From: Candidatus Altiarchaeota archaeon
GTDB taxonomy: Archaea > Altiarchaeota > Altiarchaeia > IMC4 > SCGC-AAA252-I15
Length of the DNA stretch: 64,000 nucleotides
Direction: 5' to 3'
NCBI GenBank assembly: GCA_041306075.1
Contig: JBFYKH010000007.1
Location: 8,821-72,820 of the forward strand
Position numbers and translations under genes: made by a program. The notes beneath the pieces were generated by a model, which made no database searches, had not been told where the DNA came from, and saw nothing but the letters and a program-made list of their open reading frames with translations. Positions 1-64,000 of this stretch are shown here, piece by piece; positions within the stretch are counted from its first letter, which is position 1; each line of letters starts with the position of its first letter.

Positions 1-403
1 GAAGCCGGTCAGGACGGTCTCCAGGCACAAGATTCCCACATGGGACCTGAAGAAGGGCGAGCCCATCGGATGCAAGGTCACACTCCGCGGGAAAGCGGCG
101 GAGGAGATAATCAAGCGGACGCTCTACGCCAAGAACAACGCGCTCAAGCCCGGGAACTTCGACAGGAACGGCAACGTCTCCTTCGGCATACCGGAGTACA
201 TCGACATACAGGGGCTGAAATACGACCCCGAGATAGGCGTCTTCGGAATGAACGTGAACATAAACCTGGGAAAGCCCGGATACAGCATCCAGCGCCGCGC
301 CCGGAAGCCGTCTAAGGTCCCCTCCTACGCGAGAGTGCAGAGGGAGGAGGCCGTAGAGTTCATGAAAACAAAGTTTGGTGTTAAAATTGAAGAAGAAGAC
401 TGA
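1..403 (+). CDS. rpl5: 50S ribosomal protein L5 (uL5), C-terminal part, 5' end cut by window edge
   Basis: Frame 2 translation ...[18 protein letters not shown]...[28 protein letters not shown]...; stop TGA at 401-403. Confidence 0.8.
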
Positions 404-554
404 ATCCGGCAAGAACAAGAAGGCCTGGGCGAAGAACATCAGCTGTAGCGTGTGCGGCACGAACAAGGGCATGATACACAAATACGGCCTTGAGATATGC
501 AGACGGTGCTTCAGGGAGGTCGCCCAGAGCATAGGATTCAAGAAACTGAGCTAA
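378..554 (+). CDS. rps14: 30S ribosomal protein S14 (uS14, zinc-binding type)
   Basis: Short ORF below the track cutoff: ...[47 protein letters not shown] with two CxxC pairs; start uncertain (GTG at 378 or TTG at 387); overlaps the L5 stop. Confidence 0.7.
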
Positions 555-555
555 A

Positions 556-1161
556 ATGGCAGAGATAAAGCTTTTCGGGAGATGGGACTATAACGTGACG
601 CTCAAAGACCAGGGGATGGCAAGGTACATCTGCCTGAACCCGGTGTACATGCCGCACACGTCCGGCAGGTACATAGGCAAACAGTTCTCGAAGAGCAAGA
701 TGAACGTCGTGGAGCGGCTAGTCAACAAGCTGATGCGCTCCGGCCAGGGCACGAGGAAGGTGGCCGGCCGTTACATCCGGGGCGGCGGCAACACCGGCAA
801 GAAGATGAACGCCCTCAAGATAGTCGAGAATGCGTTCGAGCTGGTGGAGGCGAGGACCAAGAAGAACCCCCTCCAGGTCTTCATAGACGCGATACAGAAC
901 GCGGGACCGCGCGAGGAGACGACCACGATCATATACGGCGGCATAAGGTACCACCAGTCCGTTGACGTTTCGACGCAGAGGCGGGTCGACTTCGCCCTGA
1001 AGTACCTGTCGCTCGGCGCTTTCGCGACGGCGTTCAACAAGAACAAGGCGATAGCGGAGTGCCTCGCCGACGAGATAGTGTGGGCGTCTAATTCTGAGAA
1101 CAAATCGTACGCGATCCAGAGGAAAGAGGAGACAGAGCGGATTGCGCAATCAGCCAGATGA
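556..1161 (+). CDS. rps7: 30S ribosomal protein S7 (uS7)
   Basis: 201 aa; ...NAGPREETTTIIYGGIRYHQSVDVSTQRRVDFALKYLSLGA... is an S7 signature; directly upstream of EF-2 as in the str operon. Confidence 0.9.
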   Translation: MAEIKLFGRWDYNVTLKDQGMARYICLNPVYMPHTSGRYIGKQFSKSKMNVVERLVNKLMRSGQGTRKVAGRYIRGGGNTGKKMNALKIVENAFELVEARTKKNPLQVFIDAIQNAGPREETTTIIYGGIRYHQSVDVSTQRRVDFALKYLSLGAFATAFNKNKAIAECLADEIVWASNSENKSYAIQRKEETERIAQSAR

Positions 1162-1169
1162 GGTAGAAA

Positions 1170-3359
1170 ATGGGCCGTCAAGAGCAGGTAGCGGAAAAGG
1201 TAATGCACGTCGTCAGCGACTTGGACAGGGTTAGGAACATGGGCATAGTCGCCCACATCGACCACGGGAAGACTACGCTCTCCGACAGCCTCCTCGCCAA
1301 CGCGGGGCTCATATCGATGGACAACGCCGGCAAGCAGCTGGCCATGGACTTCCACGAGGACGAGCAGCAGAGGGGAATCACCATCAACGCGGCGAACGTC
1401 TCGATGACCCACGAATACGACGGCAAACAGTTCCTCATCAACATGATAGACACCCCCGGGCACGTCGACTTCGGCGGGGACGTGACGCGAGCCATGCGGG
1501 CCGTCGACGGCGTCGTGGTCGTCGTGTGCGCGGTCGAAGGCGTCATGCCGCAGACCAAGACGGTCCTCAGCCAGGCCCTCAAGGAGCGGTGCAGGCCGGT
1601 CGTCCTCGTCAACAAGGTGGACCGCCTCATAAACGAGCTGAAACTCACACCCGAGGAGCTGCAGAAGAGGCTCCTGAAGATCATAGCGGAAATCAACAAG
1701 ATAGTGCAGATGAAGCAGCCTGAAGGCATAGACTGGCGCGTGGACGTCAACGGCGGCTCGGTCGCGTTCGGAAGCGGCTTCCACAAGTGGGCGATAAACG
1801 TCCCCTACATGAAGAAGACGGGGATAGGATTCGCCGACATCATAAAATACTGCAACGACGGCAACCAGAAGGAGCTCTCGAAGAGGGCGCCCGTCCACAC
1901 AATCATCCTGGACATGGCCGTACGGCATCTGCCGAGCCCCGTCCAGGCGCAGAAGATAAGGATACCGCAGATATGGAAGGGCGACCTCGAAAGCGAAATC
2001 GGAAAGAGCATGATGGCATGCGACTCCAAGGGGAAGGTCGCCATCATGATAACGAACATACAGACGTTCGACAAGCGGGAGGGCGAAGTCGCCACCGGCC
2101 GGATATTCTCCGGCACCGTCAGGGAAGGCCAGGACCTATACCTCGTCAACGGCAAGATGCGCGAGAGGGTCACCCACGTCGGCCTCTACATGGGCGCGTC
2201 AAGGCAGAACGTGGAGGCCATACCCGCAGGCAACATAGTCGCGCTCACCGGCCTCAAGCACGCGTACACCGGCGAGACAGTGTCCGAGGAGGACATAGCA
2301 CCCTTCGAGGCGATACAGCACCACAGCGAGCCGGTCGTCACAGTCGCGGTCGAGGCCAAGCACATGAAGGACCTCCCCCGTGTAATCGAAGTCCTCCGCC
2401 AGGCCGCGAAGGAGGACCCGACGCTGAGGGCAGCCCTCAACGAGGAGACCGGCGAACACCTCCTCTCCGGGATGGGCGAACTCCACCTCGAAGTCATAAC
2501 CAACAGGATAAAGGCGAGCGGCCTCGAGATGGTCGTCTCCCAGCCCATAGTCGTGTACCGGGAGACCATAGACGGGCAGTTCGGCCCGGTCGAAGGGAAA
2601 TCGCCGAACAAGCACAACAAGTTCCTCATGCGCGTCGAACCCCTCGAAGACGAGACGTTCGAGGCCATAAGGGCCGGCAACATCGAGGAGGGACGCCGCA
2701 AGGACCGGAGCAAGGACATATGGCAGACCCTCTACGGCTACGGCATGGAAAAGGAGGAGGCCAAGCGCGTCATAGACGTCTACCACGGCAACATGATGAT
2801 AGACATGACGAAGGGCGTCCAGCACCTCGACGAGGTCATGGAGCTCCTCCTAGACGGATTCGAGAACGTCATGGACAACGGCGCCCTCGCGAAGGAGCCG
2901 ATGACGAAAGTCAAGGTCCTCCTCGAGGACTTGTCGCTACACGAGGACGCCATACACAGGGGGCCCGCGCAGATACTGCCCGCAGTCAAAAACCCCATGT
3001 ACATATGCATACTAAGGAGCAGGCCCGGCCTCCTGGAGCCCATGCAGAACGTGTGGGTCGACGTCCCCCAGCAGTACATGGGCTCCGTCACCCGCGAGAT
3101 GCAGCGCAGGCGCGGCGTCGTGACCAACATGACAGCGAAGGACGAGCTCATGACAATCGAGGCGAAAGTCCCGGTCGGAGAGTCATTCGGCTTCGCAGGC
3201 GACATCAGAAGCGCCACGGAAGGCCACGCGCTCTGGAGCACAGAGAACGCCGGATACGCCAGGCTGCCGACCGAGCTGCAGACCAAGATAGTCTCACAGA
3301 TACGCGACCGCAAGGGCCTCAAGAAGGAGCTCCCGAAGGCGGAGGACTACGCCAACTGA
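1170..3359 (+). CDS. fusA: Elongation factor 2 (aEF-2)
   Basis: 729 aa; N-terminal G domain GIVAHIDHGKTTLSDSLL, DTPGHVDF, NKVDR; full-length archaeal EF-2 architecture. Confidence 0.95.
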   Translation: MGRQEQVAEKVMHVVSDLDRVRNMGIVAHIDHGKTTLSDSLLANAGLISMDNAGKQLAMDFHEDEQQRGITINAANVSMTHEYDGKQFLINMIDTPGHVDFGGDVTRAMRAVDGVVVVVCAVEGVMPQTKTVLSQALKERCRPVVLVNKVDRLINELKLTPEELQKRLLKIIAEINKIVQMKQPEGIDWRVDVNGGSVAFGSGFHKWAINVPYMKKTGIGFADIIKYCNDGNQKELSKRAPVHTIILDMAVRHLPSPVQAQKIRIPQIWKGDLESEIGKSMMACDSKGKVAIMITNIQTFDKREGEVATGRIFSGTVREGQDLYLVNGKMRERVTHVGLYMGASRQNVEAIPAGNIVALTGLKHAYTGETVSEEDIAPFEAIQHHSEPVVTVAVEAKHMKDLPRVIEVLRQAAKEDPTLRAALNEETGEHLLSGMGELHLEVITNRIKASGLEMVVSQPIVVYRETIDGQFGPVEGKSPNKHNKFLMRVEPLEDETFEAIRAGNIEEGRRKDRSKDIWQTLYGYGMEKEEAKRVIDVYHGNMMIDMTKGVQHLDEVMELLLDGFENVMDNGALAKEPMTKVKVLLEDLSLHEDAIHRGPAQILPAVKNPMYICILRSRPGLLEPMQNVWVDVPQQYMGSVTREMQRRRGVVTNMTAKDELMTIEAKVPVGESFGFAGDIRSATEGHALWSTENAGYARLPTELQTKIVSQIRDRKGLKKELPKAEDYAN

Positions 3360-3421
3360 CGTATATATAAGGAACACAACAATAAGTAAAGCTAAATTTA
3401 ACAAATGGAGGATAGGGAAAA

Positions 3422-4693
3422 ATGGCTGACAAACCGCACATGAACCTTGTGTTCATAGGGCACGTGGACCACGGGAAGTCGACGCTCGTCGGCAGGCTCA
3501 TGTACGAGCTCGGCGAGGTCACAGAGCAGCAGATGAAGAACCTCAAGGAAGAGGCTGCGAAGTCCGGCAAGGCGACGTTCGAGTACGCCTGGGTCATGGA
3601 CTCCTTGAAAGAGGAGCGCGAACGCGGAGTCACAATCGACATCGCGCACAAGAAATTCCAGACTCAGAAGAAGTACTTCACCATCATCGACGCCCCAGGC
3701 CACAGGGACTTCGTGAAGAACATGATAACCGGCGCCTCCCAGGCAGACGCGGCCGTCCTGGTCGTCGACGTGCAGAACGGCGTGCAGCCGCAGACGAAGG
3801 AGCACGCATTCCTGTCCAAGACCCTCGGCCTGAAGCAGATGATAATCGCCGTCAACAAGATGGACGCCGTCAAATACGAGGAGGCAAAATACAACAAATG
3901 CGTTGACGACGTCAAAAGCCTGCTGAAGAGCATCGGATACGACGTCAGCAAGATACCCTTCATACCGACCTCCGCATACCAGGGGGACAACCTGAAGACC
4001 AAGAGCGCGAACACCCCCTACTACAAGGGCAACCCGCTCCTGACGGAACTCGACAACCTAGAGGCCCCGGCCAAGCAGACCGACAAGCCCCTGAGGCTGC
4101 CGGTACAGGACGTCTACACCATCACCGGCGTCGGGACAGTCCCCGTAGGCCGCGTGGAGACGGGCGTCATGAAGCCGAACGACAAGATAATCTTCATGCC
4201 GGCGAACGTCACCGGCGAAGTGAAGACCGTCGAGATGCACCACGAGCAGCTGCCGAAGGCAGAGCCCGGAGACAACATCGGATTCAACGTCCGCGGAATA
4301 GGCAAGAACGACGTCAAACGCGGAGACGTGGTCGGACTAGTCTCGAACCCGCCGACGGTGGCGGAGGAGTTCACGGCGAACATCGTCGTCCTCCAGCACC
4401 CGAGCGCGATAACCGTGGGCTACACGCCGGTCTTCCACATACACACCGCCCAGGTCGCAATGGAGTTCATAGAACTCATTAAGACCCTGGACCCGAAGAC
4501 AGGCCAAGTCAAACAGGAGAAGCCCGAATTCCTGAAGGCAGGCGACGTCGCGGTCGTAAGAATCAGGCCCACAAGGCCGACCGTCGTCGAAGCAGCCAAG
4601 GAATTCCCGCCCCTGGGCCGATTCGCAATCCGCGACATGGGCCAGACAGTGGCTGCAGGAATGGTCATAGAGGTGAAGAAGAAGGCGATGTGA
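3422..4693 (+). CDS. tuf: Elongation factor 1-alpha (aEF-1A / EF-Tu)
   Basis: 423 aa; [21 protein letters not shown] motifs; GGAGG RBS upstream. Confidence 0.95.
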
Positions 4694-4733
4694 ACAACAT
4701 CCCTTCCAAACACCCTTTTTTGAAGGCTATAAG

Positions 4734-5042
4734 ATGGAGAAAGCACGAATCATCCTCATAGGAAAGGAAAACAGGATACTGGACGACGTATGCGGCCAGA
4801 TAGTCGAGGTCGCCCAGAAGACCGGGACCAAATTCAGCGGCCCCATACCGATGCCGACCAAGAAGATGAGGGTGACATGCCGTAAGGCCACAAGCGGCGA
4901 CGGCACGGAGACATGGGACCGGTGGGACATGCGCATACACAAGCGCATCATCGACCTCAACGCAAACGAAAGGAGCCTGAGGCAGATAATGCGCATACAG
5001 GTCCCCGACGGCGTGCACATCGAAATCGAGCTGACAAAATAA
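4734..5042 (+). CDS. rps10: 30S ribosomal protein S10 (uS10)
   Basis: 102 aa; MEKARIILIG...IRIHKRIIDL...; canonical position after tuf. Confidence 0.9.
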   Translation: MEKARIILIGKENRILDDVCGQIVEVAQKTGTKFSGPIPMPTKKMRVTCRKATSGDGTETWDRWDMRIHKRIIDLNANERSLRQIMRIQVPDGVHIEIELTK

Positions 5043-5161
5043 AGGATAAACGACGGGGTACGAGGAACCCTATCCTCCAATACCCCGCCGAACCATTCTT
5101 TTAATACAGTAACCCCTTATTATCAACCCTAGACGCCCAACAAACGCTCTAGGACATAAAA

Positions 5162-5220
5162 AGCTCCCCTGGCGTAGACGCCCCAGATGCTTATGCATCG
5201 GGCGCTCCAGCCGGGGAGCT
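5162..5220. other. Palindromic tRNA-like / cloverleaf-like structured element (not a canonical tRNA)
   Basis: AGCTCCCC...GGGGAGCT 8-bp outer stem enclosing two hairpins (GGCG-TAGA-CGCC and CCCAGATGC-TTAT-GCATCGGG); shares the GCTCCC 5' end with the adjacent tRNA-Glu; too short (59 nt) and no T-arm. Confidence 0.3.
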
Positions 5221-5235
5221 GGTAGCATATAATAC

Positions 5236-5310
5236 GCTCCCGTAGTGTAGACCGGCCTATCATTCCGGACTTTCGATCCGGTGACTCGGGTTCAAATCCC
5301 GACGGGAGCA
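5236..5310 (+). tRNA. tRNA-Glu (anticodon UUC)
   Basis: Acceptor GCTCCCG/CGGGAGC, anticodon arm CCGGA-CTTTCGA-TCCGG (UUC), T-arm TCGGG-TTCAAAT-CCCGA, discriminator A; 75 nt. Confidence 0.85.
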
Positions 5311-6028
5311 AGACCCATTAAGGTTAAGAAAAAGAGCAAAGATTATATAGAGGGTTGTCGCTCTACATACCCGATGGAGCAGGCGATATACCCGAACAAG
5401 ACAGGCTTCACAGACTTTAAGACTAGCTTCTTCCAGGACCCCGCGATAACACCAGGCAACCGCGACACCGTCAAACAATTCCTAAAGCTGCACAGTAGCC
5501 TGGGAGTCAAAGAACGCAGGCAGCGTAACCGACCCAGTAAACTAAAGACCATCCTCCAAGACAATGTATTCTCCGGACAAGAGACTCGCTGGAGGGCGTT
5601 CATCTCGTCCTTATCCCACACTGCAAAAATTATTCCTTTATCTCATCCAGTTCTTTCACGAGCATGTGGAACGAACTCTCATCGAACCATAATCTGATGG
5701 CATTTATGCGTGGGGGGGGGGTGTGTCCGTCCCCATCTCATCGCATGATTCCTCCTCGTCCTTGGTTACTACATGGAAGAAGTCAGTGATTAGCGTGTGG
5801 ACTTTACCTGTGAGGTCGTAAGTTTCAACCTCAACCTCTTCGCCGCTTTGTCGTAACTCTATGCCCCTAATGCTTTTCATCTCTCCCCCCAGCTAGGTAT
5901 GCCCTTGACAGCGTATAAACACATGGATTTTAGGACATGAAGACCAATGTTCAAAATCCTAGTCGACCTAGTCGTTGAATGTGCTCGTTGCGTCTAGGCT
6001 GGTGCGCACCTTTTGAACGCTGGGAGAT

Positions 6029-6355
6029 ATGCATAAGGGCTTATTTACCTTAACCCTAATGGATATTATGGCAAATGCGAGAATCAACTACCTTATAGAC
6101 GCCCTACTTGGGTTGAGTTTCTTCATTACTGCTGCGACAAGCGTAATCATATTCCTTTTCCTGCCTTCAGGGGTCCGCCAGGGAGGCTACCAGGAGTTTA
6201 TGGGCATAACCAAAAGCACATATGGCCTTGTGCACACATACGTCGGCCTATTGATGATAGGCCTCTCGCTCGTACATCTTGTGTTGCACTTTGATTGGAT
6301 AGTGTGCATGACTAAAAACCTTTTCAAGAAAACCGGCGAATGTGCTGTAGAGTAA
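6029..6355 (+). CDS. Small polytopic membrane protein (DUF4405-like?)
   Basis: 108 aa, 2-3 hydrophobic helices; lies in the low-GC patch downstream of tRNA-Glu. Confidence 0.45.
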   Translation: MHKGLFTLTLMDIMANARINYLIDALLGLSFFITAATSVIIFLFLPSGVRQGGYQEFMGITKSTYGLVHTYVGLLMIGLSLVHLVLHFDWIVCMTKNLFKKTGECAVE

Positions 6356-6433
6356 TTCCCTGTCGGATTACGTGTTCAAATGCGGGGTTTTTTTTTTAAG
6401 CATGTGGCCCCATACTATTAATGAGGTGTTTTT

Positions 6434-7360
6434 ATGAAACTTATTGCCACAGTTGCTCTGTTGTTTTGTCTTGCGTCCGTCGCATGTGCCATCGGCCCCA
6501 TTGAGGGTCAGGGAACAGGTCAAGGGATTTTGATTCAAGAGGAGACTCAGAACGAGGGCGAAAGCCAGAACCTGACAGTCCAGCAGCAGACTGCTGCCGG
6601 CGCTGGGCAGGGCTCAGGCCAGGGCAGCATGGTCCAGCAGGAGACTCAGAACGCCGGCGAAGGCCAGAATCTGGCCGCCCAGCAGCAGACTGGTGAAGGA
6701 AAAGGCCAGGGCGCAAGTCAAGGCTCCGGTCAAGGCAATGCTGGCGCGGGTCAGGGGGCAGGCCAGTCCAGCATGGTCCAGCAGGAGACTCAGAACGCCG
6801 GCGAAGGCCAGAATCTGGCCGTCAAGCAACAGAGTGGTCAGGGCCAATCCAAGTCTGAGCAGATGGCGCAGGTGAAGCAGACGGTACGGGAGAAGAAGCA
6901 ACAACTGGACCGGGAAGTAGCTGGGATGAACAACAACCGGGACAAGCAGAAGGTGTTCCAGAACCAGAATCAGGTCAGGCTAGCAGTTCATTCCTTATTG
7001 GCGCTAGAAAACTTGACCGGCGGCATAGGCAAGCAGGTTTCACAGATTGCCCGGGAATTCGACAACTCCATACAATCAACGCTCAGGTCCGAGGAGAAGG
7101 TGCAAACTCGCGCAGGCGTGTCCAGATTCTTCTTTGGAGGGGATGAAGAATCCGCAGACGAGATATTGGGTCAGGTTACCCGCAACCAGGCGAGGATACA
7201 GCAGTTGAACCAATTGATGCTGGAGGGCGGCTTAGACGAGGATGTGAAGGCCATGGTGCAGGAGCAGATACGGATAATGCAGCAGGAGCAAGAGCGCCTC
7301 CGGCTGATGGCCCAACAGGAAAAAAATAGCAAAGGCCTCTTTGGCTGGCTGTGGAAATAG
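6434..7360 (+). CDS. Secreted repeat protein (signal peptide, Q/G-rich tandem repeats, C-terminal coiled coil)
   Basis: 308 aa; N-terminal MKLIATVALLFCLASVACA; three copies of ...SMVQQETQNAGEGQNLAAQQQTG... (about 80-bp tandem DNA repeats at 6600-6860). Confidence 0.55.
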   Translation: MKLIATVALLFCLASVACAIGPIEGQGTGQGILIQEETQNEGESQNLTVQQQTAAGAGQGSGQGSMVQQETQNAGEGQNLAAQQQTGEGKGQGASQGSGQGNAGAGQGAGQSSMVQQETQNAGEGQNLAVKQQSGQGQSKSEQMAQVKQTVREKKQQLDREVAGMNNNRDKQKVFQNQNQVRLAVHSLLALENLTGGIGKQVSQIAREFDNSIQSTLRSEEKVQTRAGVSRFFFGGDEESADEILGQVTRNQARIQQLNQLMLEGGLDEDVKAMVQEQIRIMQQEQERLRLMAQQEKNSKGLFGWLWK

Positions 7361-7543
7361 GCCGGTAAACAAGGCCTTAATGTTGGGGCATTGGGGAAGA
7401 ACCTTGGGATTGGGGGTATCGGAAGGGTTATTCATCCGATGACTGTGGGGAAGTATGTGCTCTGAGGAACTGCACTCCGAAAGGTGTTCCCGAAGGGAGT
7501 TATTCCCCTAGTAGGAGTTGATACAAAATAAACCCGGCTGAAG

Positions 7544-8077
7544 CTAGGAGGATACACTTAAATACTGGTATTTGTCGTAGCCGTTTTTCTCCCCGGACGG
7601 CCTGCATGCGCCGTTAACGCACCCGTAGGGGCAGTTGACCATCGCGTATCTGGCTTGGTTGCGCCAGCAGTACCATTTTTTGAGCAAGGCGGAGTTTACG
7701 CACTTGTCCATGTTGCCGTCCACCGTCCCCCGTGTCTGGGTGTTCCTGTACTGGTCTGTGGCTGTGCATTCGTATCCGCGCGCCCAATTGTTAGCGGTCT
7801 CCAGCGTGCATTCGCCCGCCAGGCATCCAAGCGGGCACTTGCGGACTTTCGATGCGGCGAACCCGTTTTCGCAGGACCACTTCCTCACGTGCGTGGAGTT
7901 CACGCACGAGTCATAATGTCTTCCATACGCATCCGTGGCATAGCCCCAGACGCTGTACTCCAAGGCGCTGCCGGTCGAGCTGCACACCCGGGTAATAATC
8001 GACGTGGAGTAGGACATGGCGGTGCCCGACATCAAGGCAGCCATCAAAACAGCCGCACAGACGCTGAACCGCCCCAT
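7544..8077 (-). CDS. Secreted Cys-rich protein with two repeated Cys-rich modules
   Basis: 177 aa; signal peptide; two modules ending ...CP(L/Y)GC(L/V)(A/N)G(E/A)C; same motif as the C-terminus of the 11580..12635 protein. Confidence 0.55.
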   Translation of the reverse strand: MGRFSVCAAVLMAALMSGTAMSYSTSIITRVCSSTGSALEYSVWGYATDAYGRHYDSCVNSTHVRKWSCENGFAASKVRKCPLGCLAGECTLETANNWARGYECTATDQYRNTQTRGTVDGNMDKCVNSALLKKWYCWRNQARYAMVNCPYGCVNGACRPSGEKNGYDKYQYLSVSS

Positions 8078-8176
8078 CGTTTACTCTTGTACTACCGGGT
8101 TAATAAAAGCGGTAAACCATTGGAAACTCGATGCTGCCTGAGCGCCATTCTCTCTCGTGCTTTAACCGGATGCAGG

Positions 8177-8734
8177 TCACTCCGCTTGGCCTATCAGTTC
8201 CCGGGCTATTGTTTTCGCGGTGTATCTGTCGTGTTCCGCGGCGTATGTTACCAGGTCTTGCGCCCTCGCCTTAACACTCTTCGATTCGCCGCCGTCGCCT
8301 TCCCTTGGAATCTGCCCCCTCCCGATTTCCCAGGCGGCTTTGACCGCCTCCACTCTCACCGATGTCGGGTACTTGGAGGCCTTCTCCGCCTCCGAAGCCC
8401 TCAGCACAACCTCCAGGTGGGAGAGCGCCTCGGGTATCCTGGATACGCCCATCGCCCGCGCGGCCGCCTCCCTGACGGCGGTCGAGCCCTTTGCTCCCGT
8501 GAGCGCATCCCCCATCTCCCGGATGCTCTCGTCCCACAAAGGCCTGAAATACGTGTTTCTGGCGAGGTAGCCGAGCGCGGTCAAGGCCTTCACCTTAAGG
8601 ATGTCGTTATCCCCCCCTAGGGCCTCCTTCAACTGTCTGAACCTTTCCCTGGTCTCCTCCTCCAATGTCAGGATTCCCGGAGCCGCACCCAGGCCTGGCT
8701 GCGACTCCTTATTGGATTTGGTTGCGGTCGACAT
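8177..8734 (-). CDS. HEAT/PBS-lyase-like repeat protein
   Basis: 185 aa; repeated ...VR..A..ALG.i... helical repeat pattern. Confidence 0.5.
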   Translation of the reverse strand: MSTATKSNKESQPGLGAAPGILTLEEETRERFRQLKEALGGDNDILKVKALTALGYLARNTYFRPLWDESIREMGDALTGAKGSTAVREAAARAMGVSRIPEALSHLEVVLRASEAEKASKYPTSVRVEAVKAAWEIGRGQIPREGDGGESKSVKARAQDLVTYAAEHDRYTAKTIARELIGQAE

Positions 8735-8781
8735 AATACCTACCCAGTAGGCTGCGGATAAATACGGCCACCCTGGCCGGC

Positions 8782-9660
8782 TTACGTTCTCGCCAGCCTG
8801 TTCGCCGTGATTGACGTACAGATGATGGCGTAGGGCATCGCCAGGAGCCCGCCTATGTAGGGGATGAGCATGCCGGCGACCTCGACTATCAACACGACCA
8901 TGAAGAGCTTCGCAGTGAAGAGGAAGTTCCGTTTTCCGATGCCGACGCTCCTCTTGAGTGCGCTGATCCCGCCCTGGTTTTCGACCAATGCCAGGGGTAT
9001 GGCGTACTGGGTGACCACTATCAGCCAGAGTCCCGGGATAACCAGGAGGATGAAGCCCACAAACACTGCGGCTGCCTGCGCGAGCAACAGCACCCAGCTT
9101 GCGGCGAAGTAGTCGAAGCCCTTGAAGATGTCTTTCACCCCGACTTTCTCCCCCCGTCCCGCCTTCAAGCCCATGTAGTACAGGCCGAAGAGGAGGGGTG
9201 GCATGGTCACTACGAGTATGGAGCCGAAGCCGAAGACCAGTATGCCGAGGATGAATGCGACGATGTTCCGCTTGTACGCCTCGAACGCCTCGCTGAAGAC
9301 GCTGGCTTTGGATGCGGGCGTCCTAGCCGGGGCGCCTTGACAGTATTTCCTCGCCAAGAGGCCCCGGTAGTCATCGATGCTCATCGACTCCAGCCTCCGC
9401 ACCAATTCTTCCAGCTTTCGGCCGTCTGATCCGGCATCCATGGACGCCAAAGGGTCCTGTTCGGACAGCTTCTTTTTCAGGGGTGCAATGTTCTCCTCCC
9501 GTATCTTCGCAAGCATGCCGTCCAGCCTGCCCTTGAACGCGAGATAATTCTCCTCTGTGACCTCCCCGCTAGACCTGCTCTTCTCAAGGCTGTCCTCCAG
9601 CTTGAAGTACTTCAGGACCGTCGCTCCAAAGCCGGAGTCCGCCATCGGTAACCTATTCAC
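8782..9660 (-). CDS. Polytopic membrane protein (hypothetical)
   Basis: 292 aa; soluble N-terminal region then 4+ TM helices. Confidence 0.45.
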   Translation of the reverse strand: MNRLPMADSGFGATVLKYFKLEDSLEKSRSSGEVTEENYLAFKGRLDGMLAKIREENIAPLKKKLSEQDPLASMDAGSDGRKLEELVRRLESMSIDDYRGLLARKYCQGAPARTPASKASVFSEAFEAYKRNIVAFILGILVFGFGSILVVTMPPLLFGLYYMGLKAGRGEKVGVKDIFKGFDYFAASWVLLLAQAAAVFVGFILLVIPGLWLIVVTQYAIPLALVENQGGISALKRSVGIGKRNFLFTAKLFMVVLIVEVAGMLIPYIGGLLAMPYAIICTSITANRLART

Positions 9661-9885
9661 CCGCTACATTAAAACCCGCGGAAACGGGATGTCCAGCGGC
9701 TTACTGGGCTCTCGGCGTTGTCTCTGCCGGCGTTTTTATCATCTGGGAATAATCCGGCCCGGAGTAGTCCCGGCACGAGCCTATGGGATTTCCGTCCGTG
9801 TCGTAGAATTTCTCGTATTGGTTCCGCCTACTCCGTCGTTTGAGCGGACAAACTCCATTGTGCAGTTTCCGACGGTGATATGCGG

Positions 9886-10584
9886 TCAGCCGGATTTAGC
9901 CATGGCTATGTGGGTCTCTACGAGTCTGCGCAGGCCTTCGAGCCTCGCTGCGTCGTTGGCGGCCTGGTCGCCGTATCTCGCCGTGTCTTTGGCCTCTATG
10001 GCCTGTTTGAACCGGTCGTATGCTGGGCTTCCCTCGGCCAAGTCCATGGGCGCTATCCCTTGCCTTCTTAGGTGCGCGTTGGCTATGGAGGCGGCCGTCC
10101 TCTTGTTGCGGTCCTTGAAGGCGTGGCTTCCCAGTATCATGGAGTGCATGAACCGGGCCACGTCCTCTCCGACTCCCCCGGGGCCGGGGTAGTTGAGGAT
10201 GCCCAGGCTCTCCTCCAGGTGGGCCGCCGCCGCCTCCGGCGTTGTTGCCGGGAATTTCCGTATTATGTCGCCCATCATGTCGTCTGTGGGGTCAGCCCTC
10301 AGGTTTGCGGACTCGGTCCTGTACTGCCCCCAGTCTGTCCTGGGAGCAAATTGTGTGCCGCCGGACCTGTAGTGCAGGGCGTTGAGTATCCTGGCGTCGG
10401 CCTCCGTGAACGGCCTAGTCTCTCGGACGAGGTAGGCTTCGTATCCGGCGGGGGTCGTCTGAGATATCGCCTCCAGGTCCCGGCCGCCGCTCAGCCATTT
10501 CCGATGGGCGTCCTCGTTCACCTCCATGGGCCGCTCCAGCCTGTCAGCCGGCGCCTCGTCCGGGGCTCTGCGCTTCTGGGGCAT
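9886..10584 (-). CDS. Fic/Doc family protein with Doc-like motif
   Basis: 232 aa; HAFKDRNKRTAASIAN matches the Fic/Doc core HxFx(D)(G/A)N(G/K)R in its Doc-like NKR variant. Confidence 0.45.
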   Translation of the reverse strand: MPQKRRAPDEAPADRLERPMEVNEDAHRKWLSGGRDLEAISQTTPAGYEAYLVRETRPFTEADARILNALHYRSGGTQFAPRTDWGQYRTESANLRADPTDDMMGDIIRKFPATTPEAAAAHLEESLGILNYPGPGGVGEDVARFMHSMILGSHAFKDRNKRTAASIANAHLRRQGIAPMDLAEGSPAYDRFKQAIEAKDTARYGDQAANDAARLEGLRRLVETHIAMAKSG

Positions 10585-10704
10585 GGCAAGGTATACTGGA
10601 CCCTATTGGGTTAAAAACGGCCGACGGCCCGGGCATGGGATATTGCTCGACGGTTTAGCCGTATTTTTATCCGCAGCAACCAACAATCTTTAGCGGTCTT
10701 TTTT

Positions 10705-10905
10705 ATGAAGTGCCCCCATTGCGGTTCCGGATTCAGCGGGGAGGAGCTTTTAGCGAACAACGTCTTCCTGGCCGGGCGGAGCGCAAGTCCGGGCCTCCTC
10801 AGCAGTAAGGGGCTTGTGCTGCCACATTACGTATGGGTCTGCCCATCATGCGACAAGGTGCTGGCAATCACGGCCTGCGACATAGCAAATGAGCCTACGT
10901 TCTGA
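10705..10905 (+). CDS. Small zinc-ribbon protein
   Basis: 66 aa; CPHC...CPSC. Confidence 0.4.
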   Translation: MKCPHCGSGFSGEELLANNVFLAGRSASPGLLSSKGLVLPHYVWVCPSCDKVLAITACDIANEPTF

Positions 10906-10906
10906 G

Positions 10907-11470
10907 CTACGTGCCTCCTATACCCCCCACTTTGAAAGTGTCCTTCACCCCCCTCAGGTATTCTCCGACCGGCATGTCGTTCATCGGGACCCTCATGTCT
11001 GTTTGGCTGGTCTTCTCGGGCGACCAGAAGAATATGATCCTTTGCTGGCCGGTGGTCGTCACGTTGATGTCGTAGTGCGAGATTATCGAGTGGAACCTCG
11101 GCGGATTGTCCTTGAGGACGTACCTCACCGGGACGCCTTCGAAAGCCAGCTCCATGTCATACGTTCCGTCCGGGGGGACTGTGCCCCCGTCGCCTCTGCC
11201 CTCGACGACGACACTGGAGCCGTCCTCCAGAATCCCTGTCAAGACGGCCTTGTCGACCCTGAACCTGAGCTCTCCCGCCCCGCTGTTGTTTATCCGGACC
11301 ATGGCGGTGGCGTTCACCTTCATCTCGATGACGCCGGAGCTGATTTCATAGGGGTCTGACACCGAGTAGTCGACGCTGTATGACGGCCCCTTAACGCAGC
11401 CGCCCAGGAGTGCGATTGCCAGGAAGGCCAGTATGCACGCCGCCAGGGTGTAAGCCGGTTTAATCTTCAC
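10907..11470 (-). CDS. Putative lipoprotein (LEA14/NDR1-like beta-sandwich?)
   Basis: 187 aa; signal peptide with lipobox-like LLGGC. Confidence 0.45.
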   Translation of the reverse strand: MKIKPAYTLAACILAFLAIALLGGCVKGPSYSVDYSVSDPYEISSGVIEMKVNATAMVRINNSGAGELRFRVDKAVLTGILEDGSSVVVEGRGDGGTVPPDGTYDMELAFEGVPVRYVLKDNPPRFHSIISHYDINVTTTGQQRIIFFWSPEKTSQTDMRVPMNDMPVGEYLRGVKDTFKVGGIGGT

Positions 11471-11579
11471 GTCCTCCTATTCAGTGGATTGGGATATATA
11501 CGTTCAGCCGGATTCTACATGGCCCCCCTCATCCACAAGATTATAATGTGGCGTTAATCCCCTCAGACCAGCTAATTTC

Positions 11580-12635
11580 GTGGTTATACGATGGTTTTTA
11601 AGTATGGGTCCATATTGGTATGGGGAGATGGACTCTAGGGGCGTTTTCTCAAGGGGCACGGGGGGTTCGGGCGTCAGCCCCGGCTCCGGGGCGGACGGGC
11701 AGGAGCATGTATCGTTTGAGGCGTTCATCATATCCAACTGGCAGATTCTGACAATCCTCGGCGTTTTCGCGGGATTCACGAATTACCTCAACAACACGGA
11801 GAACTCGTGGCTGGTGGCGTTCGGATTCCTCCTGACTCTGATAGTGGTATTGGAGATACTGCAGCTTCTGTTGAAGACGAAGAACAAGAGCTTCCTGTTG
11901 AGCGCATTCACCCTCCTGATTGCCGCGTTCATCCTGATTTTCGCAGGATTCATCTACTCGAAGACCCTCGCAGACACGTCCTCCGGATTGTTCGGGGAAT
12001 TGTACGAGTTGGCTGCGCAGAACAGCGGTCTTCTGACCGGCGTGCTGTTCCTCCTCACGGCCGCGGTCGTCTTCCTCGGCGTCTACCGGCGCCTTCGTTC
12101 CTCGTTGGCTCGGGCGCCGCGGATGCGTCTTGGGGTGGACACCAAGGTACTTGCCGGAATCCTCATACTATCCCTGTTCCTGGCGGTGGCATTGGCCTAC
12201 GTCTGGTTCAATCACGTCCCGGCGGAGGCTCCGCCCCACATGACATTGGCCCCTATGACCTCGACGTCTGGGTGCCCGGAACATCTGGTCCGGGTGGGGT
12301 CCGTCTGCTGCCGGGATTCGGACGGGGACGGCTTATGCGACCCTGATGACACCGTAACCACGACGTCCGTCACTACTACGACCGCCACCACCCTGCCGGC
12401 CCCGGTTTGTTCGGCGAACAGCGACTGCGGGAATGAGACACAGAAGAGGATATGCCAGAACAAGGACGTTTACATCCAGCGCTCGATCCCCACCTGCGAT
12501 AAGTCCGGCACCAGCGAGGCAAGGTGCACTTATACGCTGAGGCCCCTCGGAGCTAATCCGCTGACGCAGGAGCCCGTTCCATACGAGAAGTGCCAGTTCG
12601 GCTGCGTCAACGGGACGTGCATCGAGCGCCCCTAG
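11580..12635 (+). CDS. Membrane-anchored secreted protein with CC-D-DG-CD module, Thr-rich linker and C-terminal Cys-rich domain
   Basis: 351 aa; several TM helices then ...VGSVCCRDSDGDGLCD..., TTTSVTTTTATT, ...CQFGCVNGTC; start codon uncertain. Confidence 0.5.
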   Translation: MVIRWFLSMGPYWYGEMDSRGVFSRGTGGSGVSPGSGADGQEHVSFEAFIISNWQILTILGVFAGFTNYLNNTENSWLVAFGFLLTLIVVLEILQLLLKTKNKSFLLSAFTLLIAAFILIFAGFIYSKTLADTSSGLFGELYELAAQNSGLLTGVLFLLTAAVVFLGVYRRLRSSLARAPRMRLGVDTKVLAGILILSLFLAVALAYVWFNHVPAEAPPHMTLAPMTSTSGCPEHLVRVGSVCCRDSDGDGLCDPDDTVTTTSVTTTTATTLPAPVCSANSDCGNETQKRICQNKDVYIQRSIPTCDKSGTSEARCTYTLRPLGANPLTQEPVPYEKCQFGCVNGTCIERP

Positions 12636-12647
12636 CTTCCGCCACAC

Positions 12648-14123
12648 TTATCTTGCTCGCATCCTCGCGGCGTAAGCCAGCTCCTCTACGTTGCTCCTGT
12701 CGTCCGTGAACACGGTCCCGCCGGAGGCCGTGTACTCCCTGAGCGTCGTCTCATACGCTAGCGTCACGTTCCCAAGGAGCGGGTTCCTGTTCGACCTTAT
12801 GCGCTCCAGTATCTCGGCCTCCGACGTCCTCCTCTTGAAGCCCAACACTATCATGTTCCCGCCGCTCATGACGGTGAACACCGACGGGTATGCGCCCTTG
12901 AGGGTGTTCGCCACGGCGTATCCGAGCCCTGTGTCGTCGCCGTACGTTACGACGTTGATCATGAATATGCCGTTTTCGCTGAGGTGCTCCCGGGCTTCGG
13001 CGAAGAACTCTAGCGACGACAGGTGAGCCGGCAGGTAGCCGCCGCCGGAGTACGTGTCCTGGCATATCAGGTCATACGTCCCCGCCCCCCTCAGGAACTG
13101 CCTCCCGTCGTCGACGAAGACGTTCAGGCCCGGGCGCTCCGCCAGGCCGAAGTAGTCCCCGGCGACCTCCACGACCTTCGGGTCTATCTCGACTGCGTCG
13201 ACTTCGACTTCGTGGAATTCGAGGAGCTGTTTGACTGCGGTGCCGCCGGCCAGGCCGATGAACAGGACCCTCCCGCCGCCGTTGATAAGGGGCCCCGCCG
13301 TGTACAGGTCGTAGTACCTGCCGGTGAGCGTCGAGCCCTTCAGCATCACCGTCTGCGTCAGTCCTTCGTCGTTGAGGACGAGCCTCCGCATGGTCGGTGT
13401 GTCATAGACCCTGATGATGTTGTACTCGGACTCGGATGCGTGGATGACGTTGCCGTATGCCCGGTCCAACTGCGCGTCGCCCGTGTAGGCGAGCACCACT
13501 CCCCCCGCAAGGAGTACCGCGAGCAGCGCGTTATCCCTGTCCGGGGAGTTCAGGTACCCGGTTAAGAAGAGCGCGACGGCGTTGCACAATACGGTGGCCT
13601 TCGTGCCTATCGCCGGCAGGAGGATGAACGCCGTCGCCAGGGTGCCGGCTATGCTGCCCACGGTTGATACGGCATATACCCTTCCGGATACGCTGCCGAC
13701 CTCGGGCGTTGACTTCACAATGAACCTTATGGCTGCCGGCGCGACCATCGACAAGGCCATGATGGGCGGGGCGAAGAGAACCAAGGACGCGAGTATCGGC
13801 CCCCAGAAGAAGCCTGCAAAGGTCATGGACATGATGGCGGGCCTGCCTATGCCCGCCAGGATAGCCGTCATGGCTCCCGCAACCGCCATCAGGCGGCATG
13901 CCGGCTTAGCGTCGCTGCTTTTGTCCGCAAGCCTCCCGCCGAGGTAGTAGCCCCCCGACAACGCCGCCATGACGACTCCGATGAGGGCGCCCCACACGTA
14001 CGTTCCCCCGCCGAAGCTCGGTGCGAGCATCCTCAGGGCGCAAAGCTCCAGACTCATCATCGAGGCGCCGGCGACGCATGCCATGGCGAGAAGCCTGGCG
14101 CCACATGGTTTATCCTCGGTCAT
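12648..14123 (-). CDS. Membrane-bound spermidine synthase-like aminopropyltransferase (fused TM domain + SpeE domain)
   Basis: 491 aa; N-terminal polytopic region; C-terminal VLFIGLAGGTAVKQLL...EIDPKVVEVAGDYFGL...DLICQDTYSGGGYLPAHL methyltransferase-fold/SpeE signature. Confidence 0.75.
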   Translation of the reverse strand: MTEDKPCGARLLAMACVAGASMMSLELCALRMLAPSFGGGTYVWGALIGVVMAALSGGYYLGGRLADKSSDAKPACRLMAVAGAMTAILAGIGRPAIMSMTFAGFFWGPILASLVLFAPPIMALSMVAPAAIRFIVKSTPEVGSVSGRVYAVSTVGSIAGTLATAFILLPAIGTKATVLCNAVALFLTGYLNSPDRDNALLAVLLAGGVVLAYTGDAQLDRAYGNVIHASESEYNIIRVYDTPTMRRLVLNDEGLTQTVMLKGSTLTGRYYDLYTAGPLINGGGRVLFIGLAGGTAVKQLLEFHEVEVDAVEIDPKVVEVAGDYFGLAERPGLNVFVDDGRQFLRGAGTYDLICQDTYSGGGYLPAHLSSLEFFAEAREHLSENGIFMINVVTYGDDTGLGYAVANTLKGAYPSVFTVMSGGNMIVLGFKRRTSEAEILERIRSNRNPLLGNVTLAYETTLREYTASGGTVFTDDRSNVEELAYAARMRAR

Positions 14124-14126
14124 AAT

Positions 14127-15995
14127 TTAACCTCCGGCCGGAGTGTCTATCACATGCACCCTCAAACGGCCGGCGTCCCTGACAGTCCCCGCGTATTCCG
14201 GGCGTGCGGTCTCGTTGAACCTCGCATAAGCCGTATTGTTGGCCTCGATAACGTACAGCTTCACCCCCCTCTCCCGGTAAGCGTCGAACAGCCGCAGAGC
14301 GTCGGCCTGTGCGTCCTTCGTCGTGTCGACCAGCCTCAGCGTCCTGGACGTCTTCAACGGCGCGACCAGCATGATATCCAGCCTTTTGAACGCCATGACT
14401 GCAGAATCGTCCTCCACGAAATCGAGCTCCCCTGTCAGGCCAGCGTTCATCTCGCGGAGGTTGTACGTCGACACGCAGTCGAAGACGTTCGCCGTGAAAC
14501 CGAACGCCAAGGCTGCCACTACCGCTATGAAGAGGGCGGGCGACGTCCCGCCGGTGCGCAGGCTAAAGGCGGCGCCGACCGCCAAGAGGCAGACTATGGC
14601 GGCCGGTACCAACCTGAGGTAAAACGCCGGGTAAGGCCCTTCCAAGGCCTGTACAGGACTCACTGCGAGGAATATCATGGAACACAGGAGGGCGTACGTG
14701 ACAAGCGAGAACATATCCTTAACAAGCCTGCGGACCGAGAGGGCGCAGAGCAACGCAAGAAACGGCATGGCCTCCAGGACATACCGCATAAACCACGTGT
14801 CTCCGCCGTGCATCCTCAAAAAAACGGTGTGGAAGACTATCAGGGCCGCTGCGGGGGCGCCAAGGAGGGCGAGCTCCCCCCCTCCCACGACCCCCCTCAA
14901 GAGGACCGGCGCAAAAAACGCGAGGGCAAGTATCGGGGAAGCCTGCAGGATGCCTTTCTTCATAGGCAGAATGTCCCCTGCAGGATGCGATTGCATGTCA
15001 AAAACCTCGGCGTACGCAATCCTTGCGGACTTCCACAGGCTGCCGGCGAAGGACCCGTCTCCAAGATAAGCCAAGAGCGAGACGGCAGCCACCGAAGCCA
15101 AAGCCAGTTTCACGGCTCTTCGGCCCCCGAATACCCCCTCGGCAGGCAGGTACGTTGCCGTCCCGGCCGCGAGGATAAGGAACAGGTACGGGGTCAGGTT
15201 AGATGGATCGAAGCCGGCCCCCACCGGCCCGGTGTTATAGCCCGTCTTGGCTATGCCGCCGTAGATGCCGGCGTTTATCACGAGCACGGCCAAGAGCGGC
15301 AAAATCCCGCCCCCCATGTACTGGCCTAGCTTCCGAAGGCCCAGCCTGCGCAGTATGTAGACTGCCAGTATGCCAAGTAGCAGGGCGTTAGAGTATCTGA
15401 TTCCGACCGAGGCGCCGGCAAGAAAACCGGCTAAAGGCATGGACCTGCCTGATAAACCCAGGTAATATGCAGCCAGTACTAGAAAGACGGAAAGCATGTG
15501 CGGCCACAGTTCCAACCCATAGACTGCCATATACGTGAAAGCTGAATAGAAAAAGGCGGCGTAAGCCGCCCCCAACGGGGTCGACTTCAGCTCACTCGCC
15601 GCCAGATACACGAGGACTATGCTCCCTCCGAAGCAAAGGGCATTCAAGTAGAACAGCCCCTTTATGCCGAATGCAAGATACCCCGGCAAGGTGAAGAACG
15701 GATACAGGGGGGCCGGCACGCCGTAAAGGCGGTCTCCGACGAGGACGGTGGCGTGCAATTCAAGTTCAGGCGAAAATCGCTCGTCGATGCCGTTCCAGAT
15801 GCTTAGTGAGCCTTTCGAGAGGCTGTCCGTCATCAGGAGATACCCTACCTCGTCGTTTATCGCCAGGCCCGGGTTCACGCTAAGGAGAAACAATGCGCTA
15901 ATCACTGCCGCGTATGCCAGTGTGAGGTAAAGCCACGCCTGAGAATCCTCGCTTATCCGGAGGTTAGACGCCATCTTGACAGAGGGACTATTCAA
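14127..15995 (-). CDS. GT-C family glycosyltransferase-like polytopic membrane protein (ArnT/PMT-like)
   Basis: 622 aa; more than 10 TM helices; N-terminal loop INDEVGY (DE motif); C-terminal soluble domain. Confidence 0.55.
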   Translation of the reverse strand: MNSPSVKMASNLRISEDSQAWLYLTLAYAAVISALFLLSVNPGLAINDEVGYLLMTDSLSKGSLSIWNGIDERFSPELELHATVLVGDRLYGVPAPLYPFFTLPGYLAFGIKGLFYLNALCFGGSIVLVYLAASELKSTPLGAAYAAFFYSAFTYMAVYGLELWPHMLSVFLVLAAYYLGLSGRSMPLAGFLAGASVGIRYSNALLLGILAVYILRRLGLRKLGQYMGGGILPLLAVLVINAGIYGGIAKTGYNTGPVGAGFDPSNLTPYLFLILAAGTATYLPAEGVFGGRRAVKLALASVAAVSLLAYLGDGSFAGSLWKSARIAYAEVFDMQSHPAGDILPMKKGILQASPILALAFFAPVLLRGVVGGGELALLGAPAAALIVFHTVFLRMHGGDTWFMRYVLEAMPFLALLCALSVRRLVKDMFSLVTYALLCSMIFLAVSPVQALEGPYPAFYLRLVPAAIVCLLAVGAAFSLRTGGTSPALFIAVVAALAFGFTANVFDCVSTYNLREMNAGLTGELDFVEDDSAVMAFKRLDIMLVAPLKTSRTLRLVDTTKDAQADALRLFDAYRERGVKLYVIEANNTAYARFNETARPEYAGTVRDAGRLRVHVIDTPAGG

Positions 15996-16164
15996 AGCGC
16001 GTGCTTATAACCGTTTGCAGGCGCTACTTCAGTATGAACCCGCTCCAGAAGATGAACCACGTCCAAACGGCAAGGAACAGCAATAACATGAAGAACGTAA
16101 GCAAGTCCTTGCGGCTTATGTCGTCGCGCAACTCCAGTTTCATGTTAAACTAAGTGTCCTAGCC

Positions 16165-16230
16165 GGTATTTAAATGCGCCCCCCATCCTGTTGGCTTATA
16201 AACCCATTTTTCCCAATATATTGGTGGGAT
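16165..16230 (+). promoter_or_regulatory. AT-rich putative promoter region (TATA-like boxes) upstream of the first pilin-like gene
   Basis: TTTAAAT (16169), TTATAAA (16196) and AATATATT (16218) in an otherwise GC-rich context; GGTGA RBS 8 nt before the ATG at 16266. Confidence 0.25.
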
Positions 16231-16265
16231 GGGGCTTTAGCCCTGTCTAATGAGGTGAGAATAAG

Positions 16266-16604
16266 ATGGAAAAGAAGTTGTTTTTTAGTGGATTTGTCCT
16301 GCTATTCTTGGCGGGACTGGTTGCAGCGCAGGCATCAGTTGCTCAGAGCGCTGTAGACGCGATTTGCGCGGTGCTGGAGAACATAACGTTTATGCTGTAT
16401 ATGATTACAGCAGCGGTCGGCATCGTGGTGATTGTGCTGCAGGGTATCAAGTGGGCTGGTTCAGCCGAGGACCCTGGAGCAAGGAAGTCTGCGAAGCAGG
16501 GCATCATCCATGCAGTCATTGGCATGATTATCGTGCTCTTGGCAGTATGGATTGTCGCGCTAGTATTCGGACAGGATGAGTGCGACGTCGCCGCCGTCCT
16601 ATAA
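16266..16604 (+). CDS. VirB2/TrbC-like pilin-sized membrane protein, paralogue 1
   Basis: 112 aa; signal peptide ending ...AAQASVA, then two hydrophobic helices separated by the short loop QGIKWAGSAEDPGARKSAKQGIIHAVIG; same architecture and motif as the 29011 and 29365 products. Confidence 0.6.
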   Translation: MEKKLFFSGFVLLFLAGLVAAQASVAQSAVDAICAVLENITFMLYMITAAVGIVVIVLQGIKWAGSAEDPGARKSAKQGIIHAVIGMIIVLLAVWIVALVFGQDECDVAAVL

Positions 16605-16610
16605 GCGGAT

Positions 16611-16666
16611 AATCTTTTTTGTGCCGGACCCGGTCCGGCACAACCTACTTTTTTCTTATTTTCTCA
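16611..16666 (+). terminator. Hairpin plus oligo-T terminator/attenuator after pilin-like gene 1
   Basis: T6, perfect hairpin GTGCCGGAC-CCG-GTCCGGCAC (16621-16641), then CTTTTTTCTTATTTTCTC. Confidence 0.5.
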
Positions 16667-16706
16667 ACAAAACGGCTTTTTTTCCTCATTTTACCATTAA
16701 CTTTTG

Positions 16707-19700
16707 ATGCTTGGGAGCCGTCTGTGCCATAGGCTGGCGACCGTCGTAGTAGTGTCCATACTACTCTCATACGCTGCCTCCTATGTTCTCGCAGGCAAGC
16801 CGGGGGAGCGCGGGCAGGAGGGCGCCGGCTGGTGGGACCAAGTCGGCTCCTGCGTCAAGCGCGAATCCACCTGGACGTATTTTATCCCCATTTACGGGCA
16901 GATTAAGGCATTTGGCACCCTGTTCTGTATCGGGAAGGTCACCGTAATATCGGTCGTCGTGAAGGGTTTATGGGCGATACTGAAGGACCTCATAATCGAA
17001 GGCTTCACCAAGCTATTGATACTGTTCCTGGGGTTCCTCGAGTCGGGGCTCACAGCGACCCCTGACTGGGACAGCGATGCCTACAACAATCTCTACGGCA
17101 TCGTGCTTACGATTATCACGCCGCTCCTCTTCGTGCAGATAATCGTTGTCGCAGGGTACCTGATGTTCTCGTCCATAGACCCCGGCCAGCGTTCCCGGGC
17201 GAAGACGATGCTCACCCGGCTCCTGATGTCGCTCGTCCTGGTCGGGATAGCCAAACCGGCCTACATACTGCTGTTTGACCTCATCAGCGGCCCAAACAGC
17301 ATAACCTCGGCAATATTCGACGCGACATATAACATAATCACGGGCGGGCCGCCCGGGGCTGGGGCGATAACCGCGATGGTCGCGATTTTCGCAGGCATAA
17401 TCGTGTTCGCCGTTTTCAGCGGCGTGGGCCTCACCCTCCTCGGGTGGGTGGTGGCGTATCTCCTCATAGTGGTGTTCATAGTGTACATCCGCTACTCCAT
17501 GATAGTCATGCTCTACATCATATTCCCCTTCACCATATTCCTCTACTACTTCGAGTACACCCGGAGCGTGGGCGGGGACTTCCTCATGAAGACGCTCATG
17601 TGGCTCATAATGGGCCCGGTGATGGCGCTTGTGGTCTCCGTGACTGTCATCTCGCTCGTCGTCTTCCTCGGGGGCGGCGACATGGGGGTGGCCCAAAACA
17701 TAGCGACGAGCCTCGAGGACGTGAAGGAAGACGGCGTGGTGGACGAGGGGGCGATAACCGCCATCGAAGGCCAGGTCAATCTCCCGGCCGGCAGTCTCCC
17801 TGCCGGCCAGGCCGAGCCGCCGTTCACCGAAGCCCTCCTGGCCAAGGTCATAGCATTGTTCATATTCCTCGGCGGCGTAGTGGCGTTGGTCGCCGTGCCG
17901 CTCGTCATGTCCTCGCTCATGCACTGGGTGGGCGGCGCAATGGCCGCGTCCGGGATGATGGGCATCTCGGCAGGCGGCCCCCTGGCGGAGCGTTGGAAGC
18001 AGCTCAGCCTCGTCACGGCCGGCGAGCTGATGATGGGGCGCGGGTCCCAGAGCCTCGTGTCCGCAGCCACGAACATATCCTACATGAACCGTGACGCGGT
18101 CATCGACGGGCAGGGGATGCTGCCCGGCCTCTTCGGCAGCGCGAAGACCGAGGCTTCCATGGCGTCGAAGGGTTCAGCCAGCAGGGGATTCATGGGCAAT
18201 CTTGCGGCCGCATTCAGCGACCACTCGTCGCCGGCCACTAAGGACTTCTATGACCGCTCAAGAGGCGCGGTTTACGGGACTCCCATGTCCGGCGGCCATC
18301 AGGGCGTGGAGTCCGGGATGTCGCAGCGGCCCCCCTTATCCGCCGGGAACAGGCCTCAGGACGGGTCATACGCCGCCGCAGGCGACGGCCGGGGTATGAG
18401 GGTGAATCCGGAGTACCTGAAGGACGACGGCCCCCCAGGTTCGCGTTCCCAGGGCGCTGGCATGCTGAATGCGCCGGCGTCTGAGCTGATTGGCGCGGAC
18501 GGGAAGCCGATGCCTACGTCGACCACCCATTACGACCAGCGTGCCGGGCAGGCCATGGTCACCTCAAGTGAGTCGCAATGGGGAGTGCTGCCGGCATTCA
18601 GGGTGATGGAGCGGATTGACAGCGTTTTCAAGGGCATGGGCGAGGTCAGGAAGGGCGTCTCCGCGGTGTTCAGGCAGAAGGGCAGGCGCCTTGAAGGCGT
18701 GAAGCTCGCCGGCCGCGGCGCCGGGAAGATTCTGGTTTCCGCCGTCCCCATCAGCCCGTTCATGCCTGTGAGGATGATGGGGCGGGTCATCTACACGCTC
18801 ACGCCCGTCCAGCTTCCTCCCGCATTGCAGCCCTACGGCTTCGCCATCGGCGGCGCGATGAAGGGCATCGGCTTAAGGCAGGTCTTCATGCGCACCAAGT
18901 GGGCTGAGCAGATGGGCGTCTACAGGAAAGCATACAAGAACCGGGTGGAGGACCTTGACAAGCTGGATGAAACCCATAAAACCGAGGTCGGGAAGCGGAA
19001 GGCGGGCGTAGACTACTCAAAGGAGGATGAGACGTACCGGCAGAAGCGCGGCAAGGTTCTCTCCGAGATGGGCCGGCTGGAGGACGGGGTGGTCAAGACC
19101 ATGGACCGGATGGGTTTCGGGAAGACTCCGTTCGCCGACGTGCTGCCCGAGAACCCCGACTACGTCTCCTACCTCAAGCATCTTGAGTTTCTGAAGAAGC
19201 AGCGCGACCAGACAGCGGAATCGAACCCGGCGGTTGCCGAACACAGCCTATACGACGCATACCTCCGGAAGTCCAGGGTCACCGAGAAGGACCACCTGAT
19301 GCAGCCGGCCTCGACGCTCTGGGAGAAGCACGAGAAGGGCGAGCTCAAGGGGAAGGATAAGGAGGAGTACGATAAGCTCGCGAAGTCTGCGCAGGCGTTA
19401 TCTGCGGTCCAGTTCGCCGACAACTCCAAGGACAAGTCGGGAGCGGCCGGAAGGCAGGAGAAGGCGCGTTTCATGGCCGCGGGCCTCATGAAGGCGATGG
19501 GCGTGGAGGATTCCATGGAGCAGCGGAGGTTCCTTGAAGCCCACACAGGCCTTCTGGAATTCGACAGGAATGGCGCGCTCACTAGGCAGAGGTATGTGCG
19601 CCTCGACGGCGCCATGGCGCAGGGCGCTCACAACAGGGAGTTCATATACCAGGAGACTTACGACAACAAGGGCGAGCCGCTCGTGAAGGCCGAGTCGGTG

Positions 19701-22019
19701 AACCTCCCCCTCCACAGGGACTCCGACGGCAACGTCTACGCGAGCCCGTATGACATGAAGTACCTGACCTCGTCGATGCGGCATGACGACTGGGCGAGGA
19801 ACAAGGCGCTGGCCAGCGGTTTTGCACTGAAGAACCCGATGCGGTTCACATTCAACTACTCCGACCAGACCGGCCGGTACGTCTCCGGCCAAGGCCAGGC
19901 GGATGCCGTGGCTGAGGTGGCATACGACCCGAAGGAGGGGGTTCTCCTCGGCCCTGACGGCGAACATGCCACCTTGGTCGGGCAGGGGGTGCAGACCCAC
20001 ATGGGCGACCGCGTACTCTTCGTCAGGACCAGCGAGTGGGCCGGGAAAATATATGCTCCCGAGGGGCGGGAGGCGACAGCCGAAGAGTCTAAGGCGGTGG
20101 CTGAAAAAATAAAGGCCGGGGAGAGAGTCGAAGGGTTCGTCGTCCAGGACTGGCTTGACAAGACGAAGTTCGTAGCCCCTACCGAGATGCGTCAGGGAGC
20201 TGACGGCGGAGTTCAATTCGGGTATAAGATATGGAGGCACTACGGCTACAACACCATCCCCACGGCCGACAAGAAGGGGCGCCCGGACATGTCGGCCCCG
20301 ACCCTCATAGGCCGCGACGGCATGGTGTCCGCCCTGAAGGGGATGCCGACCCACGAGGAGCTTAACGGGCCCATGACCCGGGAGATGAGGGGGAAGATGG
20401 AGGAAATCCTGCTCATCAACGGACGGAAACTGGACTACGGCACCCTCACCGACGATGCACTGCGGGAGGAGATGCGGAAGCTCAAGGACTCCAAGAACAA
20501 GGAGTTCGAGAAAGACTTAGACAAGGGGGCTGAGGGCCACAGGATGAAGGCCGGGGCTGAGGCGGCAAGTCGCCTCTCTGGCGCCGGCGTAGCCGGAATC
20601 AGCGCAGAGCAGGCGGCCGGCGTCGACGGCATGTTCGAAATTCACAAGGAGTACATAGCGGCTGCCAAGAACATAACCCTGGCTGGAACCAGATGGGGGT
20701 CATCGACGGGCCTGACCGATAGTGGGATACAGGCAATCAAGGCGTCAGTCCAGAAGACCGCGGCCGAGCACGGGGTCAGGGTTGCGAGCGTAAGCTTCTA
20801 CGACAGCGGCGACACGGCAAGCGACCCGAACCCTATGCTGGTCAGGTTCGAAGACGGGGCCCACCTTCAGGTGAATCTGGCATACATCGCGAATAAGGCC
20901 CGGGCGAGGATAGGCGTCCACGTCGCAGGGAGGGACAGGTCGATAGAGGCCATCAAAGCCGACAGGGCAAAGGCTATAGCGGCCATCGAAGGCGACAAAT
21001 CCAAGCCAAAAGCGGACCGGAAGAAAGCGATAGAGGCGGTTAACGACAAGAAAAAAGAGGAACTAGCGGCCGTAGATCGCGCATTCCACCAGGCAGTCTT
21101 CAAGGACATCGGCGACGGCCTTATACAAAAAGACCTGGATGAAGGGCTGGCTGATTTCCTGAAGCGGGCTGACGGCCACCTCAACCTCCACGAGCTGGCC
21201 GGCCACAACGCGGCGGAGAAGCATGTCGACGCGGTCATGAAGGCGACGAAGGAGAATTATGGCGCGGGGGGCAGGGGCTGGGCCCACAGATTGCTCATGT
21301 TCCGGATGACGAAGCGCAACATGACATTGGCCTCGAAGGAGGTCATAGCGGACGGCATAGTCCCCGACAAGATGACGATGCCGGACGGCACAGAAAAGGA
21401 TAATCCCTCGTTGATAAGGCTCTACGTCGGGGAAAAACAGGACGGCAGCGACGGCCTCATCGGCGAAATACGGAAGTACAAGCGCCTCGGCAGGCCGCAC
21501 CTGATAAACTTCGCGAGGGCTTCAGCCATCGCCAAATTCAGGGGCCTGAAGACGGATAATGGAGCCGATGTCTCCGCCATGTTCGACGAGGCATTGAAGG
21601 GGCAGAACTCGGAAGGAAAGGACCGGCTCACGAGCGGCCAGGCGAAAACATACGAGAAACTGAAGGCGTACTTCGCGGAGCAGGCCGGCCACGTTAAACG
21701 GGAACGCGACGCAATCTACAAAAAGACCGCCGAGGCGGGGAAGGCCAGGCAGGCGAAAATGAGCGGGGCCCAAAGCGGGCCGCAACAACAGAAGGCCCAG
21801 GACGGCCCGGTTGCGGGTGACCTCTCCCCGGAGAAGCGGCCTCAGGCGGAGGCGGGCAAGCGCGGCCAGATACCCCATCACGAGCCTCCTCACGACCACG
21901 ACGCCCCGGGAGCTGGCGGCGGGCACCATGGCGAGGGCCCTGCATCCGGCCCTGACGGGCAAGGGCCTGGAGACGGCGGAGACGGCGGCGGAGACGGCGG
22001 AGGAGACGGTGGAGACTGA
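16707..22019 (+). CDS. Giant membrane protein: N-terminal VirB6/TrbL-like polytopic domain (about 430 aa) plus about 1300-aa charged hydrophilic tail ending in a [DGG]n repeat
   Basis: 1771 aa (ATG at 16707; the track starts at TTG 16704); 8+ TM helices in the first 430 aa; long K/E/D/R-rich region; C-terminus ...HHEPPHDHDAPGAGGGHHGEGPASGPDGQGPGDGGDGGGDGGGDGGD. Confidence 0.55.
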   Translation: MLGSRLCHRLATVVVVSILLSYAASYVLAGKPGERGQEGAGWWDQVGSCVKRESTWTYFIPIYGQIKAFGTLFCIGKVTVISVVVKGLWAILKDLIIEGFTKLLILFLGFLESGLTATPDWDSDAYNNLYGIVLTIITPLLFVQIIVVAGYLMFSSIDPGQRSRAKTMLTRLLMSLVLVGIAKPAYILLFDLISGPNSITSAIFDATYNIITGGPPGAGAITAMVAIFAGIIVFAVFSGVGLTLLGWVVAYLLIVVFIVYIRYSMIVMLYIIFPFTIFLYYFEYTRSVGGDFLMKTLMWLIMGPVMALVVSVTVISLVVFLGGGDMGVAQNIATSLEDVKEDGVVDEGAITAIEGQVNLPAGSLPAGQAEPPFTEALLAKVIALFIFLGGVVALVAVPLVMSSLMHWVGGAMAASGMMGISAGGPLAERWKQLSLVTAGELMMGRGSQSLVSAATNISYMNRDAVIDGQGMLPGLFGSAKTEASMASKGSASRGFMGNLAAAFSDHSSPATKDFYDRSRGAVYGTPMSGGHQGVESGMSQRPPLSAGNRPQDGSYAAAGDGRGMRVNPEYLKDDGPPGSRSQGAGMLNAPASELIGADGKPMPTSTTHYDQRAGQAMVTSSESQWGVLPAFRVMERIDSVFKGMGEVRKGVSAVFRQKGRRLEGVKLAGRGAGKILVSAVPISPFMPVRMMGRVIYTLTPVQLPPALQPYGFAIGGAMKGIGLRQVFMRTKWAEQMGVYRKAYKNRVEDLDKLDETHKTEVGKRKAGVDYSKEDETYRQKRGKVLSEMGRLEDGVVKTMDRMGFGKTPFADVLPENPDYVSYLKHLEFLKKQRDQTAESNPAVAEHSLYDAYLRKSRVTEKDHLMQPASTLWEKHEKGELKGKDKEEYDKLAKSAQALSAVQFADNSKDKSGAAGRQEKARFMAAGLMKAMGVEDSMEQRRFLEAHTGLLEFDRNGALTRQRYVRLDGAMAQGAHNREFIYQETYDNKGEPLVKAESVNLPLHRDSDGNVYASPYDMKYLTSSMRHDDWARNKALASGFALKNPMRFTFNYSDQTGRYVSGQGQADAVAEVAYDPKEGVLLGPDGEHATLVGQGVQTHMGDRVLFVRTSEWAGKIYAPEGREATAEESKAVAEKIKAGERVEGFVVQDWLDKTKFVAPTEMRQGADGGVQFGYKIWRHYGYNTIPTADKKGRPDMSAPTLIGRDGMVSALKGMPTHEELNGPMTREMRGKMEEILLINGRKLDYGTLTDDALREEMRKLKDSKNKEFEKDLDKGAEGHRMKAGAEAASRLSGAGVAGISAEQAAGVDGMFEIHKEYIAAAKNITLAGTRWGSSTGLTDSGIQAIKASVQKTAAEHGVRVASVSFYDSGDTASDPNPMLVRFEDGAHLQVNLAYIANKARARIGVHVAGRDRSIEAIKADRAKAIAAIEGDKSKPKADRKKAIEAVNDKKKEELAAVDRAFHQAVFKDIGDGLIQKDLDEGLADFLKRADGHLNLHELAGHNAAEKHVDAVMKATKENYGAGGRGWAHRLLMFRMTKRNMTLASKEVIADGIVPDKMTMPDGTEKDNPSLIRLYVGEKQDGSDGLIGEIRKYKRLGRPHLINFARASAIAKFRGLKTDNGADVSAMFDEALKGQNSEGKDRLTSGQAKTYEKLKAYFAEQAGHVKRERDAIYKKTAEAGKARQAKMSGAQSGPQQQKAQDGPVAGDLSPEKRPQAEAGKRGQIPHHEPPHDHDAPGAGGGHHGEGPASGPDGQGPGDGGDGGGDGGGDGGD

Positions 22020-22058
22020 GATGAACTGCATGCATTCGGAATCGCGGAGGAAGCCCTG

Positions 22059-22562
22059 ATGGCTGAATACACCGACCTGGACCTGGAAGTGATAAAGAAC
22101 ATGAAGGAGGAGTGCATCCAAGAGGTGAAGGCAAACGCAGTGGACGACCTGTACTACTTCATCGTAGAACACAAGCACGGGAAGGGCGCGAGGGACCCGA
22201 TGATTCCGGTCGACTGGGACCTGGTGTTCAAGGAGAACCAGTGCCCCGAATGCAAGGATATAATCAGCCTCAGGGAGTTGACCTACGTCTGCGACAAGTG
22301 CGGCCTCAAGATACCCGTCAGGATGTACGATCTGGCATCGGAGGAATACTCCTCCTGGGTGAAGATACACGACGATGGCGTATCCCTGGCGGAGCGGATG
22401 CGGAAGGCCGGTTACTCCGATGAGCGCACGACCGCACTGTACGAGGATGCTGAGAGGCAGGCTTTCAGGGAGATAGAGTCCTTGAAAACGGAGGATGCGG
22501 GCAAATCCCGGAGGGGCGCCAGGATAGGGCCTTCATCCCGGGGGAGGGGCGGTGAAAGCTAA
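22059..22562 (+). CDS. Cytoplasmic zinc-ribbon protein (operon member)
   Basis: 167 aa; CPECK...CDKCG; GGAGGA RBS; overlaps the next gene by 11 nt. Confidence 0.5.
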   Translation: MAEYTDLDLEVIKNMKEECIQEVKANAVDDLYYFIVEHKHGKGARDPMIPVDWDLVFKENQCPECKDIISLRELTYVCDKCGLKIPVRMYDLASEEYSSWVKIHDDGVSLAERMRKAGYSDERTTALYEDAERQAFREIESLKTEDAGKSRRGARIGPSSRGRGGES

Positions 22563-24582
22563 GGCATTTGTCGCGCTCGTCCTGGTTTCGGCGCTAGCAT
22601 TCGCACTGGTCTCGGCGCAGAGCGACCGGGCAAGGCAGGGCACGTCCTGGATGAAAGAGCTCCTCCGCTCGCCCATGGAGATAATGGCGAAAACGTACAT
22701 CGAGCACACGCTGGGCTCCGTGGTCCAGGCATTGACCAACAACCCCACATTCTACTGCATTCCGGGGGACCCCACCTGCGCCGTCACCCCTGCGGGCATA
22801 GACCTGCTCATGAACAAGTGGATACACCTCCTCGTGCCTTTCTACATCGTCGCGATGCTGTTCACGGCCCTCTTCTTCCTCCTGAAGGCCGGCACGCCCC
22901 GCGGGCGGGCCAGGGCCAGGAGCATGGCGGTGAAACTCATATTCGGCATGGCCCTCGTCGCCCTCTCCCCCGTCATATACCAGACCCTCCTTGAGACCTC
23001 CGTGGTGCTGGTGAATTTCTTCCTCACGGGATACGCCACCGAACTGAACCTTGGGCTCATGACGGTACCCATCGACGCGCAGATATTCCCCCCGCTCGGG
23101 CAGGATGAGATAAACAACATGACGTGGGCGCTCGACAACACGGGCCTCACGATGTCGTGGATATTCATGTACGTCGCCTGCGGCACCCTCATACTCGGCA
23201 ACATCGTGCTCTGGTTCAGGAACATGATGGTCTATTTCTACGGCGTCTTCTTCCCGGTGATAATGTTCCTGTACACGTTCGAGGTGACCAAGCCCCAGGG
23301 CGAGAAATGGATAAACGGCTCCCTCAAGTGGATATTCGCCCCGGTTCTGCAGGCCATGCTCCTGGCGTTCACGGTGCAGGTAGCCAACAACATAAGCATG
23401 TGGAACTTCTCGGGGACTGTCGGCTCGATCGTGCTGACGTTCCTGAGCAACTCCCTGACCGGGATGATAATACTCGCAGGCATATCGGGGTTCATCATGG
23501 GGCCTATGATAGTCGGGCAGGCCATGAGCTGGTTCGGGGACGCAGTATCGTCCGTGGGCCTCGGCACAGGCAACCAGTGGATGGTGAGCATCGGCAACCT
23601 CCTTGCGGGCGGAGGCTCCGGATCGGTGCTCCAGGCCGAGGCGGAGTACGCCAGGGCGTCGTCTTACGAGCGCTACCGGACCATGATGACCGACCGCAGC
23701 ACGCCCGGGACCGCGACTCTCCGCCAGCCACAGGGCGCGTCGGGCCAGGCCCCGTCAATCGGCTCCCCGGGCCAACACTACGCCGCAAGCGGCGACAGCG
23801 CGCCGTCCGGCGGCCAATCCGCAGCCGGCCGCGGCGGCATGTTCGAGTCCTCAACACCTACGGCACAGCTCAGAAGCGCTTTGTCGTACGCCCCGGCCAG
23901 TGATGCTGGCGCCGGACAGTCGACGGGGGCGCCCGGCAACGAGTCTGCTGGCAGCCAACAGGACACATACTCCGGGACCCTGAGCGGCACCCAGACCGGC
24001 TCCCAGCCGCGCCAGCATCAGTCCTACTCGGGCAGCCCGTCCTCAGAGGATAGAGCAGCTAGTGGCTTCAGCCCGGAGGAGCTGAAGGGGGAGCTTGACC
24101 AGAGTTCAGCCAATGACGGCGGCACCCGCTCGGGAGCCGACGCAGCCGGGGATTCATATGCGGCATCCTCGTTCGGGGCGCTGATAAACGACGAGCTTAA
24201 GAAGGAAAAAACGTCCGAGACGATGAGGGCCCTGGCCACAGGAAAGCCCGGTATCAGCGTGCCCCGGGGGGAGGAAGTGGAGGTGCGCACGGGCTCGGCA
24301 GGGGGCATACCGTCAATCAGGACGCCGAGGACGCCGACAGCAGGCTCAAGGGGCATGGGCGCGCAGCCTACGGAGGATGAGGAGATGGCCAGGCTCGCAG
24401 GCATAGCGGCCGACAAGGAGCGGGAGCTGACCGGCCGGCAAATCGAACAGAAGCAGAAGATGGAGGGGATGCAGGCCGACCAGGTGCAGAGGGACGCCGG
24501 CAGAAGGCAGGCGGAAACGGACGGCAAAGCCGCTGAGAAGAAGGAGGCTGCGAAGCGCAGGAACGTGGACCGCGAGCGATGA
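22552..24582 (+). CDS. VirB6/TrbL-like polytopic membrane protein with long disordered S/G/T/Q-rich and K/E-rich C-terminal tail
   Basis: 676 aa; GTG start after GGAGG; signal peptide MKAKAFVALVLVSALAFALVSAQS, extracytoplasmic segment, 6-7 TM helices, low-complexity tail. Confidence 0.55.
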   Translation: MKAKAFVALVLVSALAFALVSAQSDRARQGTSWMKELLRSPMEIMAKTYIEHTLGSVVQALTNNPTFYCIPGDPTCAVTPAGIDLLMNKWIHLLVPFYIVAMLFTALFFLLKAGTPRGRARARSMAVKLIFGMALVALSPVIYQTLLETSVVLVNFFLTGYATELNLGLMTVPIDAQIFPPLGQDEINNMTWALDNTGLTMSWIFMYVACGTLILGNIVLWFRNMMVYFYGVFFPVIMFLYTFEVTKPQGEKWINGSLKWIFAPVLQAMLLAFTVQVANNISMWNFSGTVGSIVLTFLSNSLTGMIILAGISGFIMGPMIVGQAMSWFGDAVSSVGLGTGNQWMVSIGNLLAGGGSGSVLQAEAEYARASSYERYRTMMTDRSTPGTATLRQPQGASGQAPSIGSPGQHYAASGDSAPSGGQSAAGRGGMFESSTPTAQLRSALSYAPASDAGAGQSTGAPGNESAGSQQDTYSGTLSGTQTGSQPRQHQSYSGSPSSEDRAASGFSPEELKGELDQSSANDGGTRSGADAAGDSYAASSFGALINDELKKEKTSETMRALATGKPGISVPRGEEVEVRTGSAGGIPSIRTPRTPTAGSRGMGAQPTEDEEMARLAGIAADKERELTGRQIEQKQKMEGMQADQVQRDAGRRQAETDGKAAEKKEAAKRRNVDRER

Positions 24583-25583
24583 AAGACGACAAGGGCGGGC
24601 GCAGGCTCCAAGAGGAGATAGAGAAGACCGACCAGGAGCTGAGGAAGCTCGACGATAAGGCGGAGGAGCGGGAGGGGAGGAAGCTCGCCGTCGAGGAGGA
24701 CCTGCAGACCAAGTCCAGGATACTCAAGCGGAAGCTGATGGAACCCGCCCAGGCATCGGGCGCGGCTCCCGGGAAGAAGTCCGAGGAAAAGCCCCTCAGG
24801 GCCGAATCCCCGGAGACCCTGCTCAAGGAAGCCGTCCTGCGCCACCAGAACTCCCGGCTGGAAGAAAGGCGCGGAAGACGCGCCCAAATGACGACCGACG
24901 CCAGGGCTAGGATGCGCATAACGTTGGGGGTGGAGTCCGCCATCAACGAATCCATGGAACGCGACCTCCGCGGCCTGGAGGAAACGTCCGACGGCCGTCT
25001 GAAGCGTATACGGGAGCTGAGCGCCAGACGCGCGGGCGGTGGCGGTTCAGCCCAGGAATCGGCCGAGCTGAGGCGCCTGGAGGACAATGAGGCCGACAGA
25101 TACTACCTCAGGGAGCGTCTCCTCAGCCGCATCCGCCTAGAAGAGCTCGGGGAATACGGCTGGGTGAGGCCGATAGGGGACGGGATGCTCGGCATCAAGC
25201 CGTACACCGTCCTGACGCAGTACGACCGGCTGAGCCCGTCGAACAAGCGGGGCGTGAGGTGGCAGTCGGACTCCCTGATGATGCGATTCCAGAACGCAAT
25301 CGTCGGCCACTATGCGCCGAAGAAGGCTTCGTTCTCCTGGCTTCACGAGAAGACCCTCAAGGGCTTCGAGACCCAGTTCGACGACATAAACGAGGAGATA
25401 TACTCCGACAAGAAGTGGGCGGAGACGGTGCGCAAGGGACAGGCGCGGCTGGAGGACATGGAGGAGGAGCTTAGGGGATACGACAATTTCACCGTCGAGG
25501 AGGAGCGGAAGATAAAGAAGCTCTTCAGCGACTACATGAAGAAGCAGGTGGAATTGGGCAAGGAGATAGAATACAATCCCTGA
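24579..25583 (+). CDS. Charged coiled-coil protein (operon member; VirB8/VirB10-like role unknown)
   Basis: 334 aa; start overlaps the upstream stop (ATGA); highly charged E/R/K-rich helical sequence. Confidence 0.45.
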   Translation: MKDDKGGRRLQEEIEKTDQELRKLDDKAEEREGRKLAVEEDLQTKSRILKRKLMEPAQASGAAPGKKSEEKPLRAESPETLLKEAVLRHQNSRLEERRGRRAQMTTDARARMRITLGVESAINESMERDLRGLEETSDGRLKRIRELSARRAGGGGSAQESAELRRLEDNEADRYYLRERLLSRIRLEELGEYGWVRPIGDGMLGIKPYTVLTQYDRLSPSNKRGVRWQSDSLMMRFQNAIVGHYAPKKASFSWLHEKTLKGFETQFDDINEEIYSDKKWAETVRKGQARLEDMEEELRGYDNFTVEEERKIKKLFSDYMKKQVELGKEIEYNP

Positions 25584-25627
25584 GTTATATATTCACCCAA
25601 GACTAATTTATCCCATGAGGTCGACCG

Positions 25628-26536
25628 ATGCCATACGCCATACCCGCTAACATCAGGTACGAGGAGCGGCTCGTAGGCCCGCTGACTATAAAGCAGTCGC
25701 TCTACCTCGGCGCATGCCTTATGGTCGCATGGTTCATATACCAGTCGCCGGAGCTTCCGCCGCCAACCAACGTGGTGGTCGCGCTCCTAGTGGCGGTGAT
25801 AGGGATAGGTTTCGCATTCTTCAACCTGGACGTCTGGCTGACGAACTACATCACCTTCCTCGGACTCACGAAGAAGAGCTCCTGGATTTCGCCCGCGGCG
25901 AGGAAGCTGATGGGCATCAAGTCCATCCGCACGGCATCCATCTACTTCCAGGACAACAAGGTCGTGGGCGTCGTGAAGGTGAAGCCCATCAACTTCGGCG
26001 TCCTGGCGGAGCAGGACAAGGACACGGTCATCTACGGATTCCTGGAGTTCCTGAACTCCCTGAACTTCCCGGTGCAGATAGTCATGCGCAGCGTGAACCT
26101 GGACCTGGAGGACTATCTCCGCCACCTGAAACGGCGGATAGTGCAGCGCGACGACAAGGTGGCGCTCGCCTACTACGAGCACTTCTCGGAGTACATGAGG
26201 AGCTACATAAAGGTGAACAAGATAAACGACAGGCACTTCTACGTCGTCGTCCCCGGCCAGAAGAAGAGGTCGGAGAAGGAGACGATAGACTACCTCGACA
26301 CCCAGTGCAACGAGATAATGGGCCGGCTGTCGCTGTCCGGGATAGTCTCGGAGCGGATGAACGACCGGCAGCTCCTGAACCTGTACAAGTCATATTTCAC
26401 GGACAGCTTCGAGCTCTACGACAGCTACATAAGCCCCATAACCATGTACCGGAAGATGTGGAAGGAGGCGCCGAAGCCTGTCAAGGAGATGAGGGGGGGC
26501 CGGGGGGATGAGCCCCAGGGGGCGGGTGAAGTCTAA
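25628..26536 (+). CDS. Membrane-anchored protein: VirB3-like 2-TM N-terminus plus a domain resembling the N-terminal domain of VirB4/TrbE ATPases
   Basis: 302 aa; two TM helices at residues about 25-75; ...SIYFQDNKVVGVVKVKPINFGVLAEQDKDTVIYGFLEFLNSLNFPVQIVMRS... as in the VirB4 N-domain; 3' end overlaps the next ORF in a G7 tract. Confidence 0.5.
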   Translation: MPYAIPANIRYEERLVGPLTIKQSLYLGACLMVAWFIYQSPELPPPTNVVVALLVAVIGIGFAFFNLDVWLTNYITFLGLTKKSSWISPAARKLMGIKSIRTASIYFQDNKVVGVVKVKPINFGVLAEQDKDTVIYGFLEFLNSLNFPVQIVMRSVNLDLEDYLRHLKRRIVQRDDKVALAYYEHFSEYMRSYIKVNKINDRHFYVVVPGQKKRSEKETIDYLDTQCNEIMGRLSLSGIVSERMNDRQLLNLYKSYFTDSFELYDSYISPITMYRKMWKEAPKPVKEMRGGRGDEPQGAGEV

Positions 26537-28811
26537 GATGGCATTCGGGTTCGGAGGGTCGAAGGCGAAGGAGAAGACCGAGGCAGAGTCGTATACGGAG
26601 TATGAGGACCGTCTCATAGAATACCTGACCTCGCCGTCCACCATCAACATCAAGCCGTCGGTGATAGAGATAAACAAGCTCCATCAGGTGATATGCGCCA
26701 TCAACTATCCGCGTCTCGTGGACCCGGGCTGGCTGACCCGGCTCATAGAGATGAACCTGGACTTCGACCTTGCCATACACATCAGCCCCTACAAGATAGA
26801 CACCACCATCAAGCTCCTCGAGGCGGAGATAAAAAAGCAGAAGACGGACCTGTATGCCCTCGAGACGGAGGGCAAGATAGTCCCGCAGGCCCTGATACAG
26901 CAGCACCAGGACACGATGGCGCTCCTGCAGCTCGTCCAGGAAGGCACGGAGAAGATGTTCGACATGTCGCTCTACCTAGATGCCAAGGCATTCAACAAGG
27001 AGGACATGGAGCGGATAAGCAAGCAGATAAGGGACACCATGAACAGCATCATGATAATCCCGAAGATACCCTCGTACCAGATGTACAAGGCCCTTCGGAG
27101 CGTCCTGCCGCTCGGCGTCGACGAGCTGCAGGTGACGAGGAACATCACAAGCTCAGCCGCGGCCGCCTGCTTCCCGTTCGCCATCACTTCGCTTGAGCAG
27201 CACGCGACCGGCATCCTAATAGGGTTCAACGAATACAACAGCATCCCCATCATAATCGACCCGTTCCAGCTGTCCAACCCCAACATACTGGTGCTCGGCA
27301 CCTCGGGCGGCGGGAAGAGCTACTCGATAAAGCTGATACTCATGAGGGAGTTCATGGAGGGCGTCTCCATCAACATCATCGACCCGCAGGCGGAGTACAC
27401 GGACCTTGTGAGGACCTTCAACGGCGAGATAATCAGGATAGCCCCGGACTCGGACAGCGTCATCAACCCGTTCGACCTGATGGACCAGACGTTCGACGAG
27501 AAGAAGCTATCCCTCCTCGCATTCTTCAGGTGCCTCCTCGGGGAGCTCACGGAGCCGCAGAGGGCGATACTAGACGAGACCATAGACCGCACATACGAGG
27601 AGAAGGGCATAAACAAGGACTCCAAGACCTGGAGCCGCCAGCCGCCCCTCCTCGAGGACCTGTACAACGAGGTGCTCCCGCTCACGAAGTCCCAGAAGGA
27701 GATAATCTACGGCCCCGCGATGGCCATCGTGAACCGCCTCAAGAGCTACGTCTTCGGGCCGATGAGGTTCCTGAACCAGCACACGAGGATAAACATCTCC
27801 AACCGGATGATAAGCTTCGACATCAAGGACTCGCCCGACATCGGCAAGGGCACCATCATGTTCCTGCTCCTCGAGTACGTGTACACCCAGATGAAGAAGT
27901 CGAAGACCAGGAAGATACTCGTCATCGACGAGGCCTGGACGGTCCTTTCGGCAGGCGAGCAGGCCGAGTACGTGCTCCGTCTCGTCAAGACGTGCAGGAA
28001 GTTCAACCTGGCGCTCATCATGATAACCCAGGACGTGGAGGACGTCCTCGTCTCCCGGGCCGGCAGGGCGGTTCTGACGAACACGGCCACGAAGATACTC
28101 CTCAAGCAGGACACCTCCATACTTGACCAGATAGTAGAGCGCTTCAACCTCAACCAGGCGGAGCGGCGATTCCTCCAGATTTCCACGATGGGCCGCGCCC
28201 TCCTGATAGCCGAGACCACGAGAGTCCCCATATACGTGCAGGCGTCCCCGGAGGAGCATAGGATAATAACGACCCGTCCCGACGAGCTCATAAACCGCCG
28301 GGAGGTGAAGCGTCCGGAGGGGGAGGACCTGGTTAAGGAGTTCGACATAAACAAGGTCGTCCAGCGGAAGGAGGACCTGGACGACGACCAGATACAGGCG
28401 CTCGGGCAGAGGGACTTCGGAGAGGTGCGCGTCAAGAACCTGAGCGGCGAGTCGGAGCTGTACCTGATAAAGAACGAGACCGAGGACACGGACGAGCACT
28501 TCGTCATGCAGCAGCTGATATTCAACGAGGTCAGGAGGTACACAGACAAGGTCCTGATACACCACACCCGGCTGCCCGACATCACGTTCGAGACCCGCAC
28601 CGGCAAGATGGTCGCAATCGAGATCGAGGCGGACGTGGGCCTCAAGAAGGGCATAGACAACATGCAGGACAAGCTCCCGCTGATGCAGAAGTACGACGAC
28701 TACTTCTACGTGGTCTCCAACCCGGCGCTTAAGAGGGACTACGGCAGCAAGTTCGGGGACATGCTGGCGCGGGAGGAGGTCCAGCAGAGGATTGCGACCT
28801 ATTTCGTGTGA
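26508..28811 (+). CDS. VirB4/TrbE/TraC-family (CedB-like) secretion ATPase with extra C-terminal domain of about 190 aa
   Basis: 767 aa; Walker A ILVLGTSGGGKSYSI, Walker B KILVIDEAWTV, ...LALIMITQ...; C-terminal extension ...PDITFETRTGKMVAIEIEADVGLKKG... Confidence 0.8.
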   Translation: MSPRGRVKSKMAFGFGGSKAKEKTEAESYTEYEDRLIEYLTSPSTINIKPSVIEINKLHQVICAINYPRLVDPGWLTRLIEMNLDFDLAIHISPYKIDTTIKLLEAEIKKQKTDLYALETEGKIVPQALIQQHQDTMALLQLVQEGTEKMFDMSLYLDAKAFNKEDMERISKQIRDTMNSIMIIPKIPSYQMYKALRSVLPLGVDELQVTRNITSSAAAACFPFAITSLEQHATGILIGFNEYNSIPIIIDPFQLSNPNILVLGTSGGGKSYSIKLILMREFMEGVSINIIDPQAEYTDLVRTFNGEIIRIAPDSDSVINPFDLMDQTFDEKKLSLLAFFRCLLGELTEPQRAILDETIDRTYEEKGINKDSKTWSRQPPLLEDLYNEVLPLTKSQKEIIYGPAMAIVNRLKSYVFGPMRFLNQHTRINISNRMISFDIKDSPDIGKGTIMFLLLEYVYTQMKKSKTRKILVIDEAWTVLSAGEQAEYVLRLVKTCRKFNLALIMITQDVEDVLVSRAGRAVLTNTATKILLKQDTSILDQIVERFNLNQAERRFLQISTMGRALLIAETTRVPIYVQASPEEHRIITTRPDELINRREVKRPEGEDLVKEFDINKVVQRKEDLDDDQIQALGQRDFGEVRVKNLSGESELYLIKNETEDTDEHFVMQQLIFNEVRRYTDKVLIHHTRLPDITFETRTGKMVAIEIEADVGLKKGIDNMQDKLPLMQKYDDYFYVVSNPALKRDYGSKFGDMLAREEVQQRIATYFV

Positions 28812-28851
28812 TGACCGTAGGCTTTTTAACGCCTGCTGCAATAACTAACTG

Positions 28852-29007
28852 ATGGTGCCAATCACCAGGGACAACCGCTTGTGCACGCACCGTGTCGGCA
28901 ACAAATGCGGAAACCAGAAGGTCGGAAACGCCCCTGTCGTGAACGACAGCCTCCAGTCCAGGTGGTACTGCAGCAACTGTCCCTACTACTTCAAGGCGTC
29001 AGGCTGA
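28852..29007 (+). CDS. Small Cys-rich (zinc-finger-like) protein, 51 aa
   Basis: Below the track cutoff: MVPITRDNRLCTHRVGNKCGNQKVGNAPVVNDSLQSRWYCSNCPYYFKASG*; fills the gap between the ATPase and the pilin genes. Confidence 0.35.
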   Translation: MVPITRDNRLCTHRVGNKCGNQKVGNAPVVNDSLQSRWYCSNCPYYFKASG

Positions 29008-29010
29008 AAC

Positions 29011-29328
29011 ATGGCCCCCATAAGCGTCATGCTTGCGCGCCATGCAGCAGCCTTCATGCTGGCGTTCGCCCTGGCGGGGTTCGCCCAGGCCCAGTGCTAC
29101 GAGCCCTTGGGCTCCGACCTGATGAAACCCGTAAAGAATATCATAGACTTCCTGGTGGTGATAGCCTACCCCATCGGATTCTTCATGATAGTCTACATGG
29201 GGGTAAAATGGATAATCTCCGAGGGCCCCGAAGACCGGGAGAACGCCAGGCGCGGGGTCATCTACGTGATAATAGGCCTGATACTCCTCAGGTCCGCGTT
29301 CTATCTGGTCACATACCTCCTGTGCTAG
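29011..29328 (+). CDS. VirB2/TrbC-like pilin-sized membrane protein, paralogue 2
   Basis: 105 aa; signal peptide ...AGFAQAQ; motif MGVKWIISEGPEDRENARRGVIYVIIGLILL between two hydrophobic helices. Confidence 0.6.
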   Translation: MAPISVMLARHAAAFMLAFALAGFAQAQCYEPLGSDLMKPVKNIIDFLVVIAYPIGFFMIVYMGVKWIISEGPEDRENARRGVIYVIIGLILLRSAFYLVTYLLC

Positions 29329-29364
29329 GCTCGGATTAATAAGCATAAAGGCGTATTTGCTACC

Positions 29365-29688
29365 ATGGCATCGCCAAGGTTAATCCTAGCGGCCGTCCTG
29401 ATAGTCTCTCTCCTGTCGATGGCGGCTTCCGCTCAGACCCCTCTCAGCTGGGTCGTCGGCCTGAAGAGGGTGGCGTTCGCGCTCGGGTGGATAATGATGG
29501 TCTTCATGGGCGTTAAATGGATTGTCGCGGACAGCGCCAATGAGAGGGCGGAGGCGAAGAAGGGGATGATATACATCGTCATCGGCCTCCTGATCGTGGC
29601 GAGCGTTTCAAGCCTGCTCCAGATGTACTGCGACGTGGTCGCCTCGTCCGGGGTGGCGGGCTTCACCTGCACGGCGGGGTCCTACTAG
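29365..29688 (+). CDS. VirB2/TrbC-like pilin-sized membrane protein, paralogue 3
   Basis: 107 aa; signal peptide ...SMAASAQT; motif MGVKWIVADSANERAEAKKGMIYIVIGLLIV; C-terminal Cys pair. Confidence 0.6.
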   Translation: MASPRLILAAVLIVSLLSMAASAQTPLSWVVGLKRVAFALGWIMMVFMGVKWIVADSANERAEAKKGMIYIVIGLLIVASVSSLLQMYCDVVASSGVAGFTCTAGSY

Positions 29689-29730
29689 GGGCTCGTGCGG
29701 CCCAAGCCGCAGTCAGCCTTCTTTCTCCCA
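29689..29730. terminator. Putative bidirectional hairpin terminator between convergent genes
   Basis: TGCGGC-CCAA-GCCGCA hairpin (29696-29711) followed by a T-rich run, exactly between the stops of the pilin-3 and PLD genes. Confidence 0.3.
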
Positions 29731-30285
29731 CAGGTTCCTGAAATATGCCTCAAAGTACCTGGCAGTCTCCTCATCGCTTATGAGCACGTCGACTTCATTG
29801 TTCCTCTCGAGGCCGAAGTAGCTGAAGTTGGTGCTTCCTAGGAGGACCTTTTTGCCGTCGACTATGATTAGCTTCGCGTGCGTCGTCGTCTCGTTGGAGT
29901 CCATCCTGACTTCTACGCCCCCCGCCCTCAGGACCTCGAAGGCGTTGTTCTCCTTAGAGTACTCGTCAGCCACCACCCTCACGTCCACGCCCCTCTCCTT
30001 GGCGTACACGAGATCCCTCACGAGCCTGTTCTGGCGGCTCCCGGGATTCGTCTCGTAGTACTTCATCTCGAATGCCACGATGTGCACGCTCTTCTTAGCC
30101 TCCGTTATCGCCTTATGCGCCTCCTCATAGTATCCGCGGTCGGATATGGGCACCACGACCGGCTCGCCTTCCCGTGAAGGGGAGCCGCAGGCGTAGCCTA
30201 TGCCGGCGTCGCGGACCAGGGCCCCCAGGACGACTCCGACGAAGACCCCCGCCAACAAGCCCCACAGTAACGGCCGCCCCATCAC
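29713..30285 (-). CDS. Phospholipase D-family (HKD) endonuclease, Nuc-like, membrane-anchored
   Basis: 190 aa; N-terminal TM; HKD motif THAKLIIVDGKKVLLGSTNFS. Confidence 0.7.
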   Translation of the reverse strand: MMGRPLLWGLLAGVFVGVVLGALVRDAGIGYACGSPSREGEPVVVPISDRGYYEEAHKAITEAKKSVHIVAFEMKYYETNPGSRQNRLVRDLVYAKERGVDVRVVADEYSKENNAFEVLRAGGVEVRMDSNETTTHAKLIIVDGKKVLLGSTNFSYFGLERNNEVDVLISDEETARYFEAYFRNLWEKEG

Positions 30286-31091
30286 CTCATCTCACCCGTC
30301 TTCACCCAGTTCACTCCGAGTTCGTTCAATATCCCCCTCAAGACCTCTCTGTCAGCCCCCCTGAGGCCCTTCCAGTCGATGGCAGCGACGTCCGGCCGCG
30401 GGTACGTCTTGAGTATCATCTCCTGGACCATGGTCTTCGTGAGGTTCTCGACCGCCTGCTTGGGCATGATATGCCCTATGGCATAGTGTTCTGCGGCCTG
30501 GTTGAAGTTGGGTGCGTAGTGGGGGCCGCCGAAGCCTATCGCAGGCGGCTTCCTCTCCACCCCCTGGCTGGCCAGGGTGTAGACGACCTCAGCCACTGCG
30601 TTGCACGCGTTCTCATCGCTCCACTCCTGCCTCGTGCCGCCGACCTCCACGTAGAGGAGCGGGAACGGCAGTTCGGTGGGGCCGTGGTGCGTCACCTCCA
30701 TGCTGACGTCGTAGGCGAGGCAGTACTTCTCCTTCGCCTGCCGCAGGTACATGAGCGCCTGCCGCAGGTGGAGCGCGTCCGTGAGCTGCAGCCTCCCGTC
30801 GCGGCCGCCGAGTTCGGCCAGGCCGAAGTTGCCAGTGGGGTGGCATGTGAGCGTCGGCCTCCCGGATTCGGACTTGTGCCTTGAGGCGACGATGCACGCC
30901 TCAGGGACGTAGGGTATGCTCTCGAGGTCCCTCACGGAGCTGTGGGTGCCGAAGAGCATGACGTTCTCCTTCTTGTATATCGGCGACCCGTAGTAGTAGT
31001 CTCCGGTGGACGCGAAATTGTACCTATTGACCAGGATTCTGGCGATGTTCGACCCAGCCAGGTCGTCCAGGGAATACAAGACTAGTTTCAT
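30282..31091 (-). CDS. dtdA: D-aminoacyl-tRNA deacylase, archaeal type (DtdA)
   Basis: 269 aa; MKLVLYSLDDLAGSNIA... and overall similarity to the archaeal DTD2 family. Confidence 0.7.
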   Translation of the reverse strand: MKLVLYSLDDLAGSNIARILVNRYNFASTGDYYYGSPIYKKENVMLFGTHSSVRDLESIPYVPEACIVASRHKSESGRPTLTCHPTGNFGLAELGGRDGRLQLTDALHLRQALMYLRQAKEKYCLAYDVSMEVTHHGPTELPFPLLYVEVGGTRQEWSDENACNAVAEVVYTLASQGVERKPPAIGFGGPHYAPNFNQAAEHYAIGHIMPKQAVENLTKTMVQEMILKTYPRPDVAAIDWKGLRGADREVLRGILNELGVNWVKTGEMR

Positions 31092-31318
31092 GGCCTTATA
31101 GATACGCCGCCAGCTAAAAAATGCTCATAACACCTCGCGAATCACGTAGCCCGCCTCTGAACTGACGTTTAGCCGGGGTCTTCGGCCGGCCGGATTGTCG
31201 CGCAGTGTCAGGCCCATAAAATCTATTAGCGCCCTCGGTATCCTCAGACGACAACCGCCCGCACTAGCGGTTTTTTGTCGTGGCATCCTTTTTATTCGGC
31301 TTTTTCCTCTGTTATACC

Positions 31319-33190
31319 ATGCGCGTTTTGTTGCTCCACAGCGACTTCCTGGAGTACGAGACCAGGCAGAAGGCGTTGAAGACTGCCAAGGACGCCACTG
31401 AGAAGGCGGGCCGCGCGGAGAACGCGCTGGTCGTGTTCATGGCCGGGGAGAAGGCTGACGAGGCAGACCCGGCCTCGGTGGTCGAGCAGCTAGTCCGTGA
31501 TGTCGTGGACATGTACTCCAAGGTCAAGGCGGAGTCCATAGTCCTGTACCCCTACGCCCACCTCTCGAGCGACCTTTCCCGCCCCCAGGTGGCCGAAGAC
31601 ATGTTGGAGCGGGCGTATGAGGCCCTCCGCGGCGACTACAAGGTCGTCAAGGCGCCTTTCGGATGGTATAAGGCGTTCACCGTGAAGTGCAAGGGGCATC
31701 CGCTGTCCGAGCTCTCAAGGACCATATTGCCTGCTGGGGGCCAGGAGAAGAAGCTGCAGGAGTCCGAGGCCATAAAGAAGGAGGAGAAGATACGGAGCGT
31801 CTGGTACATCATGACTCCGGACGGCGCGCTCCAGGACGTCGGCGCATTCGACTACTCGGGGCACGAGAAGCTCAGGAAGTTCGCATACTACGAGCGCGCG
31901 AAGTCCAGGGTCGTTGACCGGCCGCCGCCGCACATCGAGCTCATGCGGCAGCTTGAGCTCGTGGACTACGAGCCGGCGAGCGACCCCGGGAACCTCAGGT
32001 ACTACCCGAAGGGGAGGATGATAAAGGCGCTCCTTGAAGAGTACGTCACGGATAACATACTCAACTACGGCGGCGTCGAGGTGGAGACGCCCATAATGTA
32101 CGATTTCGAGCACCCCACGCTAGCGAAATACATGGCCCGCTTCCCCGCCCGCCAGTACACGATAGAGTCCGACGACAAGAAGTACTTCCTCCGGTTCGCG
32201 GCCTGCTTCGGCCAGTTCCTGATTGCCCACGACGCCACGCTCAGCTACAGGAGCCTGCCGCTCAGGCTCTACGAGATGACGCGGTACAGCTTCAGGCGGG
32301 AGAAGAGCGGCGAACTCACCGGCCTCAGGCGCCTGCGCGCCTTCACGATGCCGGACGTGCACGCCCTGTGCGCGGGCATGGAGCAGGCGGTGAAGGAGTA
32401 CCGCCGCCGCTTCCAGCTGTGCCGTTCCACGATAGAGGGCGTCGGCCTGTCCATGGACGACGTCGAGGTCGCGGTGAGGGTCACGAGGGACTTCTACAAC
32501 GAGAACGAGGACTTCATAAAATACCTCGTCAAGGAGGCCGGCAAGCCGGTGCTCGTCGAGATGTGGGACGAGCGGATATTCTACTTCGTCCTGAAGTACG
32601 AGTTCAACTTCGTCGACGCCCTTGACAAGGCATCATGCCTTTCGACCGACCAGATAGACGTCGAGAACGGGGAACGCTACGGCATAAACTACACGGACTC
32701 GGACGGCGTGAAGAAGCACCCCGTCATACTCCACTGCTCCCCGTCGGGGGCGATAGAGCGGATAATATACGCCCTCCTGGAGAAGGCCCACATGGCGAAG
32801 GAGGCGGGGGTGGCCCCGTCCCTGCCAATGTGGCTTTCGCCCACCCAAATCAGGGTCATACCGATATCCGAGAAGCACCTGGACTACTCGTCGAAGCTCG
32901 CCGACCGCCTCGAGGAGAAGCGGATACGCGTCGACGTCGACGACAGGAACGAGAGCATGGGCAAGAAGATACGCGACGCGGAGCGCGAATGGGTGCCTTA
33001 CATCCTGGTGGTCGGAGACAAGGAGATAGAGTCCGGGATGGTGCAGGTCCGGGTTCGCGGCCAGAAGGACCAGAAGACGCTCGTCCCGGAGGCCGTCGGC
33101 GTGGAAGTCAAGGAGAAGTCTAAGGGCATGCCCTACAGGAAGCTGCCCCTGCCCCGTCTGCTTTCGCAGAGGCCGACGTTCGTCGGCTGA
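31319..33190 (+). CDS. thrS: Threonyl-tRNA synthetase (archaeal type with N-terminal editing domain)
   Basis: About 623 aa from the ATG at 31319 (the track ORF starts at 31280); class II core ...FRREKSGELTGLRRLRAFTMPDVH...; C-terminal anticodon-binding domain. Confidence 0.9.
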   Translation: MRVLLLHSDFLEYETRQKALKTAKDATEKAGRAENALVVFMAGEKADEADPASVVEQLVRDVVDMYSKVKAESIVLYPYAHLSSDLSRPQVAEDMLERAYEALRGDYKVVKAPFGWYKAFTVKCKGHPLSELSRTILPAGGQEKKLQESEAIKKEEKIRSVWYIMTPDGALQDVGAFDYSGHEKLRKFAYYERAKSRVVDRPPPHIELMRQLELVDYEPASDPGNLRYYPKGRMIKALLEEYVTDNILNYGGVEVETPIMYDFEHPTLAKYMARFPARQYTIESDDKKYFLRFAACFGQFLIAHDATLSYRSLPLRLYEMTRYSFRREKSGELTGLRRLRAFTMPDVHALCAGMEQAVKEYRRRFQLCRSTIEGVGLSMDDVEVAVRVTRDFYNENEDFIKYLVKEAGKPVLVEMWDERIFYFVLKYEFNFVDALDKASCLSTDQIDVENGERYGINYTDSDGVKKHPVILHCSPSGAIERIIYALLEKAHMAKEAGVAPSLPMWLSPTQIRVIPISEKHLDYSSKLADRLEEKRIRVDVDDRNESMGKKIRDAEREWVPYILVVGDKEIESGMVQVRVRGQKDQKTLVPEAVGVEVKEKSKGMPYRKLPLPRLLSQRPTFVG

Positions 33191-33264
33191 ACCTGGGCCG
33201 TTCCGTCCGCCAACCCAAGGATACTGCGCCAGCCTTATATACCCGTATCCTTTATTCATAACCT

Positions 33265-33957
33265 ATGGCCCAGTCTAGGCAGCAGGACGACGACAAGCGG
33301 GCTGCGGCGTACGCGGCCCTGCGCGAGGTCAAGGGCGGCATGAAGGTGGGTTTGGGCAGCGGCAGCACCGCGAACATGTTCATAGAGGAGCTCGGGAAGA
33401 GGAAGTTCCCGGGGCTCTGCGTGGCCTCCTCGAAGGCGAGCGAGGAGATAGCGAGGAAGGCGGGGCTGAAGCTCACGACCCTGGACAGCCTCATAGCATC
33501 CCTGAAGGGCGAGGAAGAGGAGACCATCCTCGACCTGTACGTGGACGGCGCCGACGAGGTGGACAAGTCCATGAACCTCATCAAGGGCGGGGGCGGCGCG
33601 CACACCAGGGAGAAGGTCGTGGCCTCGGCCGCCGCGGAGTTCATATGCATAGTCGACGAGTCCAAGCTAGTCAGCCGGCTCGGGACGTTCCCCCTGCCGG
33701 TGGAGGTCGTCCCCTACGCCCGTTCGTACGTGTCCTGGGAGCTCGGAGAGCTCGGGGCGAAGGCCGCCGAGAGGCCGAAGTTCGTCACGGACAACGGCAA
33801 CGTCATACTGGACGCGGAGGGGCTGGATTTCAAGGACCCCCTCCAGCTCGAGACCGAGCTCAACAACATACCCGGGGTCGTGGAGAACGGGATATTCGCG
33901 GTCAGGCAGCCCGAGCGCGTCATAGTCGGCCGCAAGGGCAAGGCCGAGTACCTTTAA
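33265..33957 (+). CDS. rpiA: Ribose-5-phosphate isomerase A
   Basis: 230 aa; GLGSGSTA, ...DGADEVD..., KGGGGAHTREK motifs. Confidence 0.85.
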   Translation: MAQSRQQDDDKRAAAYAALREVKGGMKVGLGSGSTANMFIEELGKRKFPGLCVASSKASEEIARKAGLKLTTLDSLIASLKGEEEETILDLYVDGADEVDKSMNLIKGGGGAHTREKVVASAAAEFICIVDESKLVSRLGTFPLPVEVVPYARSYVSWELGELGAKAAERPKFVTDNGNVILDAEGLDFKDPLQLETELNNIPGVVENGIFAVRQPERVIVGRKGKAEYL

Positions 33958-33961
33958 GCTC

Positions 33962-34378
33962 ATGGACGAGTCACAGATGCAGCGGCTGCTGATGCAGCTT
34001 GAGATGGGGAAGCGCCAGATGAACGAGCTTAACCGGCAGGCTCAGCTTGCGGAGTCCGCGGTGGCGGAAACCAACTCCGCAATCGAGGCATTGGACGGCC
34101 TGAAGGGAGAGAAGCCGGGCGCGGAAGTCCTCGTTCCCATAGGTGGGGGCGCGTTCGTGCGGGCGTCCCTGAAGGGGGTGGACAGCGTGATCGTCGGTGC
34201 CGGCGCCGAGATGTACGTCGAGAAGGGCGTCGCCGACGCCGTGAAGACGTTCGAGGAAAGGAAGGCCAGGCTCCTGGAGTCCCTCTCCGCGATGCAGAAG
34301 ACGATGGGGGAGCTCGGCATGAAGGTGGCGGAACTCGACGCCCAGGCGCAGAGGCTCATGTCCCAGGCGAAAGAGTAA
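33962..34378 (+). CDS. pfdA: Prefoldin alpha subunit
   Basis: 138 aa; coiled coils flanking two beta hairpins (...VLVPIGGGAFVRA...VIVGAGAEMYVEK...); conserved position upstream of ftsY. Confidence 0.75.
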   Translation: MDESQMQRLLMQLEMGKRQMNELNRQAQLAESAVAETNSAIEALDGLKGEKPGAEVLVPIGGGAFVRASLKGVDSVIVGAGAEMYVEKGVADAVKTFEERKARLLESLSAMQKTMGELGMKVAELDAQAQRLMSQAKE

Positions 34379-34379
34379 A

Positions 34380-35330
34380 ATGTTCGAGGCACTGAGGGAG
34401 AGGCTCGGCTCTTTCATAGGCTCCGTCAAGGACAAGGCCGAGCCCAGGCTGTCAGCCGTGACCCAGGTCAAGGCGGCAGTCACCGGCCGCGCGACGCTGA
34501 CGGAGGCCGACGTCTCAGACACTCTGTGGCAGCTTGAGACAGGCCTTCTAGAGAGTGACGTCTCGATGGAGACCGCGGAACATATAGTCGGCGCCCTCAG
34601 GGAGCGGCTGGTGGGCCTCCAGGTCTCCTCAGGCTCGGCCGGGGAGGCCGTGCGGGCCGCGCTCAGGGCTGGGTTGCTTGAGGCCCTGAAGCCTGTTAAG
34701 GAAGTCGACCTGGTCGCGTCCGCAAAGGCGGGGGGGAAGCCGTTCAAGGTGCTTGTGCTCGGCGTCAACGGCACAGGCAAGACCACGTCCATGGCGAAGC
34801 TGGCGAGGCTCCTCATGGACAACGGCTTGTCTGTCGTGTTCGCCGCCGGCGACACGTTCAGGGCGGGGGCTATAGAGCAGCTTGAGGAGCATGCCCGCCG
34901 GCTCGGCGTCAGGGTCGTGTCCCACCAGAGGGGCGGCGACTCGGCGGCCGTCCTCTACGACTCGGTGGAGCATGCCGCCGCCCGTGGGGTGGACGTGGTG
35001 CTCGCGGACACGGCGGGGAGGATGCAGTCCAAGGCCAATCTCATGGAGGAATTGAAGAAGGTTGTCCGCGTGTATAAGCCCGACATGACGCTATTCGTGG
35101 CGGACGCTCTCGCCGGCAACGACGCCGTAGAGCAGGCGAGGACATTCAACGAGGCCGTGGGCTTCGATGCTGCGGTGCTCTCCAAGATGGACGCGGACGC
35201 GAAGGGGGGGAGCGCCCTCTCGATAGTCCATGCGACAGGGAAGCCTGTCATCTACGTGGGCTTGGGCCAGGGCTACGGAGACCTGAAAAAGTTCGACGGG
35301 AACTGGTTCGTCGACAAGATACTGTCCTAG
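34380..35330 (+). CDS. ftsY: Signal recognition particle receptor FtsY
   Basis: 316 aa; GVNGTGKTTS, ...AAGDTFRAGAIEQL..., DTAGR motifs. Confidence 0.9.
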   Translation: MFEALRERLGSFIGSVKDKAEPRLSAVTQVKAAVTGRATLTEADVSDTLWQLETGLLESDVSMETAEHIVGALRERLVGLQVSSGSAGEAVRAALRAGLLEALKPVKEVDLVASAKAGGKPFKVLVLGVNGTGKTTSMAKLARLLMDNGLSVVFAAGDTFRAGAIEQLEEHARRLGVRVVSHQRGGDSAAVLYDSVEHAAARGVDVVLADTAGRMQSKANLMEELKKVVRVYKPDMTLFVADALAGNDAVEQARTFNEAVGFDAAVLSKMDADAKGGSALSIVHATGKPVIYVGLGQGYGDLKKFDGNWFVDKILS

Positions 35331-35339
35331 AATCGCCCC

Positions 35340-35616
35340 GATCCACCCCCGGCTTTTGGCCGGGGGTGGGGGGTGGTTGGCTGAATTACCACATCCTTGT
35401 GGATGTGATTGTAACCTCCGCAGCCCCATATTGCGGAGGTGATGGCGTTCGTCCCATCATGGAGTGATGCGATTTTTTTTGGCGAGCCTGATCCACCCCC
35501 GGCTTTTGGCCGGGGGTGGGGGGTGGTTGGCTGAATTACCACATCCTTGTGGATGTGATTGTGAGCCAGATCCACCCCCGGCTTTTGGCCGGGGGTGGGG
35601 GGTGGTTGGGGTGATG
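35340..35616. repeat. Tandem G-rich double-hairpin repeat (2 full copies of about 73 bp plus 1 partial)
   Basis: GATCCACCCCCGGCTTTTGGCCGGGGGTGGGGGGTGGTTGGCTGAATTACCACATCCTTGTGGATGTGATTGT at 35340 and 35490 (150-bp period); partial copy at 35569; each unit has hairpins CACCCCCGGC/GCCGGGGGTG and CACATCC/GGATGTG. Confidence 0.7.
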
Positions 35617-35625
35617 TAATAAGCG

Positions 35626-36054
35626 TTACCTTATCCTGTAGTACACTCTCCGGCCGGCGTATTCCTTTTCAAGCCTGCCTTCGTGGAATAACTTCGATAG
35701 TCTGGCGCTTGCCGCGTTCTTTCCCTTGTAGCCGAGCTTTTTCTGTAGTTCGTCGGCGCATATCCTCCCCTTCTCCCTGACATGTTCGAGGACTTCGATG
35801 TCCCGGTCGGTGAGGTCGGCCGTCTCCTGGTTTTTGCGGCCTTGTTGTTGGGCCATGCCCTCTATCTTTGCGCCGAGCGCCTCTATCTGGGAGTTGAGGT
35901 TCTTGATTATGAGGTTCGTGCTTTTGCGCTCTTCGGCGAGCTGGTATAGCATGAGTCCGATGGCGACGGGGTCTTGTATCTGGTTCGTGGCCTGGGCTAC
36001 TTCGCCGAGGAGTTCCTTGTATTCTTTCTCGTATTCAGCCCCGCTACCTTTCAT
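35626..36054 (-). CDS. Winged-helix DNA-binding protein with N-terminal coiled coil
   Basis: 142 aa; C-terminal wHTH ...LEHVREKGRICADELQKKLGYKGKNAASARLSKLFHEGRL... Confidence 0.5.
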   Translation of the reverse strand: MKGSGAEYEKEYKELLGEVAQATNQIQDPVAIGLMLYQLAEERKSTNLIIKNLNSQIEALGAKIEGMAQQQGRKNQETADLTDRDIEVLEHVREKGRICADELQKKLGYKGKNAASARLSKLFHEGRLEKEYAGRRVYYRIR

Positions 36055-36293
36055 GACAGATATGATATTATCATGACTCTTTAAATACTTATCGATTGAC
36101 GCATGATACTATCGAAGATACACCAATGACTGCTATATAGCCAAAAAAGCCACTAATAAGCGTTTATCCCTACCAATGGCTCATAATCACCGCTTGACAG
36201 TCAGGCGGCCCCCAACAGTATGACTGCAAAGTGTCATGACTTCAACCTTATGCGGCAAGACGGCATCGCAACACAACCCCGACAGAATCACAT

Positions 36294-36992
36294 TTACCCG
36301 GACGCCCTGGCTATCCGCAGAAGCTCCTCCCTGTTGGCCGGCATCAACGCCTCCCTCATGAACCCTACGCCGTTCAGCGAGCCCCGGACCATCGCGTCGG
36401 CGGCCATGAATATGCGCTCGTCGCCGAGTCCAGCCGCCTTGTTCTCGTCCGAGACCGAAATCACCAGGGCTATCACATCCGACTCGGTCCTCAACACAGA
36501 CTCCGCATCCCGCTTCTCCACAGCAGCCAAGAGTTCCGCTATGGCGAGCCTCCGCGACTCCTCAGGGCTCAACGGCGGCTTCTGTACTGGCGGCGCAACC
36601 GCGGCTTCGGTCGCCGGCTTGGGCGCCTTCGCCGGCTCCGCTGCCGGCTTAGCGGGCTCCAAGACGGCGTTCAGTCCGCCGCCGTATTTTATCTTGTGGT
36701 AGTCCCCGATTGTCGTCTTCACGTCGGCCTCGACGTACTCCCTCAGTATCGCCCTGACGTTCTCCTCGAACTCCGGCCTCTTGCCCTCCAGTATTTCGCC
36801 CACATACGCGCGGCCATCCTCCCCGGACTCCGCTATCTGGTTGAGGAGGTCGGCTGCCAGCCTCACGTTCGCAAGCTCGATGAGCCTGCCGCTCCTTGCG
36901 TCTATCACGTCCTTTCCGTCGCGGCTCATCAGGTCGTATTCCCCGCGCTTGAGGCCCTGTATACTGAGCGCTCTGTCCGTAGGGTCCATCAT
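36294..36992 (-). CDS. Hypothetical protein (possible tandem Roadblock/LC7-like domains with A/P-rich linker)
   Basis: 232 aa; central AKPAAEPAKAPKPATEAAVAPP linker; fold assignment is tentative. Confidence 0.35.
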   Translation of the reverse strand: MMDPTDRALSIQGLKRGEYDLMSRDGKDVIDARSGRLIELANVRLAADLLNQIAESGEDGRAYVGEILEGKRPEFEENVRAILREYVEADVKTTIGDYHKIKYGGGLNAVLEPAKPAAEPAKAPKPATEAAVAPPVQKPPLSPEESRRLAIAELLAAVEKRDAESVLRTESDVIALVISVSDENKAAGLGDERIFMAADAMVRGSLNGVGFMREALMPANREELLRIARASG

Positions 36993-37264
36993 ACCCCCCC
37001 GGCTATCCTCTTCAGGGCCGCGAACGTGCTGAACAGCCTGCCCACGCTTCCGAAGACGGTCTTCGAGAGCTTGAGGGACGCCTTGAGGGACTCCTGCAGC
37101 TCCGCTCCCACGGCGGCATTGGACTTGAGTATGACGGCCTTGGATACGCTGTCCCTGACGTATTTTATGCCCCGGGCGGTCTCGACAGCGAGGGAAGCCT
37201 CGATGGGCGGCGCCTCGCCGAGGTCCTTCCTCCTTAGCCTCTCAGGCTCGACTGTCTGCGGCAT
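36989..37264 (-). CDS. Hypothetical small protein
   Basis: 91 aa ORF overlapping the upstream gene by 4 nt (coupled). Confidence 0.3.
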   Translation of the reverse strand: MPQTVEPERLRRKDLGEAPPIEASLAVETARGIKYVRDSVSKAVILKSNAAVGAELQESLKASLKLSKTVFGSVGRLFSTFAALKRIAGGV

Positions 37265-37291
37265 CGTATTACCCTTTCGAATCCATCGTAT

Positions 37292-37858
37292 TTAATCGAG
37301 TGTCCCGGTCACCGTGACCCTTTCCCCGACGTCTATCTTCGCGAGCGTCTTGACCTTGAATCCGGTCGCCTTGCGGACCGCCTCGACCCCGCCGCCGCGC
37401 TCTATGACGCACACGGCGTCCTTGATTACGGCGCCCCCCGCCCGCAGGGCCTCGATGGTCGCGATGAGCGTCCCCCCCGTGCTCACCACCGCATCCACTA
37501 TGGCGACCACGTCCCCCCTCCTGACGGAGTTCAGGTACATCTTCGACCCGCCGTATCCGGTGCGCTGGTTGAGCTCTATTTCGCCCGGGAGCCCGTACTG
37601 TCTCTTCCTGATTATGTTGAACGGCAGGCCTGTAATCTGCGACAGGACTGCGGACACGTGTATGCCCATCGCCTCCATGGTCACTATGTAGTCGACGTCG
37701 AGGTCCGCGCGCTCCTTGATGGCCTCGCAGACTTCGGCGAGCAGCCGGGGTTCGATGGGCGGTATGCTGTCCGTGAGCTGGTGGATGAAATACGCATACT
37801 CCCCGCGCCTCATCAGAGGCGCAGCCTCTAGCGAGGCCTTCAAAAGGTCAAGTTTCAT
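37292..37858 (-). CDS. Purine phosphoribosyltransferase (archaeal Hpt/Apt-like type I PRTase)
   Basis: 188 aa; PRPP-binding motif VVAIVDAVVSTGGTL. Confidence 0.7.
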   Translation of the reverse strand: MKLDLLKASLEAAPLMRRGEYAYFIHQLTDSIPPIEPRLLAEVCEAIKERADLDVDYIVTMEAMGIHVSAVLSQITGLPFNIIRKRQYGLPGEIELNQRTGYGGSKMYLNSVRRGDVVAIVDAVVSTGGTLIATIEALRAGGAVIKDAVCVIERGGGVEAVRKATGFKVKTLAKIDVGERVTVTGTLD

Positions 37859-39104
37859 TCTTGTCTGCGAGCCTCATCGCCGCCTTCCCCGCCTTCTTGA
37901 GGACCTCCTCCTCCCCCTCTACGATGCCGGACTCCATGATCACCCTGCCGTCGCATATCACCGTGTCGACGCAGCCTCCGGCTGCGCTGTACACGAGGTT
38001 GGATTCGAGGCTGTGGAGCGGGGTCATATCCGGCCTTTTGAGGTTGACGAGCACGATGTCGGCCAGCGCCCCAGGCCGTATCGCGCCGGCCTCAATTCCG
38101 AGGGCGGCAGCCCCATCCGAGGTTGCCATCCGGAGCGCTTCGGCCGCGGGCAGCGCTGTCGGGTCTGAGGTCGCCATCTTCTGCAAGAGGGCCGCGGACT
38201 TCATGGCGCCGAACATGTCCAGGCTGTTGTTGGAGGATGCGCCGTCAGTTCCAAGGGACACCGTGACTCCGGACTTCCTCATCCGGGCGTAATCCATCGT
38301 CCCGCCGACCGAGAGCTTCATGTTCGATGTGGGGCAGTGGGCGACCTTCACGCCGTGCTCCGCCAGCAGCCTTATCTCCCTCCTTGCGAGCCAGACCGCG
38401 TGCGCGCACAGGAGCCTCGGCCCCAGGAACCCTATGTCGGCGAGGTACTCCACCGGCGCCTTCCCGTGCGCCCTCAGGCAGTCGTCCACCTCCTTCCTCG
38501 TCTCGCCGAGGTGGAAGTGGACGTTCAGGCCGCGTCTGTCCGACAGCTCCTTGACCCACCTGAGCCCCTCCTCCGTCACGGTGTATATCGCATGGGGGCC
38601 GAGGGACAAGGAGACCCTGGAGCCCGCCTTCCACCGTTTCGCCTGCCGTTCCGCCTCAGCCCTCTGGGCGGCGGCCTTTCCCCGGCTGAACATGTCGATG
38701 AAGACGCTCGCCAGATGCGCCCTTAAGCCCGAGTCCTCGACCGCCTTCACGGCGCCCTTGACATGCCAGTACATGTCGTTGAAACAGGTCGTCCCTGACT
38801 TGGCCATCTCCAGGCAGGCGAGCCTCGTGCCCCAATAGACGTCCTTCTCGGTCATCTTCGCCTCCACCGGCCAGATGTGGCCCTGCAGCCACTCCGCAAG
38901 CGCCATGTCGTCGGCGTACCCGCGAAGGAGCGTCATCGCAGCGTGCGTGTGCGTGTTCACGAACCCAGGCAGGGCCGCCTTGCCCCTGCCGTCTATGACA
39001 TGCTCGGCCCTCGGCCTCCCCTCGAGCCTCGCAATCCTGTTGCCCTCCACCAGGATGTTCGCCCTCCGGCCGGCGAGGAGGACGTCCTTGACGAGTATGC
39101 TCAT
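37848..39104 (-). CDS. mtaD: 5'-methylthioadenosine/S-adenosylhomocysteine deaminase-like amidohydrolase (MtaD family)
   Basis: About 418 aa from MSILVKD (internal Met of the 461-aa track ORF); ...PGFVNTHTHAAMTLLRG... metal-binding HxH. Confidence 0.8.
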   Translation of the reverse strand: MSILVKDVLLAGRRANILVEGNRIARLEGRPRAEHVIDGRGKAALPGFVNTHTHAAMTLLRGYADDMALAEWLQGHIWPVEAKMTEKDVYWGTRLACLEMAKSGTTCFNDMYWHVKGAVKAVEDSGLRAHLASVFIDMFSRGKAAAQRAEAERQAKRWKAGSRVSLSLGPHAIYTVTEEGLRWVKELSDRRGLNVHFHLGETRKEVDDCLRAHGKAPVEYLADIGFLGPRLLCAHAVWLARREIRLLAEHGVKVAHCPTSNMKLSVGGTMDYARMRKSGVTVSLGTDGASSNNSLDMFGAMKSAALLQKMATSDPTALPAAEALRMATSDGAAALGIEAGAIRPGALADIVLVNLKRPDMTPLHSLESNLVYSAAGGCVDTVICDGRVIMESGIVEGEEEVLKKAGKAAMRLADKNET

Positions 39105-39793
39105 AAACCCTCCCCCGCGAGCGCCTCCAGAACGGCTTCCACCCGCCTCCTGTTCAGTGCGGCATTGGCCTTGATATCCTCCGCATCGAACCGGCCGCCC
39201 GACAGGCCATGGGCCATGTTGTCGACGGAGCATATGGCCGCGTAACCGAGGCCGAGTTCCTGGGCGAGCGTGGCCTCGGAGGCGACCGTCATGCCGACCA
39301 CGTCCGCATAGTCGGAAAGGAGCCTCACCTCCGCCCTCGTCTCCAGCCTCGGCCCCCTGGTCTGGGCGTAAACGCCCGAGTCCACGACCCTGACTTTGGC
39401 CTTCCTGGCGGCCTCTAGTATCCTTGCCCTCAAGCCCGGGTCGAAGGACGGCACGATGTGCTTTACCCTCCTGTCGTGGTACGTCGGCGGCGCGAAATCC
39501 AGGTAGTCGTCTGGCACGACCAGCGTCCCGGGCCTAATCCCCCTCCTGAGGCTGCCGACCGAGCCTACGCCGACCACTTCCACTGCGTACCTCGACAGCG
39601 CCAGCATGTTCGCCCTGTGGTTGATTCTGTGCGGAGGCGCTCCTCCATGGTGCCTAAAGAGGAGCGCGTACCCTCCCCCCACCGTGAGGGGGGCCCCGCC
39701 GTACCGGGTCCGGGCCCGGACGCTCCTGCCGCCCGAAGCCAGGGCGGTGCCTTCGAGCACGCCGCCCCCCGAGACCCCGAGCAGATTCCGCAT
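39101..39793 (-). CDS. mtnP: S-methyl-5'-thioadenosine phosphorylase (MTAP / PNP family)
   Basis: About 230 aa from MRNLLGVSGGG (P-loop-like GxxGGxG); ...INHRANMLAL... motif; the track ORF extends upstream to 39835. Confidence 0.8.
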   Translation of the reverse strand: MRNLLGVSGGGVLEGTALASGGRSVRARTRYGGAPLTVGGGYALLFRHHGGAPPHRINHRANMLALSRYAVEVVGVGSVGSLRRGIRPGTLVVPDDYLDFAPPTYHDRRVKHIVPSFDPGLRARILEAARKAKVRVVDSGVYAQTRGPRLETRAEVRLLSDYADVVGMTVASEATLAQELGLGYAAICSVDNMAHGLSGGRFDAEDIKANAALNRRRVEAVLEALAGEGL

Positions 39794-39828
39794 CCCTTTA
39801 TTTATCCCAGCGCAGATAATTAAAGGAA

Positions 39829-40299
39829 ATGTCATTCCTGGAGCGGCTCAAATCGGTTGTTTCGCGGATAAGGTGGAAGTCGGTCTTCGCCCTCCTGCTC
39901 CTTGCCGCTACTGCCTACGTCGTCGTAGAGGCCCTTCCCGGGGGCTACGCGGTCGGCGGCGACGTCGGAATCAGGGTGTCGGCCGACCCCCCTGAAGTCT
40001 CCCCGGGCGGGTCCGCCATGCTGGACGTGGAGCTCAAGAACCTGAGGGAGAGCCGCGACATGGCGATTATAGTCTCCGGCCAGACGTACGACCCGAACGT
40101 GTACTTCGACGACACCTACGCCCAGACGTACGGGAGCCGCTCGATAAACATCGGCCCGCAGGAGACAAGGAAGCTGACACTCAAGGTCCGGGTGAAGCCC
40201 GAGGCATTGCAGGGCAGCTACGTGATAGACTTCAAGGCGACGCCGCAGGACTCCGGCGGCGCAGAGACACGGCTGGCCATTGACGTCGAGCGGTCCTGA
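39829..40299 (+). CDS. Secreted/membrane-anchored protein with Ig-like (CARDB/DUF11-like) domain
   Basis: 156 aa; N-terminal hydrophobic anchor. Confidence 0.4.
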   Translation: MSFLERLKSVVSRIRWKSVFALLLLAATAYVVVEALPGGYAVGGDVGIRVSADPPEVSPGGSAMLDVELKNLRESRDMAIIVSGQTYDPNVYFDDTYAQTYGSRSINIGPQETRKLTLKVRVKPEALQGSYVIDFKATPQDSGGAETRLAIDVERS

Positions 40300-40302
40300 A
40301 CG

Positions 40303-43300
40303 TCACATGAAGTCGGCGAGGCTGACCTGCTTCTTGAGGTCGTTGGTCGTCAGCGACGCCACGTCCCTCTCCAGGAGCCTGAGCCTGGACTTGAGGTAGT
40401 CCGAGAGGTTGTACTTCTCAGCGAGCTCCATGGACATCTTCAGGTACTTGGTGATGTTGCCCTGGCTGACTGTCAAGAGCAGCCGTCCCCCGCAGACGCT
40501 GCACTTGCCAGCGAGCGGCGCCCTCCGGTAGTTGGCGTTGCACTTCACGCACCTGAAGTGCTGCCTGCTGAACGCCCTCAGGTTCCCGTACGTGTCCCTT
40601 AGGAAGTGGGAGTTGATGACTATCTCGGCGACGTCGCGCTCGTCGATTGCCCTTATCTTCTCGGCCACGGCGAGCTGGGCCTTTATCTTGTCCGGCATGC
40701 TGTTCAGGGTCACGTACCTGCTCCGGGTGACGGGGCCGGTTATGTCCCCGGTGTCGTGCGTGAAGGGTATGCCGGAGTACGGGTTCGTGTCGAGTATCTT
40801 CGCGACCGTCCTCACGCCCGCATCGGACGGGTTGGCGCCCTCGAGCGTCTTCTCGTAGAACGCGCAGCCGTACGACTCGACTATCTCCATCTTATGGGCC
40901 TCGTCGTCTATCTCCCGGGGGTTCATGACGCTCGTCACGACGAGCGGCGCGTCCATCTTCCCGCCCCTCTTCTCCGGCAGGTAGCTCCGGGAGAAGTTCA
41001 GGAGCATGTCCATCACGAGCATTATGCTGTCCTCGTCGCCGTCCGCGTTCCTGCGCTTCGCCGCATGCCAGAACGGGTGCGCGTATATGACGTTCGCCTT
41101 CGTGTAGCCGATTACCCTGCCTATTATCGCCGCCGAGGTGTGGGGCGCGAGGCCTGCGACCAGGTGGCCCACCATCTGCCTCCTGTCCTCAAGCCTGTAG
41201 TAAGGGTCGAGCCTGTAGAACTTCCTCAACAGGTCGTCGACGAACCGCGTGACCTTGACCATGTAGTCGCCGCAGTACTCGGAGACGACTATGTCCTGCG
41301 TCTTCAGCTCCAGCACCTGCTCGTCGCTCACGAGCGGCTCCCCCCGCCAGTCCCTCTCGTACCCTAATTTGACGAGCTCCGCCGCCGCGACCCCCACCTC
41401 CCTCGGCCTGAAGTGCGTGAGCGGCGCGTCGGTGGCGTCGAAGCGTATCGTCCCGTCCTTGAAGACGTAGACTTCGTTCAACGCCCTCAGGAGGCCCTTC
41501 TCGAGCGGCTCCGGGACCTTGCTGGCCGATATCATGCCGACGACGCCCTTGACGGCGGTGCTCTTGCCCACCGTCTTCACCGCCCTGTCCCAGTGCTCCT
41601 TCACGTCGATGCCGGTCCTGGCGTACTTCTTCGTCGAGGCATTGCACTTCGGGCACGACTCGAGGTTGCCGGTGTAGCCGCACTGGCTGCAGACCCTGAG
41701 ACCGAGCGTCGGCTGGCCGCAGTCAGTGCAGAACGGCGTCACGGCCCTCATCTTGCAGTTGGGGCAGACGTACTGGGAGACCTCGACCTCCACCTTCCGC
41801 ACCTCGGCGGCGGCGTTCACGCTCCTCTCCCTCCCCCCGGCCTCGCCTATCGGGAACAGGGCGTGCACCGCCGGTTGCATCCTCCTCTCCTTCGCCTTCT
41901 CGGGCCTGCCCATCCTGCAGCCTATGTAGACTCCGCACTTGTCCCTCAGCCTAACCCGGCTCGCCGCCGTGGCGAGCTCGAGGCCCGTGGCCTCCGGCTT
42001 AAGCTTCGCGTATTCCTCCTTCAGCCTGGCGAAGCCAAGCCCCTCTGCTCCGAGCTGGGCGAGGAGGGGCGCGGCCTCGTCAATGACTACCCTGCCGTCC
42101 GAGACCCTGTGGGGGACGCCCGTCACCTCGAGCGTCCTCTTGGCGTCCTTGTCGTCGTTTGGCACCTCGAGCGCGCCGGCGAGCCTGCCTTTGGCCAGCC
42201 AGGAGGCGAGGGCCGTCACCTCGGCCGCCGTGACGTCCCTCCACCTGTAGGTGTACCTCGGATGCAGGGGCTTGCCGTCCTTCAGGGCGGCTTCGACGGC
42301 GTCCTCCGGGCCGGCCACGCCCTTGAGCCCGGTCTCGTCGGCCCACCATTCCTCCACGTACCCGGACTGGAGGAGCTTAGTGTTGGTCTGGAGGAAGTCG
42401 CCGTAGGAGACGAGTATGTCGCCGAGGAAGAGTATCTCCTCGACATTCTCGTAGACCTCGTGGGCCTTCTCCCTCGAGTCGACGATGACGACGTCGCCCC
42501 CCTTCAGCCTGACGATGGGGCCCTCGACGGTGTCGCATTCGGTGACCACGCAGCCTTTGCCGGGCTTCTCCACCTTAACCTGGGTCCCCGTGGCTATGAA
42601 GTCGTCGAGCAGTATCATCGTCGCCGGGTGGATGGACTTCGCGGCTATGCCGTTGCTCCTCGAATGGCCGTACCTCAGCCTGAAGCCGCCCTTCGCGGAC
42701 GGCGCGGAGAATATCGGCCTGCCGCCGACGACCTCGTCCATGAAGCGGGCTGTCGGCTTCTCGGAATCCTTCCTCTCAGGCCCCTTCTTGATGGCGCCGA
42801 GCCAGCCCCAGTTGAGGCCAAGCCTCTCCGCGTGCTTGATTATCTTCCTGCTCTTCTGCGCGATGCCCTCGGCTATGACGAGGCACATGCCGCCGCGTAT
42901 CCTGTTGGAGCCTATCCTCTCAAGGTCCCTGTGCACCTGCACCTCCAGGTCCTCCGTCGGGTCGCCGTCGACGCAGACCGCGAGGCTCGCCAGTATCCCC
43001 CTCACCTCGTCCTCGGACGGCGTGTACTGCAGCCTCGCCACCCTCTCGTCGTAGAGCTTGATCTCCTCCACGTACCTCTCGACCTCGTCGCCGGTGGGCC
43101 TGTACTCCGCCAACCCGACCTTTGTCCGTATGTAGTCGCCAACCAGGACCGCGAGCCCCTGCGCCGTCCCCCCGGCGCTCCGTATCGGCCCCGCGAAGTA
43201 CACGCTCAGGTACTCGCTCTCGTCCGGGTTCTTCTTCACCTTCACCCCGGATATCCCCTCTATCGGCGCGGCCACCACGCCCTCTGTGATGACGGCCAAG

Positions 43301-43599
43301 AGCGTCCTCAAGACCTGCTCGATATGCGCCTCCCGCCTCTCCTTAGAAGCGTACTCCCCCGGCTTCAGCATCGCGTCGATAATCTCCGCGGTGTTGTCCC
43401 TCCCTATCTCCCGGATGAGCCTGGCAATCCCCGGCGGCCCCACAAGCCCCTCGACCCGGTCCGCCAGGTCGCCGGCCTCCAGGGCCTCCACCGTCGTCTC
43501 CGGGTCGTATCCCCTCGTCCTGGCCCTCCCCGAGAGGTCGTACATCCGGCTTATGTCCTCGCGCAGCCGCCCGTGGTACTTTTCAGTCTCCGCGTCCAT
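40303..43599 (-). CDS. polC: DNA polymerase II (PolD) large subunit DP2
   Basis: 1098 aa; ...YFAGPIRSAGGTAQG...; Cys clusters CPNCKMRAVTPFCTDCGQPT, CSQCGY, CPKC; no intein. Confidence 0.9.
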   Translation of the reverse strand: MDAETEKYHGRLREDISRMYDLSGRARTRGYDPETTVEALEAGDLADRVEGLVGPPGIARLIREIGRDNTAEIIDAMLKPGEYASKERREAHIEQVLRTLLAVITEGVVAAPIEGISGVKVKKNPDESEYLSVYFAGPIRSAGGTAQGLAVLVGDYIRTKVGLAEYRPTGDEVERYVEEIKLYDERVARLQYTPSEDEVRGILASLAVCVDGDPTEDLEVQVHRDLERIGSNRIRGGMCLVIAEGIAQKSRKIIKHAERLGLNWGWLGAIKKGPERKDSEKPTARFMDEVVGGRPIFSAPSAKGGFRLRYGHSRSNGIAAKSIHPATMILLDDFIATGTQVKVEKPGKGCVVTECDTVEGPIVRLKGGDVVIVDSREKAHEVYENVEEILFLGDILVSYGDFLQTNTKLLQSGYVEEWWADETGLKGVAGPEDAVEAALKDGKPLHPRYTYRWRDVTAAEVTALASWLAKGRLAGALEVPNDDKDAKRTLEVTGVPHRVSDGRVVIDEAAPLLAQLGAEGLGFARLKEEYAKLKPEATGLELATAASRVRLRDKCGVYIGCRMGRPEKAKERRMQPAVHALFPIGEAGGRERSVNAAAEVRKVEVEVSQYVCPNCKMRAVTPFCTDCGQPTLGLRVCSQCGYTGNLESCPKCNASTKKYARTGIDVKEHWDRAVKTVGKSTAVKGVVGMISASKVPEPLEKGLLRALNEVYVFKDGTIRFDATDAPLTHFRPREVGVAAAELVKLGYERDWRGEPLVSDEQVLELKTQDIVVSEYCGDYMVKVTRFVDDLLRKFYRLDPYYRLEDRRQMVGHLVAGLAPHTSAAIIGRVIGYTKANVIYAHPFWHAAKRRNADGDEDSIMLVMDMLLNFSRSYLPEKRGGKMDAPLVVTSVMNPREIDDEAHKMEIVESYGCAFYEKTLEGANPSDAGVRTVAKILDTNPYSGIPFTHDTGDITGPVTRSRYVTLNSMPDKIKAQLAVAEKIRAIDERDVAEIVINSHFLRDTYGNLRAFSRQHFRCVKCNANYRRAPLAGKCSVCGGRLLLTVSQGNITKYLKMSMELAEKYNLSDYLKSRLRLLERDVASLTTNDLKKQVSLADFM

Positions 43600-45073
43600 C
43601 CCCGTTGAAATCCAGCATCGTGACCTCGTGGTTCTGCAGGTTCATCACCGGGACCAAGGCAGGCGTCGGCTGGTGGCCGAGCCTCTCCTGGAACGCAGTC
43701 TTCGCCTGCCACGTCCCAGAGTTTATGACGTTGACTCCCCTGTACTGCGTGTAGCCGTTGGTGTGGACGTGCCCGCAGTGGAAGACGTCGGGCACGTCCC
43801 CTATGAACATGTAGTCCTTGTTCTCCGGCGAGAGGTTGTCGGAGCCGTACGTCGGGGCCAGATGCCTTCTCCTCAGGAGCTCTATCATCGCGGTCTCCGG
43901 CCTCGCGTAGCTGCAGCCGGATATGCCCCCTATTATCGTGTCGAGCGATGTCCCGTGGTACATCAGGAACTCGACCCCGTGGGCGGAGAGCCTCACCGGG
44001 TTCCCCACGACGTGGACGTTGGGCATCTGGTACAGCCTCGGCGCCAGGTCCATGGCGACCTTAGGCTGGGGCTCAGCGTTCCTCGCGGCGTCGTGGTTGC
44101 CCATCGACAGGACCACCTCTATGTGCTGGGGAATCTCAGAAAGCAGCATGCCGAGGAACTCGTACTGCTTCACGATGTCCGGCATGGTGAGCTCCTTCTC
44201 CTGGTCCGGGTATATGCCTATGCCGTCCACGAGGTCGCCGGCCACGAAGACGTACTTCACCCTCCAGGCTATGTCCTGCCTGCCGCCCCTGCCGTTAAGC
44301 CACTCTATGAAGCTCTGAAATTCCCTCTCCAGGAACAGGTAGCTGCCCACATGGACGTCCGAGAGGAAGACCGCGTACACGTCCTCGTCCGCGTACTTCC
44401 TGGCGTGGTTCAGGGGGACATCTGGCTGGTTTATCTCAGAGGCTATGAACAGGTCCCCCCTCAGGATGCCCTCGAAGCCCAAGACCTCGTCGGGCAGAAT
44501 CCTCTCCCAGACGCCGCCCAGGTTCTCGCTCTTGTCCGACAGAAGGACCGTCAGTTCGCCGGTCTGGTCCTCCACCTCGAGGAAGCGGTTGCCCTTGTTC
44601 TTGCCCTCCCTCTTCTCACGCACCATGGCTATCATCCTGGCCTTCTCCTTGGGGGCCGACTTCCGGAGGGCGTCGATGTTCATCGCGCTCCTGTACTCCA
44701 TCCGCTCCAGGAGGACCCTCCTGAGGTTCTCGTAGCGGGCGTTGAAGTACCCTATGAAATCCTCCATCGTGCCGGAGCACGTGCTCTTGCCGCTGACGTC
44801 GCTGTCCTCGTAGATGACGAGCCTCGAGGGCATGTCGCAAGCCGGAGGCCTGCCAGGGATGCCACCGGACTCCCCGGCCCCATCGCACACCGGCGCCTTA
44901 GCCCTAGCCTCAAGGTCGACGAGCTCTGGCTTCACGAACCATTCGCCCGACTCCTTCGCCCTCCTGAATACGGCTTCGCAGTCCAGCCCCTCGTCGGCCA
45001 TCCTCTCCAGCGCTGCCGACGACAGTATGAGGCCCTTCTCTGAGGCCCTGCGGCTAATCTCCCTTCTATCCAC
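43583..45073 (-). CDS. polB: DNA polymerase II (PolD) small subunit DP1
   Basis: 496 aa; calcineurin-like phosphoesterase motifs VFVAGDLVDG, LSMGNHD, HCGHVH; 17-nt overlap with the DP2 start. Confidence 0.85.
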   Translation of the reverse strand: MDRREISRRASEKGLILSSAALERMADEGLDCEAVFRRAKESGEWFVKPELVDLEARAKAPVCDGAGESGGIPGRPPACDMPSRLVIYEDSDVSGKSTCSGTMEDFIGYFNARYENLRRVLLERMEYRSAMNIDALRKSAPKEKARMIAMVREKREGKNKGNRFLEVEDQTGELTVLLSDKSENLGGVWERILPDEVLGFEGILRGDLFIASEINQPDVPLNHARKYADEDVYAVFLSDVHVGSYLFLEREFQSFIEWLNGRGGRQDIAWRVKYVFVAGDLVDGIGIYPDQEKELTMPDIVKQYEFLGMLLSEIPQHIEVVLSMGNHDAARNAEPQPKVAMDLAPRLYQMPNVHVVGNPVRLSAHGVEFLMYHGTSLDTIIGGISGCSYARPETAMIELLRRRHLAPTYGSDNLSPENKDYMFIGDVPDVFHCGHVHTNGYTQYRGVNVINSGTWQAKTAFQERLGHQPTPALVPVMNLQNHEVTMLDFNGDGRGD

Positions 45074-45084
45074 CCTTCTATCTC

Positions 45085-46011
45085 CTATTTCACCAGGATA
45101 TGCTTGACCTTTTCCACTACGACGAGGCCCGCGTTCACCTGGCCCTCGTTCGTGTTCGCCCCCAGGTGCGGGACGACGACTATGTTGTCGAGCGAGAGGA
45201 GCGGGCTGCCCGTAGGCGGCTCGTTCTTGTACACGTCGAGCGCGGCGCCCGCAATCCTCCTCTCCTTCAGCGCCCTGTGCAGCGCGTCCTCGTCGACCGC
45301 GTGCCCCCGGGACGTGTTTATCAGCACCGCCGTAGGCTTCATCAGCGAGAGCGTCCTCTCGTTGATGAGGTCCCGCGTCGCCGGCAGCGCGGGAACGTGC
45401 ACGCTCACCACGTCCGCCCCCCTCAGGAGGTCGTCCAACTCCATCAGCTTCGCGTTGAACTCCCTCGCGTCCTCGCTCGTCAGCATGGGGTCGTAGGCGA
45501 CCACCTTCATGCCGAAGGCCCTCGCCCTCAAAGCCACCTCCCGACCTATCCTCCCGAACCCTATGAGGCCGAGCGTCTTCCCGTACAATTCGCTGCCCAT
45601 AATCTTCCTGTCCCAGAGCCCCTGCCTGAGCCCCCTCTCCGCCTTAGGTATGTGCCGAAGGAGGCAGAGCATGAGGGCGAAGGCATGCTCTGCGACGCTG
45701 ATGGTCGAAGCCTCCGGGGAGTTCACGACCTCCACGCCCCTCTCCTTGGCGGCGTCCCGGTCGACGTTGTCCAGGCCCACGCCTGCCCTTCCTATGACCC
45801 TAAGCCTCCCCGCGGCCTCTATGACTCGCCTTGTGACCTTGGGCTTGCTGCGCACCAGTATCGCGTCGTAGCCGCCTATGACGCCCACCAGCTCGTCCTC
45901 GGTAAGTTCAGGCTTAACGTCCACATCCGCGAATTCCCTGGCCTTGGCAAGCGCCGAATCGTGTATCCTGCTTGCCGAAAGTATCCTCGGCTTCATGGGT
46001 GAATATATCAC
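45085..46011 (-). CDS. serA: D-isomer-specific 2-hydroxyacid dehydrogenase (SerA-like D-3-phosphoglycerate dehydrogenase)
   Basis: 308 aa; NAD-binding GLIGFGRIGREVA, catalytic R/E/H pattern. Confidence 0.8.
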   Translation of the reverse strand: MIYSPMKPRILSASRIHDSALAKAREFADVDVKPELTEDELVGVIGGYDAILVRSKPKVTRRVIEAAGRLRVIGRAGVGLDNVDRDAAKERGVEVVNSPEASTISVAEHAFALMLCLLRHIPKAERGLRQGLWDRKIMGSELYGKTLGLIGFGRIGREVALRARAFGMKVVAYDPMLTSEDAREFNAKLMELDDLLRGADVVSVHVPALPATRDLINERTLSLMKPTAVLINTSRGHAVDEDALHRALKERRIAGAALDVYKNEPPTGSPLLSLDNIVVVPHLGANTNEGQVNAGLVVVEKVKHILVK

Positions 46012-46047
46012 AAGACATTAATATTAACCCTAGGACAATATGTTACA

Positions 46048-46968
46048 ATGCCCGATTATAGCGTCAATCTGGCCGGTTTAAGGCTCAGGAATCCTGTCAT
46101 ACTGGCGTCCGGGATAATGGGCTCGGACCTGGCGTCGCTTCGGAAGGTGGCGTCGGCGGGCGCCGGCGCGGTCACGACCAAGTCCATAACCCTGATGCCC
46201 AGGAAAGGCCACGACAACCCGACGCTCGTCGAGGTGGAGGGCGGCTTCCTCAACTGCATAGGCTACAGCAACATGGGCCTGGAAAACGCCAAATCCGAGT
46301 ACCTCAAGGTGCCGGACCTCCCGGTCCCGGCAATACTGAGCGTGGTCGCCGAGGACTCGGCTGGATTCGCGAAAATGGCAGGGGAGCTGGCGCCCCTCGG
46401 ATTCTCCGCGGTCGAGGCGGTGCTCTCATGTCCCCACACCCCCGGATACGGTCTCCTGGCGGGGCACGGCACCCCAGAGGCTACATACGATATTACTCGG
46501 GCGGTGAAGGAGGCGGTCAAGGTGCCGGTCTTCGTGAAGCTCTCCCCCAACACCCCCTGCCTCGGCGAAATCTCCAAGGCGGCGGCGTCCGCAGGCGCCG
46601 ACGCCATCAACATGGGCAACAGCCTCGGCCCAGGCATGGTCATAGACACAGGCTTCGCGAAACCAGTCCTCTCCTACAGCGTGGGCGGCATGAGCGGGAA
46701 AGCCATCAAGCCCATCGCAGTCAGATGCGTGTGGGACGTGTGGGAGGCGACGGGGGGGAAGACTCCCATAATCGGGACGGGCGGAGTCACGACCGGCCTG
46801 GACGCGGTCGAGATGATGCTAGCCGGAGCGTCGGCTGTGGGCGTCGGGACGGCGGTCCACTACCGGGGCCTCGGAGTGTTCAGGGACATACCCTCTGAAA
46901 TCAAGTCTTACATGGGCGAACGAGGCATAGGCTCGTTAAAGGAGCTCGTGGGGGCGGCGCATGGATAA
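46048..46968 (+). CDS. pyrD: Dihydroorotate dehydrogenase, catalytic subunit (class 1B)
   Basis: 306 aa; ...NPVILASG...GAVTTKSIT... and ...GTGGV..G.DA.E motifs. Confidence 0.85.
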   Translation: MPDYSVNLAGLRLRNPVILASGIMGSDLASLRKVASAGAGAVTTKSITLMPRKGHDNPTLVEVEGGFLNCIGYSNMGLENAKSEYLKVPDLPVPAILSVVAEDSAGFAKMAGELAPLGFSAVEAVLSCPHTPGYGLLAGHGTPEATYDITRAVKEAVKVPVFVKLSPNTPCLGEISKAAASAGADAINMGNSLGPGMVIDTGFAKPVLSYSVGGMSGKAIKPIAVRCVWDVWEATGGKTPIIGTGGVTTGLDAVEMMLAGASAVGVGTAVHYRGLGVFRDIPSEIKSYMGERGIGSLKELVGAAHG

Positions 46969-47722
46969 GCCGGCGATGGTGAAGGTCACGGACGCGAAAA
47001 AGCTGACGCCGTTGCACACGCAGCTCACGCTCAACGTCGCCGCCCTGGCGGAGCCGGGCCAGTTCTGCATGGTATGGCTGCCGGGCGTGAACGAGAAGCC
47101 CATGAGCTACAGCAACACCGACGGCAAGGCCCAGATAACAGTGAAACGGCTCGGCGACTTCACAAGGAAACTGTGCGAGCTGAAGAAAGGCTCGGAGCTC
47201 GGATACCGCGGCCCATACGGCCGCGGCTTCGAGCCGGTGAAAGGCAGGGTGTGCATCGTCGGAGGCGGCTGCGGCATAGCCCCCCTCAGGCCCCTCAAGG
47301 ACGTCCTGAAAGGCGACGTCGTCATATCCGCGAAGACGGCGTCGGAACTCCTCTTCGACAACGAGTTCCGGAAGGCGGGCTGGCGGGTCCACATCGCCAC
47401 CGACGACGGAAGCCGCGGCGACAAGGCGTACGCAACCCAGGTCCTGGAGAAGCTCCTCGCCAAGAACCGGTACAAGTGCGTGTACGTCTGCGGCCCCGAG
47501 GTCATGCTAAGGAAGGCCCAGGAGGCGTGCATCCGGAGCAAGACACCCTGCCAGCTGTCCCTTGAGCGCCACATGAAATGCGGCGTCGGGATATGCGGCT
47601 CCTGCACGGTGGGCGGCATGAGGGTGTGCAAGGAGGGCCCGGTGTTCTGGGCCGGGCAGCTGAGGGGGACCGAGTTCGGCTCGTACACGCGGGATGCATC
47701 AGGCTCAAGGAGGGATTTTTGA
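46961..47722 (+). CDS. pyrK: Dihydroorotate dehydrogenase electron-transfer subunit
   Basis: 253 aa; FAD/NAD-binding fold plus C-terminal [2Fe-2S] CGVGICGSC. Confidence 0.8.
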   Translation: MDKPAMVKVTDAKKLTPLHTQLTLNVAALAEPGQFCMVWLPGVNEKPMSYSNTDGKAQITVKRLGDFTRKLCELKKGSELGYRGPYGRGFEPVKGRVCIVGGGCGIAPLRPLKDVLKGDVVISAKTASELLFDNEFRKAGWRVHIATDDGSRGDKAYATQVLEKLLAKNRYKCVYVCGPEVMLRKAQEACIRSKTPCQLSLERHMKCGVGICGSCTVGGMRVCKEGPVFWAGQLRGTEFGSYTRDASGSRRDF

Positions 47723-48342
47723 TGGACGCTAAGGCTGTGGCGGAGCTTCTCCTCGATGCGAAGGTACTGACGTTCAACGTCAAGGAACCGTACACATTCG
47801 CGTCGGGGATAAAGAGCCCCGTCTACATGGACTGCAGACTCTTGATATCGGACGTGAAACGGCGGGGCCAGATAGTAGACGCGCTGGTCAGGAAGTTCGA
47901 CGGGCTCGAATGCGACATAGTCGCCGCGACCGCGTCGGCCGGGATACCCTGGGGCGCATGGGTCGCCGACCGGCTGGAGAAGCCGCTGGTCTACGTCCGG
48001 AAGGAGGCCAAGGCCCACGGCAAGGGGAAGAAGGTCGAGGGCGCGTTCATAAAGGGCCTGAACGCGGTGGTCGTCGAAGACCTCGTCAGCACCGGCGGCA
48101 GCTCAATCTCTACGGTGGAGTCTCTGCGGGAGGAGGACTCGGTGGTCGAATACTGCGTCTCCATATTCACATACGGCATGCAGAAGGCCGCGGAATCCTT
48201 CGACAAGGCAAACGTCGAACTGCACCCGCTGTCGAACTTCAACACGGCCGTCGAGGCGGCGATAGAGAAAAAGTACCTTACCCCGGCTGAGGCGGCCGAG
48301 GCGAGGAAATGGGCCAAGGACCCCCAGAGGTGGCGCAAATGA
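47722..48342 (+). CDS. pyrE: Orotate phosphoribosyltransferase
   Basis: About 206 aa from the ATG overlapping the pyrK stop (ATGA); PRPP motif VVVEDLVSTGGS. Confidence 0.85.
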   Translation: MDAKAVAELLLDAKVLTFNVKEPYTFASGIKSPVYMDCRLLISDVKRRGQIVDALVRKFDGLECDIVAATASAGIPWGAWVADRLEKPLVYVRKEAKAHGKGKKVEGAFIKGLNAVVVEDLVSTGGSSISTVESLREEDSVVEYCVSIFTYGMQKAAESFDKANVELHPLSNFNTAVEAAIEKKYLTPAEAAEARKWAKDPQRWRK

Positions 48343-49139
48343 CGTTCCTGCAGGATTACCTGGACGCCCGGAAGGAGAAGCAGAGCATACTGTGCGTCGG
48401 CCTGGACCCGGCGCTGCCTGAGCAGAGGCGCTCGGACACGATACCCGGGAAGTACCCCGGCGACGAGTCGGACGTGATACTCCAGTACTCGATGGACGTC
48501 GTCGAAGCCGTCGCGGACCACTGCATGGCTGTGAAGTGCAACAGCCAGTATATCATGTTCGCCCTCAACTGGGGGCGGCTGTCGACCCTCAACCAGCTGA
48601 TACACAGCCACGGGCTCCTGTCCATACTCGACCACAAGCTCGGGGACATAGGCTCCACCAACGACAGCGCGTTCTACTGGGCTCAGAAGTCCGGCTTCGA
48701 CGCCATAACGTTCAGCCCCTACGCCGGCAACATACGGGAGGCCACGGAGTCCGCCCACCAGCGCGAGCTCGGCATATTCGTCCTGGACCTCATGAGCAAT
48801 CCGGAGGCGGAGGGCTTCCAGAAGAAGACGCGCTTCAACGAGACGCCCCTCTTCGTCCGCGTCGCCGACGACAGCCGCCACGCCGGCTCCGACGGCCTCG
48901 TCGTCGGAGCCACGGACCACGTCCGCGAAGTCGACATCATGAAGATACGCAAGACCGCGGGCGAGAACTCCATCATACTGTTCCCCGGCATCGGAAGCCA
49001 GGGCGGAGACGCCAAGAAGGTCATGTCGAACGGCGGCAAGAACATACTCATCAACGTCGGCCGCCACATAATATACTCCGGCGACCCGGGGAGGTCCGCG
49101 GAGGAATACAACAAGCGGCTTAAGCCCAAGACCCTTTAG
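48339..49139 (+). CDS. pyrF: Orotidine 5'-phosphate decarboxylase (type 2)
   Basis: About 266 aa from MTFLQDYLD (the ATG overlaps the pyrE stop); ...ILCVGLDP..., DHKLGDIG.T. Confidence 0.8.
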   Translation: MTFLQDYLDARKEKQSILCVGLDPALPEQRRSDTIPGKYPGDESDVILQYSMDVVEAVADHCMAVKCNSQYIMFALNWGRLSTLNQLIHSHGLLSILDHKLGDIGSTNDSAFYWAQKSGFDAITFSPYAGNIREATESAHQRELGIFVLDLMSNPEAEGFQKKTRFNETPLFVRVADDSRHAGSDGLVVGATDHVREVDIMKIRKTAGENSIILFPGIGSQGGDAKKVMSNGGKNILINVGRHIIYSGDPGRSAEEYNKRLKPKTL

Positions 49140-49140
49140 G

Positions 49141-50055
49141 ATGACCGCAGTCAGCTCCGTCACCGGCGCGTTCAGGTTCTACCTGGCGCACCCGCAGATA
49201 GCGGTGTACGGCGTCTCAAGGTGGGCCGCAGCCACGCTGTTCGCGGCTGCAGTCTCCACATTCCTCCTCCCCCCGGGCATCATGGAGGAGGTTCTGGAGG
49301 CCGGCCCTGGCCCGCTCGTCCGCAACCTCCCGTCCGTGCTCGCCGCCGCGGCGCTCCTTCTCTCGTCGGCCCTCCTCACGGAAGCGTATTTCGCGGCGGC
49401 GACCTACCGCTTCATAAAGACGCGGAGCGTCGCCGGAGCATACGTCGAAGCCTTCTCGTTCGCGCCGAAGATGCTCGGCGCCACTGTGTTGAAGGCGCTC
49501 ATCATAGCCCTCCTGGCGGCCTTGGCCGCCGGCCTGGCGTACGCCGCACTGACGGCCTATGTCGTCGCCTTCAACACGCCCCTCGGGCAGGAGTCCTTCG
49601 GGGAGGATATGGCGAGGCGGGCGATGTACGGCGTGACCGGGGGCTATGTGACCTTGATAGTGATAGCCGCAGCCGCTCTGGCGTTCACACTGGCGGCAGT
49701 GTGGGTCCTGGTGAAGCTCATTTTCATGGGATACCTCGTCTCATCGGGCGGCATGGGCGTCATGGAGTCGTTCCGGGCGAGCAGGCTGCACCTTGACGGC
49801 TACTTCCGGAAGGCGCTTTTGAGCGTCATCCTCTTCGGCCTCGCAGTCTCCCTGGTAGTCCTGCCGACGTACCTGTTCACCCTCACCCTCGGGGGGCCAG
49901 GAAGCTACGTACAAGGCTTCCTGGCAAGCATGTTCTCGCCCCTGAGCGAGATATTCGCGGTGTCGCTGTACCTCGACATAAAGAAGCGCAGGGAAGCCGA
50001 CGACTCGAAGTTCACGGTCGCCTACAAGAGCAGCATCCCGGTCAGCAAGCTCTGA
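49141..50055 (+). CDS. Polytopic membrane protein (hypothetical)
   Basis: 304 aa; 6+ TM helices. Confidence 0.4.
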   Translation: MTAVSSVTGAFRFYLAHPQIAVYGVSRWAAATLFAAAVSTFLLPPGIMEEVLEAGPGPLVRNLPSVLAAAALLLSSALLTEAYFAAATYRFIKTRSVAGAYVEAFSFAPKMLGATVLKALIIALLAALAAGLAYAALTAYVVAFNTPLGQESFGEDMARRAMYGVTGGYVTLIVIAAAALAFTLAAVWVLVKLIFMGYLVSSGGMGVMESFRASRLHLDGYFRKALLSVILFGLAVSLVVLPTYLFTLTLGGPGSYVQGFLASMFSPLSEIFAVSLYLDIKKRREADDSKFTVAYKSSIPVSKL

Positions 50056-50964
50056 CTATATCCCGAGTATCTTCCGGGGGTTGTCGACGAGCATCCTCCT
50101 GAACTCGCCCTCGCCTATCCCCTCGCCCGAGAGGAGCCTCACATACTCGGCGAGGGACTCCGAGGAGCCGGGGTTGTGCCGCTGCCCGGCGTCGCTCGTC
50201 AGCACCACCCGGTCCGCCCCAATCTCCCTTATGCATCCGGCCTGCTCGGAGAGCGGATAGTCCCCGGGGCTGTCGCGGTCCAAGTACATGACGTAGCAGT
50301 ACTCGACGTACGCCCCCCTGTCCGCCAGCCTCCTCTGCACGTCAAGGGGCATGGCGATGTCCCTCTGCATCGGATGCGTGAGTATGACCTTTATCCCACG
50401 GTCCAGACACTCCTCGGCCAGCTTCTCCGCCTCCTGCCAGGAGACATGGCCCGTCGCCACGATGCACCCGTTCTCCTCTATGACCCTCATGCAGGAGCCC
50501 ATCTTCCTGATCAACTTCCCGGTCCAGTCCGTCACCCTGATGGCCTTCAGGTCGTGCTTCTGCCTCGGCTTGAAGCCGGTGTCCTTCACCCACTCCGGCG
50601 GAATCTCGTACTGGCTCCTGTTCTTGAGGAGGTGGTTCTCGGCGTGCACGGTCGGCAGCCACACTATGATGGGGCGGTCGTGGCTCATCATCGAGCTCGC
50701 GTAAATCGCGCTCTCGTTGAAGCCCCCCATGAAGTAGTTGAGGGTCACCGACCCTATCAGCGTCAGGCGGTCCTGCCTCCCGGCGGCCTCTATGAGCGCT
50801 ATCGTCGGGAAGCTGTGGCTCTTCAAGGCGACGCCGCTGATATTCCCCGACTCCGCTGCCACGAGCTCGTCGACCGTGTACCTCCTCGGCAGTATGTCCG
50901 GGCCGATGTGGAAGTGGAGGTCGTACGACTCCCTGACCAGCGCCTTAATCCCGCCGCCGTCCAT
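50056..50964 (-). CDS. TIM-barrel metal-dependent hydrolase (amidohydrolase superfamily)
   Basis: 302 aa; N-terminal DLHFHIGPD metal-binding HxH. Confidence 0.5.
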   Translation of the reverse strand: MDGGGIKALVRESYDLHFHIGPDILPRRYTVDELVAAESGNISGVALKSHSFPTIALIEAAGRQDRLTLIGSVTLNYFMGGFNESAIYASSMMSHDRPIIVWLPTVHAENHLLKNRSQYEIPPEWVKDTGFKPRQKHDLKAIRVTDWTGKLIRKMGSCMRVIEENGCIVATGHVSWQEAEKLAEECLDRGIKVILTHPMQRDIAMPLDVQRRLADRGAYVEYCYVMYLDRDSPGDYPLSEQAGCIREIGADRVVLTSDAGQRHNPGSSESLAEYVRLLSGEGIGEGEFRRMLVDNPRKILGI

Positions 50965-52201
50965 GCTTCACCTCCACCCTGGATTCGCACAATATCCTGC
51001 CGCCGCCTATCACGTACGGGATGCGGTCGGCGCCGTTCAGGGCGTCCCCGGGGCTTCCCGCGTTCAACACCACTAGGTCGGCGAGCGCGCCCTCCCTGAC
51101 GCCGTAGTCCAGTCCCATCACCCTGGCCCCGTTGGCGGAGGCCATGTTGAACAGTCTGGCCGGGTCCTCCGCCCCCGTCATCCTCGCCGCGGCGGCGAGG
51201 ACGTGCATCTCCCTGAGCATGCTGCAGTTGCCGAGGGGATAGAACACGTCCCTCACGTTGTCGGTTCCGAGCGCGACGTTGACCTGCGCCTCCAAAAGCT
51301 CCTTCACCCGGGTTATGCTGTTGCTCGGCCTTGAGTGCACCCCGTCCGGCACCCTGAACTGCGTTATCAGGTTCGCGCTCGGCGTGACTATCACGTTCAA
51401 GCCGGCCTCGACGACGAGCCTGATGGTCTCCCTCGCCACCAGGTCGTCCTGCGCCGACAGGGAGATGCAGTGGGTCGCGCTGACGCGCCCGCACCACCCG
51501 TACTCTATGGTCTTCTCCGCCAGAAGCGGCAGCATGAAGTCCTGCGGGTTGTTGCTCTCGTCCACCTGGACCTCAAGGTCCACGTCGTATTTTCGCGCGA
51601 GCTCGAACAGGATTTCTATGTGCTGGGCCTGCTTCTCCCTCGTCTTCTCCACCAGGGGGAGGCCCCCGAGGAGGTCGGCGCCGGACTCCAAGGCCGCCTC
51701 CACAATCCGCCTCTTCGCCTCGTCGACGACGCCCTCCTGCGGGAAGGCGCACACCTGCAGCCTCGCCCGCCCCTCGTCCCTGAGCCCCAAGAGGGCCTCC
51801 AGCGGCTTCAATCCGCAGGTGGGGTCGACGTCCACCTGCGTCCTCACTGCGGTGACGCCGTTCTCGACGAACCCGTCGATGACGCGCCCCGCCCGCTCCC
51901 GGATTTCCCGGACGGTGTAGCCGCGCTTGAAGGACTTTAGGAGCTCCCTGTTCCCCTCAAGGCTCCTCCCGAAGTCTTCGGGCTTCATCCTCGACAGGAG
52001 GTCCGCCTTGTCCAGGTGGGTGTGCGCGTTCACGAAGCCGGGGGACACGAGGCGTCCGCCGACGTCGAGGCCTCGGCCCTTCAAGTCCCCGACCTCGGCC
52101 ACCACCCCCTCCTCCAACAGTATGTCCGTCGGCTTGGAATGGCCGACGATGAGCGCGTTCTTCAGAAGCAGCGTCTCCCCCAATGCGGCCTTCCCCATCA
52201 A
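50945..52201 (-). CDS. Cytosine deaminase-like amidohydrolase
   Basis: 418 aa; ...SPGFVNAHTHLDKA... and overall similarity to CodA/AtzC-like enzymes. Confidence 0.6.
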   Translation of the reverse strand: MMGKAALGETLLLKNALIVGHSKPTDILLEEGVVAEVGDLKGRGLDVGGRLVSPGFVNAHTHLDKADLLSRMKPEDFGRSLEGNRELLKSFKRGYTVREIRERAGRVIDGFVENGVTAVRTQVDVDPTCGLKPLEALLGLRDEGRARLQVCAFPQEGVVDEAKRRIVEAALESGADLLGGLPLVEKTREKQAQHIEILFELARKYDVDLEVQVDESNNPQDFMLPLLAEKTIEYGWCGRVSATHCISLSAQDDLVARETIRLVVEAGLNVIVTPSANLITQFRVPDGVHSRPSNSITRVKELLEAQVNVALGTDNVRDVFYPLGNCSMLREMHVLAAAARMTGAEDPARLFNMASANGARVMGLDYGVREGALADLVVLNAGSPGDALNGADRIPYVIGGGRILCESRVEVKHGRRRD

Positions 52202-52284
52202 AGACCAATATTTGCGGGCCGTAAATATAAATCAGCCTGGCAGGGTGCCGTTATAACCTCCATCTGCAATAAATAAACGGTCCC

Positions 52285-53253
52285 ATGAAAACGCCGCTCA
52301 CCCTCATACTCGCCTGCCTCTTCTCGGGCTGCCTATGCTGCGGGACCGGCCTGGACGGGGTAGTCTCCCCAGAAACCACGGAATCCGAGGCCTGCGAGGC
52401 CCCCTACATCCAGGTAGGCTCGGAATGCTGCCTCGACGCCGACGGAAACAACATATGCGACGGCGACGAAGCGACTGATGAGACCCAACCGCCGGAAGAG
52501 ACGACCTCGCCCCAGGAGACGCCACAGCCGGAGGAGACGGCCTTAACCGGGGTGGAGGCGACCGTCACCACCCTCGAGCCTGTGCAGACGACAATGGCCC
52601 CCGCCGCGACAGCGACCATAGCCCCGGCCGCGGCCCCCTCATGCTCGGACGGAATCCAAAACCAGGGCGAGGAATACCCGGACTGCGGCGGCCCATGCGC
52701 CCTCTGCCAGATGCTCGCCCTCAACTCCGGATGGAAGAAATACGGGGCGACCGGATACCAGTTCCGCTTCGACGGCAGGGAAGGCGCGGACGCCGCCCTC
52801 AAATACAACATAGAGATAAAGACGCCAGACGGCCTCCTCGACCGGCGGCCGATATCCACGGGCGAGAGCTTCGTCGACTACCTGCGCTTCAAGGCCGTGA
52901 ACTACGGGGAGGATGAGCCGAGGATATATGTCCGGGTGAACACCGAGGACCTGGCCAGGATACCCGCCAACGCAAGCCTCATCACCATCGGCGGGCAGTC
53001 GTGCGCGCAGTCGACCGACGGACTGTGCGAGCGGCGAATCGGCCAGTACAAGCTGCACCTGATAAGCCGCGGCGGCTCGGGCGAGCCTGCGAGGCTCTGG
53101 CTGACCGGCCCCGACGGCGTCCCGGTGAAGATAGATGTCGACGAATCCAAGTACACGTACTCCGGGGACACCCTCCTCGTGATAGGCGGATTCTTCGACA
53201 AAAACCATTTCATACAGGGCGGGTACAACCTGTTCTACGCCTACCTGAGGTAA
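52285..53253 (+). CDS. Secreted lipoprotein with CC-D-DG-CD module and T/P/E-rich linker
   Basis: 322 aa; lipobox-like LFSGCLCCG; ...VGSECCLDADGNNICDGDEATDETQPPEETTSPQETPQPEE... Confidence 0.5.
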   Translation: MKTPLTLILACLFSGCLCCGTGLDGVVSPETTESEACEAPYIQVGSECCLDADGNNICDGDEATDETQPPEETTSPQETPQPEETALTGVEATVTTLEPVQTTMAPAATATIAPAAAPSCSDGIQNQGEEYPDCGGPCALCQMLALNSGWKKYGATGYQFRFDGREGADAALKYNIEIKTPDGLLDRRPISTGESFVDYLRFKAVNYGEDEPRIYVRVNTEDLARIPANASLITIGGQSCAQSTDGLCERRIGQYKLHLISRGGSGEPARLWLTGPDGVPVKIDVDESKYTYSGDTLLVIGGFFDKNHFIQGGYNLFYAYLR

Positions 53254-53254
53254 A

Positions 53255-53587
53255 ATGCCGAAGACTCTCAAGCCGACTCTAAGGGAAAGGAATCGCTACC
53301 TCGTGCTCGAAGCCGTATCCGACAAGGCCCCGGACAGGAAACAGGTCTCGGACGCGGTATGGGGCTCGCTACTGAGGCTCTACGGTGAAGTCGGCGCCGC
53401 CAAGGCGTCCATATGGATGATGGACTGGAGCGACGGCTCACTCCGGGGCATCCTTAAATGCACCCACAAATCGGTCGAACAGATAAGGGCCGCGGTGGCG
53501 GCAGTGAAGGAGATAGCCGGCCGCAAGGCCATAGTGTCCGTGAAGTACGTCTCGGGGACGCTGAAGGGCGCAAGGGAACGCCTATGA
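53255..53587 (+). CDS. rnp2: RNase P protein component 2 (Pop5/Rpp14)
   Basis: 110 aa; ...LRERNRYLVLEA... is the conserved Pop5 start. Confidence 0.7.
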   Translation: MPKTLKPTLRERNRYLVLEAVSDKAPDRKQVSDAVWGSLLRLYGEVGAAKASIWMMDWSDGSLRGILKCTHKSVEQIRAAVAAVKEIAGRKAIVSVKYVSGTLKGARERL

Positions 53588-54070
53588 GGCGTTCCTGAGG
53601 GCCGACAGCTTCTTCATCTCCTGCCTGAGCTTCCTCGAACCCTTCGGCGACTGAGCCTCGGTCATCGTCTTCCCGCAGCCCGTGCAGGTGAAGCTCCGCT
53701 CTATCGCGGTCCCGTAGTCGAACCTGCCGCAGTCGCACTCGAACATTATGTCCTCGTCTTCGGCGAGCATGCCGTCGAGCTCGTCCATCCTGCTGGCGAC
53801 GTACTTGTTGACGAACTCCTTTATCTTGTCGTCCCTCCTCACCCACCTGTAGTAGCAGTATCCGGTGTCCTGCCTGTCCCTGTCCAGGTGCACGAGGTTC
53901 TTTGCCAACAGCTCGTTCAGTATCACCCGCACCCTCGACGTCTCGCACTTCAGCTCCTTGGATATCTCCTTGTCTTCCATCGGAGTGGTGATAATCTTTA
54001 TTACGTCGAGCGTGTCGCTCCCGAGCGTCTCGCTCAAAACATCCCCCACTTCTCCCTTAAGATAAGCCAT
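53582..54070 (-). CDS. tfe: Transcription factor E (TFE alpha, TFIIE-alpha homologue)
   Basis: 162 aa; N-terminal winged helix plus zinc ribbon FECDCG...CTGCG. Confidence 0.8.
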   Translation of the reverse strand: MAYLKGEVGDVLSETLGSDTLDVIKIITTPMEDKEISKELKCETSRVRVILNELLAKNLVHLDRDRQDTGYCYYRWVRRDDKIKEFVNKYVASRMDELDGMLAEDEDIMFECDCGRFDYGTAIERSFTCTGCGKTMTEAQSPKGSRKLRQEMKKLSALRNAS

Positions 54071-54207
54071 GCCCTAATATAAAGCAATACAGGTATAAAT
54101 ACCCACCGTTTACCATCCGCCGGCCCCCCGGCCCTAAAAACGCACTCGAACGCCTGAAACCGCCCTCGCATATATAAAAACCCAAAACAAATTCATGTCA
54201 CCATAAA

Positions 54208-55227
54208 ATGGCACAAAGGACAGTCACCCGCGAGTCGGTGATAATCTACGCGGGAGGAAAGCGCAAGGAGACACGAGCCGCCGAAGCCGAGAGCCCGGAG
54301 ATAGGCTCGGACGACCTGCCGGCATGCTGCCACATCCTCGACTCGGAGGGCAGGATAATCAACGTCAATGCCGCATGGCGGAACGTGTTCGGGTTCGCAC
54401 AGGAGGAAGTCGAAGGTAAACCATTCGCCGACCTCCTCTCGCCGGAGTACACGGACTGCAGCCGCGAGAACATTGACCGCCTGAAGGCGGAAGGCGAAAC
54501 CCACGGCGTCGAATACGAGATGGCCAAGAAGGACGGCTCCCTCGCATCCGTAGTCTGCGACTGCAAGGCGAAGACCGGCGGCGACGGCAGCTTCAAGGGC
54601 GCAATATGCATACTCTACGACGTCACCCTCCACAAGCAGATTGAGTCCGGCCTCAGAGACCGGGCCTGCGAGCTGGAGAAGGCAGCGGCCTCCATAGGCG
54701 ACGAACTTGCGGTGGAGAAGTCCCTGGCCGCCGAGCTGAGGAGGACGGCCGAGGAATCAGCCCGGAAACTGGCATCCGAGGAGGCGAGGGCCGGGAAATA
54801 CCACCAGGAGGCGGCCCACCTGGCGAACGAGCTTGCGAGCGAGCGCGCCAGGGCAACGCAGCTTGCGACGGAAGCCGGGGAGCTGAAATCGCAGGTGGAG
54901 GGCCTCAGGCAGGCCGCAGGCAGCCCCAGCCAGGAACTGGACTCGGAGCGCAAACGGGCGGCTCAGCTTGAGGAGGCGCTAGCATCAGAGCGCGCCCGGA
55001 CCCAGAAGCTCGACCACGCCATCGGGGAACGCAATCGCGAACTCGAATCCGAGCGCGGCCGCGCCCGGCAGCTGGACGAGGCTTTGAAGGCGGAGGCGGC
55101 GAAGGCGCTGAAGCTTGAGGAGACGCTGGCGCAGAGGGCGGCGGAGCTCGAGTCCGAGCGACAGAAGCCACGCCGCGACGCGGGAGAGGAAGCGAACGGG
55201 GCGCAGACGCACCTGCAGGCGCCGTGA
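54208..55227 (+). CDS. PAS-domain sensor with long coiled coil built from degenerate SER(A/K/G)RAxQL repeats
   Basis: 339 aa; PAS ...CCHILDSEGRIINVNAAWRNVFGF...; then repeats LASERARATQL / LDSERKRAAQL / LASERARTQKL / LESERGRARQL / LESERQKP. Confidence 0.6.
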   Translation: MAQRTVTRESVIIYAGGKRKETRAAEAESPEIGSDDLPACCHILDSEGRIINVNAAWRNVFGFAQEEVEGKPFADLLSPEYTDCSRENIDRLKAEGETHGVEYEMAKKDGSLASVVCDCKAKTGGDGSFKGAICILYDVTLHKQIESGLRDRACELEKAAASIGDELAVEKSLAAELRRTAEESARKLASEEARAGKYHQEAAHLANELASERARATQLATEAGELKSQVEGLRQAAGSPSQELDSERKRAAQLEEALASERARTQKLDHAIGERNRELESERGRARQLDEALKAEAAKALKLEETLAQRAAELESERQKPRRDAGEEANGAQTHLQAP

Positions 55228-55234
55228 CTGGAAG

Positions 55235-55414
55235 ATGATAAGCAAGCTCGTCACCGTAGCGGCCGGGGCGGCGCTCATATACCACCTCATCACCGAATAC
55301 CTGATACCGGAATTCTACGAATACCGCGAAATCATGTGGGCGGCCTTCGCCGGATACCTCCTCATGGGCGCATACTACCTTACCCGCCCCGAAAGGAAAT
55401 CCACGTTCTGGTAG
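55235..55414 (+). CDS. Small two-helix membrane protein
   Basis: 59 aa from the ATG at 55235: MISKLVTVAAGAALIYHLITEYLIPEFYEYREIMWAAFAGYLLMGAYYLTRP... Confidence 0.35.
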   Translation: MISKLVTVAAGAALIYHLITEYLIPEFYEYREIMWAAFAGYLLMGAYYLTRPERKSTFW

Positions 55415-55438
55415 GGCAGTCCTCTACCTATCGCCGAT

Positions 55439-56530
55439 TCACCCGCCCAACACCTCCCTCTGTAGGGGCTTCCGTATCCGGTCCGCCAGGGTCCCGAGGA
55501 ATCTCCGCACCCTCTCCGCCTTCGGGACGTACTCATAGTCCCCGTCAACGAAGTCGCCGGCTGCGGCCGACCTGACCAACGCATCCTTCGCCTGCCCCGA
55601 TGGGGTCTTGGCCTGGACCAGCTCATCGCTCACCGCAGCCTCCCTGAGCCCGTCGATGAGATGATACCTCCTCAAATCGGAGATGTACCTGACCGTGTCC
55701 GGCGCCCAGAGGCTCAGCCTCTTCAGCATCTCGAACTCGTAGTCCGAACCGTAGAAATGAGGCACGTGGCCGCTCAACTCCCGCTCCGTGTCCGGGTGAA
55801 ACCTATGCCCCCACTTGTACTGGGGGAACAGCCCCCTTATGACCGTGTTGTACGTCAGCATGCTCCCCTTGAAGAGCGACCTGTTCTCGGGGCCGACCGA
55901 GGGATTGTCCTCGACGAACCTGCCGTCCGTGTAATCCAGCCTTATGACCCCCCTGAGCATGTCCCCGGCGCCTCCGTAGGGGTCTATAACCTCCCCGGTG
56001 TTGAGGAGCCCGAAGTAGTCCTGCGTGTACTGGGACGCGTTAGACTCCTTGCGGAAGACCCATCTGCCGTCACCCATCCTACACAGCCAGTGGGGGGAGC
56101 TGAAATGTATCATGTCCGCGAAAGGCCGCCCATTGTAGGCTCCGTCAAAGTGCCTGCGCATGTCCCTGACGCTCCCCTTGTAGACGTCAATGTGCATCCC
56201 GCCCCGGGGCTCGCCGGTGGAGTTCCCGACCGCGATGTCGATGTCCCCCAACAGGTCCTCCCTGCCGAGCAAAAGGTCCCTCACGCTGCTGCCGGCGACC
56301 GCGACGGACCAGCCCTTAATCCTCCTGGACTGGAGCAGGAAATCCCGCACAAGCGACTTAGGCAGCTCCCCCTCGACGTCGACCCTCAGGTCGCACGGCC
56401 TCGCACCCCCGTTCAAGGCCGCCACGACCCTGTCAGCGAAGGGATTCACGGGGAAGGACTTCACCTCGAACCTGGCGTTCCCATCCTCCAAGGTCAGGCC
56501 CTGCGGGGCGTGATACGCAAGCTTCGCCAT
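55439..56530 (-). CDS. Class-II-like nucleotidyltransferase (poly(A) polymerase/CCA-enzyme head domain) protein
   Basis: 363 aa; AGSSVRDLLLGREDLLGDIDIAVGNS matches the GGxVRDxLLGx(n)DxDI polA_pol_head motif. Confidence 0.5.
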   Translation of the reverse strand: MAKLAYHAPQGLTLEDGNARFEVKSFPVNPFADRVVAALNGGARPCDLRVDVEGELPKSLVRDFLLQSRRIKGWSVAVAGSSVRDLLLGREDLLGDIDIAVGNSTGEPRGGMHIDVYKGSVRDMRRHFDGAYNGRPFADMIHFSSPHWLCRMGDGRWVFRKESNASQYTQDYFGLLNTGEVIDPYGGAGDMLRGVIRLDYTDGRFVEDNPSVGPENRSLFKGSMLTYNTVIRGLFPQYKWGHRFHPDTERELSGHVPHFYGSDYEFEMLKRLSLWAPDTVRYISDLRRYHLIDGLREAAVSDELVQAKTPSGQAKDALVRSAAAGDFVDGDYEYVPKAERVRRFLGTLADRIRKPLQREVLGG

Positions 56531-56669
56531 TCAAACGCCCCCCGAAACTGCGCATGAGAAAACAGGACGGCGCCGGAGGCAGAATGCCATAATCATCTTT
56601 ATCCGCAAGGATAAAAGAACAAAGCCTCACGGAAAAGCACAACCCCCTCCAACCCCAACGGATTATCGT

Positions 56670-57032
56670 CTAACCCGCCACGTACCTGTACGTGAAATCC
56701 GCCGGGAAACCGTACGCGGCCTCGAAGCTGCCGTGCGTCTGGCTGAAATACACCGCGAACAGCAAGAGGGCCACGAGGAGGGCGAAAGCCACAATCATCG
56801 CAGCCTTAAGCATCGGGCTCGTCAGCTTCACCAGCTTGTCCTTCAGGAACCGGTGCCAGGCAAGGTAGGCGAACAGGCTGAGGAAAACCCAATTCACTGC
56901 CAACAAAGCGACCGCCACGCCCAACTCCACTCCGTCAACCCTGAGCTCCAACATAAAAAACCAGACCCCGTCAACATATGCGCAACACCAAATATAAACC
57001 GAGCGGTTACGAAACCGTTTCCCGCAGGTCAA
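56670..57032 (-). CDS. Small membrane protein (hypothetical)
   Basis: 120 aa; 3 TM helices. Confidence 0.35.
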   Translation of the reverse strand: MTCGKRFRNRSVYIWCCAYVDGVWFFMLELRVDGVELGVAVALLAVNWVFLSLFAYLAWHRFLKDKLVKLTSPMLKAAMIVAFALLVALLLFAVYFSQTHGSFEAAYGFPADFTYRYVAG

Positions 57033-57068
57033 CGGCGGCCGCCTGGCAGGCCCCCGTAAATTATAATA

Positions 57069-57365
57069 ATGCTTACGCCTATTGGGTTACGTCTTATGGC
57101 GGGCTTGGAGGACCTTGAGCGGCGCGTCGGACTCATCGAGGACAGGAACAGGCGGGTCGAGCTCGACAAGGCATGGGAGACCAGCCTCTCGCGCAAAGTC
57201 ATCGTCGCGGCATTGACTTACGCCTGCATCGTCCTGTTCTTTGTCTTCGCCGGCCTGCCGAACCCCCTTTACAACTCGATCGTGCCGACCGCGGCATTCC
57301 TCCTGTCGACGCTGACCCTCCCCCACCTCAAATCCGCCTGGATAAAAAACCAAAAATACAGTTGA
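57069..57365 (+). CDS. Small membrane protein (hypothetical)
   Basis: 98 aa; coiled N-terminus plus 2 TM helices. Confidence 0.35.
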   Translation: MLTPIGLRLMAGLEDLERRVGLIEDRNRRVELDKAWETSLSRKVIVAALTYACIVLFFVFAGLPNPLYNSIVPTAAFLLSTLTLPHLKSAWIKNQKYS

Positions 57366-57394
57366 CCCCCCTACGGGGGCCTCGGCACTATGGC

Positions 57395-57934
57395 TCAGCG
57401 CATCTTCGCATCCAGCTCGTCGTCGCGCTTCTCGGCCAACGCGAGCGCATCCCTCAACAGAGCCTCCTTCGAGTAGGCGCCGCTCTTCTTCAGCGACTCG
57501 GCGATGCCGGAAATATCCGCGGCCTCGAGTATGACGCTGTCGTAGTCCTGGTTGCGCGCCCAAGCCTCCACCTGCAATCTCACGACGTCGGCCTCGAGGG
57601 CGCTCAGCCCCGGCTGGACGTCCTCAAGGAATGGCTCGAACGCTATCCTCCCGTGTGCAATACCCGGCGTCCAGAATACCCCGGACTTCAGGAGCTTCCC
57701 TACGCCAGCCTCGACCTTGGCCTCCTCCCCCAGCCCCGCAGCCTCAGACGGCAAGAGGACGCCGTGCCCCAGCCTCTCCCGACCACGCGGCGCAGATAAG
57801 CCTACGTGCCCGGCCTCCAAAGCCTCCAAAGCCGAAACCAACGACGGCCCACCGCCACCGCTAACCACTTCAACCGACATGATTAACAATCGACGTCCGA
57901 ATATTAATGGCCAACAAAACACATAGAAACACAC
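57395..57934 (-). CDS. Hypothetical protein
   Basis: 179-aa ORF; the start may be the internal MSVEVVSGGG. Confidence 0.35.
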   Translation of the reverse strand: MCFYVFCWPLIFGRRLLIMSVEVVSGGGGPSLVSALEALEAGHVGLSAPRGRERLGHGVLLPSEAAGLGEEAKVEAGVGKLLKSGVFWTPGIAHGRIAFEPFLEDVQPGLSALEADVVRLQVEAWARNQDYDSVILEAADISGIAESLKKSGAYSKEALLRDALALAEKRDDELDAKMR

Positions 57935-57968
57935 GCGGGTTTATTTTTCCCTAATCTAATAGACGACT

Positions 57969-58319
57969 GTGGCTTTGTGGGATTGGTTCTTTTCTGATGA
58001 GGCTGGTGGCCGGGAGGTCTGGGTGAAGGTATGCCCTGAATGCCACAGCACGGACGTGACCAGCCGGGGGGGAATATCCAGGACTGCGCTCAGCCCCAAC
58101 TGGATATGCCTAAACTGCGGCTTCCAGAGCGGCTCATTCCCAGAGTTCCTATCAGAAGACGTGAAAAAAGTCGCCCTGCCGGAAAGCGAATCACGGCGGC
58201 GATTCATACCATCAAGAATGCCGTTGACTGCCGACGGCCCTAAGAAGACAACTGTGGCAAAACGCCCTCTACTGTTCATAATCCTCCTAATCATCCTACT
58301 ATCGCTGCTTCTACGATAA
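57969..58319 (+). CDS. Zinc-ribbon protein with C-terminal TM anchor
   Basis: 116 aa; CPECHS...CLNCG; C-terminal LLFIILLIILLSLLL. Confidence 0.45.
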   Translation: MALWDWFFSDEAGGREVWVKVCPECHSTDVTSRGGISRTALSPNWICLNCGFQSGSFPEFLSEDVKKVALPESESRRRFIPSRMPLTADGPKKTTVAKRPLLFIILLIILLSLLLR

Positions 58320-58371
58320 GACGAGATTCTCCATCTCCCAAAAGCCCTGCTTCAAGAAGATAGGATGCGGC

Positions 58372-58520
58372 GGCCCCATCGAGATTTTTCAAAAAAGCGC
58401 TTCGCGCTTTTTACATCTCGAGGGATTATCCAGACGACTTTGCTTCGGATAGATACGTTATGGTTCCATCGAGATTTTTCAAAAAAGTCCCGCGGGACTT
58501 TTTACACCTCGATGGGTTCG
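58372..58520. repeat. Two tandem nested-hairpin units carrying copies of the tRNA-Ile 3' end (att-scar-like)
   Basis: GGCCCCATCGAGATTTTTCAAAAAAGCGCTTCGCGCTTTTTACATCTCGAGGG (58372) and GGTTCCATCGAGATTTTTCAAAAAAGTCCCGCGGGACTTTTTACACCTCGATGGG (58462); both share CCATCGAGATTT with the tRNA-Ile 3' end (58553); inner stems differ but stay paired. Confidence 0.6.
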
Positions 58521-58552
58521 TGATACTCCCTCTCTGTCGGATTCAGACGATA

Positions 58553-58627
58553 TGGTCCCATCGAGATTTGAACTCGAGACCTTCCGATTATCAGTCGGAC
58601 GCTCTAACCAGTCTGAGCCATGGGACC
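58553..58627 (-). tRNA. tRNA-Ile (anticodon GAU)
   Basis: Minus strand: GGTCCCA-TG-GCTC-AGACTGGTTA-GAGC-G-TCCGA-CTGATAA-TCGGA-AGGTC-TCGAG-TTCAAAT-CTCGA-TGGGACC-A; perfect cloverleaf. Confidence 0.85.
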
Positions 58628-58832
58628 GTATGTTGTTTCCCTTCTTTACTCTTCCCACCATTTGGGTGGTGCATCATTCCCCTGGTCTTTCTTTTTCGCC
58701 AGCGCTTCACAGCCGAGCCTTTGAGGCTCGGGTGTGTGGCTGAAACCCAGGTTTCAGCCCCATTCTTTCGCAAAGAAAAGGGCTGCGGCCCAACCAATCT
58801 AAGCAAAGGGACCGTTAAAACGCTTTTTTAGG

Positions 58833-60473
58833 GTGGACTATATTAGGGTTTTGTTTGAATATAAGTGTGGTTTCCAGGGGCTCTTATTCTCGTCGTTCCC
58901 TTACCTTATTATGGAGCGGAGTAGGCGGCGGCAGGACGGAGGCGGGGAGTTGCCCGCGCCCATAGGCGCCGAATGCCTCGTCAATGGCGGCCACCTGCGG
59001 TCTGTGTTCAGGGATGATGAGCGCAGCCGGCTCTTGTCTGTGGCGGTGTTCTCCCCCGGCGTGGAGGTGGCGTTGGCGACGACGGACCTTGCGACGCAGA
59101 AGGCTAATCTCCTCTCAAGCGTGGAGCCTATCGACGCCGGGAAGGTGGTGGAGCAGCACGGGAACGTGGTCGGATTCTACCGGGGCCGCGGCGTTTCCGT
59201 CGTGGACATGCGGGATGAATTGGCTGCGGCTTTGTCCCCGGGCAGGGTGGAGGACGGGCTCCTCGGCGGCCGGGTGCGGGAGACTTTGAGGAGCCGGGCT
59301 CATGGTGTGCGGGATGTATTCGAGTCCGCGGGCAGGCGGGGTGCGGTCGATGCGTTGGGCGGCTACCTAAGGGGTGCGGGATTGGCCGATACGGAGGCAA
59401 GGTCTGTTGCCGAGGCATTCTCTGGCATGGTCTACAGGAAGGTTGACGGCCTCGTTGACGCTTACCCTAACGTCGGAGGAGACGATTCGAGGATGCGTTT
59501 GATAGCGGGCCTCGTGGCGTTGGATTATGCCCGGTATGGGCGGAAGGCGGACGCCTTGATTGATTCATTGTGCCTTAACCGGCGGGGCGGCCGGTATTAC
59601 GCGGCTGCGAACCAGGTTTTCATGCGCGACAGCCAGGTGGTGATGGCCGGCCGGGACGGGGGGGATGGCGTGATAATCATCGGGAAGCCGAAGTCGGAGG
59701 CGAGGGCGATGGAGTCCAGGCACCTCATCCACATACTCAACCACCACGGCATCGGCATCGGCCTCCGCGGGAGGCGCGTGGGAGGCGCCGGCTTGAGCGT
59801 CGCCGGCTCCGATGAAATGGTGCTCGCATCGCAGGCGGAGGCCGGCGCGGGCAGGCCGCACGTCATAGACCTTGCCAGGCGTTTGAGGCGGAAGTTCGTC
59901 ATGGAGATGGGCGACTTCTATCCGCTCGGGAAGAGGCTTCTGATAGGCGGCGGCGCGCGCACGACGGTGGACGGGGTTAAGCCGCTATTCGACGAGGGCC
60001 TTTTGGACGGCAAGGAGGTGTATTTCGTGGAGTCCCCGGCCGCGGGGATGGGTTACGAGACCCAGCAGCTTTGGATGCACCTGGACATGTATTTCATGGC
60101 GTTACCCCTAAAGGATGCGGGGAAGACTCATGTGGCTGTGTGCGAGGACATAGCTAGGCTCAGCAGGATATCCCGGCTCCGGCACGTTAAGGGGGCTGCC
60201 AGGGCCGAGGAGCTGGGGTCGTTCTGGGATTTCCTGTCTGACGGGAGGCAGGGTTTTGAGGTCGAGCCTTTCACCCTGTCGGAGCAGGCGGAGATGGTGG
60301 GGAACTCGGAGATACTCGGGCCTGGGGAGCTTCTGTCGTCGGCTCCCTCGGAGCATCCGTTCAACAGGAGGCTGTCCTCCCGGGGGGTGAGGGTGCATCA
60401 CGTCGACATAAGCGAGATAAGGAAGATGCACGGCGGCCAGCACTGCATAACGTTCGACCTCATACGGCGGTAG
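58833..60473 (+). CDS. Amidinotransferase/guanidino-group-modifying-enzyme superfamily protein (arginine deiminase-like fold)
   Basis: 546-aa ORF; C-terminal ...HGGQHCITFDLIR matches the GGxHCxT catalytic-Cys signature of the superfamily; N-terminal start uncertain. Confidence 0.45.
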   Translation: MDYIRVLFEYKCGFQGLLFSSFPYLIMERSRRRQDGGGELPAPIGAECLVNGGHLRSVFRDDERSRLLSVAVFSPGVEVALATTDLATQKANLLSSVEPIDAGKVVEQHGNVVGFYRGRGVSVVDMRDELAAALSPGRVEDGLLGGRVRETLRSRAHGVRDVFESAGRRGAVDALGGYLRGAGLADTEARSVAEAFSGMVYRKVDGLVDAYPNVGGDDSRMRLIAGLVALDYARYGRKADALIDSLCLNRRGGRYYAAANQVFMRDSQVVMAGRDGGDGVIIIGKPKSEARAMESRHLIHILNHHGIGIGLRGRRVGGAGLSVAGSDEMVLASQAEAGAGRPHVIDLARRLRRKFVMEMGDFYPLGKRLLIGGGARTTVDGVKPLFDEGLLDGKEVYFVESPAAGMGYETQQLWMHLDMYFMALPLKDAGKTHVAVCEDIARLSRISRLRHVKGAARAEELGSFWDFLSDGRQGFEVEPFTLSEQAEMVGNSEILGPGELLSSAPSEHPFNRRLSSRGVRVHHVDISEIRKMHGGQHCITFDLIRR

Positions 60474-60508
60474 GCGGTTTTTTATCTGCCTCTGCCTTAG
60501 TCTATTCA

Positions 60509-61444
60509 ATGTCGTTTCGCGGCAACGTGTCCGCCGTCTTCGGCGGACTGGGGTCGGAGCTCGGGAAGAAGGGGACCGTGAGCGACGTCACCATATACAA
60601 CTCGAAGGCGGGTGAGGCGGTGCTTTCCTTCGTTGAGGCCACCGGGTATCCGGACAAGGTGCAGTCCCTCGTGTCGGCGGTCAACATGTCCGACCAGGCG
60701 GTAGTCCGCGTGGAGTCCTTGAACGCGTCGTTGGCCGAGACGGTGGTCGCCTTGGATGCGATGGGAATGGGGCGGGGATATATCGTCTTCGCAGGGGACG
60801 TTTCCCCTGAGTCTCTGAAGCCGCTCCTCGCCGGCACCGTCGTCGACTCTTATGCGCCCATCGAGAACCAGCCGATGGCCATCAAGGAGAAGCTTGCCGA
60901 GCTGAATCCTCCGTCGGAGGGGGCGGCGATAGTCCAGGTCGACCACTCCTTCCAGGTGAAGGGCGTCGGCACAGTCGCCCTCGGGGTCGTGAAGGCGGGC
61001 GCGGTGAGGCGGCATGACCAGATGGCTGCGGAGCCGGTCGGCGGCAAGGTCCTCGTCAAGTCCATACAGGTCCACGACACCGACGTCGAGGAGGCCTGCT
61101 GCGGCGTGAGGGTGGGGCTCGCCCTGAAGGACGTCTCCCCGGAGGACGTCCCCCGCGGAACTGTCCTGTCAACGGCCGGGAACGTCAGGTCCGTGGCGGC
61201 CTTGGAGGCCGAGGCCGTGCTGTCCAAATACTCGCCTAAGGGGTTGTATCCTGGCGACCAGATTCTCGTCAACTCCTGCCTGAACTACTCGCCGGCCAGG
61301 GTGGAGGAGGGTTCCGTGCGACAGGGCGCCTCAGGCAGGGTCAAACTGGCGTTTGAGCGGCCGCTGCCGGCCCTCGGCGGCAGGATGCATCTCATGGACC
61401 CAGGCCTCAAGATGCCGAGGGTGTTCGGGCACGTCAAGGTGTGA
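60509..61444 (+). CDS. EF-Tu/EF-1A-like paralogue with degenerate G domain (pseudo-GTPase) and intact domain II beta-barrel
   Basis: 311 aa; N-terminus GNVSAVFGGLGSELGKKGTVSDV replaces GHVDHGKST; no DxxG; domain II ...VDHSFQVKGVGTVALGVVKAGAVRRHDQM...VKSIQVHDTDVEEACCGVRVGLALKDVSPEDVPRGTVL. Confidence 0.55.
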   Translation: MSFRGNVSAVFGGLGSELGKKGTVSDVTIYNSKAGEAVLSFVEATGYPDKVQSLVSAVNMSDQAVVRVESLNASLAETVVALDAMGMGRGYIVFAGDVSPESLKPLLAGTVVDSYAPIENQPMAIKEKLAELNPPSEGAAIVQVDHSFQVKGVGTVALGVVKAGAVRRHDQMAAEPVGGKVLVKSIQVHDTDVEEACCGVRVGLALKDVSPEDVPRGTVLSTAGNVRSVAALEAEAVLSKYSPKGLYPGDQILVNSCLNYSPARVEEGSVRQGASGRVKLAFERPLPALGGRMHLMDPGLKMPRVFGHVKV

Positions 61445-61476
61445 CGTTTTTATACGGGTTTGGGTAATCTGTACCC

Positions 61477-61980
61477 ATGGACTGGCGGATTGTCCTTGCA
61501 TTGTTCCTGGTCGCGGCGCTGTCTACGGCCGCTTCGGCTGCGCCGTTCACTGTGGCGGCTTCCGTCAACGGGGCGGACCCGGCGTCCACCACCGCCGTCG
61601 TCGAGGCGGGGGAGGCGGCGGACGTGCAGCTGACGGTGACGGTGTCGCCTGGCAGCTACGAGGTGACGGGCGTGGAGGTCGACTCCGAGCCGGCGGCCTT
61701 CGGGGCGATAGTCGAGGCTTACATAGAGAGCCGCTCATCGTTCCCGTCGAAGATCAAGCCGATGAACGATAGGGCAAGCTACGACCTGCCGGGCTTCATG
61801 CCGGCGGGCGTCTACACGATAACGGCGAAGATACACTACGGGGGCGACAAGGCCGGGACTAGCGAGTACGATGCGCGGGTGCGGGTGGAGAACGAAGGCA
61901 TCCTGTCCATGATACTCGGCCTGGTGATGAAGTTCATGCCCAAGTTCATCGTGAAGCCGATAGCAGGGGCCATACTATAG
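61477..61980 (+). CDS. Secreted protein (hypothetical)
   Basis: 167 aa; signal peptide MDWRIVLALFLVAALSTAASA. Confidence 0.4.
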   Translation: MDWRIVLALFLVAALSTAASAAPFTVAASVNGADPASTTAVVEAGEAADVQLTVTVSPGSYEVTGVEVDSEPAAFGAIVEAYIESRSSFPSKIKPMNDRASYDLPGFMPAGVYTITAKIHYGGDKAGTSEYDARVRVENEGILSMILGLVMKFMPKFIVKPIAGAIL

Positions 61981-62568
61981 CCAGTCGCTGATGCGCCCGG
62001 AGCCGGAGGCTTTGCGGGACTCGTAGGCGTCCGGGTCCATGTGCCTGGCGGGCATCATCCTCCTCATCAGGGCGTGGTTCACGCGGCTTTTGATTTCCTG
62101 GCTGTCGTAGTACTCCTCCCACAGGCGCCGCACGCCCGCAGAATCCTCGGCGCCAGGCTGCGCTGAGCCGTCGAGGAGTCTTACCGCGTCCATCACGCCC
62201 AGACGGTGCTCCCTAAACCCTCCCCCCGGGCTTGCGGTCAGCGTCCGCCCCCCGGACTCTATCGCTATATGGCGTCCCGGGAATCTCCGGTGGAAGTGGT
62301 CGACCAGGAGGTCGAGGACATCGTGTTCGAGCCTGGTCTTCGCCCAGAGCACGCCCCCTGGGGATACGTTCAGCCTGAGGAAGCCCTTCTTCGCGTGCAG
62401 GCTGCGCGAAACCTCGCCTCCCATCTCGTACAGCCTCCGTGCCTCGGGGGTCGCCAGGTTCCTGGCGAGCGCCTGGTCCTGGCGCGACACGGCGTTCCGG
62501 AGCCTCCCGTCGTAGCGCCGGTGCCTCGACGCCATATCCCCCTCGAATCCGGCCATTTCATCCCCCAT
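61975..62568 (-). CDS. Putative DNA-metabolism protein partner of the radical SAM enzyme (TIGR03915/DUF4130-like)
   Basis: 197 aa; translationally coupled (11-nt overlap) to the upstream radical SAM gene, as in the conserved two-gene cassette. Confidence 0.4.
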   Translation of the reverse strand: MGDEMAGFEGDMASRHRRYDGRLRNAVSRQDQALARNLATPEARRLYEMGGEVSRSLHAKKGFLRLNVSPGGVLWAKTRLEHDVLDLLVDHFHRRFPGRHIAIESGGRTLTASPGGGFREHRLGVMDAVRLLDGSAQPGAEDSAGVRRLWEEYYDSQEIKSRVNHALMRRMMPARHMDPDAYESRKASGSGRISDWL

Positions 62569-63685
62569 AGGCGGCGAGCGACGCCTGCGAGTGGCCGTCG
62601 ACTTTGATGAACGGGTCCGCCCTCATCACCGCGACACCAATGCTCGCCAACTGGCTGCGGCTTCTGACAGATTGGCCCCGAGCCCTCAAATCCATTATCC
62701 TCCTAGCGCTCAAGGGCCCGACGCCCGGGACCCGGATGAGCTCCTCGTAGGATGCGCAGTTAACGTCCGTCGGCCGCCGCCCACTCGCCCTTGCCAGGTT
62801 GACTTTCGGGTCGCCTGCGGGGAGGTTCCCCCCCTCCATGACTGGTTTGAACTCATCGAGGCCTATGCCGTACTTCCTCATCATGAAGTCGACGCAGTAT
62901 AGCCTGTGTTCCCGCTCCAAGGGCACCCTCCTCCTTCCTGCGAGGGGTGTGTCGTCGATGGGAGTGAAGACGCTGTAGTACACCCTCCTCAGGCCCATGG
63001 AGCCGTACTCCCATTCGGCGGCGTCCAGGACCTCCTCGTCAGATTCTCCGGCGGCCCCGACGACCATCTGCGTCGTCTGCCCCGCGGGCAGGGGCAGCCG
63101 CCTTATCCACTCCTGCCGTCTGAGTATGTCGGAGCCGTAGTCCTTGGTGGATGTCAGCTCGTCGAGGCGGCCCTTGCTCGGGGCCTCTATGTTTATGGAC
63201 AGCCGGTCGGCGTACGTCCCCGCCTCCTTGACGAGGCTCCTGTCCGCTCCCGGGAGGACTTTCAGGTGGACGTATCCTTGGAAGCGCATCTCCTGCCTGA
63301 GTATCCTCACTGCCTCGAGCATCCGCTCCGTGGACGAGTCCGCGTCGCCGGCCACCGCGGAGGAGAGGAAGAGGCCTTCCACGTAGTTGCCGAGGTAAAG
63401 GTGCATGAAGACGTCCGCCAGCTCCCGGGGCTCGTAGGCCGCGGTCTTCCTGCGGCAGTGGACCGAGTTCTGGCAGTACGCGCAGTCCAGGCTGCACGCG
63501 TTCGCCATGAGCGTCTTGAAGAGGCTGACGCATCTGCCGCCTTCGGTGAAAGAGTGGCATATGCCTCCCCGGGCGGCGTCGCCTATCCTGTCGGCTCCGT
63601 AGGCCCTGCGCGGGGATGCGGAGCTTGCGCACACGTCCCATCTGCCGGCTCCGCCGAGGAGTCTCACCTTCTCCAGGAGGCTCAT
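62558..63685 (-). CDS. Radical SAM protein, putative DNA modification/repair family, with C-terminal helix-hairpin-helix
   Basis: 375 aa; CSLDCAYCQN radical SAM cluster motif; C-terminal ...YEELIRVPGVGPLSARRIMDLRARGQ HhH. Confidence 0.75.
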   Translation of the reverse strand: MSLLEKVRLLGGAGRWDVCASSASPRRAYGADRIGDAARGGICHSFTEGGRCVSLFKTLMANACSLDCAYCQNSVHCRRKTAAYEPRELADVFMHLYLGNYVEGLFLSSAVAGDADSSTERMLEAVRILRQEMRFQGYVHLKVLPGADRSLVKEAGTYADRLSINIEAPSKGRLDELTSTKDYGSDILRRQEWIRRLPLPAGQTTQMVVGAAGESDEEVLDAAEWEYGSMGLRRVYYSVFTPIDDTPLAGRRRVPLEREHRLYCVDFMMRKYGIGLDEFKPVMEGGNLPAGDPKVNLARASGRRPTDVNCASYEELIRVPGVGPLSARRIMDLRARGQSVRSRSQLASIGVAVMRADPFIKVDGHSQASLAAYGG

Positions 63686-63784
63686 CAGTTGATTGTGGTA
63701 CTGCGTCGACTTAAAGGATGGCTGAGAGCGCGGGAAAAATACGGGGCCGCTATTAACCGCCCGCTCCCATCATATCACTGCAAC

Positions 63785-64000
63785 ATGCCTGGTGGGAGGA
63801 TAACCGTACTGGACGCGTTGAGGGGCGCGGCGATAACGCTCATGCTCCTCCAACACTCGATGTACTACCTGTACTACGACCTCGACGGCATGGTCTACGG
63901 GGGAGTATACCTCATAAGCCGGCTGTCCGCCCCCCTGTTCCTGACGATACTCGGCTACTGCATTGCATTGTCGGCGGAGCGCAGGATGCCCTCGGCCGGC
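63785..64000 (+). CDS. Polytopic membrane protein, acyltransferase-3/DUF1624-like (3' end beyond the window)
   Basis: Partial ORF MPGGRITVLDALRGAAITLMLLQHSMYY...; hydrophobic helices. Confidence 0.35.
   Translation, partial: MPGGRITVLDALRGAAITLMLLQHSMYYLYYDLDGMVYGGVYLISRLSAPLFLTILGYCIALSAERRMPSAG

Follow-up and report, generated by a model that had tools for sequence, protein, structure and literature searches.

Gene cluster and host

[quoted passage not shown] One pilin gene lies directly upstream of the giant, and the fused PrgI-VirB4 gene and two further pilins lie downstream, which is the VirB2/VirB3/VirB4 locus context of a VirB6 subunit. Between the first pilin and the giant, an inverted repeat looks like a terminator or attenuator.

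Table 1. Coordinates of the cluster genes and of the parts of the giant within the window.
Feature	Position	Strand	Basis or remark
VirB2/TrbC-like pilin 1, 112 aa, signal peptide and two-helix hairpin	16266..16604	+	T4SS_pilin 2.8e-8, TrbC 1e-6
GC-rich inverted repeat (gtgccggacccggtccggcac), then T-rich run	16621..16666	+	sequence reading
Giant ORF, 1770 aa (1771 from TTG)	16707 (ATG; alternative TTG 16704)..22019	+	stop included
Polytopic membrane domain (VirB6-position), aa 1-425	16707..17981	+	hydropathy, alignment A6, 278 representative relatives
Pilin-like helical hairpin, aa 107-197 (TM3, basic loop SIDPGQRSRAK, TM4)	17025..17297	+	hhalign, PF18895 matches
Gly/Ala/Ser-rich linker, aa about 426-637	17982..18617	+	composition; gappy alignment, poorly conserved
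Block B, aa about 638-763	18618..18995	+	helical (AlphaFold), partly hydrophobic
Alpha-helical domain (block C), aa about 770-945	19014..19541	+	AlphaFold helices, pLDDT mostly 75-90
Beta-rich domain (end of block C and block D), aa about 950-1195	19554..20291	+	AlphaFold strands
Helical region, aa 1198-1355, one helix of about 44 residues	20298..20771	+	AlphaFold
Putative gluzincin-type metallopeptidase module, aa about 1359-1560	20781..21386	+	AlphaFold secondary structure, alignments
K/A/E-rich helical insertion, aa about 1398-1478, ~80 residues	20898..21140	+	only in the window's row of the alignments
HELAGH (HExxGH variant zinc-binding motif), aa 1495-1500	21189..21206	+	H1495, E1496, H1500 invariant
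EVIAD, aa 1545-1549, candidate third zinc ligand E1545 plus Asp	21339..21353	+	E1545 invariant
C-terminal tail, aa 1687-1770: Q/P/G-rich, then His-rich, then (DGG)n	21765..22016	+	lineage-specific
167-aa soluble protein with CxxC...CxxC zinc ribbon	22059..22562	+	weak Zn-ribbon matches; conserved cluster member
676-aa paralogue of the giant's membrane domain, second VirB6-position protein	22552..24582	+	BLASTP E 2e-8, giant residues 134-314
334-aa charged soluble protein	24579..25583	+	conserved cluster member, no family match
VirB3 (PrgI) fused to VirB4 N-terminal part, 302 aa	25628..26536	+	PrgI 9.1e-7; NF045975 VirB4_plasma positions 74-277
VirB4 ATPase remainder, 767 aa	26508..28811	+	NF045971 CD1110-type VirB4 9.2e-87; NF045975 positions 278-893; TraG P-loop, AAA_10
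VirB2-like pilin 2, 105 aa	29011..29328	+	overlaps spurious 152-aa ORF in other frame
VirB2-like pilin 3, 107 aa	29365..29688	+	T4SS_pilin 1.9e-8; alignment A9

The gene order is shared with the contig of the giant homologue P0001 and with two loci from Altiarchaeota metagenome-assembled genomes (MAGs), L002 and L003; synteny is kept in four loci, and the VirB3-VirB4 split is identical on the P0001 contig and in L002 and L003. Pilin 1 is 68-73% identical to the genes at the same position in L002-L005, and at the same positions in L002 and L003 the zinc-ribbon protein reaches 33-36% and the 676-aa paralogue, itself composed of a membrane domain, a G/S/Q-rich linker and a K/E/R-rich tail, 43-45%. 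The cluster sits between core genes, at the same site as in the Altiarchaeota MAG loci, where the D-aminoacyl-tRNA deacylase is 56-64% identical. The host is an Altiarchaeota-like archaeon: aEF-2, aEF-1alpha, a threonyl-tRNA synthetase with an archaeal editing domain and PolD bear out its earlier placement in the Archaea. The ORFs scanned in the window gave no match to a relaxase or coupling protein (T4CP) family, and the cluster has no gene recognisable as a cell-wall hydrolase or as VirB8-like.

The giant is a single, fast-evolving gene

Homologues of the giant, 1627-2261 aa long and collinear with it, come from Altiarchaeota MAGs and metagenomes, and those with the full architecture form about 28 clusters at 50% identity. 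The longest, P0001 (2261 aa), is collinear over residues 45-1468 of the giant by BLASTP and to about residue 1700 by MAFFT, and the alignment with P0003 spans residues 38-1677. The first-pass annotation had considered that the ORF might be an artefact of two fused genes. Its relatives are collinear with it, and at its position there is a single ORF in both L002 (1665 aa) and L003 (1627 aa); the giant is therefore not such a fusion, and sequence comparison confirms a real and conserved gene. Among the cluster loci compared, its identity is 28-29%, versus 56-64% for the flanking genes and 81-83% for VirB4, the remainder of which is also extended by about 180 aa at its C-terminus. Judged by these values, the giant is the fastest-evolving member of the cluster. 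The C-terminal sequence quoted earlier, PHHEPPHDHDAPGAGGGHHGEGPASGPDGQGPGDGGDGGGDGGGDGGD, is present verbatim, and the tail is indeed as charged as had been described, with K/R and D/E each at about 10-20 per 100 aa over residues ~600-1700 and weaker charge at residues 1001-1100 and 1301-1400.

The membrane domain is linked to VirB6 by position and indirect homology

Hydropathy analysis places about 9-10 hydrophobic helices within residues 6-411 (Kyte-Doolittle segments 6-32, 66-114, 128-160, 171-196, 215-285, 292-330 and 371-411), and thus the giant has the five or more TM helices that characterise VirB6/TrbL proteins. Residues invariant with the membrane-domain paralogues (alignment A6) are P139, P159, R162, A165, L172, Y186, R262, F273, P274, Y280, F282, T285, G289, W299, A307 and A411. 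A profile of the domain (A5) retrieved 278 representatives at E<=1e-3, which have profile positions of about 118-305 in common. The family comprises at least 278 representative clusters and largely escapes the Pfam TrbL model.

No Pfam model is a direct match for the N-terminal domain. Searches gave no match to PF04610 (TrbL/VirB6) in Pfam for the giant, its N-terminal domain or the L002/L003 orthologues, even at E<=10, no match of the giant to VirB6-type NCBIfam models, and no VirB6 match among PDB sequences. The link to VirB6 runs instead through the relatives. Eight of 85 membrane-domain relatives match PF04610 (best E 3.1e-6), which are few and lie near or below the gathering score, and 24 of the 85 match PF18895 (T4SS_pilin). 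In P0126, residues 146-289 match TrbL positions 76-211 (again near or below the gathering score), overlapping the stretch 83-271 matched by the A5 profile. The membrane domain (A6) also aligns with the cluster pilins (A9) over 85 columns (hhalign probability 80%, E 1.4e-5) by way of the helical hairpin, and PF18895 matches fall on the equivalent hairpin residues of the giants P0026 and P0025. A kinship of this kind, between the VirB6 N-terminal part and VirB2, has been reported for CedA/CedA1 and VirB6/VirB2 (PMC9905601). An AlphaFold model of residues 1-470, built from a 3-sequence alignment, reached a pLDDT of 44 and was unusable for fold comparison with the solved VirB6 (R388 TrwI). Taken by position and indirect homology, the N-terminal domain is probably VirB6-like, an assignment that is partly supported; the earlier description of a polytopic VirB6-like domain holds through the T4SS neighbours, the TrbL and T4SS_pilin matches of the relatives and the hairpin-pilin alignment.

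The tail is predicted to be a series of folded domains

About 1340 residues follow the last TM helix. The AlphaFold model of the tail, which reaches residue 1725, has a mean pLDDT of 71.7 and a pTM of 0.65, and the tail is accordingly predicted to be structured, not of low complexity; its structured part spans roughly 1130 residues and forms a conserved module of several domains. The end of the linker (residues 590-637) has pLDDT below 50. Block B carries the motif P-x-SPF-x-P-x-R..GR....LPP....G..M.G...RQ, with invariant R and G columns in alignment A10, and is a signature of the giant subfamily present in 30 representatives. Block C is common to 14 representatives. The beta-rich domain that follows contains the invariant residues N999, L1000, D1005, Y1011 and D1028 (alignment A8) and a sub-threshold PF06737 match of 28 residues (E 2.6e-4, 22 bits versus a cut-off of 27).

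The His-rich/(DGG)n terminus, on which the first-pass annotation had centred its functional proposal, did not hold up in this role. The end is absent in all relatives (P0014 has a vaguely similar G/D/H-rich end), residues 1687-1725, which take in the start of the His-rich stretch, are predicted to be disordered (pLDDT below 35), and (DGG)n itself is encoded by about 3 tandem copies of a 12-nt repeat (21974-22014). The terminus as a whole is an appendage of this lineage, disordered in at least some of its length, and lies outside the functional core.

A putative zinc metallopeptidase module in the distal tail

The same annotation had seen no recognisable catalytic motif in the tail, and this is not borne out: an HExx(G)H...ExxxD signature is conserved across the giant subfamily. 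The module consists of three strands, the last ending in xLxVNLA (1385-1390), a helix, the active-site helix and a 'Glu helix'; the K/A/E-rich insertion separates the VNLA strand from the HExxGH helix. HELAGH and EVIAD both lie within predicted helices (AlphaFold), and E1545 is 50 residues past the first His, the corresponding spacing in relatives being 36-79. Of the 17 columns that are invariant in tail alignment A8 (9 sequences), four are H1495, E1496, H1500 and E1545. The order of the strand with xVNLA, the HExx(G)H helix and the ExxxD helix is conserved, the ExxxD motif being blurrier in the most distant giants, and close and distant giants can be aligned over the module by hhalign (96.4%, E 1.4e-9). 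A gluzincin-type motif is present in 27 of 28 giants; in 23 of the 28 it falls within the last 450 residues, where 0.74 would be expected from shuffles, and four of the remaining five carry it further upstream.

In known gluzincins, the ExxxD motif of the 'Glu helix' reads EAISD in thermolysin and ENIAD in neprilysin. The giants resemble gluzincins in the Glu of E-x-x-A-D downstream, in the strand that precedes the zinc-binding motif and in the position of both motifs within predicted helices. HExxGH also occurs in P0003, P0006 and P0014, and HExxH in P0001, P0004, P0007, P0008, P0009 and P0044. Such a mixture is likewise known from M49 (dipeptidyl peptidase III, DPP III), where both motifs coexist within one active peptidase family (PMC5805324, PMC9820243). 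The module of the giants gave no match to M49 or any other peptidase family in sequence or fold, and in contrast to DPP III its domain is much smaller and embedded in a membrane-anchored T4SS protein. On the strength of these motifs, we infer that the module is a gluzincin-type zinc metallopeptidase. Counting against it are the HExxGH of the window's protein in place of the canonical HExxH and its insertion of about 80 residues between strand and helix.

It is also conceivable, and in our view rather improbable, that HExx(G)H...E forms a non-proteolytic metal site with a structural or nucleic-acid-related role, the tail being a cytoplasmic scaffold or receptor that replaces the coupling protein. 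Consistent with this, the tail matched no peptidase family in Pfam, NCBIfam, PHROGs or PDB sequences and no zincin fold by any search, the cluster lacks a recognised T4CP or relaxase, and the shorter membrane-domain relatives have tails with HHH_5, HhH-GPD, TPR and VWA modules, which suggests that binding of DNA or partners is common in the family. However, a purely structural site would not readily account for the invariant catalytic-type Glu that directly follows the first His, nor for the Glu-x-x-x-Asp helix at gluzincin-like spacing and the preceding conserved, edge-strand-like xVNLA.

Modularity and topology of the tail

Blocks B-F keep their order across distant giants. P0002 (978 aa) stops before blocks D-F, and the peptidase module thus appears to be dispensable in some relatives; P0001 and P0006 extend further at the C-terminus and carry a second HExxH there. 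This modular and variable build, together with fast evolution and the long flexible linker between anchor and tail, would suit a tail that is itself cargo, in whole or in its distal part: cut loose from the membrane, possibly through the action of its own peptidase, it would pass through the machine into another cell and serve there as an effector or toxin. For Rickettsiales, the C-termini of extended VirB6 proteins have been proposed to be released into the target cell (PMC7648143). Yet neither a cleavage site nor a secretion signal was identified, nor an immunity-like neighbour, and the collinearity of blocks B-F in distant giants is more in keeping with a structural component of the machine than with a polymorphic toxin, which makes delivery of the tail the most improbable of the readings weighed here.

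The side of the membrane on which the tail lies was assessed from the loops of the membrane domain. The loops are by turns acidic (114-127, KR/DE 0/3; 322-374, KR/DE 1/9) and basic (154-171, KR/DE 4/1; 284-296, KR/DE 2/1), the tail is without Cys, and the whole giant contains 4 N-x-S/T sequons versus about 3 expected by chance (composition estimate). Because of the loop charges (positive-inside), the absence of Cys and the lack of a sequon excess, we lean weakly, at little better than even odds, towards a cytoplasmic rather than an extracellular tail. Crude counting of TM helices after the basic loop across relatives gave 38 'out' versus 29 'in', and the 676-aa paralogue lacks an aligned hydrophobic segment at residues 219-237 (A6); should this stretch not span the membrane, the tail would come to lie on the outside.

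An extracellular tail would be a surface adhesin or enzyme whose zinc peptidase cuts the proteinaceous archaeal envelope, the S-layer of the cell itself or of its partner. As an archaeal counterpart of the VirB1/CwlT/PrgK wall hydrolases, it would clear the way for the pilus or channel; it would also take part in partner recognition, which would explain the rapid divergence of the giant. Besides the slight 'out' majority and the uncertain helix, its rank as the fastest-evolving gene of the cluster is typical of surface and recognition proteins, and the cluster has no other hydrolase candidate. The C-terminal extensions of Anaplasma VirB6-3/-4 are surface-exposed, and that of F TraG acts in mating-pair functions (PMC7648143). 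Against these points stand the loop charges, the missing Cys and sequon excess, the very K/R-rich composition of the tail and the demands of exporting 1300 residues past the last TM helix; moreover, domain searches detected no adhesin, Ig-like or S-layer-binding domain in it. On balance, we consider an extracellular S-layer-cutting tail unlikely.

Comparison with known systems

The closest archaeal parallels are the Ced/Ted systems (CedA/TedA; PMC9905601), which are likewise chromosomal and relaxase-less and combine the channel protein with an adjoining VirB2-like pilin and a VirB4-like ATPase. The cluster shares their chromosomal, lineage-conserved neighbourhood without relaxase or T4CP. As in CedA/TedA, the N-terminal part of the giant is homologous to the pilin of its own system, and the signal-peptide-like N-terminus of TedC (PMC9905601) has a parallel in pilin 1. 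In contrast, CedA/TedA cross the membrane with 6-7 TM helices and lack a tail of 1300 residues, their hosts are Thermoproteota instead of an Altiarchaeota-like archaeon, and they have neither a split VirB4 fused to VirB3 nor three pilins nor a second VirB6-like paralogue. Ced and Ted are DNA-import systems. Orthology of the cluster ATPase with CedB/TedB was considered and rejected: the VirB4 scores 55.9 bits against the CedB model (cut-off 700, E 2.9e-15), far below the 292 bits of the best model, CD1110-type VirB4.

The first-pass comparison with extended VirB6 proteins was apt (PMC7648143). Rickettsiales VirB6-3/-4 and RvhB6 and the TraG of F/SXT combine a polytopic domain with a very large hydrophilic C-terminal extension, and, as here, several VirB6 paralogues per locus and fast-evolving extensions are found (PMC7648143, PMC2653234). 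These proteins differ in being bacterial (diderm) and in having extensions made mostly of repeats without a known catalytic motif, whereas the giant has an ordered, conserved series of domains ending in the HExx(G)H...ExxxD module. No sequence similarity between its tail and those extensions was found in family and PDB sequence searches.

The core of the machine resembles the MPF-FATA and Patescibacteria T4SS, in that the families closest to its VirB4 are those of CD1110 and Mycoplasma ICE and VirB3 is of PrgI type. Patescibacteria T4SS have PF18895-type pilins, lack a relaxase in most genomes, and are chromosomal and widespread in one lineage (PMC12102498); PF18895-type pilins and the lack of a relaxase are shared by the cluster. 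In contrast to the Patescibacteria systems, the host is archaeal and VirB3 is fused to the N-terminal part of VirB4, a fusion of which there is none in that survey. The VirB6 types of the MPF-FATA/Patescibacteria systems are PrgH/TcpH/ConG (PMC12102498), whereas the giant has no direct match to VirB6-type Pfam or NCBIfam models and its cluster no recognised wall hydrolase or VirB8-like gene.

A proposed extended VirB6 subunit with a probable peptidase tail

Together, we interpret the giant as an extended VirB6 subunit of a chromosomal, relaxase-less T4SS or pilus machine of MPF-FATA type with Ced/Ted-like organisation, whose tail probably contains a zinc peptidase, and assign this reading a probability of roughly 0.6. 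Among the extended VirB6 proteins, our verdict is that it represents a new variant. The N-terminal domain, the 676-aa paralogue and the split VirB3-VirB4 would together form the membrane translocon and the platform on which pili are assembled from the three VirB2-like pilins. The peptidase module would be held at the machine; a cytoplasmic tail may process or recruit cargo or machine components in a system without a coupling protein.

To our knowledge, archaeal T4SS-like machines have been detailed only for Ced/Ted of Thermoproteota and a few plasmids, and a literature search found no paper mentioning both Altiarchaeota and VirB4. The cluster adds a conserved chromosomal MPF-FATA-like machine in an Altiarchaeota-like lineage, unusual in its two VirB6-type paralogues, its conserved split VirB3-VirB4 and a giant channel subunit that diverges far more quickly than the other parts and has a probable zinc peptidase in its tail. 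A more far-reaching reading, which we hold to be possible and still doubtful, is that the giants are an undescribed family of archaeal T4SS channels that unite a VirB6-type translocon and a zinc metallopeptidase in one polypeptide, for envelope cutting or for processing of cargo or of the protein itself, within a domesticated exchange machine of Altiarchaeota and other uncultivated lineages. If true, such a translocon-peptidase fusion would be a mechanism for which neither bacterial nor crenarchaeal systems have a described counterpart. Should the peptidase prove genuine, it would offer a testable handle on how a T4SS of monoderms or archaea copes with a protein envelope, or processes its cargo, without a VirB1-type hydrolase, a coupling protein or a relaxase.

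The giant gene and its relatives

The giant gene is a single open reading frame that ends at position 22019 and starts at a TTG (16704) or an ATG (16707), giving 1771 or 1770 codons, and the C-terminal sequence quoted in the first-pass annotation is found in it verbatim. Hydropathy places some 9-10 hydrophobic helices at residues 9-411, in line with the membrane N-domain described earlier. The helices are followed by a Gly/Ala/Ser-rich linker (~430-600) and by the charged tail, which is rich in K/R and D/E from ~600 to 1700 and less so at 1001-1100 and 1301-1400. The host is archaeal: aEF-2, aEF-1alpha, PolD DP1/DP2, FtsY and a ThrRS that has the archaea-specific editing domain are all encoded in the window.

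A word-indexed search of 5.8 billion proteins returned two relatives only, P0001 (2261 aa, 35% identity to the giant) and P0002 (978 aa). The giant itself has no self-match in this collection, from which the genome of the window is apparently absent, and two further alignments (A2 and A10) used as queries retrieved P0001 alone or nothing, with a candidate list that we suspect was swamped. Exhaustive HMMER searching of 1.84 billion representatives with a profile of giant residues 1-1050 recovered 278 proteins at E<=1e-3, of which 141 pass E<=1e-10. The collinearity of P0001 with the giant extends from the membrane domain deep into the tail, and P0003 (1639 aa) aligns across giant residues 38-1677. 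Furthermore, scanning a single genome per species revealed five related loci, of which the two long ones (L002 and L003, from MAGs named Candidatus Altiarchaeales / Altiarchaeota) have one ORF each, of 1665 and 1627 aa, in the corresponding place; a metagenome scan added one short fragment (L007). An artefact of two fused genes, which the first-pass annotation had named among the findings that would refute its reading, is contradicted by these collinear proteins and single ORFs. Shorter versions of the giant do exist, since P0002 has a genuine stop after block C, one of the conserved tail segments.

Features of the giant and its gene cluster (nt, window position; aa, giant residue; loop charges are K+R / D+E under a nine-helix reading)
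Feature	Position	Strand	Remark
tRNA-Glu(TTC)	5236-5310 nt	+	
VirB2/TrbC-like pilin	16266-16604 nt	+	
Hairpin and T-rich run	16621-16666 nt		
Giant	16707-22019 nt	+	
Membrane domain, then Gly-rich linker	1 to about 637 aa		
Loop	114-127 aa		0/3, inferred outside
Loop	154-171 aa		4/1, inferred inside
Loop	195-218 aa		0/1, inferred outside
Loop	284-296 aa		2/1, inferred inside
Loop	322-374 aa		1/9, inferred outside
Block B	about 638-763 aa		30 representatives; predicted helical (AlphaFold)
Block C	780-1050 aa		14 representatives
Block D	1050-1290 aa		9 representatives
Block E	1290-1420 aa		10 representatives
Block F	1470-1620 aa		8 representatives
Predicted helical domain	about 770-945 aa		AlphaFold
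Predicted beta-rich domain	about 950-1195 aa		AlphaFold
Sub-threshold PF06737 match	19887-19970 nt; ~1111-1138 aa		beta-rich domain
More predicted helices	1198-1355 aa		AlphaFold
Three predicted strands, then long helices	about 1359-1686 aa		AlphaFold
HELAGH	1495-1500 aa		HExxGH variant
EVIAD	1545 aa		
Predicted disordered end	from 1687 aa		AlphaFold; model ends at 1725
(DGG)n repeat	21974-22014 nt		
167-aa Zn-ribbon protein	22059-22562 nt	+	
676-aa membrane protein	22552-24582 nt	+	
334-aa charged protein	24579-25583 nt	+	
PrgI/VirB3 and N-part of VirB4, 302 aa	25628-26536 nt	+	
VirB4 remainder, 767 aa	26508-28811 nt	+	
VirB4 extra domain	28275-28808 nt	+	
152-aa ORF	28881-29339 nt	+	rejected as gene
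VirB2-like pilin, 105 aa	29011-29328 nt	+	
VirB2-like pilin	29365-29688 nt	+	
tRNA-Ile(GAT)	58553-58627 nt	-	

A conserved T4SS cluster with a split VirB4

The 767-aa VirB4 remainder has a 9.2e-87 match to the CD1110 family and covers positions 278-893 of the Mycoplasma-ICE VirB4 model, while the 302-aa ORF, which overlaps it by 29 nt, combines PrgI/VirB3 with model positions 74-277. L002, L003 and the 107-kb contig that carries P0001 share the gene order, this split included. As the 302+767-type split recurs there (304+757, 305+768 and 302+760 in the three related loci), a frameshift was ruled out and the split is a conserved feature. The cluster is flanked by core genes common to L002 and L003, among them a D-aminoacyl-tRNA deacylase (56-64% identical), and adjoins neither of the two tRNA genes. 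This synteny, together with the 81-83% identity of VirB4, points to Altiarchaeota as the probable source of the window. No match to relaxase or coupling-protein families was obtained for the scanned ORFs of the 64 kb. All three pilin paralogues have a Cys close to the C-terminus.

The 105-aa pilin gene lies in another frame than the longer 152-aa ORF, which is R/P-rich, overlaps this clear pilin gene and was not accepted as a gene. The first pilin gene is immediately followed by a perfect, GC-rich hairpin (gtgccggac/ccggtccggcac) and then by a T-rich run, which might lessen read-through towards the giant. The C-terminal ~180 aa of the VirB4 ORF form an extra domain past the ATPase core, containing ...PDITFE...VAIEIEAD...KK; a PD-(D/E)xK-like nuclease was considered here from the impression of the motif, with no support from Pfam (E<=10) or PDB sequences.

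Identity to L002/L003 is 81-83% for the 767-aa part of VirB4, 72-74% for VirB3-VirB4N, 56-66% for the flanking genes, 43-45% for the 676-aa protein, 38-39% for the 334-aa protein, 33-36% for the Zn-ribbon protein and 28-29% for the giant; pilin 1 is 68-73% identical across L002-L005. The giant is thereby the most divergent component of the cluster, which fits a role in recognition, conflict or at the surface, or relaxed constraint on linkers.

Architecture of the tail

The giant subfamily comprises ~28-30 representatives of 1200-2260 aa with a common block order. AlphaFold modeling of residues 590-1725 from a 9-sequence alignment gave a usable model (mean pLDDT 71.7, pTM 0.65). A transglycosylase in the beta-rich domain was not accepted, as the PF06737 match spans 28 residues, scores 22 bits (E 2.6e-4), below the cut-off of 27, and was judged to be chance. 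Profile searches of the PDB with the tail alignment returned low-complexity or chance matches only, and a PHROGs search of the tail region, run for four relatives as well, had no meaningful result.

The His-rich/(DGG)n end had been proposed to bind metal or to mediate attachment. As a conserved module of this kind it falls away, since it is present in 0/45 long relatives, with only the G/D/H-rich end of P0014 being vaguely similar. The repeat consists of ~3 copies of a 12-nt unit, and residues 1687-1725 are predicted to be disordered in a model covering all but the last 45 residues. The end is a lineage-specific low-complexity appendage, for which metal binding is possible as a property of this protein and not of the family.

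Ten long membrane-domain relatives (P0031, P0032, P0040, P0046, P0059 and P0055, P0093, P0106, P0116, P0134) lack block B and HExxH. They end in different conserved motifs, LLEDYMGIGPRPSEFYHGIGPE... or ...GSGEQLEEMLEDRDE, which suggests additional subfamilies bearing other tails.

A gluzincin-type signature

The first-pass annotation saw no recognisable catalytic motif in the tail, which we correct here, as a conserved HExx(G)H ... ExxxD signature was found. Nearly all giants have one HExxH ~150-250 residues before the C-terminus. In 23 of 28 giants it falls within the final 450 residues, where shuffling gives an expectation of 0.74, and four of the remaining five have it further upstream. The HExxGH variant of the window is also found in P0003, P0006 and P0014, and the HExxH form in P0001, P0004/L002, P0007/L003, P0008, P0009 and P0044. 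More specifically, a conserved strand (x-L-x-V-N-L-A) lies upstream of this motif and an E-[VMFI]-x-[AS]-[DNQ] motif 36-79 residues downstream, and 4 of the 17 invariant columns of the tail alignment are H1495, E1496, H1500 and E1545. By hhalign, close and distant giants are homologous in the signature block (96.4%, E 1.4e-9), and in the model both motifs fall in consecutive predicted helices after three strands.

At the level of sequence motifs, HExxH followed by ExxxD is the gluzincin pattern; the second motif is EAISD in thermolysin and ENIAD in neprilysin. HExxGH is the hallmark of M49 DPP III, and HExxH variants occur in M49 too (PMC5805324, PMC9820243), so there is precedent for both forms within one family. 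Peptidase family models and PDB sequences gave no support for a tail peptidase. Fold searches with the whole 1136-residue model also gave none, being dominated by helical-bundle matches and uninformative rather than negative. The assignment is therefore motif-based, and the tail module is a putative peptidase that we consider somewhat probable. The silence of the family models would suit a non-proteolytic metal site at HExx(G)H, with the tail as a cytoplasmic scaffold or substrate receptor; with the paired motifs and their invariant residues on the side of a peptidase, we regard this as improbable. An HUH-relaxase reading of PHELxH was rejected on our own reasoning, as its histidines are spaced H-x3/4-H and lie on a predicted helix, where an HUH motif would have H-hydrophobic-H on a strand.

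Some giants, P0001 (residues ~1700-2261, HEELH at 1810) and P0006 (residues ~1100-2011, HEKLH at 1345), extend further at the C-terminus and have a second HExxH there; the two extensions align mutually.

The membrane domain and the location of the tail

The description of the N-domain as VirB6-like stands in part. The giant has no direct family match in Pfam, NCBIfam or PDB sequences, and none to PF04610 (TrbL/VirB6) even at E<=10; at profile level, the membrane-domain alignments (A6, the giant with its 676-aa paralogue, and A7, 85 shorter relatives) gave only low-complexity or chance matches in the PDB, and the membrane core no match among 72,556 plasmids (tblastn, E<=1). Support comes from intermediates: of the 85 shorter relatives recovered by the giant's profile, 8 match PF04610 (best 3.1e-6) and 24 match PF18895 T4SS_pilin, and in P0126 the TrbL match (residues 146-289) overlaps the stretch found by that profile. 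Furthermore, profile-profile comparison aligns giant residues 107-197 (TM3, the basic loop SIDPGQRSRAK and TM4) with the pilins of this cluster (80%, E 1.4e-5), a relationship described for CedA/CedA1 and VirB6/VirB2 (PMC9905601), and the gene lies between a pilin and VirB3/4. The AlphaFold model of residues 1-470 (3-sequence alignment, pLDDT 44) was unusable for fold comparison. We use VirB6-like with moderate confidence, as a working class rather than a proven Pfam membership.

Two genes downstream of the giant lies the 676-aa ORF, which is paralogous to the membrane domain of the giant (BLASTP E 2e-8), so that the locus has two VirB6-type proteins. Both share the motifs P-x-x-R-x-R-A-[KR] and FP...FLY.FE.T[RK], and the paralogue has its own G/S/Q-rich linker and K/E/R-rich tail. 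Some of the 85 shorter relatives bear TPR, HHH_5 or HhH-GPD (DNA-binding), VWA, SAM or SNAP-like domains, and the VirB6-type domain thus serves as a platform for varied modules.

The loop-charge pattern of the giant places the tail on the cytoplasmic side; in addition, the tail has zero Cys, and N-x-S/T sequons are not in excess. This placement is weakened because giant helix 219-237 has no aligned hydrophobic segment in the paralogue and crude TM counts across relatives are split (38 'out' vs 29 'in'). We lean weakly toward a cytoplasmic tail. The 'out' counts would suit an extracellular module for envelope cutting or recognition, which the loop charges disfavor and which seems to us a minority prospect. 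That the tail is cargo, cleaved and translocated, we find the least credible. These alternatives, like the non-proteolytic one, differ mainly in the location and role of the tail, and the identity of the gene is undisputed.

Discussion

The VirB4 of the window is closest to monoderm-bacterial (MPF-FATA) systems, and in organisation the locus is like Ced/Ted, which are domesticated systems (PMC9905601), and like the T4SS of Patescibacteria, a relaxase-less system (PMC12102498). Neither extended VirB6 proteins nor archaeal VirB6-like proteins are new in themselves (PMC7648143, PMC9905601). In the library searched, no paper pairs Altiarchaeota with VirB4, and three pair it with 'type IV secretion', in passing only. 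What appears to be new is that a giant subfamily with a candidate gluzincin-type module is conserved, that it is paired with a second VirB6 paralogue, that VirB3-VirB4 is split, and that such a cluster occurs in Altiarchaeota.

As a whole, we favor, with a probability of roughly 0.6, the giant as an extended VirB6-type subunit of a domesticated, relaxase-less T4SS/pilus machine whose tail tethers a probable zinc peptidase. The giant would then act as both channel and platform subunit, and its tail would hold the peptidase at the machine.

Follow-up and report, generated by a model that had tools for sequence, protein, structure and literature searches.

The boundary between a VirB3-like/VirB4 N-domain gene and a VirB4 ATPase gene in a T4SS-like cluster of Altiarchaeota

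Genes for VirB3 adjoin, and often overlap, those for VirB4, and the two proteins occur in a 1:1 stoichiometry (PMC12857230). Fusions of VirB3 with VirB4 have been documented as well (PMC4027160; PMC12102498), and the N-terminal part of VirB4 has a remote homolog in TrsD, a separate protein whose gene lies next to virB4 (PMC12102498). Here we analyzed a 64,000-nucleotide stretch of DNA from a Candidatus Altiarchaeota archaeon (referred to here as the window), in which two successive open reading frames, ORF1 and ORF2, divide a VirB3-like hairpin and a VirB4 protein between them at a site marked by two runs of G (Table 1). We consider it about 90% probable that the break is a native, conserved boundary of two adjacent and probably translationally coupled genes in a chromosomal T4SS-like cluster.

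Table 1. Features of the ORF1/ORF2 locus, in window positions
Feature	Position	Strand	Remarks
676-aa polytopic membrane protein and 334-aa charged protein genes	22552..25583	+	upstream, same strand as ORF1/ORF2
ORF1, 302 aa	25628..26536	+	PrgI/VirB3-like hairpin, TrsD/TraC-like domain, variable tail
G7 run	26493..26499	+	inside the non-conserved ORF1 tail; codons AGG GGG GGC
G6 run	26502..26507	+	same non-conserved tail; codons CGG GGG G..
Upstream in-frame ATG	26508..26510	+	start of the longest ORF2 (767 aa); probably not the conserved start
Shine-Dalgarno-like GGGTGA	26524..26529	+	embedded in the final ORF1 codons; 8 nt 5' of ATG 26538
ORF1 TAA stop	26534..26536	+	same alignment column as the nearest relative's TGA
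ORF2 from the conserved start, 757 aa	26538..28811	+	rest of the VirB4 N-domain, P-loop ATPase, C-terminal extension
Two VirB2/T4SS pilin genes	29011..29328, 29365..29688	+	downstream of ORF2

The two proteins and their gene cluster

ORF1 is laid out as a two-helix membrane hairpin (residues ~1 to 80), a soluble domain (~85 to 260) and a tail (~283 to 302). Its N-terminus scored above the gathering threshold of the PrgI profile (29.8 bits, cutoff 27), a profile matched by all 83 members of the ORF1 family; in the structure model, helices 21-39 and 47-64 fall on hydrophobic segments, giving two transmembrane helices in a gene directly 5' of virB4. With 302 residues, including an extra soluble domain of ~200, ORF1 exceeds the size of the VirB3 family (10 to 15 kDa; PMC12857230). 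Residues 105-194 matched the TrsD/TraD profile NF041427 (E = 7e-6; 26 bits, far below the family cutoff of 200 bits), and ORF1 is, as has been described for TrsD, remotely homologous to the N-terminus of VirB4. Homologs of ORF1 also matched positions 50-178 of the 375 in PF11130, the TraC N-terminal domain, i.e., its first half. The ORF1 profile returned only noise from PDB sequences, and alignment of the family to the single F TraC sequence by hhalign was not significant (E = 0.47). We conclude that ORF1 is a VirB3-like transmembrane hairpin followed by the first half of the VirB4 N-terminal domain; the initial annotation had read it as VirB3-like transmembrane segments plus VirB4 N-domain, and the PrgI, Pfam and NCBIfam profile matches bear this out.

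ORF2 continues with the second half of the VirB4 N-domain (residues ~19 to 220), the P-loop ATPase (~225 to 589) and a C-terminal extension of ~150 residues. It matched P-loop_TraG, AAA_10 and DUF87 in Pfam (PF19044, 5.7e-26; PF12846; PF01935) and PDB entry 4AG5 both by sequence (E = 1.6e-33) and in Foldseek (1.4e-23, TM 0.85), where TrwK was also aligned over ~600 columns. The Walker A motif GTSGGGKS is invariant. ORF2 is a VirB4 family ATPase, as first annotated, a reading upheld by Pfam, PDB and Foldseek alike. The C-terminal ~150 residues matched nothing in Pfam or among PDB sequences, whether searched singly or as a profile of 17 sequences; one idea, based on their predicted topology, is that they may adopt a PD-(D/E)xK-like fold.

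Taken together, the two proteins make up a complete VirB4 N-domain and ATPase, colinear with full-length VirB4. On NF045975, a single-chain VirB4 profile of 894 positions, ORF1 residues 66-259 corresponded to positions 74-277 and ORF2 residues 10-577 to positions 278-893 (E = 7e-73), which places the break at 277|278; on NF045971, positions 24-169 lay on ORF1 and 192-735 on ORF2. Since all of these scores were below the equivalog cutoffs, ORF1 and ORF2 do not belong to those specific subfamilies. Fused proteins of ~1060 to 1110 aa with the same order of hairpin, N-domain and ATPase were found in more distant archaeal relatives (42 to 46% identity) and only there, so that the VirB3-VirB4 fusion invoked in the initial annotation is indeed a known architecture. 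Two of these relatives, P0233 and P0238, matched NF045975 in one stretch (from position 3 or 7 to 875 or 889), and the concatenated ORF1 and ORF2 sequences were colinear with the fused proteins, the break lying in a non-conserved linker of 20 to 60 aa. This linker is probably disordered; the model has pLDDT values below 50 for ORF1 residues 286-302 and for residues 1-17 of the 757-aa ORF2. The split falls where more distant relatives keep one continuous polypeptide.

The two downstream pilin genes matched Pfam T4SS_pilin (2.7e-12 and 1.9e-08) as well as TrbC. Upstream, the genes for the 676-aa and 334-aa proteins are joined by an ATGA overlap; neither protein had a Pfam or NCBIfam match, and the membrane protein is possibly VirB6-like. 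All four genes are syntenic in Altiarchaeota loci, and the genes flanking the cluster are housekeeping genes. No relaxase, coupling protein or integrase was present among the ORFs scanned (the larger ORFs in the case of relaxase and T4CP), and an Rfam scan returned only two tRNAs and no 16S. The T4SS-like cluster is apparently core and chromosomal across Altiarchaeota. We found no description of it in the searchable literature, and documenting this context across the phylum is of modest value in itself.

Position of the break in the window and in related genomes

The longest ORFs at the junction, 302 aa in frame 2 and 767 aa in frame 3 (26508..28811), overlap by 29 nt in a region spanning both G-runs, and an in-frame TGA at 26490-26492 leaves frame 3 open from 26493, both as originally described. 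The overlap holds for the longest ORFs but not for the start conserved in relatives, ATG 26538, which lies 1 nt past the TAA. The nearest relative, 93% identical at the amino acid level and available as four independent assemblies, aligned without gaps across the junction. Its ORF1 stop is in the same column as that of the window, GGGTGA and ATG 26538 are identical in the two, and gene callers begin its 757-aa ORF2 1 nt past the ORF1 stop. The G-runs, in contrast, are missing there: the relative has GGGGCCG at the G7 site, GGCCGG at the G6 site and GGG in place of ATG 26508. In the nearest relative, ORF2 starts at the counterpart of ATG 26538 and position 26508 has no ATG, so an overlap of the real genes is unlikely.

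These sequence comparisons make ATG 26538 the most likely start of ORF2. We regard as unlikely the alternative that ORF2 begins at ATG 26508 and the same two genes share 29 nt across the G-runs. The upstream ATG is in frame, the G-rich stretch 5' of it could serve as a weak ribosome-binding site, and the protein deposited for the source contig has 767 aa (P0121 at NCBI, 100% identical). However, this ATG is not preserved in the nearest relative, GGGTGA is better placed, ahead of ATG 26538, and the upstream start would add 10 residues to an N-terminus that is already disordered in the model. Orthologs of ORF2 at 98% identity are called at 757 aa, and orthologs in general begin close to the ORF1 stop (see below). 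We therefore suggest that the start of the VirB4 gene be shifted from 26508 to 26538.

The same alignment bears on the proposal that a truly fused gene had been split by an indel introduced into a G-run during sequencing or assembly. Some platforms do make errors in homopolymers, and a 1-nt change would be enough to join the two ORFs; nevertheless, we consider such an error extremely improbable, given the gap-free alignment to four independent assemblies and the shared position of the ORF1 stop. Moreover, downstream of the runs the ORF1 tail keeps its homology in frame 2 (PQGAGEV in the window, PQEAGDV in the nearest relative), and every Altiarchaeota ortholog is split. Substitution patterns in the 45-nt overlap do not discriminate between the frames, since the translations of both diverge strongly from the relative.

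To survey the split, we located ORF1 in 35 species-level loci of Altiarchaeota and read the junction in detail in 33. No ORF spanned both genes in any of the 35 orthologous loci, and ORF1 invariably ended before the ORF2 anchor motif; with the stop at 26534-26536, this led us to reject a reading of the window locus itself as a VirB3-VirB4 fusion protein. The two genes were adjacent in every locus with enough sequence, and all readable junctions broke at the same variable linker. Likewise, the 120 best homologs of ORF1 were all proteins of 207 to 360 aa split from ORF2, and the Altiarchaeota homologs of ORF2, when complete, all had ~730 to 806 aa. In the 29 junctions tabulated (28 orthologous loci and the window), ORF2 started between 4 nt before and 10 nt after the ORF1 stop, in arrangements such as ATGA, TAGATG and TGAnATG, and a Shine-Dalgarno-like 5-mer preceded the ORF2 start in 14, compared with a background of 9%. 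The comparison of fused and split forms in related genomes, as the initial annotation had advised, thus found relatives consistently split, about half of them with such a motif upstream of ORF2.

These observations are consistent with translational coupling. Ribosomes ending ORF1 at the TAA would restart 1 nt further on, at ATG 26538, and the embedded GGGTGA would aid this restart. Such termination-reinitiation coupling would yield roughly equimolar amounts of the two proteins, which we would expect to assemble 1:1, as do VirB3 and VirB4 in R388.

The G-runs and their possible roles

Removing one G from either run in silico (for the longer run, G7 to G6) produced a single uninterrupted ORF of 1060 aa, confirming the earlier observation that a 1-nt change would fuse the genes. 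A programmed +1 ribosomal frameshift, or transcriptional slippage losing one G, could in principle yield a fraction of such a VirB3-VirB4 protein; the fused architecture is viable in relatives, and GGG GGG might permit tRNA re-pairing in the +1 frame. We nevertheless hold this to be very unlikely. The tract is missing in the nearest relative, the zero frame has neither a slow codon nor a stop after the run, and the window has roughly one G/C run of 6 or more per kb. The offset between ORF1 and ORF2 is 0, 1 or 2 depending on the species, and since the frame relation thus varies among orthologous loci, no frameshift mechanism can be conserved.

The runs had also been proposed as a phase-variable contingency tract switching the secretion machine on and off, and a homopolymer of 7 at a gene junction is suggestive of one. 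No off state was obtained, however: G6 gives a fusion like that of the relatives, and G8 shortens ORF1 to 294 aa, removing 8 residues of the non-conserved tail and leaving ORF2 and its start as they are. A change of ±1 in the G-run would inactivate nothing. As the tract is, in addition, not conserved and the window has many similar runs, we judge a switch to be extremely unlikely. Programmed slippage, an assembly indel and an on/off switch were the three accounts first offered for the tract, and none of them is supported by the comparison with relatives or by the simulated length changes.

Nor is the G7/G6 pair unusual in this DNA. At 61% G+C, the window has 90 homopolymers of 6 nt or longer; 7 of these are G-runs of 7 or more, and 6 pairs of runs lie no more than 20 nt apart. 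The tract itself sits where ORF1 is not conserved, in a tail rich in Gly, Arg and Pro, and we take it to be an accident peculiar to this strain. The runs would have arisen as a lineage-specific by-product of high G+C and of an unconstrained Gly/Arg-rich tail that also bears a G-rich ribosome-binding site. For the source strain, a single assembly was found. An exact-pattern scan of metagenome contigs found no same-strain copies of the flank of the G-tract, and a looser scan recovered only the known relative and one further split locus, with an ATGA overlap. It is very improbable that, in this strain, the new tract leads a small share of transcripts or ribosomes to slip by one base, so that the two-piece form is made alongside a fused 1060-aa form resembling that of sister lineages; if true, this would capture gene fusion or fission at a domain linker while it is being sampled, ahead of fixation. 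Under the preferred reading, a conserved boundary of two adjacent genes, the flag of a suspected frameshift or pseudogene can be removed from the VirB3/VirB4 pair.

Comparison with known systems

The locus resembles PrgI (VirB3) and PrgJ (VirB4) of pCF10 and other monoderm MPF-FATA systems, in which a PrgI-family gene with two transmembrane helices lies directly 5' of virB4 and is tightly coupled to it (PMC12857230). Its ATPase domain is, among solved structures, closest to Thermoanaerobacter VirB4 (4AG5). Unlike PrgI (~117 aa), ORF1 carries the added soluble domain, and unlike the VirB4 of PrgI/PrgJ systems, that of the window has an extra C-terminal region, in a cluster that is chromosomal and archaeal. 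The Ced (Sulfolobales), Ted (Thermoproteales) and Patescibacteria T4SS share with the window VirB2-like pilins, VirB4 and a polytopic membrane protein among housekeeping genes (PMC9905601), and weak matches to CedB/CedD profiles were seen (E = 1e-14 to 1e-15); the sequence families of the proteins are different.

Other systems divide the VirB4 N-domain differently. ORF2 aligns to residues 349-764 of TraC from the F plasmid; in F, however, TraC carries the whole N-domain, and the VirB3 counterpart, TraL, is a small protein of its own with its gene ~5 kb upstream. TrsD/TraD of the pGO1/pIP501 type and of Patescibacteria place a VirB4 N-terminal-like part on its own polypeptide beside virB4, but TrsD/TraD stands alone, whereas the TrsD-like domain of ORF1 is fused to a VirB3-like hairpin. 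The VirB4 N-terminal domain is therefore divisible at one linker, its first half being found on VirB3, alone as TrsD, or still fused to the remainder. In a rough neighbour-joining tree, with deep divergences and some sequences truncated at contig ends, fused and split forms were interspersed, suggesting that these three states interconvert across lineages; the sister clade, with P0233 and P0234, was fused in this tree. Finally, the order of ORF1 and ORF2, from transmembrane hairpin to the end of the ATPase, is colinear with single-chain hairpin VirB4 proteins (the Mycoplasma ICE Mbov_0397 family NF045975, some MPF-T VirB3-VirB4 fusions and the archaeal P0233, P0234 and P0238), from which the window and all examined Altiarchaeota orthologs differ in being divided by a stop and a restart at the 277|278 position.

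The junction of ORF1 and ORF2

The window sequence agrees with the initial annotation in that two long reading frames overlap by 29 nt, with frame 3 open from 26493 on, after a TGA at 26490-26492, and with a G7 and a G6 run at the junction. The suggested fusion by a 1-nt change could also be reproduced in silico, since shortening either run by one G (the first to G6 or the second to G5) yields a single ORF of 1060 aa. The runs are unexceptional for DNA of this window, which has 61% G+C and in which homopolymers reach 6 nt or more 90 times, with six pairs of runs no more than 20 nt apart. Its longest homopolymers are G10 (5712) and T10 (6388), both in a stretch of lower GC3 immediately 3' of a tRNA gene (5236-5310).

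Features of the junction, the T4SS-like cluster and the single-chain VirB4 profile alignments
Feature	Position	Strand	Remarks
ORF1	25628-26536	+	frame 2, 302 aa, stop TAA 26534-26536
Longest downstream ORF	26508 (ATG)-28811	+	frame 3, 767 aa
G7 run	26493-26499	+
G6 run	26502-26507	+
Second in-frame ATG	26538	+	1 nt past TAA, 8 nt 3' of GGTGA (26525-26529)
T4SS-like cluster	16704-30285		among housekeeping genes (ThrRS, DTD, FtsY, PolD; EF-2/EF-1alpha elsewhere in window); 1771-aa ORF, zinc-ribbon protein, 676-aa membrane protein, 334-aa protein, PrgI+TrsD-like (ORF1), VirB4 (ORF2), two VirB2-type pilin genes
PLD-family nuclease gene	within 16704-30285		opposite orientation
NF045975 (Mycoplasma-ICE VirB4, 894 positions) on ORF1	aa 66-259		profile positions 74-277, E 4e-15
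NF045975 on ORF2 (757-aa form)	aa 10-577		profile positions 278-893, E 7e-73
NF045971 (CD1110-type VirB4, 752 positions) on ORF1			profile positions 24-169
NF045971 on ORF2 (757-aa form)			profile positions 192-735

Lengthening the first run in silico (G7 to G8) gives an ORF1 of 294 aa that lacks only non-conserved tail residues and leaves ORF2 and its start intact. As neither the G6 nor the G8 variant has an off state, the tract cannot be the phase-variable on/off switch that had been proposed for the machine.

Four independent assemblies of the nearest relative, with 93%-identical ORF1, align with 26440-26600 without any gap. They read GGGGCCG at the G7 site, GGCCGG at the G6 site and GGG in place of ATG 26508, and share with the window the GGGTGA, the alignment column of the stop and, 1 nt further on, the ATG; gene callers give their VirB4 757 aa. 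The ORF1 tail 3' of the runs keeps its frame-2 homology (PQGAGEV versus PQEAGDV). Together, the gap-free alignment, common stop column and tail homology rule out an assembly or sequencing indel in the window, another cause considered initially.

The source record calls two genes and starts ORF2 at the upstream ATG (767-aa protein, 26508-28811). Comparative evidence favors ATG 26538 (757 aa), and the upstream start is probably a mis-annotation; if used, it would merely add 10 residues to an N-terminus that is already disordered. For the longest ORFs the overlap is literally there, but as an overlap of genes it probably owes its existence to the longest-ORF rule.

Division of the VirB4 N-domain

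The initial domain reading was right. ORF1 residues 5-78 match the PrgI (VirB3-like) family above the Pfam gathering threshold, and precomputed annotation places a PF26593 "TraC-like" domain on ORF1 homologs; PrgI is matched by 83 of 83 family members and PF11130 (TraC N-terminal domain) by 53 of 83 at E<=0.1. ORF2 is a VirB4 ATPase, with Pfam matches to P-loop_TraG, AAA_10 and DUF87, a match to PDB 4AG5 (sequence search, E 1.6e-33; Foldseek, TM 0.85) and a Foldseek alignment to TrwK, the VirB4 of R388, over ~600 columns, beyond the ATPase domain alone.

Decisive is the colinearity with the single-chain VirB4 profiles NF045975 and NF045971; ORF1 and ORF2 meet exactly between positions 277 and 278 of the former. 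The TrsD/TraD profile is matched by ORF1 aa 105-194 (E 7e-6). While PF11130 covers residues 40-416 in F TraC, ORF1 homologs cover profile positions 50-178 only, and a fused relative matches positions 125-246, across the junction equivalent. Profile colinearity and partial PF11130 coverage thus show that the N-domain is divided: ORF1 comprises a VirB3-like hairpin and its first half, and ORF2 its second half and the ATPase.

Searched with a profile, a set of 1.84 billion representatives yielded 2215 family members; among the best 150, 17 have at least 880 aa and the others mostly 270-330 aa. Four fused proteins (P0233, P0234, P0235 and P0238; 1071-1110 aa, 42-46% identity to ORF2) carry PrgI, TraC-like and VirB4 domains, and P0233 and P0238 each give a single continuous match to NF045975 (position 3/7 to 875/889). 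Their gene neighborhoods are archaeal (histone-fold and XPB genes), with an integrase and a ParA gene close to P0238. The ORF1+ORF2 concatenate aligns colinearly with these proteins, the break falling within a non-conserved linker of 20-60 aa. In a rough neighbor-joining tree, split and fused forms are interspersed, and the sister group of the Altiarchaeota clade, whose members are all split, consists of fused forms.

ORF2 aa ~608-757 (28350-28811) form a conserved C-terminal extension of ~150 aa that the fused relatives and one Diapherotrites homolog share; searches of Pfam, NCBIfam and PDB sequences gave no match to it. E695 is invariant and D652, H654, E664, D681 and K712 nearly so; the predicted topology (a small helix/strand unit, then alpha-beta-beta-beta-alpha-beta) is reminiscent of the PD-(D/E)xK nuclease fold. 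Precomputed Pfam hits place an intein domain (PF14890) on some Altiarchaeota-type VirB4 orthologs (P0232, P0237).

Conservation of the split and proposed coupling

The best 120 ORF1 homologs, labelled Altiarchaeota wherever named, are all 207-360 aa long (identity 93% down to ~55%), and complete ORF2 homologs of Altiarchaeota have ~730-806 aa. Our junction set comprised 40 sequences (35 loci from a scan of species-representative genomes, the four nearest-relative assemblies and the window); none of the 36 with a locatable ORF1 (the 35 loci and the window) had a single ORF with both ORF1 and ORF2 anchor motifs. By these comparisons, the split is real and conserved.

At 28 orthologous junctions and in the window, the distance from the stop of ORF1 to the start of ORF2 ranges from -4 to +10 nt, with ATGA overlaps, TAGATG, TGAnATG and other arrangements, and the frame offset is 0, 1 or 2, differing by species. 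Such variation excludes a conserved frameshift mechanism, and the frameshift or slippage origin is, like the indel and phase variation, not supported. At 14 of 29 loci, window included, ORF2 has an SD-like 5-mer ahead of its start (background 9%), which accounts for the Gly/Glu-rich ends of ORF1 tails.

At four of the 29 junctions (L006, L010, L021 and L025) both ORFs share a frame and are separated by no more than the TAG or TAA, immediately after which comes the ATG, so that plain stop-codon readthrough would fuse them. A G8 run lies just before the stop in L010, and a G6 run in L017. The MAG JBDREA01, source of locus L031, has a second ORF1-like copy (L036, 5995-6711; 238 aa) that matches ORF1 residues 75-283 only and lacks both the membrane hairpin and an adjoining VirB4; it is a stand-alone TrsD-like domain gene, a type to which many 200-230-aa representatives in the ORF1 family search belong.

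We propose that ORF1 and ORF2 are translated in sequence, with termination at the TAA and reinitiation at ATG 26538, which the GGGTGA embedded in the ORF1 end may aid. The products would assemble as the equivalent of a VirB3-VirB4 unit; TrwM and TrwK, the VirB3 and VirB4 of R388, have 1:1 stoichiometry (PMC12857230).

Genomic setting and known systems

The window is chromosomal archaeal DNA, with genes for aEF-2, aEF-1alpha, ThrRS, D-aminoacyl-tRNA deacylase, FtsY and PolD DP1/DP2. Within the cluster the 1771-aa ORF had no profile match, and a scan of the larger ORFs revealed no relaxase, coupling protein or integrase. Our literature search returned no description of this cluster and no paper that connects VirB4 with Altiarchaeota or ascribes T4SS genes to them. 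Since the cluster is syntenic across Altiarchaeota loci in many MAGs, it suggests a core, domesticated system like Ced/Ted or the T4SS of Patescibacteria.

Some systems have VirB3-VirB4 fusions (PMC4027160). In Patescibacteria TrsD, a protein in its own right whose remote homology is to the VirB4 N-terminal part, is common beside virB4 (PMC12102498). The ORF1/ORF2 boundary is an ordinary, conserved and probably coupled one, of the known kind of VirB3 / TrsD-like / VirB4 modularity.

Follow-up and report, generated by a model that had tools for sequence, protein, structure and literature searches.

The DNA analysed here, a stretch of 64,000 nucleotides from an Altiarchaeota MAG (the window), carries a repeated, hairpin-forming sequence between ftsY and a small winged-helix gene that converges on it. 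The question it raises is what this sequence is and on which molecule, DNA or RNA, it acts. An earlier interpretation from the letters alone (the sequence-only reading) had put forward three candidates: a miniature repeat element, a stacked bidirectional terminator, or a small RNA family. Comparing the locus with related loci (designated by L numbers), we conclude that it is a structured RNA locus not described before, specific to one lineage and coupled to an orphan winged-helix gene.

The repeat locus, its distribution and its gene

A repeat search returned a direct-repeat family of three copies, at 35337-35412, 35487-35562 (99% identical) and 35566-35641 (66% overall), with copy spacings of 150 and 79 nt; the identity of the third copy is only 66% overall because the match is limited to its first ~45 nt. 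The 73-nt units at 35340-35412 and 35490-35562 are identical to each other, and the third copy (35569-35611) has its first 42-43 nt in common with them. The 27-mer hairpin occurs three times (0.00 expected from 100 dinucleotide shuffles) and the 38-mer second half twice (0.00 expected from shuffles), which excludes chance. Tandem Repeats Finder reported no repeat at the locus because the repeat period is irregular. The sequence-only reading had described two complete 73-bp units with a 150-bp period and a third partial unit, and we recovered these coordinates and both hairpins, with corrections of detail. Hairpin 1, present in each copy, is a perfect 11-bp stem with a 5-nt loop on the G-rich strand (CCACCCCCGGC-TTTTG-GCCGGGGGTGG), its arms having been given as 10 bp; hairpin 2, present in the two full copies only, closes on the 4-nt loop TTGT (CACATCC-TTGT-GGATGTG) and not on the 3-nt TTG. 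The 77 nt between the full units (35413-35489), previously counted as a single spacer, are not filler: they hold a covarying hairpin (35415-35439), a conserved GGAGTGATG motif (35461-35471) and a T8 run (35473-35480).

Described in the sense of the window minus strand (Table 1), the full module (F) runs in the order H2 (AUCACAUC-loop-GAUGUGGU), AAUUCAG, C-string CCAACCACCCCCC, HP1 and AUC, and the terminal (T) module in the order GCUUAUUACAUCACC, C-string, HP1. Between modules stand A-runs, the M motif CACAUCACUCC, the weak hairpin HPB and the hairpin HPA. The window thus contains one truncated module by the stop codon, a middle segment and two full modules, F2 and F1; the module copy number differs among loci, from 1 to 4, and additional hairpin modules are inserted in some species. 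The C-string is unpaired in the minimum-free-energy fold. Note that H2 of F2 reaches 9 bp only if a minus-strand U.G pair is counted, and that the A8 linker is the T8 run of the + strand. On the G-rich strand, 18 terminal modules keep the T motif as GGTGATGTA(A)TAAGC, and the T module looks like a full module minus the 3' arm of H2, i.e. minus the 17 nt UAGAUGUGGUAAUUCAG.

Table 1. Features of the element and its neighbours in the window (RNA sense, minus strand)
Feature	Position	Strand	Remark
ftsY, convergent neighbour	34380..35330	+	PF00448, E=8.7e-73
First minus-strand U5 tract past the element, within the 3' end of ftsY	35286..35290	-	
HP1 of module F1, last hairpin of the element in RNA sense	35343..35369	-	covariation
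Invariant unpaired core of F1, GGUAAUUCAG + C-string	35368..35390	-	
H2 of full module F1	35388..35409	-	
Hairpin HPA, loop UAUGGGG here, consensus UAUAGGG	35415..35439	-	compensatory changes
Weak hairpin HPB (GATGG / CCATC)	35441..35458	-	poorly conserved at other loci
M motif, CGCAUCACUCC here, consensus CACAUCACUCC, with the A8 linker before it	35461..35480	-	
HP1 of module F2	35493..35519	-	covariation
Invariant unpaired core of F2, GGUAAUUCAG + C-string CCAACCACCCCCC	35518..35540	-	invariant alignment columns
H2 of full module F2, AUCACAUCC-ACAA-GGAUGUGGU	35538..35559	-	
HP1 of the terminal (T) module, 11 bp, loop CAAAA	35572..35598	-	covariation
C-string copy 1, CCAACCACCCCCC, predicted unpaired	35597..35609	-	
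T motif, first conserved segment past the stop codon, (N)GCUUAUUACAUCACC	35610..35625	-	
Coiled-coil + winged-helix gene, 142 aa	35626..36054	-	ORF; stop codon 35626-35628; element starts right after
TATA-like box TATTTAAA	36080..36087	-	about 29 nt upstream of the ATG at 36054

Several smaller features accompany this layout. A 5-bp dyad, GTGGT-N10-ACCAC, lies in the core at 35373-35392 and 35523-35542 and could be either a site on the DNA that a dimer binds or, in the RNA, a 5-bp hairpin competing with H2 as an alternative to it. In the C-rich sense, UUAUUACAUC of the T motif (35610-35620) is complementary to GAUGUGGUAA of the full modules (35398-35408 / 35548-35558) over 10 bp with two G.U pairs, a predicted pairing that can serve as an alternative to H2; the T motif lies directly past the stop codon, where a terminating ribosome would cover it. 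Three species have an extra conserved module between repeat units (L007 about 6146-6545, L008 about 194-540, L023 about 1846-2411), which reads on the G-rich strand GTGCGTGCC-stem-GGCAC(C/T)CGCTTCCGCG followed by the hairpin CCGAGGATCGG, and the first part of which, in the C-rich sense, is CGC-GGAA-GCG with a GNRA-type tetraloop.

An exact scan for GGTGGTTGGCTGAATTACC across 185,579 species genomes (one per species) gave 13 stretches, 12 of them in Altiarchaeota-type MAGs with one locus each and one a chance match in Legionella; a metagenome scan added 11 further real loci and one chance match. The chance 19-mer matches (L017 5528-5546 in Legionella, L021 3358-3376) carry no other feature of the element. 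It is also present at L001, L002, L004 and L005, in genomes whose FtsY relatives are 92%, 71%, 67% and 56% identical to that of the window, and the three-copy layout is repeated in the first of these. The winged-helix gene adjoins the element at every locus with enough flank: the genes of this family encode 138-185 aa, the element begins 0-1 nt past their stop codon, and the first CCAACCACC (C-string) stands 14-17 nt past it in 20 of the 22 distinct loci with enough flank. The neighbour on the opposite side varies: in the window it is ftsY, in L002 a 320-aa gene of the same strand, so that the element there has co-directional genes on either side, and in L004 and L005 other genes take the place. 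The ftsY link is thus incidental. The ftsY assignment itself, made earlier from the sequence, holds (Table 1), and the closest relatives of the window FtsY are FtsY proteins of Candidatus Altiarchaeota/Altiarchaeales MAGs.

The link between gene and element is confirmed by loci reached from distant proteins of the family. L034 has four C-strings, and L033 (2138-2215) is a minimal form with one C-string 14 nt past the stop codon, one hairpin, and U5 and U6 tracts; its hairpin has a different stem (CCACCUACAGC / GCUGUAGGUGG) with the CCACC/GGUGG base kept. The surroundings include a clade-conserved gene block (window 31280-39233, and L002, L004, L005 and L034) comprising ThrRS, ribose-5-phosphate isomerase, prefoldin, FtsY, the winged-helix gene, two orphan genes (232 and 91 aa here), a phosphoribosyltransferase and an amidohydrolase, with a nitroreductase inserted in some genomes. 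In L012 a run of N at about 6204-6225 falls within the repeat region of the MAG contig, near-identical units causing gaps in short-read assembly.

The protein of 142 aa belongs to no Pfam family. It has sub-threshold ArsR/SmtB and Lrs14 matches only, the best curated family being NF033788 at 25.8 bits versus a cutoff of 55, with Pfam HTH_24 at E=0.013; remote-homology searches (profile versus PDB sequences, Pfam on 28 family members) gave coiled-coil noise and weak winged-helix matches only. In its AF2 model, long helices at the N terminus are followed by a winged helix at the C terminus. The fold matches are MarR/ArsR/AspA/Zalpha-like and weak (E >= 2.5e-3), with DNA-binding MarR/ArsR proteins first and Zalpha bound to Z-RNA among them (rmsd 1.5-1.6 A over about 62 residues). 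As judged from the model, the protein is a winged-helix fold outside the curated families; the wHTH regulator of the sequence-only reading is therefore borne out as a predicted fold, its sequence matches all being sub-threshold. The N-terminal coiled coil of the model suggests a dimer. The family counts 41 clusters, all from Altiarchaeota but for one Micrarchaeota member, and a putative recognition helix, Y-x-G-x-NAASAR-x-S-x-L, is invariant in 28 sequences. By archaeal promoter geometry, the position of the TATA-like box before the ATG points to a separate promoter and to an mRNA that is probably leaderless or near-leaderless. The upstream 232-aa gene ends at a terminator-like site, a hairpin plus T6 on the minus strand (36147-36182).

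Hairpins held by selection for base pairing, and an unpaired core

The hairpins are held by selection for base pairing. With 47 distinct modules aligned to the model, 98.6% of the cells of HP1 and H2 are paired and double changes occur in 11 of the 18 pairs, values equalled in 0 of 500 shuffles, and slid-partner controls bring the pairing down to 42-47%. HP1 covaries in 8 of 9 pairs with its CCACC/GGUGG base retained. HPA has compensatory changes in 6 of 9 pairs, and its closing pair is U.G (C-rich sense) in 15/15 sequences; pair 19/56 of H2 is likewise U.G in 31 of 33. The lengths of the hairpin loops range from 4 to 14 nt among loci. Covarying stems together with variable loop lengths indicate that selection acts on a folded strand, and neither on a rigid duplex protein site nor on a coding sequence. 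Indeed, the coding readings were rejected because the lengths of the C-run and of the loops differ by non-multiples of 3: an 82-aa minus-strand ORF over two units (35327-35575), with a repeated peptide, is spurious, its frame not being conserved, and for read-through of the winged-helix stop codon the frames are not conserved between species.

The unpaired core is under tighter constraint than the protein encoded next to it. Its 23 nt, AUGUGGUAAUUCAGCCAACCACC, do not differ between L001, L002, L004, L005 and L034, five of the six loci fetched independently; all five are full-module loci, reached via FtsY or via the winged-helix protein and not by the DNA pattern. Over the last 100 codons of the adjacent winged-helix gene, 44-62% of the amino acids and 62-72% of the nucleotides are identical. 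The core is unchanged even in lineages whose FtsY proteins are only 56% identical. Note that L007-L031 were found by an exact 19-mer from the core, so that its invariance there is partly by construction.

Strand of transcription and rival explanations

The RNA is probably read in the C-rich sense, that of the window minus strand and of the winged-helix gene. The same pairs are standard in 98.6% of cases in the C-rich sense versus 93.5% in the G-rich sense, and the internal HP1 pairs include, in the C-rich sense, 8 G.U and 0 A.C. A strand-symmetric hairpin finder gave the same asymmetry for HP1, H2 and HPA, and the U.G pairs of H2 and HPA would be C.A on the other strand, which argues for the C-rich sense. 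Part of the G-to-A excess on the G-rich strand could reflect mutation bias instead of selection. Within 6.5 kb there are 55 runs of T5 or more on the G-rich strand, against 3 on the C-rich one; some lie within HP1 loops and some bracket a 15-nt motif (L004). In archaea the intrinsic termination signal is oligo-T, and not hairpins; if the runs on the G-rich strand act as such signals, transcription through the element would be possible in the C-rich sense only. The three most divergent loci (L015, L033 and L034) have U5-U6 tracts directly past the last hairpin in this sense.

Some observations go against a C-rich reading. Many loci, the window included, lack a U-tract soon past the last hairpin on the C-rich strand; in the window the first U5 comes about 45 nt past it, a possible end of the minus-strand transcript, and is absent in other loci. 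Four species-specific accessory hairpins (L007, L029, L019) have their G.T pairs on the G-rich strand instead, and at several loci A/T-rich boxes, which could be promoters, stand about 30 nt upstream of the first unit on that strand. Since the evidence overall favours the C-rich strand, 'G-rich' describes the probable template and not the RNA, the unpaired parts of which are C/A-rich and G-poor. The sequence-only reading had taken the repeat for a G-rich sequence capable of forming a G-quadruplex; four G-runs of 3 or more are not available for an intramolecular quadruplex, as outside hairpin 1 only GGGGGG, GG and GG remain on the strand. Its small-RNA candidate fared better, the covariation supporting a structured RNA, though one probably read from the opposite strand.

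A reading from the opposite strand would make of the element a cluster of short functional sRNAs transcribed from the G-rich (+) strand, with oligo-T ends, the last one antisense to the 3' end of the winged-helix mRNA and regulating it. We regard this as unlikely. T-runs after the modules are ~4 times commoner on the + strand than base composition predicts, and the A/T-rich boxes ~30 nt upstream of unit 1 and the G.T pairs of the four accessory hairpins would fit. However, the T5 runs within HP1 loops and the pairs of T-runs around the 15-nt motif (L004) are senseless as transcription units, the 10-15 nt from a T-run to the next hairpin leave no room for a promoter, and every internal exception in HP1, HPA and H2 becomes a mismatch on that strand. 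GUGAUG and CUGA on the G-rich strand recall C and D boxes; the sequences flanking them, however, lack complementarity and cannot form a K-turn (manual check), Rfam gave no snoRNA match, and the strand evidence points the other way; a box C/D sRNA was rejected on these grounds. It is also rather improbable that the invariant sequences are duplex-DNA sites, operator- or centromere-like, for the adjacent, presumably dimeric winged-helix protein, the hairpins being separate or incidental. In favour of it, the invariant putative recognition helix goes together with an invariant nucleic-acid motif and obligate gene linkage, the dyad lies within the core, the fold matches include DNA-binding MarR, ArsR and AspA centromere-binding proteins, and the coiled coil suggests a dimer. 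Yet covariation, strand-asymmetric wobbles and variable loops are the marks of selection on a folded single strand, the terminal modules and the minimal L033 form have no dyad, about 430 bp separate the sites from the promoter of the gene, which is upstream, and a 23-nt identity across lineages with 56% identical FtsY is unusual for an operator.

A further alternative sees in the element only a stack of hairpins that stabilises the 3' ends of the convergent genes and terminates their transcripts, with no part in recognition. This would account for the position at gene 3' ends, for the GC-rich hairpins, for the U-tracts past the last hairpin in L015, L033 and L034, and for the T8 run, which probably ends the ftsY transcripts. 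Such a stack could do without an unpaired core of 23 invariant nucleotides, without a constant distance to the stop codon and without conserved motifs between hairpins, and in L002 the flanking genes are co-directional; we hold it to be improbable as the whole explanation. The stacked bidirectional terminator of the sequence-only reading is mostly unsupported for the same reasons, the unpaired sequence being tighter than a terminator needs, and no minus-strand U-tract follows the hairpins in the window. Mobility is practically excluded. Copies within a genome are indeed 100% identical over the 73-nt units, as expected of a MITE- or REP-like repeat or of a recent functionless local duplication; against this, each of the 12 species-level genomes has one locus in the same syntenic position (the metagenome scan agreeing), a genome with 92% identical FtsY has the same three-copy layout, and a covariance-model search of the 64-kb window returned the three known copies and no others. 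There is no insertion polymorphism either, the element occupying the same position past the winged-helix stop at every locus with enough flank. The miniature repeat element suggested earlier is thereby refuted, as the exact scan places the element in Altiarchaeota MAGs only, at one syntenic locus per genome: it is not dispersed. The opposite case that had been raised, a unit unique to this locus and simply duplicated in place, does not hold, as the same element is syntenic in related genomes. Nor is the locus a CRISPR array, as had been recognised from the sequence: the spacing is irregular (150 and 79 nt), the 'spacers' (H2, HPA and the M motif) are conserved across species, and the only match of this type is CRISPR-DR9 in L029, at 24.9 bits versus a 45-bit cutoff. 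One stop-codon-linked locus in every related genome examined sets the element apart from all three, MITE, CRISPR and recent duplication.

Other known classes were compared with the locus. With Rfam 15, only two tRNAs reached the gathering threshold in the 64-kb window, the best local matches being far below it, and ten related loci gave no match at gathering or relaxed thresholds. An H/ACA guide RNA was rejected (weak Pab91 match, 18.9 bits versus a 71-bit cutoff), HP1 being a perfect stem with no pseudouridylation pocket. A replication origin, with ORB boxes carrying a G-string, was rejected in view of the variable loops and covarying stems, the convergent and not divergent genes, and the missing link to cdc6. 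PADLOC gave no meaningful defence or toxin-antitoxin match for the four neighbouring proteins. G-rich complements to the C-string within the 64-kb window are at chance level only, and RNAduplex energies for the core paired to the coding sequence or the 5' end of the winged-helix gene itself equal those of shuffled controls in 19 loci. Literature searches brought up no paper on non-coding or regulatory RNAs of Altiarchaeota and none with the core sequence.

A candidate recognition platform and its likeness to known systems

The best explanation, to which we give a probability of about 0.55, is that the element is a modular structured RNA that prolongs the winged-helix mRNA at its 3' end and offers a multivalent platform for recognition. 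In the window it would occupy 35340-35625 on the minus strand as the 3' extension of the 142-aa gene transcript, from which it may later be processed out. The ancestral module would have had four parts: H2, the unpaired AAUUCAG, the unpaired, G-free C-string and the GC-rich clamp HP1. The hairpins would act as structural clamps and protect the 3' end, the last one being also part of the terminator, and the A-runs would be flexible linkers, with complementary T-runs that put an end to antisense transcription entering the element. Past ftsY, the first oligo-T met with in the window is the T8 run, and ftsY transcripts probably run antisense through F1 up to it.

The working part would be the unpaired C/A-rich motif, repeated in 1-4 copies that set the valency of the recognition site. 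We favour a recognition role because hairpins alone do not explain an invariant, unpaired, G-free motif in fixed register to the stop codon. The candidate partner is a protein or a G-rich RNA. Among proteins, the co-encoded winged-helix protein is the prime candidate, because its putative recognition helix is invariant, its linkage obligate and its predicted coiled coil dimerising. Binding of the coiled-coil winged-helix protein to the modules of its own transcript, in an autoregulatory loop or a stable ribonucleoprotein, which would make gene and element a dedicated pair that only this archaeal lineage has, is at this stage a tentative proposal with the odds well against it.

A more speculative version of this proposal has the RNA act as a decoy of the rRNA tail, for Shine-Dalgarno sequences or for small-subunit maturation factors. 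Motifs of the AUCAC(C/U)CC type (AUCACCCC, AUCACUCC and AUCACCUCC in the window) may imitate the 16S rRNA 3' tail, which we take to be GAUCACCUCC, and the core presumably resembles 16S rRNA segments (the 3' tail and the h31/530-loop regions). AUCAC occurs 107 times in 6.5 kb, about 6 being expected. The sole homologue outside the Altiarchaeota (L032 2443-2600; Micrarchaeota, P0161) has no C-string; past its stop codon comes CUUCACCUCCCACACCAUC, then the hairpin CUUCAACCC-UUCG-GGGUUGAAG and a U-rich tract. In this corresponding place, before the hairpin, stands UCACCUCC, presumably equal to the 16S rRNA 3' tail.

Altiarchaeota are uncultivated, and the locus is a clean, testable candidate for a regulatory RNA in this group: single-copy, with strong covariation and an invariant core, and locked to an orphan protein. 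Should the protein bind the RNA, the locus would be an uncommon instance of a winged-helix protein and its RNA partner being encoded side by side; should the C-rich motif pair with other RNAs, archaea would have in the element a counterpart to the C-rich-seed sRNAs known from Firmicutes. The alignment is ready as a new RNA family model, and the locus is a practical clade marker.

Known systems resemble the element in different respects. REP/BIME elements are GC-rich palindromes past bacterial stop codons, sometimes in tandem, that protect mRNA 3' ends, but REPs are dispersed in hundreds of copies, whereas the element is single-locus and syntenic with a large conserved unpaired part. ToxI of type III toxin-antitoxin systems also consists of tandem direct RNA repeats adjoining a small protein gene; its uniform 36-nt units precede an endoribonuclease toxin gene and are cleaved to give monomers, whereas the repeats here follow a winged-helix gene, are heterogeneous and separated by spacers, and come with no PADLOC match of note. 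A winged-helix fold together with a conserved 3'-UTR hairpin recalls Roquin with ROQ/CDE, SelB with SECIS and Zalpha with Z-RNA, from which the locus differs in that its protein has no sequence homology and weak fold matches, its HP1 stems are not alternating CG, and binding is hypothetical. CsrB/RsmZ, which bind CsrA, and CrcZ with its CA motifs (Hfq/Crc) share with the element repeated short unpaired motifs on a hairpin scaffold and a varying valency; the motif here is a different one, the element is tied to the stop codon of one gene, its protein binding is hypothetical, and we know of no CsrA or Crc partner in archaea. RsaE/RoxS with several C-rich regions and the tandem LhrC1-5 of Listeria with repeated UCCC are C-rich-seed sRNAs that, like the element, present copies of an unpaired C-rich motif beside stable hairpins, with tandem duplication of units and a copy number differing between relatives. 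The element has no sequence or Rfam similarity to them, comes from archaea, and continues a protein gene at its 3' end instead of standing free; its motif of 13-25 nt is invariant and longer than the usual seed, any pairing with G-rich ribosome-binding sites would be hypothetical, no target having come up in 64 kb, and the likeness is one of working, not of homology.
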